From: Klebsormidium nitens | Lineage: Eukaryota > Plantae > Klebsormidiophyceae | Assembly (NCBI GenBank): GCA_000708835.1 | Contig: DF237133.1 | Coordinates: 62,001 to 126,000, forward strand | Length of the DNA: 64,000 bases | Direction of reading: 5' to 3' | Made by a program: the position numbers and the translations under genes | The notes under the pieces: generated by a model | What the model was told of the DNA's origin: nothing | Databases searched by the model: none | The model's input: only the letters and a program-made list of their open reading frames with translations | Shown here: positions 1-64,000 of the stretch, one piece after another | Position numbering within the stretch: position 1 is the first letter of the stretch | Layout: every line of letters starts with the position of its first letter

Positions 1-221
1 GCAACCGCTTCCTCCAAGCAAACAGAAGCCTGCAGCCTCTTCCGCGCAGAATGTTGGGGAAGCTATTCCATCCTGCGCTGAAGCGGTAGAATGAAGGTAA
101 GGCTTTGCATAGAACAAGAGTCGTCCTCAAAACCAGGGAAGGGTTTAGGAGAGACTGTTTACCGTGCTGAGGGAAGAACCTGAAGTCACCTGACGTGTGA
201 CCTGAGCACTAACTTTCACAG

Positions 222-1050
222 GTCCCGTTTGTGCAGTCATTTGGCGACTTGGTCGAGGCGACTACCGAACGGGATAGAGTCAGCCGGGAGGTCGCCGAGA
301 TGGAGGCGAAGGTACAGCATTCCTTTCTTTCCAAGCACTCGGCTTTTTGCTTGCGCTTGGCGATTGTTCGAATATTACGGGGAGTGCTTTGCAGAGCTGC
401 TTCTAGTCTGGCGTTCCTTTCCTTCTAACCAAAAGGAAGGTCGGGTCCCATCGACCCTGTGAGCAGAGATGTTTGATACTCCATTTTGCACAAGTGAGCT
501 CGATGGATTGTTTTGACATAGCGAGTTGTATGTTGTGGTGCAGGCATCTCATAGTTTCCAACATCTTGTGGTTTCAGCAAAGATGCATTGCCATATTTGC
601 GCAACGGGTTTTGCCATTGCCGCTGCCTCCGACTGAATAAGCAGGTGCTCGAATATTGTTCATGGTGTAACAAATCGGGCGTGGGCGAGATAGCAGAGTC
701 GATGAGATTGTTGGCTTCCTCATCTCAGCGGAGGAAGCAAATCGACCTGATGACCAGAAAGCCTTTGGAGTGAGGTCATCCGCCCCGGCAAGGGAAGCAC
801 GCTGCCCGACCGTTGTGTATGTTGTGTACACAGCCGGAGACTGCGGATCCAATTGCCAAGAATATGCTGCCTGCCCAACACAAGCAGCTACTATCCTTCA
901 TCCATGCAGGTGCGGGCTTTGCAACGGAGAAAGCTGGACCCCGGAAAGGTCGACGAGGACCTTCGGGCGATCCTGAAGGAGAACCAAGGGTTAGAGGGCC
1001 GATTAAAAGGAGAAACGGTGGAACGCAGGGAGTCGAGCGGCCCTTTATGA
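222..1050 (+). CDS. Possible 3' end of a coiled-coil protein gene entering from the left (may be degraded)
   Basis: Exon 222-311 (ttcacag|VPFVQSFGDLVEATTERDRVSREVAEMEAK|gtacag) joins in phase 0 to 910-1050 (catgcag|VRALQRRKLDPGKVDEDLRAILKENQGLEGRLKGETVERRESSGPL*), giving a heptad-like helix. An alternative phase-0 exon exists at 645-773. The upstream exon is unresolved and no family was recognised. Confidence 0.3.
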
Positions 1051-2474
1051 CGGCCGTAGAGTGTATATTTTTGATCGGCGGGGGCGCCTTGCGGGCTGTC
1101 TTCTGCATTGGCTTGTGGTTACACCATCTATGTCAGAAAGTGACGTTCGGGATGACGATATGGTTTACTTCGAAACTGCGCGCAGAGCCGCATTCATGGT
1201 CGGTAGGTTGTGGATCGTCCGCGTTAGATGTTGGTCGTGGTTCTTGGGCCGTCTTCGAGTGGAAAATACGCGTTGATGAATTGGAAAAGGCTGCGGGCTC
1301 AGGCAGTGCCAGCAAGAAAACCATGAACACTAGAGCAGTCTACATTAGATTGCATTTGATAGCCACGTTCAAGCAATAATCTGCTCTCGTATTGTACAAT
1401 AACGAGAAAGCGCTTTGCTTTGGTTGAGGACAGGTAGACAGGATGCTCTTGACTAAGCACAGACTCAAGATCATCGGAATCATGCTTGGCCGGATACATT
1501 TGAACGTGCCGCAATTGCGTGCCTCGTCGTCCTCTAGAAATGCGCAACACTTTGTGGTCCTGTGGGTGTCCGATCTCTCCTGGCGCTCATACCACCCATC
1601 AATGGCATCGTTGTGCACGAGAAATGGTACGTCGCGATTTGACTACTGCAAGATTTAATATGTGGCGTTAATAGCGTGGGAATCCTGCAGGTCCTTAGCC
1701 TAGACCTGTCATGTGTTGTACACTCACGCGAGGCCTGGCATTGCGCTCCGCGCGGGCAGCATGAATGAGCTCGATCATGCCATATATATCGAGCAATTAG
1801 GATACGTACATGGTCCGTGGCCCCACTATATATACCGTCTAGTGCTGTCGTCCATGTGCACTTGACTACTTGGTAGATACGTTATAACGGGATGTTGCCG
1901 GACGATTGAGCTGGACCGCTGCCGCCGGTCCAACCATGGCGGCATGCATGAGTCTGGGTGGATTGCCAGGCCCAACAAAATGGCCAGTGCATGATCCGCT
2001 TGAAACCTCAACCAGTGACCTCATGATGCACCGCGCCAGCAGCCTTAGAATCCGACTTTTGCACCCCTTCTCTGCTTCCAGATCATGTTTACGCTTAACA
2101 CATGTTTCTGCGGAAATTTTGAGCAATTCGAATTAAGAGATAGATTGGCACATGCCCGTCGACCAGGGACCTACCGGATTCTCAGCCGCACTCCAACTCC
2201 AGCACTTTCTGTTCATCCATGTCTGAGTCGCTGTGCTCTGATCTCTACCATCAAACTGATTGATACTTTGGTTTCAATAAGTGGCACCACTCCCTCAGAG
2301 TGTGCATACCCTAGCCTTTACTAAAGTTGGTTCATCGTCTCGGGTTCCGAGGCTTCATAAGCTCGCTCGTCGTGGGCTCAACCCATTGCGGGCAGCACGA
2401 CCGTCTCATCTTTGAGCAAACACAGAAAGACCGACTCTCTCCCCCTTTCTAGTTGCGCGCCCCCTCGCGAGCAG

Positions 2475-5400
2475 CTACACGTGGCACGCCGTCACATTAA
2501 CCCCTCTCATCACCACAATAGCATACGACCAAGGCGCGAGCCGCAGCGCTTCCTGATGATCTCGAACGACACGTGGCAGCATCTCCGGGAGCGTCCCGTT
2601 ATCGAACGGTCTCAGCTCGACGCCGTTCAGAACCGAGGCCTTGCTGTGCAGTTTGCCGCCATCGCCGGGCGTGAAGTGGTACTCCTCCCGAGAGACGTCC
2701 CCGGGTGCTTCGACTAAAACGTCGGAAGCGTTACGCGCGTTACCAAGTGAATGCGACAGTTGGTAGGTGGTGTCGTTGCTGTAATTGATCAGAACCAGCG
2801 CGACGTCACCCTGCGAAAGAACCAAAGACCGTCTCGTTTCGGGACCTTGCATTGTGTTGCGCAGCAGACATATATGTCATGGAACATTGAAACGAGGACC
2901 ACAGTCAATCGCCTGCTCCTTTTAGTTGGCATCTACAAGAACTATTCCGGCATGAAAGAAACAATGATCTTGAGATGATTCGTAAACCTGGCACCTCTAA
3001 ACGCCGCCCCTCCTTCATGCAGGATAAATTCGAGCGTCTGGGCGCTTTCCTCTCGATCATACTGTTGGAAAGGATTCACCGGACGTAATCGATTCAGAAG
3101 TAGAACACGTAATTCGGTTCTGACCCCAAGATCGTGCAAGACACCGGCTAACGGACGCACACCTGTATGCGCACAAATCCTTCGAAGGTTCTCGCTCAAG
3201 TCCTACAAGTGATCAACAAAACCTACAAGTAATCAAGAAAACCAGCAAAGACGGCGCCGCACCCTGACGTCATTCTTGAGGCAGTGCGCGAACGCGCGCA
3301 TGTCACATGCGGAGACGTTCGCCGCGAGCACGCGCGGCCCCACAAGGCGCTTGAACAGGATCGCGGCCCACAAGTCGGGCGCGGGAGTGCGCGCGTCTTT
3401 ATGGAGAAGACCGTAGTTCCCGCCGATGAGCGTTTGGCGGCAGTACACGTCGTAACCGTATCGTGCGGTGGAGCCCAGCTCGTGCAGAAACCTGGGAAGA
3501 GTGACCGGGAAAAGGGTTCATTGACAGAACCCGTGAAAGGAGAACCTGGACTCCAGTTTCTGCTTCTGGACCCCACCCTTGATACTCAGTACGCGCGCAA
3601 CTCAGACGGGTGATTACTTTTCGTATCACCCGGTCGCTTTTCTTTTGGTTCCTCAGACCTTCATGCCAGGTTTCCGAAGGACTCGGTCGGTCGGTCCGCA
3701 GCGAACCATACGGCTTACGTTGCCAACTGTTATGACGAGTTACTGTAGGCAGATCTGGTCATACAACGGCTCGCGCACAGAGTACCAGCCGGTATGGGGG
3801 GGTCCAAAATGAAAACCGGAGTCCACGTCCTCCTTCCCCGGGTTCTGACAAGAGCAGATGGAAGAGAAGCCGCGGGAGGCAACCGGGAGCAGATTGAGAT
3901 CGGGAAAAAGCGGCTGTGCTCGTGGAAGATCTTGGGGGAGTGCCCGGAGAAAGGGCTTGGTTGGGAAAGAAGCCGGGAGAAGCAACCGAGAACCAGTCGG
4001 GTAATCAGAAGGTCTCAACAGCCAGGAGTCGGAGTCAGAAGTCAGTTTCAAAAGTCTCAAAAGCTTCAATTTGTGCCACCCCCTCACCAGAACCCGGACA
4101 TGAACGCGTCGCTCGCGCCGGGCCGGCCCGAGTTGAACGCGCCCCCCGCCTCGCCCATCCACAGCTGCGTCCCGGGCGGCGCCGCTTCCTTAACTGCGCG
4201 CGCGCGCACAAACATCTCGCGCAGGCTGTCGTGGTACGCGGGGTCCAGCATGCGCGCGTCCACGCGCGGTTCCACGCCTGCGCGTTCAGGGGTCCGAACG
4301 TACACGCTTTGAGATTCAGGTTTCGTGGTCCGCTTGATGTGATGCATGGTTTTAGTATGTTGGGATTTGTTACGTCGTGAGGTTCAGAACTCTGCCTGTT
4401 CCCGTGCAAACGTGACGTCATTGTTGTTTGACTTTTGTAGCTTCGTGCCCAATGGTTGCCGATTGCTGTGGGCTCTGAGGCATGAAGATCAGGTCTTCGA
4501 AAGTCTTTTGCTTGAGTTTCGGGGCTCGTTACATCTCTACGCGGAAAGAAATTCGTTCTGATCCCGTATTCCGTGCAGTCAGCTTAGAGATCTCCGTAGG
4601 CATCCTCAACGTTCAAGTAAAATCCATCCCCTCCCCTCAAACTCTCACCAACAACTCGGGGCCTACCTTTTTATTTCTTTAAGGAGAAACAGTAGAAAAG
4701 GCAATGCAAAGCAAAGAAATGCTGAAAGAGGGGGACGAGCACGGGCTTGCACCTGCGCCCATCGAATACAGGTGGTGCGATATGCCGTCGAGCACTCGCG
4801 TTTCGTTCTCTAGCGTTGCGCTGACCACCGTTCCGTTCGCCAGCGTTCTCGTAACCAGTCCTCCGCTTCCCAGCGTCCCGTTAGCCCTTGTTCCGTCGAC
4901 TGACGTTCCGCTGCCCGGCGTTCCGTTCGTCAGCGTTCCGTTCCGCAGGTCCCGCACGAACTCCCGGAACCACGCGCTGTCGACCTCAATATTGTCTGGC
5001 GCGACGATCAGCGGCTTGCGCACGCACAGCGGGCCAACGCGGCCTGCCACGATAGATTTAGGGTTCTAGGTGTTTGCCTCCCTTATTCGCGTTACATGTT
5101 CCAAAACGGTAAGACATTTTTGTTCGTGATCCTATTGGCCGAAACCCTTACCGAGTTGACCGGGTTGATCGAGATCGAAACTTGAGCGACTAACCCCCTG
5201 GTAACCCCTGCTCAATCCCTGCCTCGAAAACGAAACTTTCCAGGGGGACGACATTGTAGTTAGGAATCTGGTCTCTAGGATTACATTGCTTCTAGAATTT
5301 GAGGTCGTAAAGATCCGAGGCTTGCTTTGAAACCTTCAGGGTGCTGCGAGACCGGGCAATTAAGGTTGTAGACCTCAAGGCTTCACTTTCCAAGAAGGGC

Positions 5401-8400
5401 TGCGTTGGCGACACAAGTCAATTTCTACGTGCTCCAGAACCGCACAACCGCACCCACCGTAACTCCCAACCTTAACCCACGGGTCTCCTGGCTGGCTGCC
5501 TTCAACCTATTGCGAGTCACTTAGAAGAAATTCGACCAATTTGACCAAGCATCCGGCGCTTGGGGGGAAACGCCGATACGTTCCGGCCGATCAAGGTCGA
5601 GTGGGCGGAACGGAAACGCTCTTAAAATGGGACACCGAGACACAGGGAGATCGTCGCACCTGTATTGCTGAGACACGCTAGCTGGCTCGGAGAATCGGAC
5701 GCGTACAAATCGTCGACAAGAGTCCGAAGCGTCCGCAGGTCGTGGGCGTACTGAGCAGGAGACAGCTTTGCGGCGATGCCGTTGGGCCCGCCGATCTCGT
5801 TGCCTGAACATAGGTTATAAAACTCAGATATGCTATGAGAGCAGCCCAAGTGGAGGATAAGGGCAAGGTTCAACGGCACGGCTTCGGGCATATTTGTCGC
5901 AATGCTTTGAGATCGCCGATTTCGAGCCCGCGATGAGGACAATCAGGTCGGAAAAGTTCGTACCTGTTAAAAGCAGTGTCGGATCTCTGGGTTTATGAAA
6001 GGCTACAGGTCCGAGAGAGTTCGCGTCTGAGGAGTTAAAGATAAGGATTAAGGAATTTAGTTGTGATTGAAGAAGGACAACGCCGGTAAGGCAGCAGATG
6101 TTAAGCAGATGATTGCTGATAAGCCAGCTGGATACAAGCAGGAGCAAAAGTCATCCAGTATGACGGAGTCGTGTAGTAGCAAGGGTATAGAGGCCGCCAC
6201 ATTTGCCCTGTCGAGCGGAAATGTGCTAGGACAAAACTGTCAGAATACTTCTCGCACTGACTCTTTTTGAAGCATGGAGTCCGAATAAACAACAAAAAGA
6301 AGATCGATACTGTCAGAGCGCGGGTTCCATCGAAAGTAAATCTTAAGTCTGATTGACCTACCGAGTTCCACTCCCATGAGGTCGTACCCTTTTCGTATGC
6401 TGTACTCCAGAAACGCGCGCGCGTTGCTCGGGTCCCAGTCCCCCTCGTACGTGTACCACCCGGTCCGGTTGCGTCCGTAGAGGCCGTTCAGTCCGAAAAC
6501 TAGCTGGGCGCTGCAAACGGAAAACGGAAAGGAATATGAATTGCAAACGGAATCTGTTTAACGTACTTCAAGGAAGATGGGTTCGTGTGGAATGGGCTAA
6601 GGAAGAGCATACAAGTGGTGACTACGGTGAGTACAGACTTCTTCCTGTCACATGGTGATTTTAGGGTGTTCCGCAACATGCCTTTCAAACCGTTTACGAA
6701 CTCGGAGCTCGACGAACAGCTGAATACAATCATTGAATGAGAAGTTGATTGGAAAGATCTTGGCCGAACGAGTGTCCAGTTTCGGCAAGGAAAAGGGCGG
6801 GGGCGACGAAGCGAGAAAGCCCGAACAAAACTGAGTGACAAGAGCTGATTGGCGTCGGTATTGGTCAATATCGTTTTTCAGAAGCGACCAGTAGCTTCCG
6901 CGTTCAGACAGGACCGAAGCTTGGTAGTAGCGGAACAGCTCATGCTCCACGAACCCTCACCCGCTCAAGTTCGTAAAGGCAAGATGTTTATGCGGCCGCT
7001 CTTGTCATACGAGGTACAGTTTCTTGTCTAGGATTGTGTAGCACCATTCTGTCAATCTTGAACTTCCTACTCGATTGAGTCAAAACAAGCAGCTTTTGTT
7101 TAACTTGTTTGTAGCACCGTTTTACAATGCTTCAAGTTGCTACTCTAATGAATCAAAGCAAAGGACCCGATGCAAACACCGTTTCCGCCAGAGCGCAGAT
7201 TGGTCAAAAGCCTCACCCACTGGAGTTTGCCAGCGCATAAAGCTCGTCCCATCGATCCAGATTGAGACAGCCCCCCGAAAAGCGGAATATTTCGCTGGCG
7301 TTATGAACCATCGGACGGCACTTGACGTCAGCACTTGTGTTGTAAACAATATGGTCTTGCAGCGACCCCCCGATCCGGAATACTGGGTGGAGGGCCGTCA
7401 GGGCGTTTCGTAGGAGTGGGCTCGAGAGGTTCTGCGCGAATCAGAATGGAGATGAGGGGTTTTGATTCAGTTTCTGGGAGGGTTTGATATATTAATCGTT
7501 TTGGAGAGGGCTCTTCGAAAAATGAAGCGAAAAGCACTAAGTGATGTGATCGACCAGGACTGTTGTACTCGAATTACTCGACGGTCTTTTGGACCCTGCT
7601 GTGTCAAGAACCTTGCGAAAGTCTGTTAGTCGGAGGGAAAGTGCAAGGTCTTGGGATTTGAATTTTGGAGAAAGTCGAATCTTTTAATTCGGGTGCAAAA
7701 ATACCCATCTGATCGAGTTTCTCTCACATGTTGCAATTCCTGCTTTGACCTTCACTTGCGGCGGTTTGTCTGATAGCTCATCAAGATCCAATGGGCTGTC
7801 GCTTCAAAGCTGCTTACTTGCCCGGTTGGAAATTTGGTTGGAGTCTCGAAAGATGTAATCAAAAGCTATTGAAGTGACAAACTATAATCTGCCAAACTGC
7901 TTTTGAGGGCAGGGAAGGAGCTTACCTGGCTAAGTACGGACGTGTTTCCCCAAGAACAGACGCCGTAGTCACACTTTTCCTGCAGGGACAAAACCAGACC
8001 TTCACTAAGCGAATTCAGAGTGTCGATGCTGCAAAAGGATATCTCACTATGAACAAACCCAGTAACTTATGATAGGACGGGATGACGTCATGTGGTGTCT
8101 CTCTAACTGCAAGCGTACGGGCACTGCACTCCTCCTTAGAACAGTTTCTTTGCGCACCATTTCAATACGTTCCTGCATCTACATCAGTATATGCAGGACA
8201 CCACTCCCAGCAAAACAGACACGAGTGTCCAAGTACCACTTGTTTCTTGCACACAAACAATCTCGTAATCCACAGAGGCTCAAAGCGCTTCCTCTTTCCT
8301 GGCAACTACCCAGCATCTGGCGATTAAGGTTGCTGTGTCTCAGCTCCTCAGGGAGAAAGAAGGCATACGCTATCTTTAGTTGACTGCCCTTCAATCTGGG

Positions 8401-8925
8401 GAGTCACGACGAAGAGCCCCTTGATCACCAAGGTTGCTCATGAAAGGCAGTGGGTCAAGGTATTAAATAGTGTCCCTAACCCACCTGCGACCACCAGTCC
8501 ATCGTGACGCACACAAACTCATCAGCCGTCACGCTCACGGGCCGCTCCGTGTCGAGAACAAGATTCGCATTCACCACCTTACTCCCCACCGAAGTAGGAG
8601 CCATCAAGGTTACGTTGCTGGCGTGCGTTTCCAGCTTGCTTTTGGCGCCAGCTCTGTGATGAATTTCCTTATTAGATTTCTCGGGATTTAACGACCCAGA
8701 ACCCAGCGTGGGTTTCAGCTTGGACCCGCATTTGGAGCCCCACAGATACTTCTGCAGCGACCAGAGGGGAGAGGTGGCGCCTTGAACGCAGTCTTCAGGA
8801 GTGACGTCATGCAATGATTCGGAAGTGGTGGCCCGTGCTTGGTTGAAGGCAGCGACGTTTTGGAAGCTCAGCGTTGCAAGGATAGCAAGCAGCAGAAGCG
8901 CGGCTGTTGCTGGAGCAGGGCCCAT
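2475..8925 (-). CDS. Heparanase-like / beta-glucuronidase, glycoside hydrolase family 79, secreted, about 682 aa
   Basis: Nine exons: 8925-8485, 7979-7926, 7431-7217, 6510-6362, 5803-5660, 5043-4753, 4277-4088, 3491-3263, 2810-2475. All introns are GT-AG, phases are consistent, total 2049 nt. Signal peptide present. GH79 motifs: EFVCVTMDWW, EKCDYGVCSWG, RIGGSLQD, VFGLNGLYGR, VELGNE (acid/base Glu), WMGEAGGAFNSG (nucleophile Glu), YCRQTLIGGNYGLL. Confidence 0.95.
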
Positions 8926-9530
8926 TGCGGAAGAGGCCGCCAGAAGATGGTTCTTCAGCTCCTGCAGGATTGAATAACTTCAGGGAGCTGAGTGTTCGAT
9001 TTGTTCAGCTCGGAGAGGGTCTTCTGGCAAATGTGGCTGGAAGACTACACACCTTGGATTTACTGCAAGATAGCAGGGCCAGCTTTTGGAGCTAACTTCA
9101 GAAGTTTCAACAAAGCAGGGCGAGTTGCCTGTGTCAGAGTCTGGTAGACAACCATATTGTGAGCCTTCGATTTACGCAAAGCTGAATGGAAATCCTAGAC
9201 TCTAGAGCCTGAGCCTGAGGTCTAAGGCTAGAGTGGAAATGCAAGCCCCGCTCCCAGCTTTTTGCGCGCACCTGTATGTATTATTGGAAATTATTTTCGG
9301 CTCGAGGAAAGCGGCGGTCGTTTCACAAAGAACCGGCATCCAGTCGTAAAGAAGGATACCGGTAGCTATTTATCTCTCGCCGGTCAAAGAGAACCGGTCA
9401 GAAGCGGCGCCATGGCGAGATGCAAACAAACAAATTGCGCTACAATGTTTATACAGCGCGCAGGACGACCTGGAAGTTGCTGCAAGGATTTGATTGCACG
9501 AAGGCCCTTGCATGCTGGCATGGGCATGTA

Positions 9531-9804
9531 CCGTAGCGCCAAGGGAATTCACCACCTTTTTGTGCGATTAATTAATTACGAAAGATTTTAGGTTTCACCA
9601 AGCGGAATGGATATTTTCCAACATTTCACACAAAAGGGCGAATTTGGTTTATTTGGCTGATTTTGCCCTACATTTCAGCAGTCTGACCTTACTTTTGCCA
9701 ATATTTATCATTTCGCCATTTCACCCTCCGATCCCAAATAGTTTCAAAATTTTCACCCTGACCCCAAAATAATTATTTTCAGGTGAATTCCCTTGGCGCT
9801 ACGG
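9531..9804. mobile_element. Non-autonomous MITE, Tc1/mariner (Tc2/pogo-like) type, 274 bp
   Basis: Perfect 23-bp terminal inverted repeats CCGTAGCGCCAAGGGAATTCACC (9531-9553) and GGTGAATTCCCTTGGCGCTACGG (9782-9804). TA on both sides (9529-9530, 9805-9806). The interior is AT-rich and non-coding. Confidence 0.85.
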
Positions 9805-10547
9805 TACTCAAGTGCATCTAGGTATGCTGTGCTTTGACTCTGAGCTTGAAGACGGCCAACTTGTGGAGCAATGTGGACAGAACGCTGTCTTTGGCCCTCA
9901 ATTGGATCGCCAGGCCCTGATTAAAGGTATATAGTAGCTGTGCAGACCACAACTTCCATGGACGTTCTATCTACATGATAGGGTGATCCCTCTGGTACCT
10001 TTCTGCAAATCGAGGGAACAATTAACAGCTGGCAGCTGTACGTTTATCAGAATTGGCGCAAAATTCTCTTGTTTGCAGCTTCGGATTCCTTCTGTCGAGG
10101 CTGTGTGAAAGTCGATGTGCAGCTAGCAACTCCAATTTTTGCCACCAGCGCTATTGAGTGATTGGTGACACTTTACTGAATCGTCGTCATCTTAAACGGA
10201 ATTGCCAACCTTCCCAAGGCTGTCAGAGCTGCACGGGGCAATTTGACGCCCTGTAACCACTGTCTAAGCACTGATGAAGAAGTTGTAGCGATTCACAGGC
10301 AAGCTAGCTGCTGTAGAGCGTATGAGCTGTAGGTAGTCGTTGGCGGAGGTACCGCTCAATGTCCACATTGCATTGCTGTGCTCTGACTCACAGGTTGTAC
10401 AGCATTGTGCGTATTAACCAAAAGCAAGCTTCTGCTGGCGCCCCCGTGACAACCTTAGCTATCACCTCCAAAGATAGGTCTCCAAAATTCACTCATTCCA
10501 AGGCCTCTAGAGCAAGTCTGTCAGTATCGACGCCACTTAATGTGAGT

Positions 10548-12611
10548 ATGGCCGCAGTGCCTGTGATCATTGTGCCAGGGAATGGGGGCGGCAACGTGAG
10601 GAACGCCAACTGGTATGGCTGGTTGGAGGAGCAGCTGAAGAAGCACGGCCACAAGCCTGTGCTGCATGACATGCCAGATCCTTACACCGCAAGGTGAGCG
10701 CCTCTCCTTAAAAATGTGGTCACACCTCTTTGGGTTTTTCTTTGTTGCAGATGCACCCACAGGAAGGGGCAGATTCACTGCCTAGACACTGGACTTTTGA
10801 GCAAGAGGCAACCATTTGGCTAATTTATGTTGAAGGTGGCACAGATGAAGACCTGATGCAGTTGATTTCGCTGGCGTTAGCCAGGGCTCCCCTTGATAGC
10901 AGCATGCGGAAGGACACCCCACCAGTCAGGCTGAGCCGTTGCGATGATTGTTTAATTCATCTAAAGCCTTTTGTTATCTGGCTTGATCGCTCCAAGTTCT
11001 TCTCGTGATGAGGTGTACAGTATGAGGGTTTAACAAATCCGGGCCATGTTTGCTTCTGAGTGATTGATCCTTGGTGGCTTTGCCTGCATCGGTGCTTTCC
11101 ATCCATAAAACAAACCTCCTGAGACAAGGATCTTCGTTGAAATGTTCTGCCCGATTCAGAACAAAGACCGTTCAACTCTTTCGCTGGGCTTCACTACAGA
11201 GACATCTGATTCCATCTTCACATATAGTCCTAGACGGGCTCCTGAATCTTTTTTGTCGATATAGGGAGAGCATTTGGCTGCCATTCATCCGGGACGAACT
11301 AGGCGCGGACGAAGCAGCGGTGGTCGTGGGCCACAGTTCGGGCGCCGAAGCCGGGATGCGCCTGTGCGAGTCAACCCGCGTGCGGGGCCTCGTGCTCGTG
11401 TCAGCGTGCATCACGGATTTAGGAGACGCCAACGAGCGGGCAAGCGGGTGCGCATCTCCGTCTTGTGTGGAGGAAAAAGTTTTGATTTTTGAGCGAAAAT
11501 GAGGTTTTTTAGTTGCATGCCTGCGACGAAGGCCTTGCAGGCAATCCTGCTTCATTGGTTTCGAAAAGCGTTTTGCTTCTTTTTTGGAAAAACGTCCAGA
11601 CCAAATGATGTTTTCGAAAACCGCTGTGGCAGACCGGATGTGCTTACATTTTCTTTAGAATACATCCTTGAGACCAAAGCAAGGACAACGGCGCGTTCTG
11701 ATTGACTACCAACCATTGTCTTGCTAACGGACGGCCTCTTCGCTGAAGGACAGCCTCAGTGAGCCGACTCAAGAACAAAACACACTGACCTTTTCTGGGC
11801 GTGGCTTCTGTCAATACTCGAAGCCGTTTGCGTCATCACTCTTTCAATGATTCTCAGAAATAAACACAGTAATTCCGACTCACTCGCAGGTACTACAATC
11901 GACCATGGCAGTGGGAGAAAATCCGCAGTAACGCAGGCTGGATCATCCAGGTGAGACAGCCAGCGTTATCGTGACTCCTCATCAAACTGCTGCGGGAGTA
12001 GTTCGCCGGCACTTGATGAGATCAATCACAGTGCATAACGGGTGGATCGTCGAAAGACGAAGTGTCAGTGAGAACGGGACTTCAACTATGCAGAAAGCAG
12101 ACGCACAAAAATCTTCGACAAAGTGCAAGCGCAGGCAAAGCTTTGGTATGCCCTCTCTTCACCTGTTCCGGAGAGGATGCAATAGTTGATAAGTAGGGCT
12201 CATTGAGATTTGAAGACATCAGACTCGCTCTTCAATCGGCTTGTTCCGAGCTGCTACAAATCCGGGCCGTGAATCGTTTTTGACCATTCTTCGCTAAAGA
12301 AGAACCCCTCTCGGCATCTATATTCCCCAAACATTAAGGAAAAGCCTGGTTTTCGAAGGACTGGGACCGATAGGCTTCCGGCTTCTCTTATCCGCTCCGA
12401 GTCCTGCGAAGAAGGTTTTCGGATAATAATACTTTCTGATTATTGGATGCAGTTCGGGTCACCCACCGACCCCTTTCTCCCGATTGCCGAGCAGCGTTCC
12501 GTAGCAGACGGCTTGAAGAGTGAGTATCACGAGATACAGAACGGGGGCCACTTTATGGTGGAAGAATTTTCGGAGCTGCTGCACGTGATTCTTGAGAAGC
12601 TCGGAGCATGA
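10548..12611 (+). CDS. RBBP9: RBBP9/YdeN-family alpha/beta serine hydrolase, 182 aa
   Basis: Exons 10548-10693, 11265-11447, 11890-11950, 12453-12611 (549 nt). Motifs IIVPGNGGG..ANWYGW, DMPDPYTARESIWLPF, nucleophile GHSSG, LVSACITDLGDANERASGYY.RPWQWEKI, Asp in TDPFLP, His in GGHF. Confidence 0.93.
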
Positions 12612-13594
12612 GCACTGATCGGGCGTCCGATCCGACGAGGTTTACCGTCATCAAGACGTCGTAGGACCGTCCTGCTATACGAAGTCAATTACGTCGGAAG
12701 GTTGTGAAGAATTGGAGTTATGCTGAGGCGCCAGGCGCGAGCCGATGGTACACTGAAGAGCAAAGGCATTATCGAAAAGCCTCGGTAAACTACACAAAGG
12801 GCGAAAGTAAAGATGGTTCAATGCACTTTTAACCGAAAGACCATTGCACCCGCGATGGATGGATGAAGATTTTCGTCGCCTCTGGTGCGCGGCATATGCA
12901 GATCATGCGATTGCGCGGCCACATGAGTGTAGCTTGATCAAATGTTAAGTTACATATCGTTTGGAGAGAATCGCTGTTATAGGTTGTCGCCATCACGCGT
13001 CACGTGTTGAAGGATGTCTCACGTGCGACATGATATTTCAATGCTAAGTTCAAGCATACCGAAGGGAGAATTAATCGGCTTTGCAACGCTTCAGCCGAGA
13101 TTCGCAAGACATACGTCCATTTTCATGTGATTGGCGTACGTCTAGTCCATCATGTGCAAAATCCTCCCATGACGACATCACTGAGTGTAAACGCTCCAAC
13201 GTTACAATGATCAAAACTTCTAACATCCAATTAATGTGCTATATAATATGATCAACGTTACAATGGTCAATGTAGATTTACCATTTGTTCAAAAACCCTC
13301 AAGTGTTGACCTGTTGGCCCTAGCTAGCTTTGAAGCTTGTGTTTATCGATTTTATATGAGGGCAACTTATACAGACAGTCGAAGCTGTACCACTGCCAAC
13401 TCCGATCGAACGTGAACACCCTCAGGGCAACATCTGCAAGTCAAAACTGTTATTCTCTTTCAGCTATGTGCGTGTGTATAATATGTGGTTTGCTATATTG
13501 CGGCTGCAAACAGCAAATGATGCGCGGAACCAGTGCTTGGTGGCGTGTACCAATGGCCCCAAACACCTACGTATGAGTTGAGTACGAAATGAAT

Positions 13595-16313
13595 CTATGC
13601 GTCCCAAGTACGAGCTTGGGAGTAACCGCCGGAGCCAGCTGAACCAGCCTCGAAGTAGCGCTCGATGGCGCTCAGGCCGAACTCGGGCTCGGCCTTCTTC
13701 CTTGAGGAAAGGTAGAGCTCGACCCACACAACCTGGAAAGAGAGACAGATAACGCTGAGATGACTTTTCCGGCGGCTTGTTTCCCCAGCTTTTGGTCCTC
13801 TGTCGATACTCGTGAGCTCATCTCCACGGAAAGCCTAGCTCTCCGTTCAACTGGGGTGCCATTGCTACAATCAAAAAGCTCCACAGATTTGCTGGGAAGT
13901 CGTTACGTCATTTGTGACTGTCGTCAAATGGCCTGCCATCTTGTAACAACGATCGAATCGAAAACTTATTTAGGAGAGAACGAAGGCCTGTATCTCTCAA
14001 CCAACAATTGACTCGAGCAGCCCATCGCATGTATTCGAAGCCGAGAAAGCGCAGTTCATTAAGCAGATTTTAAGCAACGTAAGCGCAGAACCAAAGCAGA
14101 GGGGCCATCTTACATACAGAAGAAACACAAAAAACGAACGTCAGCATCTCTTGCTTACCTGCAGGTATGCCTGGATGAAGACCGACAGCAGGAACACGAT
14201 CAGCGCTCCCAGGATGGCCAGCAGCACCTGCCACCAGGTCCCAGCGAACGCAGACCCGTCCTGGAAGTTGTTGACCAGAATCTCTAGGGGAGATCCCAGA
14301 ACAATGGAGACCAAAGCGCTCAGCAGAATGACTGCCAGGATGGCTGCCCTGCTGCCCTTGGAGAGAGTCCAGCTGCGGCGAAGGGCGGCAAAGCCCCAGA
14401 GGCCGGAGCCCTCAATGGCGGTGGCTTGGTCAGCCAGGGAAAGGCCGACAATGATGAAGAGGGTGGCAGGGAGGGCGAGTACGAGCCAGATGACGAGGGT
14501 CGTGGCAGCGGCGAAGTTGGGGGAGGCGCCTGGGGTAGGGAGGGGTGCACAGGTAAGTAGAAGATTGATAGATTTTTGAGAGAATATTCTCAACATTCCA
14601 TGATTCAGGAGTCTGAACAAACAGACCATTATACCATCTGTAATGAGAAGAAGAGAAGCGGCAATGGTATGGTTGAGGAAAAGGAAACGACACGAAAGTC
14701 AGCACTCGCAGGATCAATACTGAAGCTTTATCCTACAGTTGCGTATCATAAATTCCCAGATTGAAACAGGGACTTTTACAGTGGGACTAGCCTGCTGAGT
14801 ATCTGGACTGAGGGTCTGCAACTGTAAGGTTCTGACAGATTAAAATATCGGAATGCATCAGCAAAAGGACCAAGGCATTATTGTGGAGCTGAGTCAAGGA
14901 AAGATGGAAACCATATTTACACTGGTCAGAGATAGCATCTGAAAGATTCAACATTGTCAATGCCATGCGTGCCAGTGAATTATAAGAAAACAATAGCACA
15001 AGCTAAGGTGTACAGGAGTAGTATCACAATCAACTGACTATAGAAAAGTTCCACCAAGGAATTTCTGCTTCGCGCAAGTTGAAATTTAGGAATCCGAGAG
15101 AGAGCTGTGGATGGAAGGGCAATCCAGACCCCCAGCTCTCTTGCATCCTTTACTAGAAACTCACAGCATTGCAACGGGCCACAGAGGTCTTGCAAACCTT
15201 TCATCTTGGGACTGAAAATCTTGTGTGAGACATTGACCTAAAACAATCAATGATCATGATTGTCGAGCTTGGCTTCCTTGGCTCATCTGCATAGTACTTG
15301 TGACAGAAGAGCACTGCCCCCATGCTTTATGCATGCAAGACTCTAGAAAAGACTAATTTACATCGGACAATCCATCCAGGAACTTGACACCACCATGCAG
15401 TCTACTTCTGTTGACATCTTGTCAAACCATCGCCTTGGTGACAACAATGTAACCACAATGGATCAACCACAAATCGATTGACAACCGTTGTCAACTCCTT
15501 CCATTGAAATATGAATATCTTCCAAAGATCACTCTCAAAGCGAACATGACGCAAGTTCAGCTCCCTGGTTGGTCCAATTCCACAGCATTGCATGTAAAGA
15601 TCTCAACAACAGCTTTGAGCGTCATTACCAAAAGCATTCCACCTCAAATTACAATTGCTCAAGAAGTGTCTAATACGTTCACTGCCCGAAGACCACATTA
15701 ATGTCAAACCCTCACCCTTGAAGAAGACCCCGGTCACCACCCCGCCGATGAGCGCCACAAGAGCACCCAGCACGAACGTCACCAGGATCGTGACCAACGA
15801 CTGCGCGATGTCAGTGCCAATAAGGCGCCAGAAGCTGCCCTTGATGACACCCCACACCGGTCCAGGCTTCCTTCCCACATGGTCCCCGAGCACCACGTAC
15901 ACGAACACAGCAATCAGGATCACGTGCGCGCCAGCTGAGAGCAGGAAGTTGACCGCCGTTGCAACAGCAAACGCGACCGGGTTGACCTTCGGCGAGGGGG
16001 TAGGGGCTGGGGCAGGCGCGTAGTGGCCATGAGGGGCAGGCGCGGGGGCGTACCTCCCATGGGCATCCACGTTCGGGGGGCCCCAGGGGAAAGGCTGGTC
16101 GGTCGAGGGCTGGATGATAGGCCCAAAGATGGCGGTCAACGCAAGGACAACTAGGAGTGGGATTGCGGCGGTCGCAGCCGCGGTGGTAAGCAGAAAGCGC
16201 AGGTGCGAAGTGAATACACGCCACGAGGTGCGGAAGACGGCCGGGAGGGTCGCCGGCTCGGGCTCGTGCGCGATCAGCGCCTTGCGCAGGGTGTGCTCTA
16301 CGGCCTCCGCCAT
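13595..16313 (-). CDS. Uncharacterised multi-pass membrane protein (about 6 TM segments, 368 aa) with an Ala-Pro-rich loop
   Basis: Exons 16313-15716, 14529-14159, 13732-13595 (1107 nt) with canonical sites and consistent phases. Several long hydrophobic segments. Loop HGRYAPAPAPHGHYAPAPAPTPSP. Layout resembles plant/bacterial DUF975 or GPDPase-membrane-like proteins, but the family is not confirmed. Confidence 0.85.
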
Positions 16314-16975
16314 GATGCTTGCTGAAATCTGGCACAAATTGAGCTGGCAAAGCAGGAGCTGAGCGGGTGAATCGAATCCTCCCTGCCCTTTCAAATTCTT
16401 TCAATCTTTGTGAAACCTCCTCCGAGCCAAAACCGTTAGGTAAGGTGCCTTGCAACCATGCACCTACCGCCGCCGCCCTTTCATGTGCATGGATGTTCAG
16501 CTGCCCTGTCATTCTTTCAAAAGTTTGGGCAGGCTGGCGCCAGACGGTGGAATCTCAGGTCCGGCCAAGTGGAATCAGAATCCCGCTTGGACCAATCAGA
16601 ATGAAAGAAAGCTTACGGTATCGTACCGTGTAGGTTCGAGGTTTGCGCTGAGCGAGCGGCCGCGCCAACCCCAACAGCGGCCGCCCTTTGGCGGGCCGGG
16701 CGTCGCGCATTGACTCAATGCTGACAATGCGGAAATGCGTGTAGGTACGCGTCGAGTCTAACAACAGTACCCCGCCAACAAAATGTCTTAAAGAAGGGAG
16801 CAAGGGCGGAGGAATTCGCAAGAACTGTGACACTCTCTGATTTAATTGTCATCTTGAATGCTTCAGTACAGCTAAGTATGTCCACCCTGCCACCCTGCGC
16901 ACCCTTGGGCCATTCATACTACAAGCTGGCAGCTTTTCAGAACAATTGGCTCGTCATGGACCCTCTGCAGATGCA

Positions 16976-17230
16976 AAATTGCTGCTGAATAATTACCGGA
17001 AGAGTGTAGACAAGGAATTTCAGAAGCGCATTGCTTACCAGACCGCTACTGATGTCCTTGAGGTTGAGGTGGCGCTAGCACGCGAGAGCAAGAAAATGAA
17101 CAAGAAAAATGATCGACTAGAGGAACTGAAGGAAGCAGAACGGCATTTCAAAGCCCTGAGGAAAGAGTGGAAAGAGATATTTGATTGGAAACAGAATTTG
17201 CTAAGGAAATGCGAAGGGTTCATTGTATAA
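16976..17230 (+). CDS. Probable terminal exon of an unknown helical/coiled-coil protein
   Basis: Acceptor ctctgcag, then an open frame (D)AKLLLNNYRKSVDKEFQKRIAYQ...ELKEAERHFKALRKEWKEIFDWKQNLLRKCEGFIV* with strongly charged helical composition. Upstream exons not found. Confidence 0.3.
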   Translation, partial: KLLLNNYRKSVDKEFQKRIAYQTATDVLEVEVALARESKKMNKKNDRLEELKEAERHFKALRKEWKEIFDWKQNLLRKCEGFIV

Positions 17231-17287
17231 CCTCTGCGCGACTTTTGTTCCCGTGGCGGGTGCAGCGCATCTCAAGGCTCAATGATG

Positions 17288-18478
17288 TTACTCATTGACA
17301 AAATACTGCACCTGCATGATCGATCCACACATTGAGTGGTTAGAAACAAAGGTGTCCAATGTATATTGTGTCAATTTTACACCGTCTGCATTGTTGATTG
17401 CTGAGGTCAGTAGGCTGCCTACCTTATCAAAAATTTTTAGGTTATGTTGGTCCCTCTTCCAGGCTAGACTTTTCCGTAGCTTTTGAAACTCAAGGAGAGT
17501 GTGGGCCCCAGCCAGCCCCCGATCCGTTTGCATGACCATGCAACCTGCTTCTGTAAGAGTACGTTGTAAGAGTTCAACTGCTTGTATACAAGACCCCTCT
17601 CCATGCTGGCGCGCTAAATTGCCTCATCTATACTGCGAGCATGTATACATGTGTTGTGTGCGTTGTCGATACCTTTCCCTCCTTCGAAATGGTCGGAAGG
17701 ATCCATGCTAAATTTGAAGTACGGGGCAGAACAGCCGGCATGCACTTTGCGCATCAGTATATGGATTCGTGTGATGCACTCTCCTTGCTCTATATTCTTC
17801 TCTCCCAGCTCTCAATCGGGTCCGACCCAGATGCCATGCTAGCAAGTCAAAGTGACCTGATTCACAGCTGTTATGCACCGCGCACTGCCTGTCATGCTGA
17901 GCATAGCAGTGCAGACTTTGTCGTGTGGGTTGGCCTGTCATGCAACAAATGACATGCCACCTTCTTGCATGCTCGCGACTTGACAGCAAAATTTGCCTTA
18001 CTCAAGCGCTCATGCGCTAGTAAAGTAAAAGAAGTCCGCGGCCATTACTTCAAATACCTGCCAAGGTTCCCTCCAGCCTTGTCTCGCCTTTCTTCGCATT
18101 CGACTCATAGCAGTGCAAAGGATTATGCCCCTTGCGAAGTGCGTCATCTGGACAGGTGTACTGGCCTGATGCCCAAGCGGCAGAAACGTCTGATTGATTG
18201 TTTCCGTAAAGCGAGCCCACCGCTGCACCAACATGCACCAACATGCTCCTGCACACAATGGTCAAAAGAAGGTGAGAGTCCGTCCGACCCCGACCCCCTA
18301 TGATGATGCTTTCAGGTTTTTTCAGTAACCACAGATCGGCAAGGAGAATCACGAGCGCTTTCCTGCACTCACGGTGCGCAGTGAGCTTGGGCTGCGCCCA
18401 ATCATGTTGCTCTGAGCGCTTGCGGTCGTTCCTCTTACTCTTGTGATTGCGAACCCATTGTTGCCTTGCTGCGGTCAT
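17288..18478 (-). CDS. Hypothetical two-exon protein, about 248 aa
   Basis: ATG at 18478 opens to donor G|gtattt at 18058 (phase 1). Acceptor atttag| at 17613 resumes in matching phase (ARQHGEGSCIQAVELLQRTL...QYFVNE*) to the stop at 17288. No family recognised, and the acceptor is weak. Confidence 0.35.
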
Positions 18479-18937
18479 GCAGTGTAATCCTCCCACAAGC
18501 CAACATTTTCTGAAAACCCGGAGCGGGTCAGGAAAAGTCCAGATTGAATCTCAAACCTTCAAAATGAATTCAGGTGACGCCTGACCTATCATTTTATGAA
18601 ACAGGAAATCGAGCAAGCGTGTACGAAAGGGACCGCGCCAGACCAGGCGGCATGAATCCCAAATTTGGGAGAGTGGTACTCTTGCGCAATCAAAACCTTA
18701 GGCATTTCAAGGAACGTCCAAAAGTTTGCGCCTTTTAGTTCCTCATTACCATCCAGTGAAATGGAAACTCCTAGACTTCAGGCCAAGAGCCAAGACCCAT
18801 CCAGCTCTTGCACCTCTTATCCAACCAATTCAATCGTCCTTCTTTGGCCTCGTTTCCTCACCTGAGCCGGGCCCCCCCAACCCTTCCACCGCACCACCCG
18901 CCCGTACGAGCCCATCAGGCCGATTGCCTCCACCCCC

Positions 18938-21900
18938 CTAGAAGTACGACACCGCCTCCGCCGCGTGCTTGACCAGCGTCTTCTCCGGCAGCGACATCTC
19001 CAGATGCGCCCACGGCAACACCATCTCCCCGGGGGGGTGCTTTTCGTGCACGTAGAAGTCCATCGGCGGGAGGGATCCCCTCAGTTCCTTAAATGCGCGC
19101 CGGAAGCTGCCCCGGCTGTCCCCGTACTCGCGCACTAATTCCAAGAGGGGGCCGAGCCGTCGGTCGCCCCGCGACAGGAGCGCCTGCGGGACGTGACGTC
19201 AGCTGTGAAAACCGGAGGCACAGCAACTGGAGGGTGATGCGAGGAGGAAGCTCAGCATCTTAAGTCCATAGGTTAGGGACAGGGCCGAAGTCAGAGAAAG
19301 TGCGTCGTCAGCGTAGGGTAAACAAGCGAGCGGCAAAAGTAAGCAGCTGGAGTGGAGCAGCCAACATGGCAACTCGGAGGCCGCGCAGCCGACGTCAGCA
19401 GGCTTCCAAAATTACAATCTCGATCGACGTGGCGGCGTCCGAATGGGTTCATGCTGACGTCATCACCTGGATGGTGGACCACTTGTAGCTCTCGGGCCGG
19501 AAGTCGACGCCGATCTGGCCCATCTCCTTCGCCAGGAACTGCAGCCGCTTCTCGCCCTCGGGGTCCACGCCCCACCACTGGAACGGGGTGTGCGCCTGCG
19601 GAGAACAGAATAGCTTGTTCGGATCCAAGCATAGCGAATACGAGAAGCGGGCATGCCGTCGTTGAACAGGGGCGTAAGACAAGAGTGCTGCATCTTAGGA
19701 AGACTTGAGGGTGACATCGTAAGTTTTCTGGCTGTTTCCGCCGGGGGAAGGGGGTGAGGAGATCGTAGAAGGGGAGTGTCCACAGACGAGCAGATCAGTT
19801 CGGCATGAAGCGTAACAAGGCGCATCCGTTTTTCGCCTGAACTTTCTCAAGCGGAAACAGCGAGCTTTCGCTCACTGGAAGAGAGCACGTCTGCAAGCTC
19901 ATGATCCATTTTGCTTGCTTAAAAATCCTACGGAGAGCCGACGAGACAACGAGAGGGGGAAGAGAGGCTACTACGTGCCTCGGCTGCACTTCTCAGGCAC
20001 AACACGAAACATCTCAAGCCCCCAGACAAACGGGAATTATCGCACGGTAGAAGAAGACAAAAGAAACTGCAGATTGTCCACCTCCTTGAAACCTGGACGA
20101 GTGGCAGCCCAGATTACCTCCCAAGAAACATGGGAAGCGGTTCAAGCACAGCAAGATTGCGTTTAGAAGCAAGTCGGAGCTCGCTTGCCCGAGCACACAC
20201 GTAAAAGTACCGGAGGAAGCCAAAAACTGTCCACGTGCCTTTGGTACAAAAGTGCTGCAGCCGAGCGTGAGCCGCAGCCCCGGGGCGGCCTTCCGGACGT
20301 CCTTCATCATGTCCACAGTCTGCTGGACGTCCGCCTGCGTCTCCCCGGGAACTCCCACCATGCCGTACAGCTTCAGCGCCTCCAAACCTCCCTGCTGGGC
20401 GTTAATGGCGGCGCCCACAATGTCCGCCTGCTCTAGTTTCTTGTTCACGATCCTGAAAGAAACGGACAGACTGGTAAGTAGGGTGAGCGTTACATAGTGG
20501 TCAGCTTCGATGTTGCATTACACAGTGATGCCACTGCTGTGAGAATCATGGCGGCGCACTGCACAATATCCGCCTCCTCTACGTTACGACCTGAGAGGAA
20601 ACAAACAGATATCACCACTACATCGTAGTCAGCTTCACTTTATCAATCAAGAATGAACGGCCAGTGCAGTGGACAATACGGCCCCGCCAATCAAGTCCGC
20701 CTAGTCTAGTTTCTTGTTCACTATTCTGGTTGGAGACGGACGGACTAGTGAGTGGTGCGAGCGTCTCGTAATCCATTCGTGGAGGGAAACGCCTATGAAT
20801 TGAATGTCACGCCCACTTTCTCCGACGGCTTGATATTTTAAACATCACAATCCTCTCTCTGTGCAGACTGGCTTTGGCAACGAAAACGGACACTTGAATC
20901 AGTCATCTCATCCTCAGTGATCAAGCACGCCTCGATAAAGCACCGACGCCCTTCAACTTCATACTGCCTTCTCTGTGACACGGAAAAGCAATGCCTTTTC
21001 TTCTCATTTGATAAGCAAGACCACCGGTAGTCTCATTCTTTTTCTCACCTTCGCATGCGCTCCGACCCGCTCTCGACGGCGATGGTGAGGCTCTTGGTGC
21101 CCCGCCGCACGAGCGCTGACGTCAGCTTGGGCGTCACGGTGTTGGTCCGCACGGACGCGACGCTCATGCGGACGTGGTCGTACTGCGGCTGGCACATGTG
21201 CTCCAGCAGCGCCTCGAACTCGGGGTGCTGCGTGTGCAAATAGGTGCCGAGTTTCTTCACATGCTCAACCTTCGGCAAAAGTTTCTTGATCCGGAATGGT
21301 TCAAAATTTACTGTTACTCAGCTTGATGTGTTCACGAATCTCAACCGAAGCTGCGGTTTAGTGAGCAACTTCGGAGATTATCCAAATTCGGACACTTCCG
21401 AAAGTGGGAATGAAAAGGTGGGCAGGAAGATCATCACGCGTTCCCAAAAACATCGGAAAAACCAGAAGCAATTTCGAGACAACGCCAGAGACTAAGAATA
21501 TGAACCTCCCGCGAGTGAACAAGGCCCGTTTTGCGACTTCTCTCCGACTCATCTTTTCCGGTCACTCGAACCAACACCCCAACACCTCCTCGCCCACAAG
21601 GGCACAGCGCCTCACCTGGGTTACGGACGCCCCGAGCAGTCCGATCCTGTCCGTGACTTTGAGCCCCTCTTCGATGGACGGGATGAGCGACGTGGTCAGG
21701 GCGGCGGTGCGAAACGGCAGCGTCACATAGCTGGCCAGGCAGAAGCGACACATCTCGGGGCAGCTGCGGACCACCTGAGGGGGGGTGCGAAAGGGACCGG
21801 TTTTGGACAAAGCGTCTCAGGTAGGGTTGGTCCCCGGGGGCCCAAGACCAGGACCATATTTTGATAGGTGTGGAGACCAAGGGACTGACGTCAACGGTTC

Positions 21901-24900
21901 TGTGGCTTTCATGTGCGCTTTTGGAACGGGTTAGGATAGAGTGGTGCTGGAGGGGCGGACAAGAAAGTGAAGCGGGGGAGGTGGAAAGGATGCCGGAGTA
22001 TAGCTGACAAGCAAGATCAACGGCTATAAGAAGCGCAACAATCGCGTTGGACTGAGCGCGTCCAGGAAACAGACTGGCATTAAAACAATGTCCGAAAACT
22101 GCTGTCCGTGAGAGAAGCGGGACATGGACAGCTCACACATGGCTGGCATCGAAATCGAGCAATTGAAATCTTGTACCACTCAAGGACCCGAAAATTCAGA
22201 AAGATTGCAACACTCAAGAACCCAAAGAATTCAGAGAAATTGCAAATTGCATAATACAGTGGAAGATAAGTACAGACCTCCAGAACCCCTGGAGTCTCCT
22301 CACCTCGACCATGTAAATATTCTCCCACGCCATCTTCTCCGACACCACCGTCGACCGCGCGAGCGTATTCCCACGGTACGTCTGCTTCTTGACCGTTTCC
22401 GGAACGTCTTCTGCTATCCGTTTCAGCCCAACCCGGCGCCCGTCGGGGGCCTCGTATTCGGGGACGTACAGACTGGGGCAGTATATGCCGGGGACCTGGG
22501 ACAGGGCCCGAAGCACTTCCGGACGGCTTTGGGCGTCCGAGGGGGAGCTCTTGACGGCTTTGTACGCTTCCAGAAATGCTTGAAGCAGGTCTTCGCCTGC
22601 AGAAGAAACAGCGAGTGACGTTACTGATTGCTTGCATTCAGAAGGGAAATAAGGGTGCCAACGACGGGAGGGACTTCCCAAGGCACAAGGCTTCCTTCAA
22701 AGTGCTATGCTTAAGCAAATACCAGTAATAGTCGCATACTCTGCGCTTCGAGCACTTTGGGAGGCAACTACAGTTAGGCAGGTGCAATTGCGGGCTGGTG
22801 CATGGTACAAGTATCGAATCTCTAAGGCAAGAGATCCTGCGGTTTAATCAGCGGGATGCGGCCAGGTGGGCTTGAGAAGCTGACTGCAGGAAACCCTTTA
22901 TTTATAGCAGTAGTCCTGGAGCTTGTCCAAATGCATCTCCACCAACTGAGCGACATCAGTCTGGAGCTGCTCGTCTTCCCTTGCAATGCTTCTCGATCGT
23001 GACTGCTTTCACAACTGCCCACTAAGGAATCATCAAAAAACCGCCGAGCCTGTAGCATTTGCCGGGGCACTCAACAAGACCCATCTATTCACCACCTCAC
23101 TTGGTAGGTAACTGCACCACTCACCGTCCCCTAGCAAGACCACATCGAACCAGTCCGCATAAGGCTCCGGGTTCGCCGTCAGAACCGGCCCGCCTCCAAA
23201 TATCAGCGGGTGCTCGGGGCCCCTATCAACCGCCCTGATGGGAATGTTTGCCGCCTCGAGCATCGCCAGAATGTTGGCGTAATCGAGCTCCCAGGAAAAG
23301 GAGAAGCCCAAAAGGTCGACTTGACGGGGGAGGGGTTCGGAAGCGTCCGTGAAGAGCCGCGCACAATGGACATCTGGGCGTCCGGCAAGATAGGCCCAGA
23401 CCTGGGAAGGAAGAGTCGGATTGTGAGACCCCTCTATGCAATATCCGAGGTAAAAGGAGGAGGGAGCTATCAAAAGTGGATCCTTTGGTATGGAGAATTC
23501 AAGGCGCTGCGCAGTGCTCATGGCGCCTAATCTGGAAGGTTTGAATCTGCAGGATGGGGAAGCTTGGAAGGGGCATCGGGAGCGGCTTTAAAAGGACAAA
23601 GGAACGAACATGATCAGCTTTGAAAGGACAAAGGAACGAACATGATCAGGCTTTAAAAGGAGGAGATCTTCTTTTTGAAATCGATAGTCAAGTGAGACGG
23701 TTGCGGAGGAGGGACATGCCTCGAGTGATAGGAAATTTGGCAAAGTAGAGTCTGCTGGGCCGATGCATGAGCCTTGATCCTCGCTCAGTCGAGCAGATTG
23801 AAGTTGAAGATATCAAAAAGAGACTCTTCTTCAAGCGCCATGCTGTGCCAACGTTTCCCTCACTCCAAAAGCTGCGCACCAAATTGATGACAAGTTGGCG
23901 AATCACGTTCAAAAGTTACCCTCAAAACAATCACAGGCCTAGTGTCCTTTAGGAATCTAGTCTTCTGCAATAACAAAGATCTGCCCAGCATTCAGTCACA
24001 AATCGACCACCACCGCAGCATCGTCTTCTCCGAGTTGCAAACACTTGCTACTCTTTCAGAAGCTAAACTTCCTTTGCTGCTACGTTCTGCTTTGTGCAAT
24101 GCCTTTTTGGTAGCATTGCATTATGGAGTCGCCAGTGTCTCTCCTTAGCCTTGCATCATGTTTATGAACAGAAACCAGATACTGCATTGATTGAAAGAGC
24201 CGAACATACAGGCAACTGCCAATCAAGCATGGGCACCCCTCTCATATGGCCTAGAGAACCAATCTCTGCAACCCCTTGCGGCCACTCACCAGCTGATACC
24301 CCAGGCTGCATATCCCCACCGTATACGTGTTCGGGTACGCATACACGCACTGCACGGCGTCCCTCCCCGCTGGAACCACATCAAACATCAGCTTCTCGTC
24401 TTGCTCAAAAGCGCGCATCGCCGCCAGCTTTTCATGTTGGCTCGGCATGGCCGCCCGCCCCCCTCCGCCGTGATCCTCATCCTTGTCGACTTTCTGGGGG
24501 CGGGGTTTTGCTGCGCTGGCGCCTTTCCGAGTCGCTGTGCTGGCGCCGCCAGGGGAACCTTTACCACCGCGGCGGCCGCCTCTAGTTTCCCTCGCCGCGG
24601 CGCTTATAGTGGCTTCTCTTTTGGCTGACCTGTTTCTGCTGGAAATGCTCCTTGATCTGGCGGTTTGACCACCAGGAAAGGAAGAAGAAGGCGCGCCTAG
24701 GAAAGCTGATTTCAAAGTTGCAGAAATGAAGGATATTTGACGGGTGGGAATCAAAGGTCTGGTGGCGGACCGAGAACAACAAGCTTCTGCCGGCCATGCC
24801 ACATGGGGCGATGGAAGGTGCGAACTGTTGAAAGCGCGCCTTAAATCATGGGTGTGCACTACATGGTTTAGCGCGCCAGACCTGAGTGGGATTGAAGAAA

Positions 24901-24949
24901 TAGATGGAACCGGCACCCGAGCAAACACGATCGCTGTCTGCCCCGCCAT
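18938..24949 (-). CDS. Radical SAM protein with B12-binding-like N-terminal domain, cyanobacterial type, putative plastid transit peptide, about 718 aa
   Basis: Eight exons: 24949-24290, 23401-23125, 22596-22304, 21774-21616, 21227-21049, 20452-20239, 19595-19467, 19183-18938 (2157 nt). CxxxCxxC motif RSCPEMCRFC. Also AYPNTYTVGICSLGYQ, GFSFSWELDY, GGGPVLTANPEP, LLGDGE, TIAVESGSERMR, YGMVGVPGET, STFVPKAHTPFQ. The N-terminus is Ser/Ala/Arg-rich and poor in acidic residues. Intron 6 needs a GC donor. The exact start codon is uncertain. Confidence 0.92.
20694..20775 (-). repeat. Degenerate intronic copy of the acceptor and 5' end of radical SAM exon 6
   Basis: gtccgcctagtctagtttcttgttcactattctgg...acggacggactagtgagt aligns with 20422-20480 (gtccgcctgctctagtttcttgttcacgatcctg...acggacagactggtaagt). 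Confidence 0.8.
23585..23661. repeat. 32-bp tandem repeat, about 2.4 copies, in radical SAM intron 1
   Basis: gcttt(a/g)aaaggacaaaggaacgaacatgatca at 23585 and 23617, with a partial third copy at 23650. Confidence 0.9.
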
Positions 24950-25084
24950 CCTCCGCCCAAAAAGGATCCCTAGCAAGGAGCAATTGCGTCACCAATGTCA
25001 CTGTATATGTAATGCAGATATTGAGGGGGGTGATTGCCAATGAGTGGAGCGCCACCTGACTTTCTACAGCTGGAAAATCGAATG

Positions 25085-25111
25085 TTGGAACTTGGAACTT
25101 GGAACTTGGAA
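25085..25111. repeat. 7-bp tandem repeat (TTGGAAC)x~4 upstream of the radical SAM gene
   Basis: ttggaac ttggaac ttggaac ttggaa read directly from the sequence. Confidence 0.85.
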
Positions 25112-26403
25112 GAGTAGCCAGCCTATCCCCAGCACAAGTCAAGGGTCTGACGTGTCGCTAAAGCCAGATGCTCATTGGTTGCTTCCGGCCACGTCGACGA
25201 TCGGGGGATCACCCTGGTGAATTTTGGAGGGCAGGCGTAAGTTCTCTCGGCAAGCAAATCAGCGCGGCAGCATAGCTAGATATAAGGTCCGCGGTCTAGG
25301 ATAAGCGGTTCTCTAAGATTGTCTAGAGTCGATGACACGCTCATAGGTACGACGTTTTCTGTAGCTGACGTGTATGCAAAGAACTTATAGTAGATCAGCC
25401 AATCTTTGAGACATCAACTTGTAGAAAGATTCATGATCGACCATAAATGATAATTAGGGTAGGCAAAAGTTTAGGTAAAAGACTGATTTCCACATGCATC
25501 ACGCTTGCATTGAGCTTGCGCTGCTGAGTTTGATAGTGACAAAATCTAGGCATTAATACGTAGGCCATGAAGAAGCAGATCAACCAGAAAGTGCTTCATG
25601 GAGCAAAACTACGGCCGCTGCAAACAGATGGTCTTTGTTGACCCAATAGACCAGGCAAAGACCCGGTAACTGCAGCAATTGTTGAACAAGTAATAATAGT
25701 ATGGCATTGGAATTTAAAGGTTGACAAACAATACAAGTCGGTTAATCACGTCCTGTGTTGCAGGCTTCTATACAGGTGGGGACAGCTGATCTACATGCGC
25801 GATCTTCTGAGCGCGCAACCTTACATCAGAGGCTCGCTCTGATGCACTTACATTGAAAAGCAGATGCTTGATTGCATTCTCGCACTCAGAGTAGTCATTC
25901 GTCACCGCGAGCATCATTGATTGATTGCAAGATTATTGTTTTTTGGGGTGGGGCTCCAACCCCGCCCCAACGTTCGCAGTAATTCTGACACCTTGTTAAA
26001 GAAAGCTCTTCAAAGGGCAAGCTGGACAATGTTGTCAACAGAAACAAAAAGGCGCCCATCTTTTGCCGATTGAAGCGTGTGAAGATCTGGCGATGTCAAG
26101 CTTGACGGGCAAATCGGTCTGTACAAGATCTGATTGGAGCGACTCTCGAAGGAAACCGTTCGCTGCTGTTGCTTTAACTCTGGCCCTCTACTACCAAGGA
26201 ATCGAGTCGGTTCGCGCTTGTCGGGTGGTTTTCAAAAGCTAGCGTTCTCATCTATGGACCGCTTGATATCATCGATGTCATGCGGCATGAGCGGCAAGCT
26301 CTTGCCAATCAGTGCACTACCAAGTTTGTTTTGCTCATATACAGCTAAGACCAGTACAAACGTTGCAGGCTGCGAAAGGAGGTGATCTCTCTCGCTCTAG
26401 TTC

Positions 26404-29400
26404 CTATCTGCAAGGGTCGGGGCCGTTCGCTAGGAGGCTGGCGCTGAGGCGGAGCGCGCCGCCCTGAGTGTCGGCCGCCGTCAGGTTGCTGCTCGCGAAG
26501 CCGGTCGCGGCGACGACCTGACTGCGCGCGCACACAGGAGGAAACACGAAGGCGTCAGACACCGACATTGTGACGTCAGAAGAGTTGGCGACTTGCTGCT
26601 CGCGTAGCCGGCCGCGACTGCGCACGCACAGGGAGAAAGACGAAGGGGTCAGACAGGAGATTGCGACGTCAGAAAAGTTGGACACTTGTCAAGAGGTCTG
26701 CGATTTGCCTTGCTGCTCGCATAGCCGGCCGCGGCGACTAGTACATGCCTGCGCGCGACCAGGAGAAAGGAGCAAGGCGCCAGACAGGAGATTGTGACGT
26801 TAGAAACGTTAGCTGCGGGGACTGCAGCCGCTGCTTGCGTGGTCGGCTAGACTGCGAGCGCCCCGAGGTACGAGCCGAAGACGTCAGAAATGACAATTGT
26901 GACGTCACAGAGGAGAGACGCCTCGAAAAGACGGGAAAGGAGATGGCACAGACGAGAGACGTTTCTGTAATCGTCGCCGGTCTGGCTCCAGATGGACCAG
27001 TGGTCACCTTTTCTTGGTTATAGCCCGGGCGAGGAAAAGCAAGTGGGAGTCGTGCACGTGGCATTGAGCAGCGAAAAGTGGGCGAAAGTCTATCCCGACC
27101 GCGGCTCGGAAAGCTTTGAAGCTCGTCCGTTGTCAAAGCGGGGTCAAACGATCTGATTGGACCAATCGCTGCGGTTCAAGGTCGGTACGATCAGTGGACC
27201 TGTTTGACGATAACTTACCTGACGAGCACTTGGGCGTTGAGAGATGCAGACATTTGCAGGGATCCCCCTGGCTGCAAAAGAACAGAAACAGTTCATGAGC
27301 AATAATCGAATACTGAGAAACGCGGTGACAGCGGCGTGGCCTAATCAGTCAGATACGGTTGAAAAGGGTTTCAAGGATGTCGCAAGAGCTGCTTGAAAAC
27401 TCTCGCCCTAGTTCGCTTCGCAGACTGGCGCGCGAAGAAGTTCGATTGAAGTCGTCGGAAACAACTTCCAGCGTAACGTGTGGCGACATGTTACTTGAAC
27501 TGGATACAGAACCCAGTGGGTATCAGGAGACAGGTATTCACGCCCCAGTCTCAACGGCAATACTTTTGACTATCGGGGGCGCGACATTTGATGAAGTTGG
27601 GTTGGTTTTACAAGTCTAATTTTAAAGGTTTAGGACTCGAATAAGGCTCTAGAAGATAGGGCTAAAATGAAACTCTTACCTGAGCTTTGAATGTCCCAGT
27701 CACGTTGAGCCGAGGCGTGTTATTGAAAAGGAGGTCCCTATCGCGGACGTCGATGTCCTGCCCCGTCAGCGTTCCGTTCACCCGACCGATATAGATCGTT
27801 CCGCCCGTGAACTCTATGGAGTAGCTGCCATCGGACTGGTTGACCGGAAACGGCGGGGCTGCGAAGAAAGAAAGGACGCATGGGTGAAAACCCTCATGGT
27901 CCTGTCTGTTTTTCTAAAAGAAAGTCGGAAAGGAAAGATTTTGATGCAGTTTATGCTTCTTTTTGGAGACTCAAAGACAAGCGGGGGTCGCTGCAAACAA
28001 AGATCCGTTAAGGAGACGGAGTCAGTGTCTGCGAAGGGTCGTCATGGATCTGAGCTTTGGCGATTTTGGGCCAAGTCTCTGAGATGATTTCATCTTGTAA
28101 GCGGAAAGATGGCGCTGCAAAATCAATCAGAAGATACTGCACGACGCAATTCGGCGGCTTGACCTAAGACGGCGAAGCTTGCGTCAGTGCAGGTCAAACT
28201 GCTAGTCCTCCCGGGAGAGGGATGCCAAGCGGAAGCGAAGTTCTGGGCAAAAGAGATTGTCGGTCGAAAGCTGAAACTCCGGATCTGAGCGACAGGGGCA
28301 TGAGGCAATTGCGGAGTCCGTTCCCTCGAATGAAGACGATGGAACGGCGAATGAGATCAAGAATACGTTTGCACCCTGTGAGCGAAAATGAACGACAGCA
28401 TGTGCAATTTGTGCGTAACTGTTGAGCCGGGTATAAGCAAGCGGACCACGTCGGAAGCCCACTAGACGGTGGTCGATGATTCCGAAGGTCGGCCTGCGTA
28501 TGGGGAAGAAACATATACTTCGCCCACACCTTTCCAAAGCGTCGAGGAATGTGCACCCAAGTCCTGCGCCTGGTGTAAACCTCAATGAGCAATTTCGGAG
28601 CAAGCGCACTGGCGCCCACGTTGCAGAGGCGAGAGAGATCAAGAGGCCACGAAATCAAGAGGCCGCTCGATTACTCACTCGAAACGTTCAGCGAGACATT
28701 TGCGACGGTCACGGTCCCCGCGAATCCCCGGGTGGTGTTGGCGGAGACGGTGAAGACCGGAGGCGAGGACGTGATGTTGGTGCCCACTACAGACACCTGT
28801 GCGCGCGCACACAGGCTTGGATCAGCCGAGTTTCCTTGAATTCATTCTTTAGAAGTTCTTTCGGGTCAGCCAATTTTCTCAAGGGGAGTTGTGATCGCTA
28901 CACCAGCATTAATTGTACAGAATGGAGTGTCTTTCCGTTGAACGTCCAGGGAACCTTTGCAGCCAACAATGAATTGAAGGTTTTTTGTCCTCCTTACTCG
29001 CCTAGGGCCACTCTTTGAGGCTCGATCCAGTGCAACGTGCTGACGGCATCTTTGCTCGAATTGATCTGCTTGATTCTGATTGAATCCCCACAAGCGAAAC
29101 CCCATACAAACCGATGGACGGGTGTATCTGATCAGTCGCTCCGCGAAGAGTCTATGCAGCTTAGAAGAGAAAGGAGGGTCTCGTTCGAAAGCATGCCCAA
29201 TGATTTGGATCGAAACTTAAAGCGCAAGCACCAGTTTCCAAGTTGATGTCGTCGTGCTTACGTTCAAGGGCAGCGCCGCTGACCCGCACGCGATGATGTT
29301 GAGCTGTATCACGCCTGCAGGCAAGTCGCAGTGTCAGACGTCTGTCGTGGGCTCTCAAGAAGTCTTGAGCTTCCTCCAAGCAGTAAACACTAATCTGGAC

Positions 29401-30108
29401 TATACGAGGCTGTACCTCTGTGAACAAAGCAGAACAAAGCGCCCCTAACGTACCTCTGTGTACGGAGTTACATTCGAGAAGTTTCCGCAAGGTTCTGTTC
29501 TAGGGAGTTGATCATGCAAAGTCATCGCAAGTCTTCGCCGAGTTATCTTCTTAAGAAAACTCGACTCCTTGACTCTATTTTCAAAATCAGCTGCAGCGAA
29601 AATGCAGCTTTTTGTCACAATTTATCGAGTCAGGGCATCGCCCAGGGTCTCTGCATGTGAGCTCACAAAGTTTTATCCAGAAACGTGACCCGCTTTCACT
29701 GAGGACTTTCACCGCATCTTCGGAAAACGTAACCTGCTGCTCTGGTTTTTTCAAAGATCACCTCTTTTGACGAGTGGCAATTCCTTTAAACAGGCCTTCA
29801 GATCAAGCGCTGACAAGCTTTAGAAAACTGGCTCTGGAGACGGTTCGTCACAGGCTCTCCCTTAGAAGCGAAGGCAGCAAAGCAAAGACGGAGGCAACTT
29901 TCAGCAAGATGAAGAAGAGCCCACCTGTAGTTTCCGTTTGGGGGGGGTTAAAATTGAGCGAGAACCCGGTGGGTCCGCCGGAGAAGCGCGGCGCGACCGT
30001 CGAGTCCACCCCGGATATGCTCAGGTTGGTGTTCCCCTGCCCCCGGACCCCCCCGGCGCAAAACAGGCAGAAAAGGCACGTGGCCAGAAGCACGAAGCGA
30101 GCAGCCAT
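26404..30108 (-). CDS. Uncharacterised secreted beta-strand-rich glycoprotein, paralog B, 234 aa
   Basis: Six exons: 30108-29925, 29314-29262, 28796-28679, 27858-27680, 27271-27219, 26521-26404 (705 nt), all GT-AG and phase-consistent. Signal peptide MAARFVLLATCLFCLFCAGGVRG. The mature chain has 11 N-x-S/T sequons and two Cys (IACGS; GPDPCR*). Exon structure matches paralog A. Confidence 0.9.
26522..26925 (-). repeat. Array of three extra degenerate acceptor plus exon-6-start units in intron 5 of paralog B
   Basis: Acceptors (cgcag|) with first exon-like base at 26617, 26748 and 26851, versus the true one at 26521. Each has a polypyrimidine tract and ctgac-like motif and is followed by a variant of GCCGGCT(A/T)CGCGAGCAGCAA. 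Confidence 0.8.
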
Positions 30109-31022
30109 TGCTGAAGAATGGTTTGCCCAAACGATATGAGATTAAGTCGTGATTATCCTGCCCACGAATTTTGAATTGTGGCGCGAAATGGCTGAGCTTG
30201 ATCGCTTTTTCAAAGACAGGCGGGAAGAAAAGGAGCGCCCCACCGCGTCTTCTTCTCGAGATGGTGAAGCGTGCAATCCCACCGAGTGCCAGCTCAGAAA
30301 ACCTGGTCAATTGGGTCGACCTGTAATTTTATCTCGTATGTCGGAATAAAATCTTCCCCGCATGCATGGCTGACCCAAAAGAGACATCAGCATACTCGCA
30401 TTTGGGCTGCTGCCGGGAAGATCGACTGTCAGGCCACCGATCGTCGCAACTCTTCACTGTCCTGGCCTGCGATCGGCCGGGTGCTCGTACATGAGACGAG
30501 TTTCAAGTGGGCGCATTCAAACACGTGGCAGGGCCATGCACCTGCAGGGACTCAAAATAAGCTGAGCTTTGCTTGGGACCGGAAGGGTACAGCTTTTAAG
30601 AAGAGTATTTGGATCCGCGAGGGCCTAAGCTTTGCTAAGTCAAATCTCGATCACCAGCTCCTTGTAAGAGACGGTTGTTTACAGTCATGCTCTCATGGGC
30701 TCGAGCTTTATCAAACCAAGACTCAAAAGATCAAGCAGGTCACCTAGTGCGGTTTCAATCATGCTTTGACCCGCACCTAAAAAAAAAATGGATGGCCGCT
30801 GTTGGACGTTCAGATTCGTCGTCCAATTAGGTATCACATAGACGAAGTTGGACGGTCCTGCGATCTGCTCCCGGCCGGTCCCGGTCCCTTCCGTCACAAA
30901 GTATCGCAAGCTTCATACGATCCGGTCGTCTGACGTCCCAGAGCGATGCTGGAATATGTAAAAAGCTTGCATCGATTACGTCTTCCTATGCGAGGGGCCG
31001 TCATTTGCAGCGCGAAGCGAGG

Positions 31023-32900
31023 CTAGTGATTCGTAGGGGCCGCGAAGGGATTATGCATCACACGATCCGAATCATTGAGTTGCTCCATCGTGGCGTCATG
31101 CTGGTTTGCTTGATGAAGATGAACAACCTCAACAAAGAAGCCAGAAGCGTGTTCAAACTGTTTCAAGTTGCAGCTCGACGGTGATATCTTGGTGAAACAA
31201 GATTGACTCGCATAATCTTGCAGCACGGTCTGAGCGTCGGTCCGAGTGTTTTCAAGTCTGAGCTACACCCTTTATAGGACTGTAGTATTCTACACTACAA
31301 AGAAGGTATTATCCGAAGGTCAAGGCTGCCGCTGCTGCTTTTGACGGGGCACTTTTCAGTCTTTAGAGACGTCATCAAGCCAGAAGACGCTTGGTATCAC
31401 CAGATACTATACAGGTAAAACTTGCAATCAAGCTGAAGTCATCGCTTTAAGAAACTCTAGCAAGCACACAAGCTTGTCAACGGAGACAACAAACTTATCC
31501 AACATATTCTGGCAGCTCCTTTTGTCTCCGTCGACAATCAAACGTCAATGGCGATCGAAGGACCATCCAGAAAGTTCAACTTTCCATTGTAAACAAGCAC
31601 CTCCGTGCCTATCGTCCCCCCCAGAAGCCAGACCGTACTGATGCCCATCATCATGGAACCAAATAAACCTCCCCGCTTGCCTCCGAACCGTTGCCTGCCC
31701 GCTCATCGATCCGCGTGCACTCCTCCCAGGACGTCGCCCCTAGCTTAAGGGCCGTAAGGGTGTTCGTCGCTTGCGATGCAAGGTTGACACCGTTCACGAA
31801 CTCAAGCAGGCCCAGCCAGCCTGCCGCAAGGGCCGCCACATAAATGCTGACCGCGAGCCCAATCATTGAGTCTCGCGCGGAGTCAGATGCATAGCCTATC
31901 CCCATGCCCAACCACGTCACTATGTTAGCGACCACTAGGATCCCCCCGTACTGGGCATTATAATCTGCTGCGCTGGCAATCTTCTCAACGGCGGTTACGA
32001 CGCTGTTCTTTGCAGCTTCTCTCACTTCTTCTATCTGCGAGGAGCTCCAGGGCTCCTCATACAATATGGGTTTTTCGTCCAGGCTTCTGGGCTTGTCCTT
32101 GAAGGCCGCTTTGCTCCCCCAGGGCTTCGGGCGGTCATTATCCCACTGCAGAAATGAGCCTGGGGGACCGTCGCCAAGGCTGTGGCAAATCATTCTGATG
32201 ATACTCAAAGGCGGCGCAAGAGTACCACCGCGGGTTGATGATTCGTCAGGGAGCCAACACTGCGGTGCGTCAGCTTCTGGGCAGCTAAGAATGTACTGCA
32301 TCCCGAGGTCGTCTCGGTACAATGCAGCATAAAAGATATACCCAAGGGCCGTAAGTATGGAGCTCAGAGGCACGAGGACCCCAGTCCACGCATATGTCGT
32401 CCGCCACCCAACGCTGTTGCCGCCATGGTTTTGACGCGGGAGCGCGGCAGCCACCCACAAAAACGCTGTCGTAACAAGCCAGGAGATGCCAACCAAAATC
32501 CCGCTCCGAATCACTGCCCTCAGCTGAGGCCTCCCTGGCACCCCCGACGCGACAAAGTTGTACCGCACCTGGCCCACAGCGGCGCTGCACTTGTGCATGA
32601 CTTTAGGTCCCGTTCGGCCGCGCAGCTCCACGCCGCCTTGTTTTTGCATAGGGACCGAACCCCGGTGTTTCACCGCTGCTCAAAGAAGTACCAGCACAGG
32701 TTGCTGTACACGTCGTCATGGTCCAGGATCGTGGCTTGGTCCGCCTTCTGGCGGGACGCCTGAAACAGGAACCAGGCGAGAATGTATGTGACAGGGGACG
32801 CGAATGCGAGCATCGTCAGCACAGTGCGCGGGCCCATACCATCGGGGCCCACGTCATCATTGGCGAATGGTGCATTTTCGCAGCTGCAGTTGGCAGCCAT
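31023..32900 (-). pseudogene. Near-intronless multi-TM protein gene, apparently disrupted (frame break near 32670; decayed 3' part)
   Basis: ORF 32900-32670 (MAANCSCENAPFANDDVGPDGMGPRTVLTMLAF...) overlaps the 340-codon ORF 32673-31651, which has several TM segments. Beyond 31651, protein-like text continues in shifting frames with in-frame stops (FHDDGHQYGLASGGTIGTEVLVYNGKLNFLDGP; LIVDGDKRSCQNMLDKFVV; VFWLDDVSKD*KVP). An 89-nt intron (CG|gtgaaa...gtgcag|C) could alternatively repair the first break. Confidence 0.45.
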
Positions 32901-34436
32901 GAGCTCCAGTGACTAGCTGCAGCTCTTTCAGCTGGTAGGATTAGATTGAGTCTGTGAATGGGCTACCGTGCCAGCTGTCTCAAGAGGGGCGCCCTGATGA
33001 GCGCACCCTTCAACAAACTCCGAAACTTGAAAGCCGCCATCAGGCGCTAGGTCCCCCAATGAAACTTACTAGGGCAAACGAGGGGCGCATCACACAACGG
33101 AATCTGACATAAGCAGTAGGAGCACAGTCTGCATTTCCCAGCCATCCCGATCCTTCTCAGTCCACTTGCACCGGGTATTACTGATATGTGTACGGTCAGG
33201 TGCCGCCGGCAACTCTCCTAAGATACTTCTGCGCGCGGACCTTTTCTTCCTGAGTTTCGATCGTCCGATGACATCGCAAACTTCGGTCGGCCGTCCGATT
33301 TAGAAGCCTCTCGCGGGCCGCGGCCCAGCCGCGAGGGTCTGGGCCGCCGCCCGAATTCGGCCCGGCGGACTGCTGCCGCGAGTCCGGAGTAGACAGAAGT
33401 CAGCAAACTAATAGCACCAGGTAACACTGAAGCAGGTCCGGAATCGAAGAGCGGGTTGATAGGTTGATCAGGAGAGACGGCCGGCCTGTTTCGTCTTCCC
33501 GTATCGCTGCACTACTGGCAGGATGAAAAGAAAGGACGCTCTGGTCGCAGCAGCTTTCTGATTCTCATAATGCATGTATACAGCTGGTGTTTGCGCCGAA
33601 TTAGCTGGACCGAGTCTCTCTGATAATTGACCTAACGGGCGTTCGGTCAACCCCTGGTCAACCTCGTGGACTAGATATTTTTCGTGCGAGCAGCCATTGG
33701 CACGGAGTAGTAGGCTTGCTCTGATCATGCGGCTCGATCTAGCTAGCCAGATAAGTCTCCTTGAATCGGTTTAGATGCACACTTTCACTCTGTAATGGCG
33801 CTTCGCCATGCAGCCGCAATGGCCGCCGATATTGAACTAGGGTTCCTGGCAGAAGCCCAAGTAAAACGAACCACAGAGACCCGAGATGGTTCACTAAAAG
33901 CTTACTTTCACTCTGCAGTTCAAACGTTGTTATTCAAGATAGCGGACCTATTTGCAGAACTGTTTTAGTTTTCGAAAGGGCTGCTTGGTTGGATCGGCTG
34001 AGATGCGGTGTCTCGCCCTGCTCGTCACTTTTGAAGACTACAAGAAGCTGGAGAGGCATCTGTATTCCAAAGAATATGGAGGCAAGTTACGTGCCCACTA
34101 TTTGGCGTCAGGTTTCCAGCCTTGGAATCAAAACCTACGTGTGAAGCAACGCAAACTGAAATTGAAAATTGTCAAATGCACAGGCAAAGTCAAAAGCACT
34201 TCGTGACATTTGATTAAAAACGCGGCGCATCGGCACATAGCGGCGCTAGTCGCAGTTCGTCCACAGGCTGCAATCGTTTTTGTAGTCGATCGTTGCTCTG
34301 TCCTATTGATGGCATGGGACTGGTTGCTAGCTTCTGTTCACAAAAGACTGGTCGCACTTTAAGAAAGAGCTCAACCTCGCACGCTTTCTCGTGTTCTCTT
34401 CAAATAGAGTCTACTTGTCCTCCTAGATAAGGTTGT

Positions 34437-37400
34437 TTACTTGCACGGGTCCGGGCCGCTTGCGAGGAGGCTGGTCACGAGCCGGATGGCGCCCCCGCTT
34501 GTGTCGCTCGCGGTCAGCTGGCTGCCCGAGAAGCCAGCCGCGGCCACGATCTGACTGCGCGCGAGACAGAGAAGAGCGGCACGTCAGCAAATTTGGTCAG
34601 CGTATCCAGGTCTTTCTGACAAATTATGGTCGCGACCTGACTGCGGGGGCAGAAAAACGAGCGGCACTTCCGTTCCAATCCGATGAAAAGCCCACTTGCG
34701 GTGAAGGTTCGGTGCTTTAATCCCAGCTTTCAAAGACAGGAATGAGACACGGTTGCGGAAAAGTAGGATAATGGAAAGAGTAGAAGATGCACGTCGATCG
34801 TTACTAATCCTGTCTTCTTCCTGGCTTCCTCGGTAGGTAGAGCGTTTTTTTGACCAAAGCATCAGCATATGTGTTTCATGAGACCTGCTGGGCGAGACCT
34901 GGGTCTTTCTACATGCTTAGAGGTATGTTATCCAGATAAAGCTTCACCCGAACAGATGGAGAAAAGTTCGACTCCCGAGGTCTTATCACCGAGACTCTCA
35001 CTAACTCCTTCCGTGTTTTCCGGTGAGGGATCCTCATTATCCGTTTGGGCTCCTGTGTGTTACTCTTACCTGATGAGAACCTGCAGGTTCAAGGAGGCAC
35101 TCATACTGAGGGTTCCCCCAGGCTGCGACACAGAGATGACGGTGATTAGTTATCCAGGAGAGACGGTGCTTCTGACGAGGCTCACTGCTCTAACATGGTG
35201 CAGAATCACGAGCAGTCTTTCCTGCTTTCGAACCCGAGTCTACTTCGCGAGAGTCCCGGAATGCAAATACAGAAGCAGTTTCTGACGCAAAGAGAACACA
35301 AGGACAGGGCCTAAAAGGTACGGACTGGGCGAAAGACGTTACGTTTGGGAGGAAGGTACCGATCAAACATGGAGTGCCAACGCTGAGGTTATTTAGCAAT
35401 GATTCAGTCATAAGAAAGGCATCTTTGGAAAGAAAGGTCAAAGCTGCAGCTCACGTCAGCTCGTGACGGTGATTGCTTTGTACTTCGCTACAAGAAGCGC
35501 TTCCCTAGAAGGCAAATTCGAAATCAGATGCCCAGAAGTAGGAGCTTTTGAACGATAATTTTGGCTGCTTGCCCGGGCTCTGGATTCGACGGGCGGCTTT
35601 GCGTCTAAAATCTATTGACCAAGTTGAAAAAGGATGGTGCCGGGCATTGAAAATTCTTGCGCTCAGAATTCAACATCGATCTGCATAGCATTTGACCTTC
35701 CCTTACCAGGGCCTTAAAGTTGCCGGTGACGGGCAGGCTGGGTGGGTTGCTGAAGGAGAACTGCTTGTTACTGAAGTCAAGAGGCCTCCCCGTCAGGGTT
35801 CCGTTCACACGGCCGATGAAGAGGGTTCCGTTGGATATTTCGACGGAATAGCTGCCGTCCGTCTGGTTGACGGGAAACGGCGGAGCTGCAGAAGGAGGAA
35901 GAAGCCAATATGGAGAGCAACACTTTGCTGATCCATTCCATGGCCAATCGTATGATGATCCCTCAGGGCGTTCGAATCAGGGGCTGCGGGGTGGCCATTT
36001 AGAAGAGCCCACGTGGCGTTCTCGCCGAGCCAGAACGATCGAACACGGACAACGATAGAGCATTTGTGGGCACTTCTGACACAAAGCTAGCAGCAATCAT
36101 TCACAGGAAGCGTAGTCGAGACAGTCGTGGCGGCTCAAAGGTGAAGATAGCGAGACAAGGAAAGTACACGCCGCGCGGAAAGATGAGCCTGCAATCGTAC
36201 GGGAAACGCAAGCAGCCACTAGGAGAGAGGACCAGGAACGAGAAGAATGAAAAGGCGAAGACTGGGCCAGCTAAAACGACGGTCAAGAAGAAAAACCGGA
36301 GCAGGAAAAAGAAGAAAAAGGGAAGACAACTCAGAAGAAAAGAACAAACCGAAAAGAGAGTAGGAACCCGAAACGTACTCGTCACGCTGAGGACTATGTT
36401 GGTGATGGTCACCGCTCCCGCAAATCCGCGGGAAGTGTTGGCCGACACAGTGTAGACCGCGGGGGTGGAGGTAATGCTTGTGTTGGCGATTGCCACCTGT
36501 CATCGGACACATGTCAGCGGCGCGCTTCTTTGTACGCTTACCGGATTGCATCATTTGTCTTCCTCGATCTCGAAGATAACCAAACAGCTTTCTGCAAACG
36601 GTCACGAAATAAGACTTCCATCAAAAGTACGAGGGTTTTACTTTACGAAGCTTTTGAACTTCGGCTTTCCGTGATCAGATTGAGGCGAGTTCAGTCATAG
36701 GTAGACGTCCAGAGGAAAAGGTCCTTCCTGTATGAAACCTGGACACATGGTTGGGAAGTTGGGATTTGACGGGGCAGGTCTCTTGTATTCTGAAGTCCTC
36801 TCTGCCTTCCTCGAGTCTTTCCAAAAGAAAAACGTACAGATACTCAAGATGAGGCAGTGGGCGATTGAATGAGTATTTAGTGACGGCAGGCTTACGTTTG
36901 AGGGCAGTCCCGCTGATCCGCATGAGATGACGTTGGCATCAATCGTACCTGGAAATATGGTTTGTCGTAGTTCAAGCTCTCTGAATTATGTCACCGCTTT
37001 CTCATGTACAAGGATACTGACTGATCCGCGTCACACGTCGTAAGCGGCAAAATCTGGGCTTCTCCTGTTGAGATTTTTCAAGCGTCGAACGAACAAGCCC
37101 TGGATCGGTGAAGCCGGCAGACATTACCATTAATGGTGGCAGGTTCCAATAAACCAGAAGCTGAAGATGTTTATGAAGGCGTTTGCCATCGGTACTTGCG
37201 ATTGCTTCAGTTTGGAAGCGCTTCTTGGTGTTTCAGTAATAGATCTACACAAGGAGCTGGCTAATTCGACAATGTCAAGAGATGCAAAATCTGCGGACAC
37301 TTCAGGTCCGCGGCTGAGCAAGTGAACACCAGTTTACGTCATGAAACTGTTGATACTATCAGACCTGTATGGGTCCTTTTGAAGAAGAAATTACTAAAAG

Positions 37401-37892
37401 ATATTGCCTCTTTCTTGGCCTGCCCCTTGATGAACAATTTTCACAAAAGGCACTCTACTAAAACCTCTACATGATTCTGAGAATTCATAACAGTAGCTGT
37501 TCATGCTTCGTGTGATTCCAGACACAGGTGGCATCAGACAAAGGTGTTCGCAACTTCTTTGACTCATCTTGAAAAACTTATAAGCTAAGACCTCGTTAGA
37601 CACGGGAATTTGGCGGGACACGGAAACGAAATATGATCAAGAGGGTCCTTCAGGCCCCACAGTCCACTGATCTTTGTCAAAGCAAGAGCTGGTCCTTGAG
37701 CCCACCTGAAGTCGCCGTCTGGGGGGGGTTGAAGGTCAGGCCAAACCCCGTTGCACCACCCCCCTCCCGGGGTGTCACGAACGAGTCCGGGAACGAGATG
37801 CTCAGCGTGGTTGGCCCCTGGGCTGACACGTGGCACAGGCTCAGCAGGCAGAAGAGAACCACAACCTGCAAGAAGACGCTGCGAGCAGCCAT
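34437..37892 (-). CDS. Uncharacterised secreted beta-strand-rich glycoprotein, paralog A, 235 aa
   Basis: Six exons: 37892-37706, 36948-36896, 36496-36379, 35885-35707, 35122-35070, 34554-34437 (708 nt). Exons 2-6 have the same lengths as in paralog B (53/118/179/53/118). Signal peptide MAARSVFLQVVVLFCLLSLCHVSA. About 64% identity to paralog B over the mature region by hand alignment (136/211). Confidence 0.9.
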
Positions 37893-38558
37893 TGTTGGTG
37901 GGCTTTCAGGAGATGAATAGCTGAGCCTTTGAATTGTGCGCTCTCGTATATTCCCTCTTTTCTCAGATTGCTTCCTTTGAGGGCAGAAATATTTGCACTC
38001 GTGGATTGCAGGTAAACGGAGCCGGAGAGAGGAGATTTCTGGAGAGCCTGTCAACCAGCTTCTCGAAGGGGCTCCTCGATTGCTTCTTTTACTAAGTTTG
38101 ACGCTATGGTGAGATAGTCCAAGCCTTGCAGACTTCAGATTATGACCAACTGATCATCAGTTCTGTCGGCCAGAATACCTCCACTGGTCATGACAGAGCT
38201 ACTACAGTAGCTAGCTCTGGAGGTCGATGATGCAGCGCAGTCGATGTTCATGCACAAGTTTGTCAGACGGTCCCCCACACTGGTTTGCTCGCTATGTCAG
38301 AGGGCTTCCTTGACTCTGTGCGGCGAAGGAGCGTCTATCGTCCAACTTGCATGGGCCCAGTCAAGTTGCCAGCTGGCAGCCTGCAGCCACTGCTTATGTC
38401 TGAAAACAGGCTCCTCATCACGAAGGGCTCTACATTAATATGCTAGTACCGTACGGAACCAATACGTCAATCTGACGAGTCAGAGGCTATTGAGATCCAG
38501 CAATCGGCTGGTCAAGATCGAATCATTAGCTTGATCAGTGGAACAGCTGGTTGCTTAC

Positions 38559-39249
38559 AAAAGAAGTAACAGCAGAAGCCAAGAAGCCCTTGCCTTTGGG
38601 GCACTGCAGCACCGATCCACCGAGTCTGGCTACCAGCTGCGAGCGTGCTGCGAGCACGTGCATGCTCAGCTGCTCAGCGTTTGTACGTCAATTTGAGCTT
38701 ACGTAGACTACGTCTTCCAAATAGTGTGCCGGGCCTGAAGTCAGCTTGTGAAGCTCGTGTCGAAATTGGCGCATCACCGCTGCTTCGTGAGCTGCTTGTG
38801 GGCTGATTAGGGAGCGGCACGCAGGAGAGAGCGGCTGACGCATTGTGGCAAGCAGTGAGTCGACCGGACGCAAGAGCCTTACACAATATTAAACGATAAG
38901 GCTGTGCTTCTGCCGCCTTTTCAGCGCAGAAGGGGCGTCTTTCTCCTATCAGCGGACGGAGCTGGTCACGCGGGCGCGGCTTGCGAACATTGGCGGCCGC
39001 GCTGAACCAGTACGGCGCAGGGTTTGGGTCCGTAACTAATCCTCGGGGGTTTTGAGCGGTTTGCCACATGCCAAATATTGCACACGACACGGACCGTTGA
39101 TGCCGCCCGAAGTTGCTCGCAATATATTCATCGCAGCCGTTGAAAAACCTGTTGTCTGGAGTGCCGTCCCGGCGTACCGTCTCCTTTTTTCTTTCACACC
39201 GAACCTTCTTGTGTCTGTTGGAGAAATATCTGAGATTGACCAGTGTCAT
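38559..39249 (-). pseudogene. Possible decayed spliced gene remnant of unknown family
   Basis: Open frame ...HELHKLTSGPAHYLEDVVY|gtaagc (38703), a 66-nt intron, then exon 38636-38559 (LVARLGGSVLQCPKGKGFLASAVTSF|gtaagc) in matching phase. Upstream protein-like text lies in different frames. No intact model. Confidence 0.25.
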
Positions 39250-39555
39250 TGACGTCGTATGGACGCTCTTCAGTCGTTATGCTTCTTGCACCGACGATGA
39301 TGAAGCGTTCCAATCGAACGGTTCACACATTCCCGCACCTAACTGCAGGACACCTGAGGTCCTGAGTCAGCTGTGGCTGCTTCGTAGCCAGCACAGTTCG
39401 TGCTCAGTCAGCTAGACAGAGTGCTGAAAAGGCTGACGCATTCACTTTCTCAGCAGCGCCCCCATTCTCTCGTTGAGAGGAGCAGTCTTTCTCATTCTAT
39501 CCCTTCATTCTACGGAACACCCCTCATTTCTTCAGCGCACTGACCTGTCAACAAA

Positions 39556-42500
39556 ATGGCCAGTGTTCGGGTCCTGCTTCTTCTGCTGGCAGCCGCCTCT
39601 GCCGTGCAGCTGTCAATCGGTGCAGCGGCTGAAGCGGCAGCTGTACCAACTCTGGGACTTGACAATGGACTGGGCGGAAGGCCTCCAATGGGGTAAGATC
39701 AAAGTTGGGAGGGTTTATGTTGCCAGCAGCCTGCTTGCCGGTCTGTGCCATTGACTTTGACCATATCTTGCTTCTGTTTTCTCAACGATTGTGTCAGCCA
39801 TTGTGTTCTGAAAACTTCCTTGAGGTTTACCGTCGCTTCAACTTCTTCCTCATTTGATTGGTGCCTTAGAAGTATCCTTTCATGGACAACTTGAGCTCAA
39901 TGTTTTTGACAAGATTGAGCATGATTTGATTATTATGGTTAAAAGATTGAAGGTTTTGTCTATCATGTTACGCACTTCATTTTCTAGCAAGGAAGTCTTT
40001 CATATTGCTATGTGTGGAGTTGCTTTCCATCATTGCAATTATGAGGGCAGGGACTGCCCTGGATGCAATTGTTTCTTATGATTCAACTACGTTGATGATG
40101 GGCTCTTGTTTTCATGTATCTATGAACGTCCTCTGTGTTCATAGATATGAACAATCAAATTGTCATATGAAGGCTCAAAGGGGGTGGTTACGAGGGTGGT
40201 TACAAGTTACACCAGATTTTCCTCGTTACATTCTACAAGGGAAGCCTTCTTGCTGTCTCTTTCTCCAATTGGTTCCAAAGGGAGCAATTTCCCAAAGGGA
40301 GAGTCTCATGGTCGTCTCCTTCATCCATTGGTCTTCCAGCAATTCAGCTACTGAAACCAATGTGTCCCAATACTGTCATCTTTTGGGTCAACTTGCACTC
40401 ATTGGAACCTTTCTTTGCAGGTGGAACAGCTGGAACCACTTTGCTTGCAACATCAGCGAAGACCTCATCCGCGACACGAGTAAGTGACCTGGACACTCAA
40501 TCAAGTACAGTAAACTTGGAGGCGCCGTTGGTCATTGATATCTCGCTGTCAATCCTCACGATTTTGATTTCCCCTGTCCATATCGTATTTCCAGTGTTTG
40601 TGTTCCAGTCTCGCAGCCTCTCACTTCCTGTGTTCTGCATCCTTTCTCGAAACCCACAATCTCACCAATAGTCCTTTCTTAACATCCTCGGTCGAATTCT
40701 TTTGCAGTTGATTCCCTGGTGGAGACGGGGCTGGCGGAAATTGGCTACAATTACGTCAACATAGGTAAGGCAGTTCCTCACAGACAAGCTTCTGATGTAC
40801 AGCTCAATCGCCAGGAGATGAGCTTGGAAGTTGAGCAAAGCTTTGCGGAGAAGCTTTGAGCTCCAGAAACTTATCGCCACCACAGCAACTTTCAGGCAAA
40901 GCTTATACAAGCAGGTGCCAGAGTGCCTCATTTTCCGGTTGCCAACGTTTGCTGACTTGAAAAGTCTGTCTGTCCTGCAGATGATTGCTGGCAGGCCAAG
41001 GCAAGAGACAGCAAGGTCAGTCCTCCTTGCTCTTTCACATACTATACCTGGACATTTTTCTGACCTCAGAACAGTTCCCGATTTCCCGAACGCATTTACG
41101 TTGCTTCAAGGGATTTGTGCTACCTCAACCCTCCTTGTCATTGTTGCTTGGTCTGGCAAAGCATAGGTAATCGCATCACTTACTTCGAGGGTGACAGAAA
41201 AGGGGGGTGTCAGGACTGGCTGCTGTCAGATCTCCTTTTTCATAAGTGCAGCATCTCAGTCTGCTCGAATTCAAATAGTGATAAGCTGGCGGTCCTTCTT
41301 TTCACAAAAGATTATTTCAAGGGTTCCCAATGTGAGCCAAGACAGCCCATCAGAACACCCGTTGTACTTGGCTGCTCAGAACAATATGGACTCTTTCCTT
41401 GACCAGTCCTGAACTTCCATTGCGCTATGGTGAACAACCCAAGTCGACAATCCGTACTTACAGGGCAACGTTTGACCCATTGCACTGCCTCTGTTTGATC
41501 ACTCGACACGAATTGCCACACTGTCTTCAGAGTCCGACCTCTGGCAATGTTGGGGATCGCCTTCAAAAAAGGTTCCCTCGTGTTAGCCAAACTACTTCTC
41601 GAGACTTCCTAATATAACACCCTGGTCTCAATTGGCTCTGCTTTCTCGTCCCACAGGGCAACCTGGTTGCGGACCCGGAGACGTTCCCTAGCGGCATCAA
41701 GGCCCTTTCCGACTACGCCCACTCCAAGGGGCTCAAGCTGGGAGTCTACTCCGATGCTGGGTGAGAACCGCGGTCCAAATCGCCCATTATCGAAATCAAT
41801 TCTCTTTGTGGAGCTTTGCTCGACCTGTTGTCAAGCGTTTTTGAAGTGTCCGTGGAGTGCATACCAACTGTTCGGTTTACTGTTTCTTTTGTAAGTGCAG
41901 AAGAAGAGCTCCAGGTTATGATCGGATCGATTTCCGAAAGAAGCTTTTGAATTTTGTGATTCTGAAATTGCATCAAACAGGATTGAACATTGTTAGAAAC
42001 CGTCTCCAAAAGGCCTGTTCGGTCTTTATTTCCAACAGTTTCAGTGAAAGCCTGTGGGTTTGGTCCTTACGGACAATCGCAGTATAACATGAATTAGCAG
42101 AGAGCGCTATGTTTTCTGCCATCCCAGCACTTGGCTCAACGACGAAAGCTTGCCTATTTATGAAGGAAAGCACGCCTGGCTCTTGTTCTCAGGTACTACA
42201 CGTGCCAGAGGCGGCCTGGGTCGCTTGGTTTTGAGATGCAGGACGCTGTTAAGTTCGCTGAGTGGGTAAGCCATTGCGCACTTTCGTAGACTTTTAAGGA
42301 CTTCGGATGGTCTCGAGTGGACGTAGAAGGGTTAGGCGAATCCAGAAGTGACCAATTCCGTTGGGGCTGCCCTGGAAGACGGTCTCGGTCCTCCTGGGAA
42401 GCGTTTTCCTTTATAGGCTTTCGTTATAATGTCACGCAGTTGTCTCGACGAACGTCATCTGCTTGACAATGCGCGGCCGCTTGACTTGGCGCAGGCGTAG

Positions 42501-45500
42501 CCGTGCGAAACGTTGTTGTTCCATCCTCAAAATTTCGCAATTCTTTCCTGCATGGCGCTGGCGAATATTTGTTTCTGCTTGTTGTTTTGAATTTCCTTTT
42601 GAACACTAGAAGGGGTGAGCAAGGTGGGGATAATTAAAAGCTCGCAATCGCCACGTACATATCACAGACTCCCGTAAGATGCCGTACAACGCCTGACGTT
42701 GACTCCCGCTCCGTTCTGCCTTGTTCAGGAAGTCGACTACCTCAAGTATGACAACTGCTTCAACGACCTGTCGAAGCCCGAGCTCAGGTACAGCCCACAT
42801 TTTCCAACCTCAAGGCTGCTCGTCGAAATGTCTAAGAGCCCTTTGTCTAGTAAAAGCGGGCAGCATTGTTACTAAATACGATTGCATCACCAACGAGCAT
42901 GACGTTACATTGAGCTAGTTGTGACGTGATTACTGTTTTCTTGCAGGTATCCAGTGATGCGGGATGCGCTCCTCAGCGTGGACAGGGCCATCTTCTTCTC
43001 CATGTGCGAGTGGTAAGATTCACTTGACCAATTTCTTCTTGACTTTCTGGCGCAAAGTTGACCTTTCACACTTGCAAAAACGTGCCTCGGTGCCCTGTTC
43101 AATGCAATTTGATCGCTTTTCCCTACCGATCGTCTGGTTCGGACTGTGCCTGGAGGGATCGAGAGCAACACAAGTGTAAGCGTTCCTGTTTGTCACATCT
43201 CGACAGATGCAGAGTGCGCGGACTTGGAGGTTGTGACAACTGGTAATGTGGTCTGTTGTGTCGCTTTGGAATATTTCCAATACTGAATTGCTTTCGACCT
43301 TGCGCAGGGGGGTCGACCAGCCTGCCACGTGGGCCTCCAAGGTGGGCAACAGCTGGCGGACGACGGGAGACATCCGGGACTCGTGGTACAGGTATGTGGC
43401 CGACAATGGTTGTCGAGTCTGGGTTGGTTAATGTTGTTTGAGGTCACATTCCTTTGCTTGCTAGCGCCATCGGGCCACTCTTTCTGAGGGAAGTCATTGT
43501 GTCTGCGCTTGTCTCCAGTCGACGAAGATCCGCAACGGCATCGTTCGCCATCAAGCTTGCAGGTTGCATTGGACTTCTGGAAAGCGTACCAAACCACTAG
43601 TATCTGCACGTAAGCAAGTGCTTTTCCGTGTGTGGTAACCGGTTCAACTGTCCATCTCTTCATGACTTGATACTCTCTGCCGGTGCAGCATGGTCGCCAT
43701 CACGGACCAGAACGAGCCCTGGTGGCCCTATGCCGGCCCCGGCGGCTGGAACGGTGAGCGCCATCTGCTAAGCATGCCTCGTCACCTTTCTTTGTCGCCT
43801 TGAGCCTGATTGAAGCGGCCGCTGTTCTGAGAGTTGGAGTGATTGGGCGGCTGAAGATCTGCCATGCACCTTTTGACAAGCCTAGCCGTGCGTATTTGTT
43901 AAGTCAGAGAGGAAGCTTCGCAGTCTGGACGAGAATTTGTAGAGAAGCTAGGATTTGACCAGCTGGTTGCAATTGATTGAATACTTCTCGCTCTTTCACA
44001 AGATCCAAACAAACGGATTGGCTTCTTTTTGCCGGCTACTTATGAGATCAGTAAAAATTCGACTTCTCTTGCTTACGAATCCGATTGAACAAGTCACTGG
44101 GTTCCAGCTTGCGACCAGCAAGCTTTTGTCTGCCCAGTTTTGTGTCTCTTTTAGCAAGCCTGACCCCCTTGGTGGCTTGTTCCTTTCTACCCCTCCCTTA
44201 AGTGCTGTTTGAGTCTATTGTCCACGATACGCTTTGGTGGTCCATTCGCTTATGGGCCTTTCGTTTGCAGACCCCGACATGCTGGAGGTGGGTAACGGGG
44301 GCATGACCACTGCCGAGTACCGCGCGCACTTCAGCCTCTGGGCGCTTATGAAGGTACGTACCGTCAAAGCCTACATCCCCTGCATACACATACTTTTGAA
44401 TCTATACCCCTGCGTACCATGAAACTCATGTTCCTGCACCCCTGGTGCCTCTTTGGAGAAACAGAAAGGAAGTATAACCAGATAATTCAACATACCGCGT
44501 TTCCGCCTCTAGGAGTCTCTGGAAAGTACGAAGTACTGGAGCTCTGAATGCGAGGACGTTTTTCTGTGCAGAGCCCGCTCCTTATTGGGTGTGACATCAC
44601 AAACATGACCGAGGACACCAAGAGCATCCTCATGAACAAGGAGGTCATCGACATCAACCAAGGTGCGTGCCCGTTTGCTTCGATGCTCCAGTCCCCTAAC
44701 GGTCCAGGCATGCATCCCGCCCTGAATCGTGAAGCTGCGTCTCACCTAGGTTCCTTTGGTTGGAAGTTCTGTCGAGGGCTAGCGCCAGAATTTTCAGGGG
44801 TTCCTGTGACTAAAAGGTCGTCCTCTGGGTGGAACAGTCAAACACGCTTCTCATCGAACAGTTCGACTTGCGCTCCTCATCCGTCCCTTCCATTTGCACA
44901 TTAACCCACTGAAGCGATGTCGTTCCATAGTGTGAGTCTGGCTCCAACCTTCGCGCCAGCAAGGCTTGCCTCGGACCTTCTCCGGGGTCAACCATATCTT
45001 GCATAACGAGCCGACACCCATCCTTCTCACTCACAAGGAACACGACCCAGCAGCCAAGAACCGCCCCATCTTCTGTGCTTCCGTTTCGCCGAATTCCGCT
45101 GACTCGTTCCGCTCCCCCTCCCCCCGCCGCAGACTCGCTGGGCGTGCAGGGCCACCGCGTGCTCAAGTCCGGCTCGGGGGGGCTCCTCGAAGTGTGGGCG
45201 GGCCCCCTGTCGGGAAACCGGACGGTGGTGGCGCTCTGGAACCGGGGCGTGTGGGGGGCCACCATTTCCGCGGACCTCGAGCTGCTGGGCTTCGAAGCGG
45301 GGTCGGAGCTGACCGCACGGGACGTGTGGAAGGTGAGGGGAATTGCTTTGGAATCCTTGTCTTATTCCGCATCGATTGCAAAGGCTGAGAATCCAACTCT
45401 CGCATTGGTTGCAAAGGCTGGGACATCACCGCCGTAGCTAACAGCTAAGACGAAGCCTGGTTTCAAATGTCGTCCCTTGGTTGCCTCGGAACCGAGCACG

Positions 45501-45908
45501 GCCATACTGGCGTTCCCAGTCTCACGAAAGCTGCAATGACTCTTCAGCTCGCCTTAGAAGCGTCCGACTTCACGCCCTCAGGAGCCTGTTCGAAGCCGAG
45601 TCTTTGATTCAGGCCCCGCGTCGCCCAAATCCTGATGGGCGCGTGCACTCTGGGCTTCTGGACTTGTGTTAACCTCGTTGATAGATTCCTGGTTTTGCTC
45701 AGCCGTCGCTGTGACGTCACGTTTGCAGCACGAGGACGTCAGCAAGCCTGTCACGGGGAGCATCTCTGCTGACGTGCCCAGCCACGACGTGGCGATGTAC
45801 ATTCTCCGGGAGGCCGTTAAGGTGGATGCGAATGCGGAGAACGCTGAGAGCTTTGCACGCTTTGAGGACGTCCGGAAAGTTCGCGCGGGCAGGGCCTCGT
45901 CCGTTTGA
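39556..45908 (+). CDS. AGAL: Alpha-galactosidase, glycoside hydrolase family 27, secreted, 430 aa
   Basis: 14 exons: 39556-39692, 40421-40479, 40708-40764, 40981-41015, 41657-41760, 42193-42265, 42729-42787, 42947-43012, 43308-43391, 43689-43753, 44271-44353, 44572-44662, 45133-45332, 45729-45908 (1293 nt). Signal peptide; [40 protein letters not shown] (nucleophile Asp), SWRTTGDI (acid/base Asp), [17 protein letters not shown]. Confidence 0.97.
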
Positions 45909-47218
45909 TTCGGATTCATGTGCGAGGCTTTTTGGACCAGGTTTGGAGGGGGAGGGTTTGCAATTGTTTGGCATTACATTTGAGGAACCATATCAGCAGT
46001 AGATTTTCGGATTGCCTTGACGTAGGAGCTTTCAGCCAGAGCTGTTTGAGATTGTGACAGGAGCATGACCTGAATGTTGGATATGCCGTCCAATTCGGAA
46101 CAGCTCTTTGGAGGCATGAAAGGATACTGGCCTTCATGTTGGGGCATTCGGTTTATGGGATAGGCTTCCAGAACTGGTTCTGAGTTAGAAGGATGAGAAG
46201 GGTGTAGAGGTCAGGTTGAGGTTTGGAGAGGTATTGATGCTGTGTACTTTAGATCGACAAATAGTACCCAGGAGCGCCTCGGTGGGTTTCACTAGTCATA
46301 GCTTCGTCATAGCCACGCTTAGTCACGCACGCATTCACGTCAAGGGTACTTGCGAAGATTGGGGCAACACTCGGAACATTTGATCTCAGTCGAGAACGAT
46401 GCGTACAACGTAGTGAACAAACAGGTGAATTGGAACATGCAGAAACCGAACAAGAACGACAACATGCGTCATTGTAGCTTTGATTGAGGAGCCCGTCCAA
46501 TTTCCTTTCTAGTTTTGTATATGGTTCTTTCCGGAACAGCACTGGAAAGATACAAAAGCGAAATGATACTTGAGTCCATCCCACCGATTGGTACGATCGA
46601 ATAAATCCGAATTAAAGCCTTAATTCCCTTCTTTGAAAGCTCCGCATGGGATCCTCGACGGTCCTGTGTTTAAGGCCATCAATATCAGCTGGTACAATCA
46701 TGCACGTGTACTCATGACGTACAAGTTGCATGAGTTGCCCCGCATGACTTGGGCAAATCTTAGACATGCCATGATGCAGAATGAATTAACATGCGTATAC
46801 AGGTTCTTAGATTGCTAGCTTGTTACTTACACTGAACAACGTCGTAAACATTAAGCTTGCCACATAGATTCTGGCCGGCGTTCCATATGTCATGCGAATT
46901 TCGAAAACATCATGCAGCTGGCATCCAATTGATAATTATGTTTTGATCAGAACATGCAATCCGAGCTTATATACGGCACATGTGCGTAGATTTCCACGTC
47001 AACATTTCCGGGGCCAGTTTGATGATGACTACAATTGCAATATTCATCTGTTGAAGAAAGCTCAAGCTCCTGAATCATGTGTTGTTGAATTGACTATGAA
47101 ATGGCGAACGACGTGTTTTTAGGTCTGATATCCAGACCGAAAATGTCATCATGTTTTGTCGTCAGGGCTGTTTATCAGATTATCTTTAGTCGTCAGGACT
47201 CTCATCGTCCGATTATCT

Positions 47219-48568
47219 TCAAACTTTCTTGACCAAAACGCATTGTTTCGGCCACCGAACTACCACTTGAAGCCAAGGATGGAGTCTTTGGAATTGCAAC
47301 AAGCGCATGACACAATTATCTACGGCAATGTCCTCGTATGAAAGCTGAGCAAGGTCGATGTCAAGGTTCTCAAGCTTTGGGGCAAGCTTAGCAAGCTCCC
47401 GACATTTGGCAAAGTGCTCCTCTGTAATTGTGCGCCTAAAAACCAGCTTCAACCCCTTCAAAGTAGAAAACGACTTGGAAAGGATGGAGGTTTCTAGCGA
47501 CATCGAAATGAACTCAAGGATGTGCCCAGACATCTCCAGATTTTCAAGACGCTTGAGGTGGTGTAGGAGTGATACCAAGATCACATCTTCTTCACTTAGA
47601 TCCAAGATTAACAGGGCTCGTGCATCATTACACGCACGAAGTGTCGCAATGAGCTCCTCTTCACTTGTCCCAGCGACACCTGTCATTTTGATTTGCAAGT
47701 TGCGAAGTTTCCAGGGACCCCTCTTCACGATGCCCCAAGCACAATGCAGGACAAGGTTCACGAGGCGCGGCGCTTCAACTCTTAGCGTGGTCGTCCAAAC
47801 AGCCTCCAAGGACTCCAGTTGTGGTGTTGTCAACTCCAGTGTGTTGGCTTCATCCTCTGGCCTAAAGACCAAAGTTTTCAAACTATTGGACGTTATGGTT
47901 GGGTCCGCTAGATTGTACACTTCGTCAATAAGCAGATCTTCCAAGCAAGGGCAACCTTGGATGATGCTTGCAAGGCAAGAATCTTGCATTCCAAGTGACA
48001 TTAAGGTAAGCTTGACCAGGGACGCAAAGGAACGGATGCTTGCCAAAGGCTTGCAAAAGTCCAAGAAAATACCGTCAATCTCCAATGACCTCAGTCGACC
48101 GCACGTCGAGAGGGTTTCCAAGAGATTCTGCTCATACTCCCCACCTTGCTTGTCCTCGATAGGAGAGTCCTGAAAAACCTCAAGGTGTTCCAACTTGGGC
48201 ATCGTGCTTGAGATGGCACTTAGAAAGGTCTTGGATATCCGCGCACCATGCAGGACCAGATTCTTCACCGCCTGATCTTTCTGAAAAAAGCGAAGCACGC
48301 TGGCCTCCATTGGTCCAGATTTGTCCAGAGCAGGGACGAAAATTTCGTTCGTCCGAGGTACAATCTCGTTGAAACGTTTACAGACTGTTCTCCATTGACA
48401 AAGCTGAATCAAGTTTCCCGCACAATTGCAGTTCTTGGAGGAGCACCAACTGTGGGGGCCCTTTCCTGCCATGGTGAGTATGTGGAGCACAATATCGTCT
48501 GAAAGCCTCTCAAAAGGATTCATCTTTCTCTCCGCCCTGTTTCCAGAGCAACGCCGCCGCCTGTCCAT
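47219..48568 (-). CDS. F-box/LRR-repeat protein (plant F-box/LRR/FBD-like), 449 aa, single coding exon
   Basis: ATG at 48568 lies just after an acceptor (ttttctgcag|), implying a 5'UTR intron. F-box-like FERLSDDIVLHIL...WRTVCKRFNEIV. LRR units such as MPKLEHLEV, GRLRSLEI, SLVKLTL, CPCLEDLLI and SNSLKTL. Confidence 0.88.
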   Translation of the reverse strand: MDRRRRCSGNRAERKMNPFERLSDDIVLHILTMAGKGPHSWCSSKNCNCAGNLIQLCQWRTVCKRFNEIVPRTNEIFVPALDKSGPMEASVLRFFQKDQAVKNLVLHGARISKTFLSAISSTMPKLEHLEVFQDSPIEDKQGGEYEQNLLETLSTCGRLRSLEIDGIFLDFCKPLASIRSFASLVKLTLMSLGMQDSCLASIIQGCPCLEDLLIDEVYNLADPTITSNSLKTLVFRPEDEANTLELTTPQLESLEAVWTTTLRVEAPRLVNLVLHCAWGIVKRGPWKLRNLQIKMTGVAGTSEEELIATLRACNDARALLILDLSEEDVILVSLLHHLKRLENLEMSGHILEFISMSLETSILSKSFSTLKGLKLVFRRTITEEHFAKCRELAKLAPKLENLDIDLAQLSYEDIAVDNCVMRLLQFQRLHPWLQVVVRWPKQCVLVKKV

Positions 48569-48756
48569 TGTTGCTTCTGCAGAAAAGTGAACAAAGCATT
48601 CATAGGTATATGCATGACATTGCATGACACTGTACGTGCGCACTGGGGCAAGAGCTTAGCTAGAGGCACAAAGCAGCCGAACTTTTCTTCGGAAAAACGG
48701 ACACGGTTTCAATCACCGGGCACCTGTTGCAGCTACCGGGGAGCCGTTCAACACTA

Positions 48757-48865
48757 AAACCCTAAGAATATGCCTTAGCCGTTAGTATTAACCCTAATCG
48801 TAGTGCAGTTTGCGCGACCCTAACAAACCGTCACAGGCTTGCAACGTAACCCTAATGTCACAGGC
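48757..48865. repeat. Cluster of four telomere-like/telo-box (A)ACCCTAA cores at about 30-bp spacing upstream of the F-box CDS
   Basis: aaaccctaa at 48757, aaccctaa at 48790, accctaa at 48817, aaccctaa at 48848. gtcacaggc also occurs twice. Confidence 0.55.
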
Positions 48866-49990
48866 GATGCCCGGTTGCTCGTCGGCTGTCCGAAGTCCGA
48901 TCCCTGACAACCTGCGTCCGCAACTTTTTTCCGAAGAAAAGTTCGGCCGACGGCTGCTTTGTCCGTTTTGCCGCACTAGGGGCCCATTTTGTCGCGCGGC
49001 CGCGCGCGGCCACCCGCGGCCGCTTGGAGAAAGCAGACTTTGCGCGATTCTGCACGCGCGCCTTTCAATGACAATGTTGCCAGCAAGCTTGCAGCCGCTT
49101 TCCGTGTCACTGTGATGTGTGGGTCCTCAATGCTCATTGCATTGACAAGTTGCAGGCTTGCCGTTCTGCGCCTGAGCCTGAGGCTGTCGTTTGCAGAAGC
49201 TCCCATTCATCGTGAGCATACATCTATCCTATGCAAGGGTGACACTCCACGGATTCTGAAAAAGAGGTATGTACAGTTTTCAACTTTCCTTTGCAAGAAG
49301 GTTTCTGTATGGTTGTCATTGTCGAAGGTTCCAATCCCCTCTTGTTTGAATGTGCTTCGTCGCTGGCATCTATCAACTCTCTGCGGTATTGAAGGGCTTT
49401 CATGCATATGTTTCTTCTGCAAGGTTTGACTCTAAAACCTGCCTTGCTATAGGCTCAGAAGGAGCTCTAGGAATGGGACAGCTTCAAAGCATGCTCCATG
49501 CAATATCGGCGAATATTGTGGCCTTCTTGTCTGGAATAATGAACATGCTGCTGGCTTGAATCAGTTTGGCGATAAGACACGGCTATGAGTCAATTCCTGA
49601 TGGTCTTTTATCTCAGGTATTCAAAGGGAATTGCTTTCTACTGATGAATTACCAATCAGGTCTTTAAGCGATGTAGGTCTTGAAGCAGAGGAACAATGCC
49701 ATGCCTATGATCGCTTCGTACCCGGCAACACGTGCAGAAGATTTGTTCCCAAGTATGGGCTTACTCCATGAGAAGCTCGCTCTCGCCAGAACGATTGAGC
49801 TGCTGGGTGTTGACAAGATTTACTTTTGCTTACGCGTCTAGCATGGCTGGGCACTGCGGGCGTCTTCAAAAGCACCTTCAAGCACTGTCACTAGCAGGTG
49901 CGCACTGCAGGAACTTAATCCTGCTCCGCCTTGCTGGTGCAGGCCCTTCCGAAAGAGCTCCACCACCCTTGTCGATCCCATCCAAGAACA

Positions 49991-52900
49991 ATGTCAGGCG
50001 GATTCGACATCCAGAGTTTCTTCAAGAGCGTGAGCTCCACGCCCCCACCCCAACCTCAGGCGGAGCATTCGGGACCCCCCCCTCCAACTTATGGTGGCCC
50101 AAATCAAGGGCCGCCGCCCCCCCTTCCCCCGGGCTTCGGGGCGCCCCCCCCGCCGGGCTACATGCACCCTCAGCAATTCCAGGGGCCCCCTTCTGGCCCT
50201 TTCCCTTTCCACCTGCTCGGGCAGCAGCAGCCGCCGCCGTTCCAGGGGGGTCATCGTCCCCAGCAACAGCACCCCCATTTCCAAGGGGGTAATCCTTCCC
50301 AGCAACAGCATCCCCCATTCCAGGGCCCTCCATCGGGGGCCCCAAACTCGGCGGGCGCCAACTTAATGGCCTTGCTTAGGGGACCTCCCCCAGCCTCTGC
50401 GCCGCCCCCGGTGCCGCAACATAGTCCTGAGGCCCCCCCCGCCGCAAATGGATTTGAGGCCCCCCCCATGTCGGCACCGGTGGCCACTCAGCCAAACCCA
50501 CCTTCGCAGAGCGCGGCGCCGACCGCGCCCCCGCTTACGTTTGCTCCGGGCTCGCCCCCCGCTGCCGGCGCCAAGGCGAGCTGGTTCCGGGGGAAGGCGA
50601 AGAAAGGCACGGGGCGGGTGTTGAGCGGTGCTCACGTCGTGTACGACATCGACGAGAAGCGCGAGGGCGAGACGAAGCCGCAGCTGGAGGTGCACACGAT
50701 CAGCAAGGTGCCGCTGGAGTACCGCTTGGAGCTGGGGCGCGAGATCGCGGTGAACCGGAACTACATCTGCTATGGGATGAAGACGGGGTCGGTGCGCATC
50801 CTGAGCCAGATCGAGGACGCCAAAGTGCTCCTCAAGGAGCATTCGCAGGTGAGGGCAAGGTCTGGAGTTCTTGAATTGTTCAAGGTCGTCGTTATATTGC
50901 TGTGCTGTCTTGTTTGATAGTTCAATTCTCATTACCAATACATGCAATCTCGTGCTCAGTGCAACTTGCGTGGGAACGAGTTGGAGTGGTGTATGGTGGC
51001 ACAATCTCCTGATTGAATTCTCGAAGTTTTTGTATCATATAAAATTTTCGCAGCTTCAACATATCTGAGTGGGGCCTTACAATTGCTTCCGCCACGTATG
51101 CTAGTGCTCAAGATTTTCAGACTCTGACTACTTCTTTGTGTGCAGAGGTTGACGGACCTTGCCGTCTTTGCCGAGGACGTTAACCTCCTTTCCAGGTGAG
51201 ATATTTGCTGTTGTCTCCAAAAGACTAGATCGGCCAGCTAGACTTAGTGCTTGCCGGGTAGAGTGGCAAGTAAGAGACTCGATCAGCAGAAGATTTCCGC
51301 CAAGCAGTTGTGCATTGGACACACTGGAAAGTCGCAATTGCCACACCGAAAATTACAAAGGGCTTTCACGTGCGTCCATCTCCTCTGCCCTCTTCCCATT
51401 AGAAGCTACCATCACCGGCACTTTTATACAACTTCTCAGCCAACTTCACCGCGAAGATATGCAATGAGGTATGCAATAAGAATATGCATCTGGCAGCTTG
51501 CTTATATTGCTGATGCCACGTAAGTTTGAAGAAAATCTGGTTTCCAATCTTCTGCATCTCCTCTCGTCCAGCGCTTCTTCAGACGGCCGCGTGTTCCTCC
51601 ACGAGGTGGTGGGCCGCGGCAAGAAGGACACCAAGGCGCGGCCCATCATGGGCCTCCAGTGGCCCCCTGAGGGAGGCGCTTTGCACGTTGCTTGGAACCC
51701 CCGGCAACAGGTAATTTCGTACCCCCAATTTGAATCTAACTGCTTACTGTTACCAAGCGATGGAGCTTCTTGACGGTTGCCTGCTACTTTGGGCAGGACC
51801 GGGCCCGTTCTGGAAGTGCGCTCTTGTCGTGGCCCGCTTTTGCCTGGACAGAGAATGGGCTTCCTGTATGATGCGTGGAGTTGCAGTTCGTGACATTTTC
51901 AAGCGATCAACGCACTTGCGAGATGTGTCATGGGCAGGAATCGTCCGTGTAGCGGAGAGTTTTGCAGCATGCTACTTCCCATCCGATCAAGAGAACTCGT
52001 CACTAATTCTGCCCTCCTTTTCGCACCCCCCCTCGTAGGAACACCTCGCCATCGTCCAGGGCAACTCCTTCTACCTTGCTGAGGTCAGCCGCCTCCAGCA
52101 ACAGCTCCCCCCCCCTCAGGACGGCGAGCCCGCCCCGCTCCTAGCCGTCGACCCCACAAACCCCGCTCCGGGCCTGCGCCTCGTCGGCACGCACGCTGAC
52201 GTCATCGTCGACGTCAGCTTCTCGCCAGCTGGCGACCGCATCGCGTCCGCGTCCAGGGACGGGCGCGTCAAGGTCTGGGGCGGTGAGGGGGACCGGTGCT
52301 TGTCGGAACTGACCCCCCATTCCGGGGAAGCCGTCTGCAGCGTGCGTTTCGTCGGGACGGGAGACGAGATTGTTTTGGTGACAGGGGGGCCGGCAAACAG
52401 GGAGATTAAGCTGTGGGTCGCGGGGGGGGAGGGAGCGGAGTGGCAGTGCGTGCAAACGGTGGAGCTGACCAGCGCGGAGGGGGCGGAGGCCTTTTTCAAC
52501 CACTTGCATGTGAGGGCCGTCATGGTTGCAGAGAATTTTGCCCAAGACTGTGTTAACTTTTTCCTCTACGGTTAACACGGAAGGTTGCGTGCAGTTCAGT
52601 GGTACCGATAAGTGAGAAGAACGCTTTCCAAGCGAACCAGTGCTCACTTCGTGATCTGCTGCAGTTACAGCCCTTCAAAAGCTGCCATCCAGGTTGTGTG
52701 AAGAAGTTGGAAACCGCAGGCTTGCTTGCTCCTTCACCTGGTCTGACAATCTTGTCTCTAGTGAAGACGTCTCGTCTCCTCTTACACCTAACAACGCTGC
52801 CTGTCTTTCTTGTCCCAAGTCCTTGTAGACCACTGCCGTAACCTCCTCTTTCCGACTTGGATGGTTATCAACACCATATCCGATTGTTTTTACAATGTCT

Positions 52901-55900
52901 TTGAGAAGGCAGACTTTTGGATTGTTCTGCCAGGTGGACCACCGCTCGGGCCTCCTCTTCCTGGCCAACACGCTGCGCAAGAGCATGTACGTCCTCAACC
53001 TGCGGCGCGGGGCCGGCTCCGCGCAGCCCCCCGCCTTCGACTATCTCGCTGAGTTCTCGTTTACGGCGCCGGTCCTCAGCTACACCACACTGAACGAGGG
53101 AGTGGTCGACGGGGAGGAGACCGTGGAGATCTACGCTGTGCAGCCAGAGAAGATCCAGCGATATGCGCTGGACGCAGCGTTGGTAAGCAGGATTCTGGTA
53201 ACAAAATTCGGTGCGGGTGGACGGGAATGAATTGTCGGTTGTGGGATCGTTAGGCTGGGGCAATCGGGTTACAAGGGATTTGAGCTCGACAAGTGTACCG
53301 GGTTTAAGTGGACTCTGGGGTTGTCCGCAAGCTAGAGTGTTCTGCTTGGTATATTGGCAAAGTACTGGCTGCCTTCCTTTGCAGCGACGATTGATCCAGA
53401 GGACCATAGAACTTGGTGGCATATTGGCTCGGGCTTTATTTCTCGAGATGCACGGGCTGACATTTTGGACTTAAAATGTGGGGCCATAACCAGAGGAAGA
53501 TGAGCACATTATTGCCGGCCGGCCAACTGTAAATACTTGTGTATTCAGCCCTTCCTTTGCGTTCTCAAGGCCCTCAAGACAGCCAACGACAGGTAGAAGA
53601 GGTTACGCAGATTCCTCTCACTTCTCATCACCTTCGTCTTGAGACTAAATATACATACATTTGTACAGTGCCGCCCACCTCCTGAAGAAGAAGCGGCCCC
53701 CCCTCAGGCCCCCGTGGCCGCGCCAGGGCCCCTTTCCCCCATGATCCTCTCCCAACTCACCGAAGCCCCCCCGACCGCGCACAAGCCCCTTGTTCCCGAA
53801 GTCCCAAGCGCCCCAACCGCTGAGCAACAAGCCCACCCCCCCGAACCGACACCGGAGAATGAACCGAGCGCTCCGGACGCCCCAGAGGGCCTGGACGTGT
53901 CGGTGCAGAAGCAACCGGGGGTGAGCCCCGACCTGACTCGCGAGTTCTCGGGACGGGAGCACGGGCATGTGAACCTGGGCGTCGGCAGCCGGGGCCTTGT
54001 TCAGAACATGAACGAGCTGAAGAAGCAGGCGAGCAGGAGCCGGACGGGGAGCCCAGCCCGGCAACAGGGCCTCGAGGCGAAAACCGCCGGAACGAAAGAA
54101 GCTGAGGGGGTTAAGACGGAGGAAAGTGCAAAGGTGGAGACCAAAACCGAGCAGGGGGTTGAGAAAGCTCCGGAGATTCCCCCCCTGGAGGCCGCCGCTC
54201 CGGTTGCGGCTCAAGAGACGGCCACGGAAGAGGCTAAGGGGGTCGAAGAGGCAAGCTCACAAGAAGCGCCGAAGCTACCGGAAGCGCCAAAAACCTCTGA
54301 AGCCCCGAAACTGCTAACGCCAGCCATGCTGATGGGGGGCCCCAAGGTAGAAGAGCCGCAGCCTGCAGCGCCCCCCCAAAAGAAGGACGCCGGTGCTACA
54401 AACGGGGCGAAGGGGCGCCAGGGGGGTGCGAAGCAGCACGTGGGCAGCCCCCCCAGATCGAAGGGCGGGAACAACGTCAAGTGGGCGCCCAAAGTGGGGG
54501 GTCCGGAGGTAGTGTCGAGCGCGCCCCCCGTCGAGGGGCTCTCGTATGATGACGTCATGAAGGGCGTTGCGGCGAAGAAGGAGGAGCCCAAAAGTAAGAA
54601 AGAGCCAACAAAGGCGAACGCCGCGCCTCCGGCCACAGCGGCGGTGGCGGCGCTCGCCGTACCCCCCCCGGAAAAAGAAGACGGCGCGGTTCTCAAAGAT
54701 TCGGAAGAGGCGGCGGGTCCGTCCGAAGGGGAGAGGGGCGAGCCCGAGAAGAAGCGCAAGGGGAAGGAGAAGGAGAAGGGCCCCGCTCAGGCGGAGGCGG
54801 AGGCCGCCACGAAGGCGGAAAAGCTGGAGGACGTGACGGCGGCGCTCCAGACCGGGGCCCCGGAGGCCCCCGCCGGGGAGGGGCTCGTGGACCCGGCCGC
54901 GCTGACATCTGGCGGCTTCCTATTGGCCGAGAAAGCGAAGGGCCGGAAGAAGAACAAGGGGGGGAACTTGGCGACTGCGGCTGCGGTCCCCCCCCCGCAA
55001 ACCCCTGCGGAAGCAGCCCCCGGCCCCAGCGCGCCGGCACCCCCGTCGCAAGGAACAGTGGCGGTTCCTACGGATTCCAATGAAATGCTCCAGCAGGTGA
55101 AGCAGATTCCGGGGGGGGTTGCGACGGCGGTGGCGAAAGAAGGGAAGAGGATCGAGACGGCGCTGGCGCTCAGACTAGAGAAGGTGATCAAAGCGAACGC
55201 CGAGGCGCAGGCGGCGCGGGCCGAGGAAGAAAGGGCGAAGCGCGAGAAGGCGGAGAAGCTGCGGATGGACACGGCGCTGCAGGCGATCACGGGGGCGCTC
55301 AGCCGTGACCTCCCGGCACTTGTTGAGAAGGTGGGGATTGGTAAAATCAGTACGTGGAGAATCCTAGATACCTATCCTACTTAGCTAAGAGCATCCGTTT
55401 GAAGATTTGGTGAACCACAAGATATGTGTTCTGCACTTCTGCTTTGTGGTTCCGAAAGTTTGTGTTCGTAAATCACATTTGGCCTTCACGGGGGCGCTCA
55501 GCCGGGAGCTCCCGGCGCTCGCCGAGAAGGTGGGCAATGCAATGGTTCTGTATTTTGCACTTCTTGGGTGGTGAGTTTCTTTGAAGATCCGTGGAATCGA
55601 CTATCTTGTTTTGCGTCCCGGATCTGAGATTCTCGGCTGCAAACTTTGCTGACTGCTGATCAAGGTGCTATTGAAGAATGCAAATACCGTCTTCATAATT
55701 GAAATTCGTCGCATAGAATGTCAATGATGCGTGGTTTGCTGTTGTTACAGCACCAAGGTTGTTGTGCTCGAAAGTCTGCCAGTCTGACAAGCCGACCTAT
55801 GTTCACAAACCTGCTGTTATATCTAATTTCTGAACCCACTGCTCCTGTTAATGCAGTCTGTGAAGAAGGAGCTCGCGGCCGCGGCCCCCGCCATGTCACA

Positions 55901-58900
55901 GCTCCTGGGGCCCGCCATCGAAAAGTCGGTCCAGGATGCGCTGGTCAAAGGGGACGGGAACAAGGACCTCACACAGGTGTGGTGCTCAACCCGCTTTCAA
56001 AAACACTCCTTGTTTCAATTGCAAAGACTTCAGATGGTTTTCTGCTGCGAACGCTGCTCACCACATGACAGGTGAAACAACCGAAACAAAGTCTCATTCC
56101 ATCAACTTTGCCCTTGAATGTTCTGTGATGCGACAGCCTTGGCCCCGCAAACAGAGTTTCGCAGAGCCGTCCCTTGGTTCAAAAGCCCTCGGACTTTTCC
56201 AATGTCCCGAAGGCCCAGTTTCGTTTCAGAAGTTCACCCCCTCGGTTTGGGCTTCACATCCGAGAAGGACGCCAAGCCGAAGGCGTGCCTGAGCCGGCTG
56301 CTGCGTGCATCTTACTGATTACCAAGTTTTTCATTTCCATAGAGTAATATAGAATCGAAACCTCCCAAGATTTCAGCACTTGCAACCCTGAAAGCCAGAA
56401 GAACCCTGATGTTGCAGCTGGAGAAGGCGGTGGGCGCCAAGTTGGAGGCGTCCCTGAGCCGGCAGGTCCAGGCCCAGTTCCAGACTAGGCTCAAGGCGGC
56501 CCTTCAGTGGCTGCTGCGCACGTCATTCCCAAGCATTTCACGGGCGGAAATCTATTCTGAGTATGAATTCTAAGGCCCTAGAAACTCGCATTCGCAGCTG
56601 GAGAAGGCGGTGGGCGCCAAGCTGGAGGCCTCCCTCAGCCGGCAGGTGCAAGCCCAGTTCCAGACGACGCTCAAGGCGGCCCTCCAGGAGACGCTGCGCA
56701 CGTCGTTCCAGGGCCTCCTGCTGCCGTCATTCGAGGCCGCCACGCGCGCCATGTTCGAGCAGATCGAGGGCGCGGTGCGGGGCGGCATGGCTGACCATGC
56801 ACAGAACGCGCAGCACGCGGGGGCGGCGGCCAATGGGGCGCTCGCGTCGACGCTCCAGGTTGGTGATTCTTCCTTCTCTGGGGGGGTTGGTCAGTAGACA
56901 AGGACGTTACTTTGCGTGAAGTGTTCTTGGGGTTCGAACCCTGGTTGTTTGGCTTGCCTATGCGACCTTTCGGTTCTGTTCTAACCCTGATTGGTCGCCC
57001 CTTTTACAGAACGTGGGCGTTGAAAATGCAGTTAGTGACTGGACGGCAGAAACACGGAGACTATGCATGGAAGGATCCTGAAATCTGGAAAATCTCAACA
57101 AAGAACGTTTGACAAGTCGTTAGAAGCCCTATATCTCTTCCTCTATAGGACACTATCACATCGGCCTCCGCCTTGGTGTCCACGCTACAGAGTGAGATTG
57201 CAGAGGGGCAGCGGAAGCTCGTCGCGCTGGCGGAGGCGTCAGGAAAGCAGCGCACGGCGAGCCTGACCAAGCAAGGAAATGGCGGACTGCCGGACGGGGC
57301 CATCAGCCTGCAGGTGGGGCCTATTTACACCCCTGCAAAGGGAAAAGGTTCACCTGGCCTTTTTCAAAATATGAGGAAGGAGGAGGCCGAGAGTAGCTTG
57401 ATTGTTCACTCTTTAGGGGAAAACAGGGCCTCAGTACGGACTCTTGAATCCTGTCACCAAGACCTGACTTTGCTTGTGATCTAAAATCGCACTAGAGAAA
57501 ATGTGACTCGGCTGATTGTGGGACCCTTTCAAGCCCTGATTGGAGGATCACTTGCTTCTTCCAAGGCGGAGCAACCAGGCGAATGCGGTAGATGATACTC
57601 TAGTTTTGGGCACCAGGACAACCAAGAGGGGGCGCTTATCGCCAAGATTGCACGCTTTTAAGAAGCTCGCACCTTTCCCATATTGAGCGCGCCTTGCTTA
57701 GCGTGTGAAGGAACGCCTATAGTGTAGCTCGGTTTCAGAGCTCGATCAAAGCGCTGGATTTTGAAATTGCAAACCCCTGCTTGCAGCACGTGGAGGAGAG
57801 CCTGAAGATTAGTTCAGTAGTGTGACTTCGCTTAAGAATACTCGAACAACCTGAGCGCTGAAACCCTTTTTTAAATCCCCGATCCCCCAAACCCTGCTTG
57901 CAGCACGTGGAGGAGAGCCTTTCACTAATGTGACTTAAAACATACCTTGAATGCCCTTAAGCGCCGGAACCCTTTTTCCAAACCCTCCTGATTCCCAACC
58001 CCTGCTTGCAGCACGTGGAGGAGAGCCTGGACCCGACCAAGGAGCTGTCGCGGCTGCTGGCGGGCGGCAAGTACGAGGAGGCCTTCCTCAAGGCGCTCAA
58101 CGCGTTCGACGTGCCCATGGTCACCTGGCTCTGCAACCAGGTGCGCAGTCCTTCTGTATACCGCACCCTCTCGAACCCCCTCAGAGTGTTTGTTCCCATT
58201 CTGAATGAGCGTATCGGAAGCAAGAAAGCGGGCTTTGACGGAGCCCATACTCCGCAATTTGCACACGAGCCATGTTCTGGTGCGTCCCTGATTGACCAGC
58301 ATCAATTTCAAAGTCGAGGTCAAGCTTCGCATCAAGCGGAGCCAAGAGTCTCATTGCAGCCGCTTCTTCGCTGACAAGAAGGTGTTGACCGAGTATGCGG
58401 CAGCAAGAGTAGATGAGTGATAATACACCAACCTCCGGCAGCAATCCACTGGGGTGTATCTGCCCATACTGAGAAGGTGGAAAGCCTGCAGATCCGGCGA
58501 CTGCTTATCGGATTTATATTATTGGCCCTCAGGTTGACCCCAACGCGATCTTTGCGAGCCACCCGCTGCCGTTGAGCCAGGGCGTGCTGCTCTGGCTCGT
58601 GTCGCAGCTCGGCAGCGAGCTCGCCAAGGACACCTCCAAGAAGCTGGTGAGCCGCCACGTGGCACTTCCGGGTTGGATGTCGTGGTCGAGGCTATCGTTC
58701 TTTTCTGCCCATGTGCGCACTTTAGGAGGCCAACGCAAGTCCAGATACGTTGTTCTTCTTTTCAAATGACGCGATGCCAAGCCGGCCTCTGAGGATGTCA
58801 GTAAGCATTATGCATGGCTGTGTAGTCTTGGCTGTCTTTAGAATCGCTTGAACCCCTGTGACGCTTTACGAAGTTTTGACAAATAAAGGAGGCATACACG

Positions 58901-59558
58901 AAGCATTGGTTTGTTTATGGTCCGCAGCTCCTAAGGTTCGATGTAACAGACGGGCGAGAGACTGACCAGTTGCATTCGGGCCCCCAGGATTGGATCAGCC
59001 AGGCCGTGCTGGCAATCAACCCGGAGGACCCGCTGCTCGCGCCGCACATGCGCCCTTACCTGGAGCAGGCAAGCCGCTTGTGCAGATTTGCAGCGCTTCT
59101 TGGAAGTCTTTGCTTCAGCTTCGGATGAGTAAAAATCTTTCCGACTTCTAGCGTACTGGAGCAGAGTCGTCTCCCCGGGATCAATCTATTCGTTCCTTGT
59201 TCCCACTACGAGTCTCGCTGTGACGTGCACTGCTTTGTAAAGCCGTTTAGCGGTGTCGTGGGCCTTACGCTTGATGAGAAGATGTCCCTGGCGGCCCGTT
59301 TTGGGTTCCTCCTGTGAGTCTCAAAGAAATGGGCGGAAAGTGTTTCCACACGGGCTGTGCCTAGGTGCCTAGCCTAGATCCCAAAGTACCGGGACTTGCA
59401 ATTGAGTCGCTCATTTCTGAATCAATTAGCTCCCGGTCTTACAGCTGTACCAGAGCCTGCACGCCCAGCTGCAGGCCGTGCCGTCTGGCGGCGATGTGTC
59501 TCGCTCTTTGCGGACAATAATCCACGTTGTCAACTCGCTTTTGACCTCGTGCAAGTAG
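49991..59558 (+). CDS. EDC4: Enhancer of mRNA-decapping protein 4 (VARICOSE/Ge-1), about 1470 aa
   Basis: 13 exons: 49991-50848, 51146-51195, 51572-51710, 52039-52509, 52934-53182, 53669-55330, 55857-55976, 56598-56858, 57149-57313, 58012-58140, 58533-58646, 58988-59068 (GC donor), 59445-59558 (4413 nt). Motifs GREIAVNRNYICYG, WD40 repeats, TGGPANREIKLW, FDYLAEFSF, KEGKRIETAL, DPTKELSRLL..GKYEEAF, PLSQGVLL, IIHVVNSLLTSCK*. Confidence 0.96.
55486..55535 (+). repeat. Intronic copy of the 3' end and donor of EDC4 exon 6
   Basis: tcacgggggcgctcagccgggagctcccggcgctcgccgagaag|gtgggc versus 55287-55336 tcacgggggcgctcagccgtgacctcccggcacttgttgagaag|gtgggg. Confidence 0.85.
56410..56530 (+). repeat. 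Intronic copy of the acceptor and first ~37 codons of EDC4 exon 8 (plus a more decayed copy at about 56262-56312)
   Basis: gttgcag|CTGGAGAAGGCGGTGGGCGCCAAG... at 56418 matches the true exon at 56598 and runs into TAA at 56571. Confidence 0.9.
57774..58030 (+). repeat. Three-unit tandem repeat (about 110 bp) carrying the EDC4 exon 10 acceptor
   Basis: ccctgcttgcag|CACGTGGAGGAGAGCCT starts at 57787, 57904 and 58012 (true exon). The units also share tgtgactt and aaccctttt. Confidence 0.9.
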
Positions 59559-60392
59559 GGTGGGTAATCGGAGGTGGCGGAAAAGAGCGTCCGCGGAGGA
59601 TGATTGGATAGTTGGTAAGGAAGTGGTTAGTGAAGGCTTGCGGGCGCGTTAAGGGGACCAACATTTGGTGAGATGGGGATGAGAGGCTAGGCGAGTAATG
59701 AGGGCCGTGTCTGAGACAAACTGGTGGAAGGGCTAGAGAAGGTGGACATGACGAGGTTTGCGCTGTAAGCGGATGATGCAGTAGGTGCGTAAGACGGCCA
59801 GGTGACGAGAATTGAAACCGAAAACGGAGCGTACATTTGTGGGCGGCCGTCTTATGCACCTCAAGCCGTCTGCTCGGATGCTTCATGCAGTGGATTATGG
59901 TCACGTTGTCCTTGATGGCTGAAAATCTCGTCAAGGGGAAGGCGAATGTTGAAGATCTTGGAGTTCGCTCTTGCTTGACAAGATAATGCATTTCGTTCAC
60001 ACCCTCGAATGCGGAAATGATAATTTAGCAGATATTTAGATCGATATGTCGACGTCCTACCACTAGCTTGATTAGTTTCTAAAGAAACAGCAGGTAGACT
60101 TAGTGAATCTAGCCATGATTTCCACCGTCAAAATCAACCGTCAAAATTACATGATGGATCCTTGGAGTATACATGCTTGTTGCGAGCCTGTTGACAACAA
60201 AGTACGCTACCGTCAAAGAGACGGTATAGCGCTAGGACAAATTCAGGTGCTTGTGTGTGGGGGTATTACGAATGTTCGAACGGTAGTGCTTTTGAATCAT
60301 GATGCATGTGGGCAAATGGGGGCTGCATGCCAGCTAGTGATGGTCTCCGTACGAATTGTCTGCCAGCATTGCAATCGATCAACGGATTGGCG

Positions 60393-60774
60393 GCCCGAGC
60401 TCAGGAGGGGGGGGGGGTGCGGGGGGGGCGCAGCCCCCCCGCGTTCTGCCAAATTGAGCGGGGGGCAAAAAAGGGTTGCTTGAAAGAAAGAATTGTCCTA
60501 TGAAAAGGTGTCCGCAGTCAAAAGGGCTGTGTGTTTTCATCCAGGCTCGAACTGGAGACCTTTCGCGATCAACCGAAGCTGTGACTGCCTCGATGTTAGG
60601 CGAATGTGATAACCAACTACACCATGAAAACGCGGATGCCACAACGGGCAACTAGGAAAATATAAAGCAATCAAAACACACTCACTTCTTGCACCCTTTC
60701 TCGGGATGGATCTCCGCCCACCCTTTTGGCCTGAAGAACGGGGCCCCCCGTACCCCCCCGCCGGTGCCCCGGGC
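60393..60774. repeat. G/C-tract imperfect inverted repeat, possibly an old non-autonomous element
   Basis: Left gcccgagctcaggagggggggggggtgcgggggggg; reverse complement of the right end gcccggggcaccggcgggggggtacgggggg. No target-site duplication found. Confidence 0.35.
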
Positions 60775-61009
60775 ACTGGCCCATTATGATGGAGTCATGC
60801 AACCACTTGCTAGCTGGATGATGGCCTCACAGAGTCACACTAGCTCAGGCTGTGACTCGACATTCCTTGGATGATGGCCGCTGTCGCATTCTCCAGCAAG
60901 CTGACGGTCATTGCATCCGCAGCCCTGTGCGGGGCTGCCCCTTTCTCTGACTTTTGGATTTGAAAGCTGGGCGCACTTCAGGATCACTTGGGGCTGAGGA
61001 GTCCCCGCA

Positions 61010-64000
61010 ATGAGCCACAACGACTCGGGCTCTCTGGGCCGGCTCGAGCGCGGGGACCGGCGGCGCAACAGCATCGGGGGCCTCAGCGGCGCGTCCTTCC
61101 CCGCCAGCGAGACGGACGACTCCGCGGGGATCGCTTCCAGCGCCCCCCCGCGCCCGAGCCACCGCCGCGAGGCCTCGGAAGGGGGGGCGCTGCGCTCGCG
61201 CCTGTCTCTGGATTCCACGTGGAGCGAGCTCCAACCCCTGGAAGAGAACGGCGCCTCGATAAGCGGGGCGGGCAGCAATGCGGACACGCCCACGAGCAAC
61301 TTTGCTGCCAGTTTTGGGAAATCCTCCCCCCTGGAGGGAATGCTGTTCCGGTCACCCTCGGAGCGGCGAAGGGACTCGTTCGACCTGGCGTCGCCAGACT
61401 TTGCGGCCCGCTTGATGAGGCGGGAGTCAATAGATGCGGGGACGGCCCCCCCTGATCTGGGCGGGGGGGGGCCGAGGCAGGCGGTGAAACGGTCGAGGAG
61501 CAGCGTGTCGATCCAGGTGCCTCCAGAGTTGCTGGCACAGTTTACGCCCCCGCCAAGCAGCTACCCCTCCCCCGCAATGGTGAGCTTTCTCTCTAAGTCC
61601 AGTTTCTTCATGCCTGAGCTCAGATCTAAGACCAGAGACTAGCTGTTTTTGGCTGCAATCTGGTCGACAATTTCCAGCTCACATAAGCTTCTTGGGGTGC
61701 ATTACGCATAAAGATGCAAGGTTGGACGGATGCTCTTGGCAATCGGAGGGTTTGCGGCAATTGCGTAAGATCTGTCGGGACGTCGCCGCTGAACAAGCAA
61801 CACTCACGTGAGGAATGTGGGATTTTGTTGAAGGGATTGCCAGTTGTGACTGGTCGCCGTTTGCTATGACGTGCTAAGATGGTGGGCATATAATTGCACG
61901 ACATACCTTCGGAAGCTGACAAGGTCGTGTAGACGTTGAGCTCAGCAACACGATGTGACCAGATCAGGGTGCGATTGTATGGTGCCACTGAGTTAAACAT
62001 CAGGCCAAAGCTCTGGGAAGCTGCATCTAGCATAAGCTGGCCTATTATGGCAGTCGGCGGGGGAGTGTTCTTTGAGATAGATGGACGCAGCAGAACCAGG
62101 CAGAGCAAATTTTTCTGGTGCTCTGTTTGAGGTGCAGCCTGATGTGAGTTGGTCGGTCACTTGGTTGACATTAGTCCTGCTCTGCTCTATTGGCTGTCCA
62201 GGAGAACGCTCACCTCATATTTTGACCTCTACTGAGCTGAGGGAGGTTCATTTGTTATGCTCACCAGGGGCAGAAAGCATCTCTTATTCAGCATACTAAA
62301 GTGTATGCAAATCCCCATTTAGGAAGGTGTAGGACTGTAGGTGCCCATCTAGCCTACCACTCAAGCTTTTACGGCTTCTTTGCGCCTGCCAAGTTTCTTT
62401 AAAGAGTTGCATCAGCTCCTTGCCCCAATTCACCGGGCGTTATCTGCTTGTTGCCTTTCTGTCTTTCCCGTTAAGCCCAATTCATCCTCTGTCTTCTTAT
62501 GTAAGCTCATTGCTTATATGAGGCTATACGCGTGGCTGCAGATGGGGCCCTCCCCTCCAGGCACGTCGCCCTCCCCAGAATCGAAGGAGCGAACGCGTAA
62601 GCTATGGCTCATGGTAATATGCGCCGGAGGCATATACACGTGCTACATAACTTATGGCCTCCAGCAAGAAAAGCTGTAAGCGTTTCCGCTCTGCTCCTGT
62701 TCCTTGAAGCTCGCGTATTTAGGAGTGCTTGCGGTGCATCCGAAAACCGTCACAACGCCATTGAGATATTTGAAATAAGGCAGAGCCGTTGGCTTTGATA
62801 AGACTCCTCAAGCCCATCCAAACCACTTCCATCGAGTGGTTGCCGATCATCTCAGAAATTCTGGCTTGCGGGCAGTCCACCACGTTTCTGAATATCAGGG
62901 GGTTTGCGGGCAACTGAAAGAACAAGTGCGCCTCGCTGTGTCTGCCTTTGCAAGGACTTGTTGAAAGAAAGAATGTAATATCTGCAGATCCTCGGAAGTA
63001 TTCAGAGCAGAGAGGGAGTGTACTTTGGTCTCCATACCCTGGTTAGCTCAAGGCCACGATAACGATTCGCCAATACAGCCAGGTCCAAGGAAACGACCAC
63101 ATATTTTCCAGCGATCAAGGGATCATCAAACAGCGAATGGGGACAACGAGATTCTATTGACTTTTTCAGATACACACAAGAAATTGTCAGATACGCAGTG
63201 ACAGAGTATTCATTAACCAGAGTCGAGTTCAGCAGGTCTTCATGGAGTCTTGCAATTTCTGGCGCAGGTATACGACTGATTATTCAGAAGGACTGGGAGA
63301 GTACTTTGAGTACACCCTCGTACTCGTCTTCATTCAGTGCATATTTAACGTCCTATTCTCCTTGATCAGTGAGTCGCCCTTGTCATCCTCTTGAGGTTTC
63401 TCATTGTTCGATTAGCGAGCGATCTGGCGACCTGCCTTGATGACACCGCCTCGTTGATCTCGTTTTATCTTGTCAGTGACTTGCATGCTTTACTCCTTGC
63501 GAACTGTAGTCTGACGTACTTTTGCTGATCAGTATTCCGACTTCTCACTGGTTTCCTGTTGCAACTTTGCGTTGCTTGTCAGCTGAGACAATTGTCTAGT
63601 TGCTAGGAGAGAAGTCGCCCACTTCCAGTGTCGAGGGACTGGGGGCTCTTTAGTTGTTGCTCGCGAATCACCAAAGCAGCATCGTCATGAGGGAACGCCT
63701 CCGACGTTTTCTTTGGTCAATTGAACGATTTGTTTTCCTTATCTGCATACACTACGAATTGCTCGCGTCACTCGTCCATTGTGCCTCTCCTCGATCTTGT
63801 GTACTGGTCCAGGGAATATATCCCCGCGCCTCCGAGCTTTCCTGTGCTGACTTCCATCCGACCGAACGCTGACGTCACCCATCCTGCTTCTTTCCTCAGT
63901 CATGTTAGCCCAAGGCTTCGACCCCCGTGCCTCACAGCACCGGACCAAAGTCAAAGTCTTCACCGACTTCGCCCCCACGTCCTTCGCTTATATCTCCGCC
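61010..64000 (+). CDS. SLC35B1: UAA-family transporter (SLC35B1/HUT1/UTr1-3-like), 5' part, with long N-terminal extension; runs off the window
   Basis: Exons 61010-61579, 62542-62675, 63268-63368, 63900-beyond 64000, phase-consistent. Motifs ICAGGIYTCYITYGLQQEKLY, FEYTLVLVFIQCIFNVLFS and FAPTSFAYISA match the first helices of SLC35B1-type proteins. Confidence 0.85.

Follow-up and report, generated by a model that had tools for sequence, protein, structure and literature searches.

A tandem pair of constrained genes for predicted secreted N-glycoproteins in Klebsormidium nitens

Little is known of the cell-surface molecules of Klebsormidium, an alga that serves as a reference for how green algae came to live on land. 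We analyzed a 64,000-nucleotide stretch of the Klebsormidium nitens genome (the window, to which all positions below refer), in which a preliminary description had pointed out two neighboring, unrecognised six-exon genes. These genes, here called A and B, raise three questions: whether they are real and functional, whether they belong to a known protein family, and what their products might do outside the cell. GenBank already lists them on K. nitens scaffold 184, each as a hypothetical protein; the genes were not new to the database, and what held of their unrecognised status is that they matched no characterised family.

Shared architecture and constraint of the tandem genes

The exon coordinates were set mechanically, by requiring AG before and GT after each exon in combination with the exon lengths and peptides given in the preliminary description. 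All coordinates of the two genes, whose exons 2-6 had been described as equal in length and phase, were recovered.

Gene A (KFL_001840140, GAQ84315.1), 26404-30108, minus strand: six GT-AG exons, product of 234 aa
Gene A exon 1, 29925..30108, minus strand: 184 nt; ATG, signal peptide and mature N-terminus with the FNPPQT block
Gene A exon 2, 29262..29314, minus strand: 53 nt; conserved proximal Cys in ACGSA.LP
Gene A exon 3, 28679..28796, minus strand: 118 nt; TVSANT.RGFAG block
Gene A exon 4, 27680..27858, minus strand: 179 nt; most conserved part, with FPVNQ.DGSY and GRVNGTLTG
Gene A exon 5, 27219..27271, minus strand: 53 nt; MSASLN.QVL
Gene A exon 6, 26404..26521, minus strand: 118 nt with stop; ends in GPDPCR*
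KFL_001840150, 31651..32900, minus strand: hypothetical protein between A and B, with long hydrophobic stretches
Gene B (KFL_001840160), 34437-37892, minus strand: six GT-AG exons, product of 235 aa
Gene B exon 1, 37706..37892, minus strand: 187 nt
Gene B exon 2, 36896..36948, minus strand: 53 nt
Gene B exon 3, 36379..36496, minus strand: 118 nt
Gene B exon 4, 35707..35885, minus strand: 179 nt
Gene B exon 5, 35070..35122, minus strand: 53 nt
Gene B exon 6, 34437..34554, minus strand: 118 nt with stop; ends in GPDPCK*

In both genes, exons 2-6 measured 53/118/179/53/118 nt and the intron phases were 1,0,1,0,2; all ten introns, 399-820 nt in length, were bounded by GT and AG. The spliced product of gene B was identical, letter for letter, to the GenBank protein KFL_001840160 (P0032). 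The two proteins were 62.8% identical overall and 64.3% identical past the signal peptide, in agreement with the figure of about 64% first given for the mature region, and every motif block that had been quoted as conserved was found in both. When the 6-kb loci of A and B were compared by blastn, six matches were obtained, one per exon pair, and the introns aligned at 41-49% identity, which is noise level. The dN/dS comparison suggested in the preliminary description, for which we used the spliced 234-aa model of gene A, gave 0.25 by NG86 and about 0.08-0.10 by maximum likelihood with dS saturated, and was thus not near 1. Because the blastn similarity was confined to exons, dN/dS was low and gene B equaled a GenBank protein, the likeness of A and B was well above chance; they are functional, constrained tandem paralogs. 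The intervening KFL_001840150 matched no family and was unrelated to A and B, and an Rfam scan of positions 25000-39500 returned nothing.

The recurrence of 53- and 118-nt exons within each gene had raised the idea of an internal duplication, which we rejected because the phases were 1,0 in one instance and 0,2 in the other, and because hhalign gave a probability of 0.1% between the N- and C-terminal halves.

The family comprises at least four genes in K. nitens, arranged in two tandem pairs, the second of which (KFL_006500060 and KFL_006500070) lies on another scaffold. The four paralogs aligned colinearly at 36-63% identity, with both cysteines conserved. This alignment also bears on the last acceptor of gene A, where our model and the GenBank protein (P0001) were identical over residues 1-196 and otherwise differed by a 32-aa insert.

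26522..26617, minus strand: 96-nt stretch that is coding in the GenBank model of gene A only, from an upstream acceptor at 26617
26486..26860, minus strand: imperfect tandem copies of the end of intron 5 and the start of exon 6, in gene A only

The 96-nt stretch adds 32 aa, a third mature Cys among them, and these residues are missing from gene B, KFL_006500060 and KFL_006500070; the proximal acceptor at 26521 was backed by three of three paralogs. The copies of the intron 5/exon 6 boundary, detected by a repeat search at a spacing of 93-131 nt and 72-90% identity though Tandem Repeats Finder reported nothing, account for the pseudo-acceptors in gene A. Judged from this comparison, the GenBank insert in KFL_001840140 appears doubtful, which amounts to a small fix for the public annotation.

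Predicted secretion, glycosylation and role of the products

By sequence rules, all four paralogs carry an N-terminal signal peptide with an n/h/c pattern, in which one basic residue is followed by 15-17 hydrophobic residues, small residues at -3 and -1, and a Gln at +1; the signal peptides proposed for A and B were thereby upheld, and their small-x-small cleavage context before Gln was conserved. Reading of the precursors revealed no membrane anchor, GPI-type tail or retention signal. The predicted mature chain is about 21 kDa, acidic and rich in Thr, Ser, Gly, Asn, Ala and Val, with few charged residues, no Trp and at most one His. The two mature cysteines reported for each protein, one proximal and one penultimate, were located at positions 71/233 in A and 72/234 in B and were conserved.

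Our recount of the N-glycosylation sequons returned the original figures, 11 in A and 5 in B. Sequons were enriched to about three times chance in two of the four paralogs, namely gene A (11 vs 3.75 expected, p=4e-4) and KFL_006500070 (12 vs 4.6 expected, p=4e-4), and one sequon column, the NG[TS] within GRVNGTLTG, was invariant in all four. A signal peptide with no other membrane segment, assigned by rule, and conserved or enriched sequons would place the family in the class of eukaryotic secreted N-glycoproteins. Among the four sequences, 48 positions after the initiator Met-Ala were invariant, and all of these were Gly, Pro, Cys, hydrophobic or small polar residues; Asp, Glu, His, Lys and Arg occupied none of the 48.

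Taken together, these features suggest that A and B probably encode Klebsormidium-restricted, non-catalytic, secreted N-glycoproteins of the wall or apoplast, a reading to which we assign a probability of about 0.7. We propose that the precursor of about 235 aa would enter the endoplasmic reticulum and become N-glycosylated, that the proximal and penultimate cysteines, the sole conserved pair, would form a disulfide (Cys72-Cys234 in B), and that the protein would be exported to the wall or apoplast. There it may play a structural, binding or protective role, the non-catalytic nature of which is suggested by the lack of invariant charged residues among the four sequences. A constrained, putatively secreted and sequon-dense family for which no relatives could be detected may reasonably be regarded as a candidate wall or surface component specific to the lineage. 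The finding is modest, in that the family is one among many orphan secreted proteins and neither overturns nor opens a larger question.

The composition of the chain led us to consider a more specific function in stress protection at the cell surface, by ice binding or as a desiccation shield, via flat beta faces rich in Thr, Ser and Asn. Klebsormidium withstands freezing and desiccation, and the proteins resemble algal ice-binding proteins in composition (Thr+Ser+Asn+Gly+Ala about 50%, few charges, no Trp). However, likeness in composition is weak evidence, no Pfam model matched significantly in a search at E<=10 that included the ice-binding DUF3494 model, and dense sequons on polar faces would place glycans on any ice-binding surface; we thus considered this function very improbable.

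Relatives and predicted fold

Pfam searches at E<=10 with eight exon peptides and four full-length paralogs returned noise only, the best being DUF3237 at 0.0099 and Sec_GG at 0.089; NCBIfam gave no match, and PDB sequence profiles gave none or one at E=0.44. In these searches the exons were queried singly, and full-length A and B were represented by P0001 and P0032 from the database. A HMMER search with an exon-4 profile (59 residues) across 1.84 billion representative proteins yielded single-stretch matches only to the paralogs P0001, P0009 and P0014 and to P0006 and P0008, which are exon-sized environmental fragments. Even among the known paralogs, the score in this search fell to 37.6 bits (E=1.8e-4) for the most divergent one; thus, more distant relatives would escape the profile. 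A word search with the family alignment retrieved three K. nitens proteins only and was not counted toward absence, because it missed gene B itself. No locus was detected in 185,579 prokaryotic genomes, and two metagenome contig scans gave no confirmed locus. The KFL gene identifiers were not mentioned in the papers searched or in their supplements, and a search for a K. nitens glycoproteome or secretome data set found none. The expectation of a narrow distribution and no characterised-family match was thus borne out by the Pfam, NCBIfam, PDB-sequence and 1.84 billion-protein searches, and the best reading is that the family is restricted to Klebsormidium, within the detection limits of the 59-residue profile.

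These results also bear on the suggested resemblance of the layout to actinobacterial DUF6230 proteins, from which a kinship, possibly by horizontal transfer, could be imagined. No tool returned any sign of it: DUF6230 was not matched in Pfam at E<=10 with single exons or full-length proteins, no single-stretch bacterial match appeared among the 1.84 billion proteins, the prokaryotic genomes held no locus, and each gene has five spliceosomal introns. We concluded that the kinship is effectively refuted at the level of sequence by the Pfam, protein and prokaryotic genome searches.

The exon-4 search did touch bacterial repeat proteins, which raised the alternative that each product is built from two Ig-like beta-sandwich domains in tandem, akin to bacterial SbsA/Big domains, and serves in surface adhesion or in the matrix. 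The profile reached E values of 1e-12 to 1e-15 against bacterial Invasin-D3/Big_1, MBG and CarboxypepD_reg repeat proteins, the automatic UniRef name of KFL_006500060 is 'SbsA Ig-like domain-containing', and one ESM Atlas neighbour with Cadherin_4/Big_9 had a TM of 0.66. However, the bacterial scores were sums over 10-32 repeats, each of 14 bits or less and several with large bias, and these matches were rejected as weak-repeat sums. In addition, when the family profile was aligned with two such repeat proteins by hhalign, the probabilities were only 2.7% and 1.6% and the aligned part was limited to a DG.YS hairpin of 25-39 residues, no Ig-like Pfam model appeared in any paralog at E<=10, and the 0.1% between the two halves of the protein argues against a tandem of like domains. 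An Ig-like architecture is therefore quite unlikely.

AlphaFold2 models built from 5 and 13 alignment rows had pLDDT values of 43 and 49, and DSSP assigned both as all-beta, as had been anticipated from the sequence pattern. At this low confidence, the predicted fold would be all-beta with about 12-14 strands and long consecutive hairpins of 11-13 residues in the C-terminal half; 'all-beta' is a statement on secondary structure only, because of the low pLDDT. Of the structural check first proposed, the modeling thus delivered a secondary structure, but Foldseek, like VIA, found nothing above noise with these models. For two paralogs, separate models are available in the ESM Atlas (pTM 0.75 and 0.55); their best neighbours were unnamed bacterial proteins and the cadherin/Big-type protein.

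A soluble up-and-down beta-barrel that, like YceI or lipocalins, carries a hydrophobic ligand is an alternative suggested by the C-terminal hairpins and by ESM Atlas neighbours that include YceI families and 8-stranded outer-membrane-type barrels (TM 0.48-0.58), together with the sub-threshold DUF3237 match in one paralog (P0001). However, a TM near 0.5 between predicted all-beta models means little, the top neighbours were not barrels, and the noise-level Foldseek and VIA results offered nothing further. Moreover, no YceI (PF04264) or lipocalin model was matched in Pfam, and DUF3237 reached 16 bits against a gathering cut-off of 24 bits, with no match in P0009, P0014 or P0032. We considered the barrel unlikely; if true, such a protein might move lipids or isoprenoids through the cell wall of this land-dwelling alga. 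The barrel is compatible with the reading as a non-catalytic secreted glycoprotein, of which it would be one specific 'binding protein' version.

A bolder view would hold that Klebsormidiophyceae evolved the family as a novel beta fold for use outside the cell, in support of a terrestrial life, with the sequon-rich and sequon-poor copies of each pair as specialised partners. We regard this as rather improbable; if true, such a fold could, for example, ferry hydrophobic lipids of the cell surface across the wall, or guard that surface against freezing or drying.

Comparison with known systems

With DUF6230 proteins, which belong to a different kingdom, the family has nothing measurable in common. 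Secreted algal ice-binding proteins of the DUF3494 type share with A and B a signal peptide, a size of 21-25 kDa and a beta-rich, low-charge composition dominated by Thr, Ser, Ala, Gly and Asn, but there is no sequence match, and evidence for a beta-helix was not found in the A/B family. The bacterial Ig-like domains (SbsA/Big_5, Big_1, Invasin D3, CarboxypepD_reg) have the local DG.Y(S/T).. hairpin motif in common with the family and differ in that Pfam gave no match, hhalign stayed below 3% and each repeat contributed 14 bits or less. YceI-like (PF04264) and OMP_b-brl barrels resemble the predicted proteins in length (about 200 aa), all-beta content and long antiparallel hairpins, and are among the nearest ESM Atlas structures at TM values near noise; they differ in lacking sequence similarity, any barrel closure in the A/B family being putative, and they reside in the bacterial periplasm or membrane, whereas A and B are predicted glycosylated proteins of a eukaryotic secretory pathway.

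The closest system is the second pair, KFL_006500060 and KFL_006500070, which is colinear with A and B from end to end at 36-43% identity and shares with them the signal peptide, a Gln at the mature N-terminus, the two conserved cysteines, and the FP[VI]N..[DN]G, NG[TS]LTG and G(P/N)(D/N)(P/T)C blocks. KFL_006500060 is unlike A and B in carrying a short extra Cys-rich tail. The two copies of this second pair differ in sequon density as A and B do, with 12 sequons in one and 5 in the other.

Exon structure and divergence of the paired genes

The whole window has about 52% G+C, and its ORFs are short and scattered, as expected of a eukaryotic genome with introns. Exons were sought as minus-strand segments bounded by AG and GT that agreed with both the lengths and the peptides quoted in a preliminary description made from the sequence alone. 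Each internal exon of genes A and B had a single solution, except gene A exon 3, for which the second of two candidates, in another frame, was discarded since it gave no open reading frame on splicing. For exon 1 of both genes, a single donor kept the frame open with the conserved FNPPQT block.

Exons of genes A and B from the AG/GT and peptide search
30108-29925, minus strand, gene A exon 1
29314-29262, minus strand, gene A exon 2
28796-28679, minus strand, gene A exon 3
27858-27680, minus strand, gene A exon 4
27271-27219, minus strand, gene A exon 5
26521-26404, minus strand, gene A exon 6
37892-37706, minus strand, gene B exon 1
36948-36896, minus strand, gene B exon 2
36496-36379, minus strand, gene B exon 3
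35885-35707, minus strand, gene B exon 4
35122-35070, minus strand, gene B exon 5
34554-34437, minus strand, gene B exon 6

The spliced products are 234 aa (gene A) and 235 aa (gene B). Exons 2-6 have the same lengths (53/118/179/53/118 nt) and phases in both genes, as first described, with intron phases 1,0,1,0,2. All ten introns are GT-AG and 399-820 nt long, with mostly GTAAG or GTGAG donors and pyrimidine-rich acceptors ending in CAG. An internal duplication behind the recurring 53- and 118-nt exons was rejected: they recur in different phases, which leaves it unsupported, and hhalign detected no similarity between the protein's two halves.

For alignment, counting and dN/dS, the exons were joined in silico; database searches used the exon peptides and the GenBank proteins of gene A (P0001) and gene B (P0032). 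By tblastn over the entire window, the two loci were the sole matches of both products. Comparison of 6 kb at each locus by blastn gave six matches, one per exon pair (71-86% identity), and global alignment of the introns gave 41-49%, which is noise. The proteins are 62.8% identical over their full length and 64.3% after the signal peptide, close to the 64% first estimated for the mature region. The dN/dS ratio, named earlier as a check on function, was 0.25 (NG86) or about 0.08-0.10 (ML) and is clearly below 1 rather than near it, its precise value being soft because synonymous sites are saturated (dS >1). Every element of the tandem six-exon pair read from the sequence was confirmed.

Other features of the window
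31651-32900, minus strand, KFL_001840150, gene between A and B, hypothetical protein of 251 aa
47219-48643, minus strand, 474-aa ORF matching the plant F-box-associated LRR model PF24758 (E=7e-11)
53639-55384, plus strand, 581-aa ORF, within the window's most G+C-rich stretch (61%), which also has strong AT skew

KFL_001840150 has long hydrophobic stretches, is unrelated to genes A and B, and matched nothing in Pfam or NCBIfam; at its locus, a 340-aa ORF stays open across a stretch spliced out as an intron in the annotated model. The 581-aa ORF had no Pfam match; it may represent a repeat or sequence of low complexity. No part of the window resembled human DNA.

Existing annotation and the gene A model

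The two exon-4 peptides were made into a profile, which was searched with HMMER against 1.84 billion representative proteins. Its top match (133.7 bits) was P0001, GAQ84315.1, 'hypothetical protein KFL_001840140 [Klebsormidium nitens]', whose gene lies on a contig of 157,214 nt. For gene B, the stop-free stretch surrounding exon 1 served as query in a region-limited word search, which returned P0032 (KFL_001840160, 235 aa), which is the gene B product letter for letter. The genes had been supposed unrecognised, but they are not: both are public, annotated hypothetical proteins, and the family is uncharacterised, with no mention of the gene ids found in the literature searched. The KFL models are Augustus predictions of the 2014 genome paper, in which assembled transcripts were mapped with SPALN (PMC4052687).

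P0001 has 266 aa and is identical to our gene A product in its first 196 and last 39 residues; the sole difference is an additional 32 residues at the junction of exons 5 and 6, where the GenBank model takes the acceptor at 26617 rather than the one 96 nt further downstream at 26521. Three to four imperfect tandem copies, with 72-90% identity and a spacing of 93-131 nt, lie at 26486-26860 (minus strand) in the 3' part of gene A intron 5; every copy is made up of a polypyrimidine tract, a GCGCAG acceptor and about 30 nt from the start of exon 6. These copies create pseudo-acceptors at about 26617 and 26748, and gene B lacks such repeats. Comparison with the paralogs suggests that the 234-aa model is better supported, because the insert is missing from gene B and from two paralogs at another locus, KFL_006500060 and KFL_006500070, and would also bring a third Cys into the mature protein.

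Members and distribution of the family

Family calls from the exon-4 search were limited to single-stretch matches. Among the 1.84 billion representatives these were P0001, P0009 (KFL_006500060, 247 aa, 45.8 bits), P0014 (KFL_006500070, 236 aa, 37.6 bits) and two exon-sized environmental fragments: P0006 (68 aa; three near-identical variants on JGI/IMG metagenome contigs of up to 116 kb) and P0008 (95 aa; a Logan assembly). The gene numbers of KFL_006500060 and KFL_006500070 follow one another on a single scaffold of 47 kb, so these two are a second tandem pair. Full-length alignment of the four K. nitens proteins is colinear, at 36-63% identity, and the fragments are closest to KFL_006500060 (53-56%).

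The remaining matches (E 1e-15 to 6e-4) were long proteins built of repeats, almost all of them from bacteria or archaea, including Invasin-D3/Big_1, MBG, CarboxypepD_reg and PQQ propellers. We rejected them as relatives, because their scores are sums of 4-32 weak stretches of at most 14 bits each, several with large bias corrections, and when the family profile was compared with two of them by hhalign, the probabilities were 2.7% and 1.6%, for a DG.YS motif of 25-39 residues. No family locus was found in the 185,579 prokaryotic genomes searched or in the metagenome contig collection. As far as detectable by sequence similarity, the family appears confined to Klebsormidium-like algae; the exhaustive search used a 59-residue profile, to which the most divergent paralog known was only just a match, so remoter relatives could be missed. 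A full-length word search was not counted as evidence of absence because it missed gene B itself.

Protein features, fold and proposed role

The signal peptides first noted in genes A and B are tripartite in all four paralogs: positions -3 and -1 hold small residues, and the predicted mature chain starts with a conserved Gln. Beyond the signal peptides we found no further hydrophobic segment, GPI-type tail or retention tail. The mature chain (~21 kDa, pI 4.2-6.3) is rich in Thr, Ser, Gly, Asn, Ala and Val. Charged residues number only 11-19, Trp is absent, and there are 0-2 Tyr and no more than one His. The proximal and penultimate Cys described for each mature protein were located at 71/233 (A) and 72/234 (B). 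Beyond the initiator Met-Ala, 48 columns are invariant; they hold Gly, Pro, Cys, hydrophobic residues or small polar ones, and never Asp, Glu, His, Lys or Arg.

The sequon counts of 11 (A) and 5 (B) were reproduced. Gene A (11 against 3.75 expected, p=4e-4) and KFL_006500070 (12 against 4.6, p=4e-4) carry about three times as many sequons as expected, and gene B and KFL_006500060 (5 each) show no enrichment. Within GRVNGTLTG, the NG[TS] sequon does not vary among the four. Each tandem pair has one sequon-rich (11-12) and one sequon-poor copy (5), and the sequon-rich copies share sequon columns, yet are not each other's closest relatives. Hydrophobicity has a lag-2 periodicity, as in beta strands, and 7 of the 11 gene A sequons have a hydrophobic middle residue, as would result from Asn and Ser/Thr on a strand's polar face.

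Pfam (E<=10), searched with eight exon peptides and the four full-length proteins, returned nothing significant; DUF3237 reached 16 bits against a cut-off of 24 in one paralog only, and DUF6230, to which a likeness had been suggested, was absent. NCBIfam and PDB sequence profiles gave no match, and the automatic UniRef name 'SbsA Ig-like domain-containing' for KFL_006500060 could not be reproduced. Two AlphaFold2 models from shallow family alignments, both of low pLDDT (43 and 49), were all-beta, with ~12-15 strands; their C-terminal halves contain hairpins of 11-13 residues. The better model returned only noise from Foldseek and VIA-wide, and the ESM Atlas's own models of two paralogs (pTM 0.75 and 0.55) had neighbours at TM 0.46-0.67 comprising unnamed bacterial proteins, a cadherin/Big-type protein, 8-stranded outer-membrane-type barrels and YceI, which may serve as leads only. 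A ligand-carrying barrel and an Ig-like adhesin each seem improbable.

We consider it likely (probability about 0.7) that genes A and B encode real, secreted, lineage-restricted beta-rich glycoproteins. Such proteins would enter the ER, be N-glycosylated, form one disulfide from the proximal to the penultimate Cys, and be secreted. In the wall or apoplast their role would be non-catalytic, whether in structure, binding or protection; protection specifically against ice or desiccation is improbable. For now the family is of modest interest; it adds to the many secreted proteins that are taxonomically restricted, a common class.
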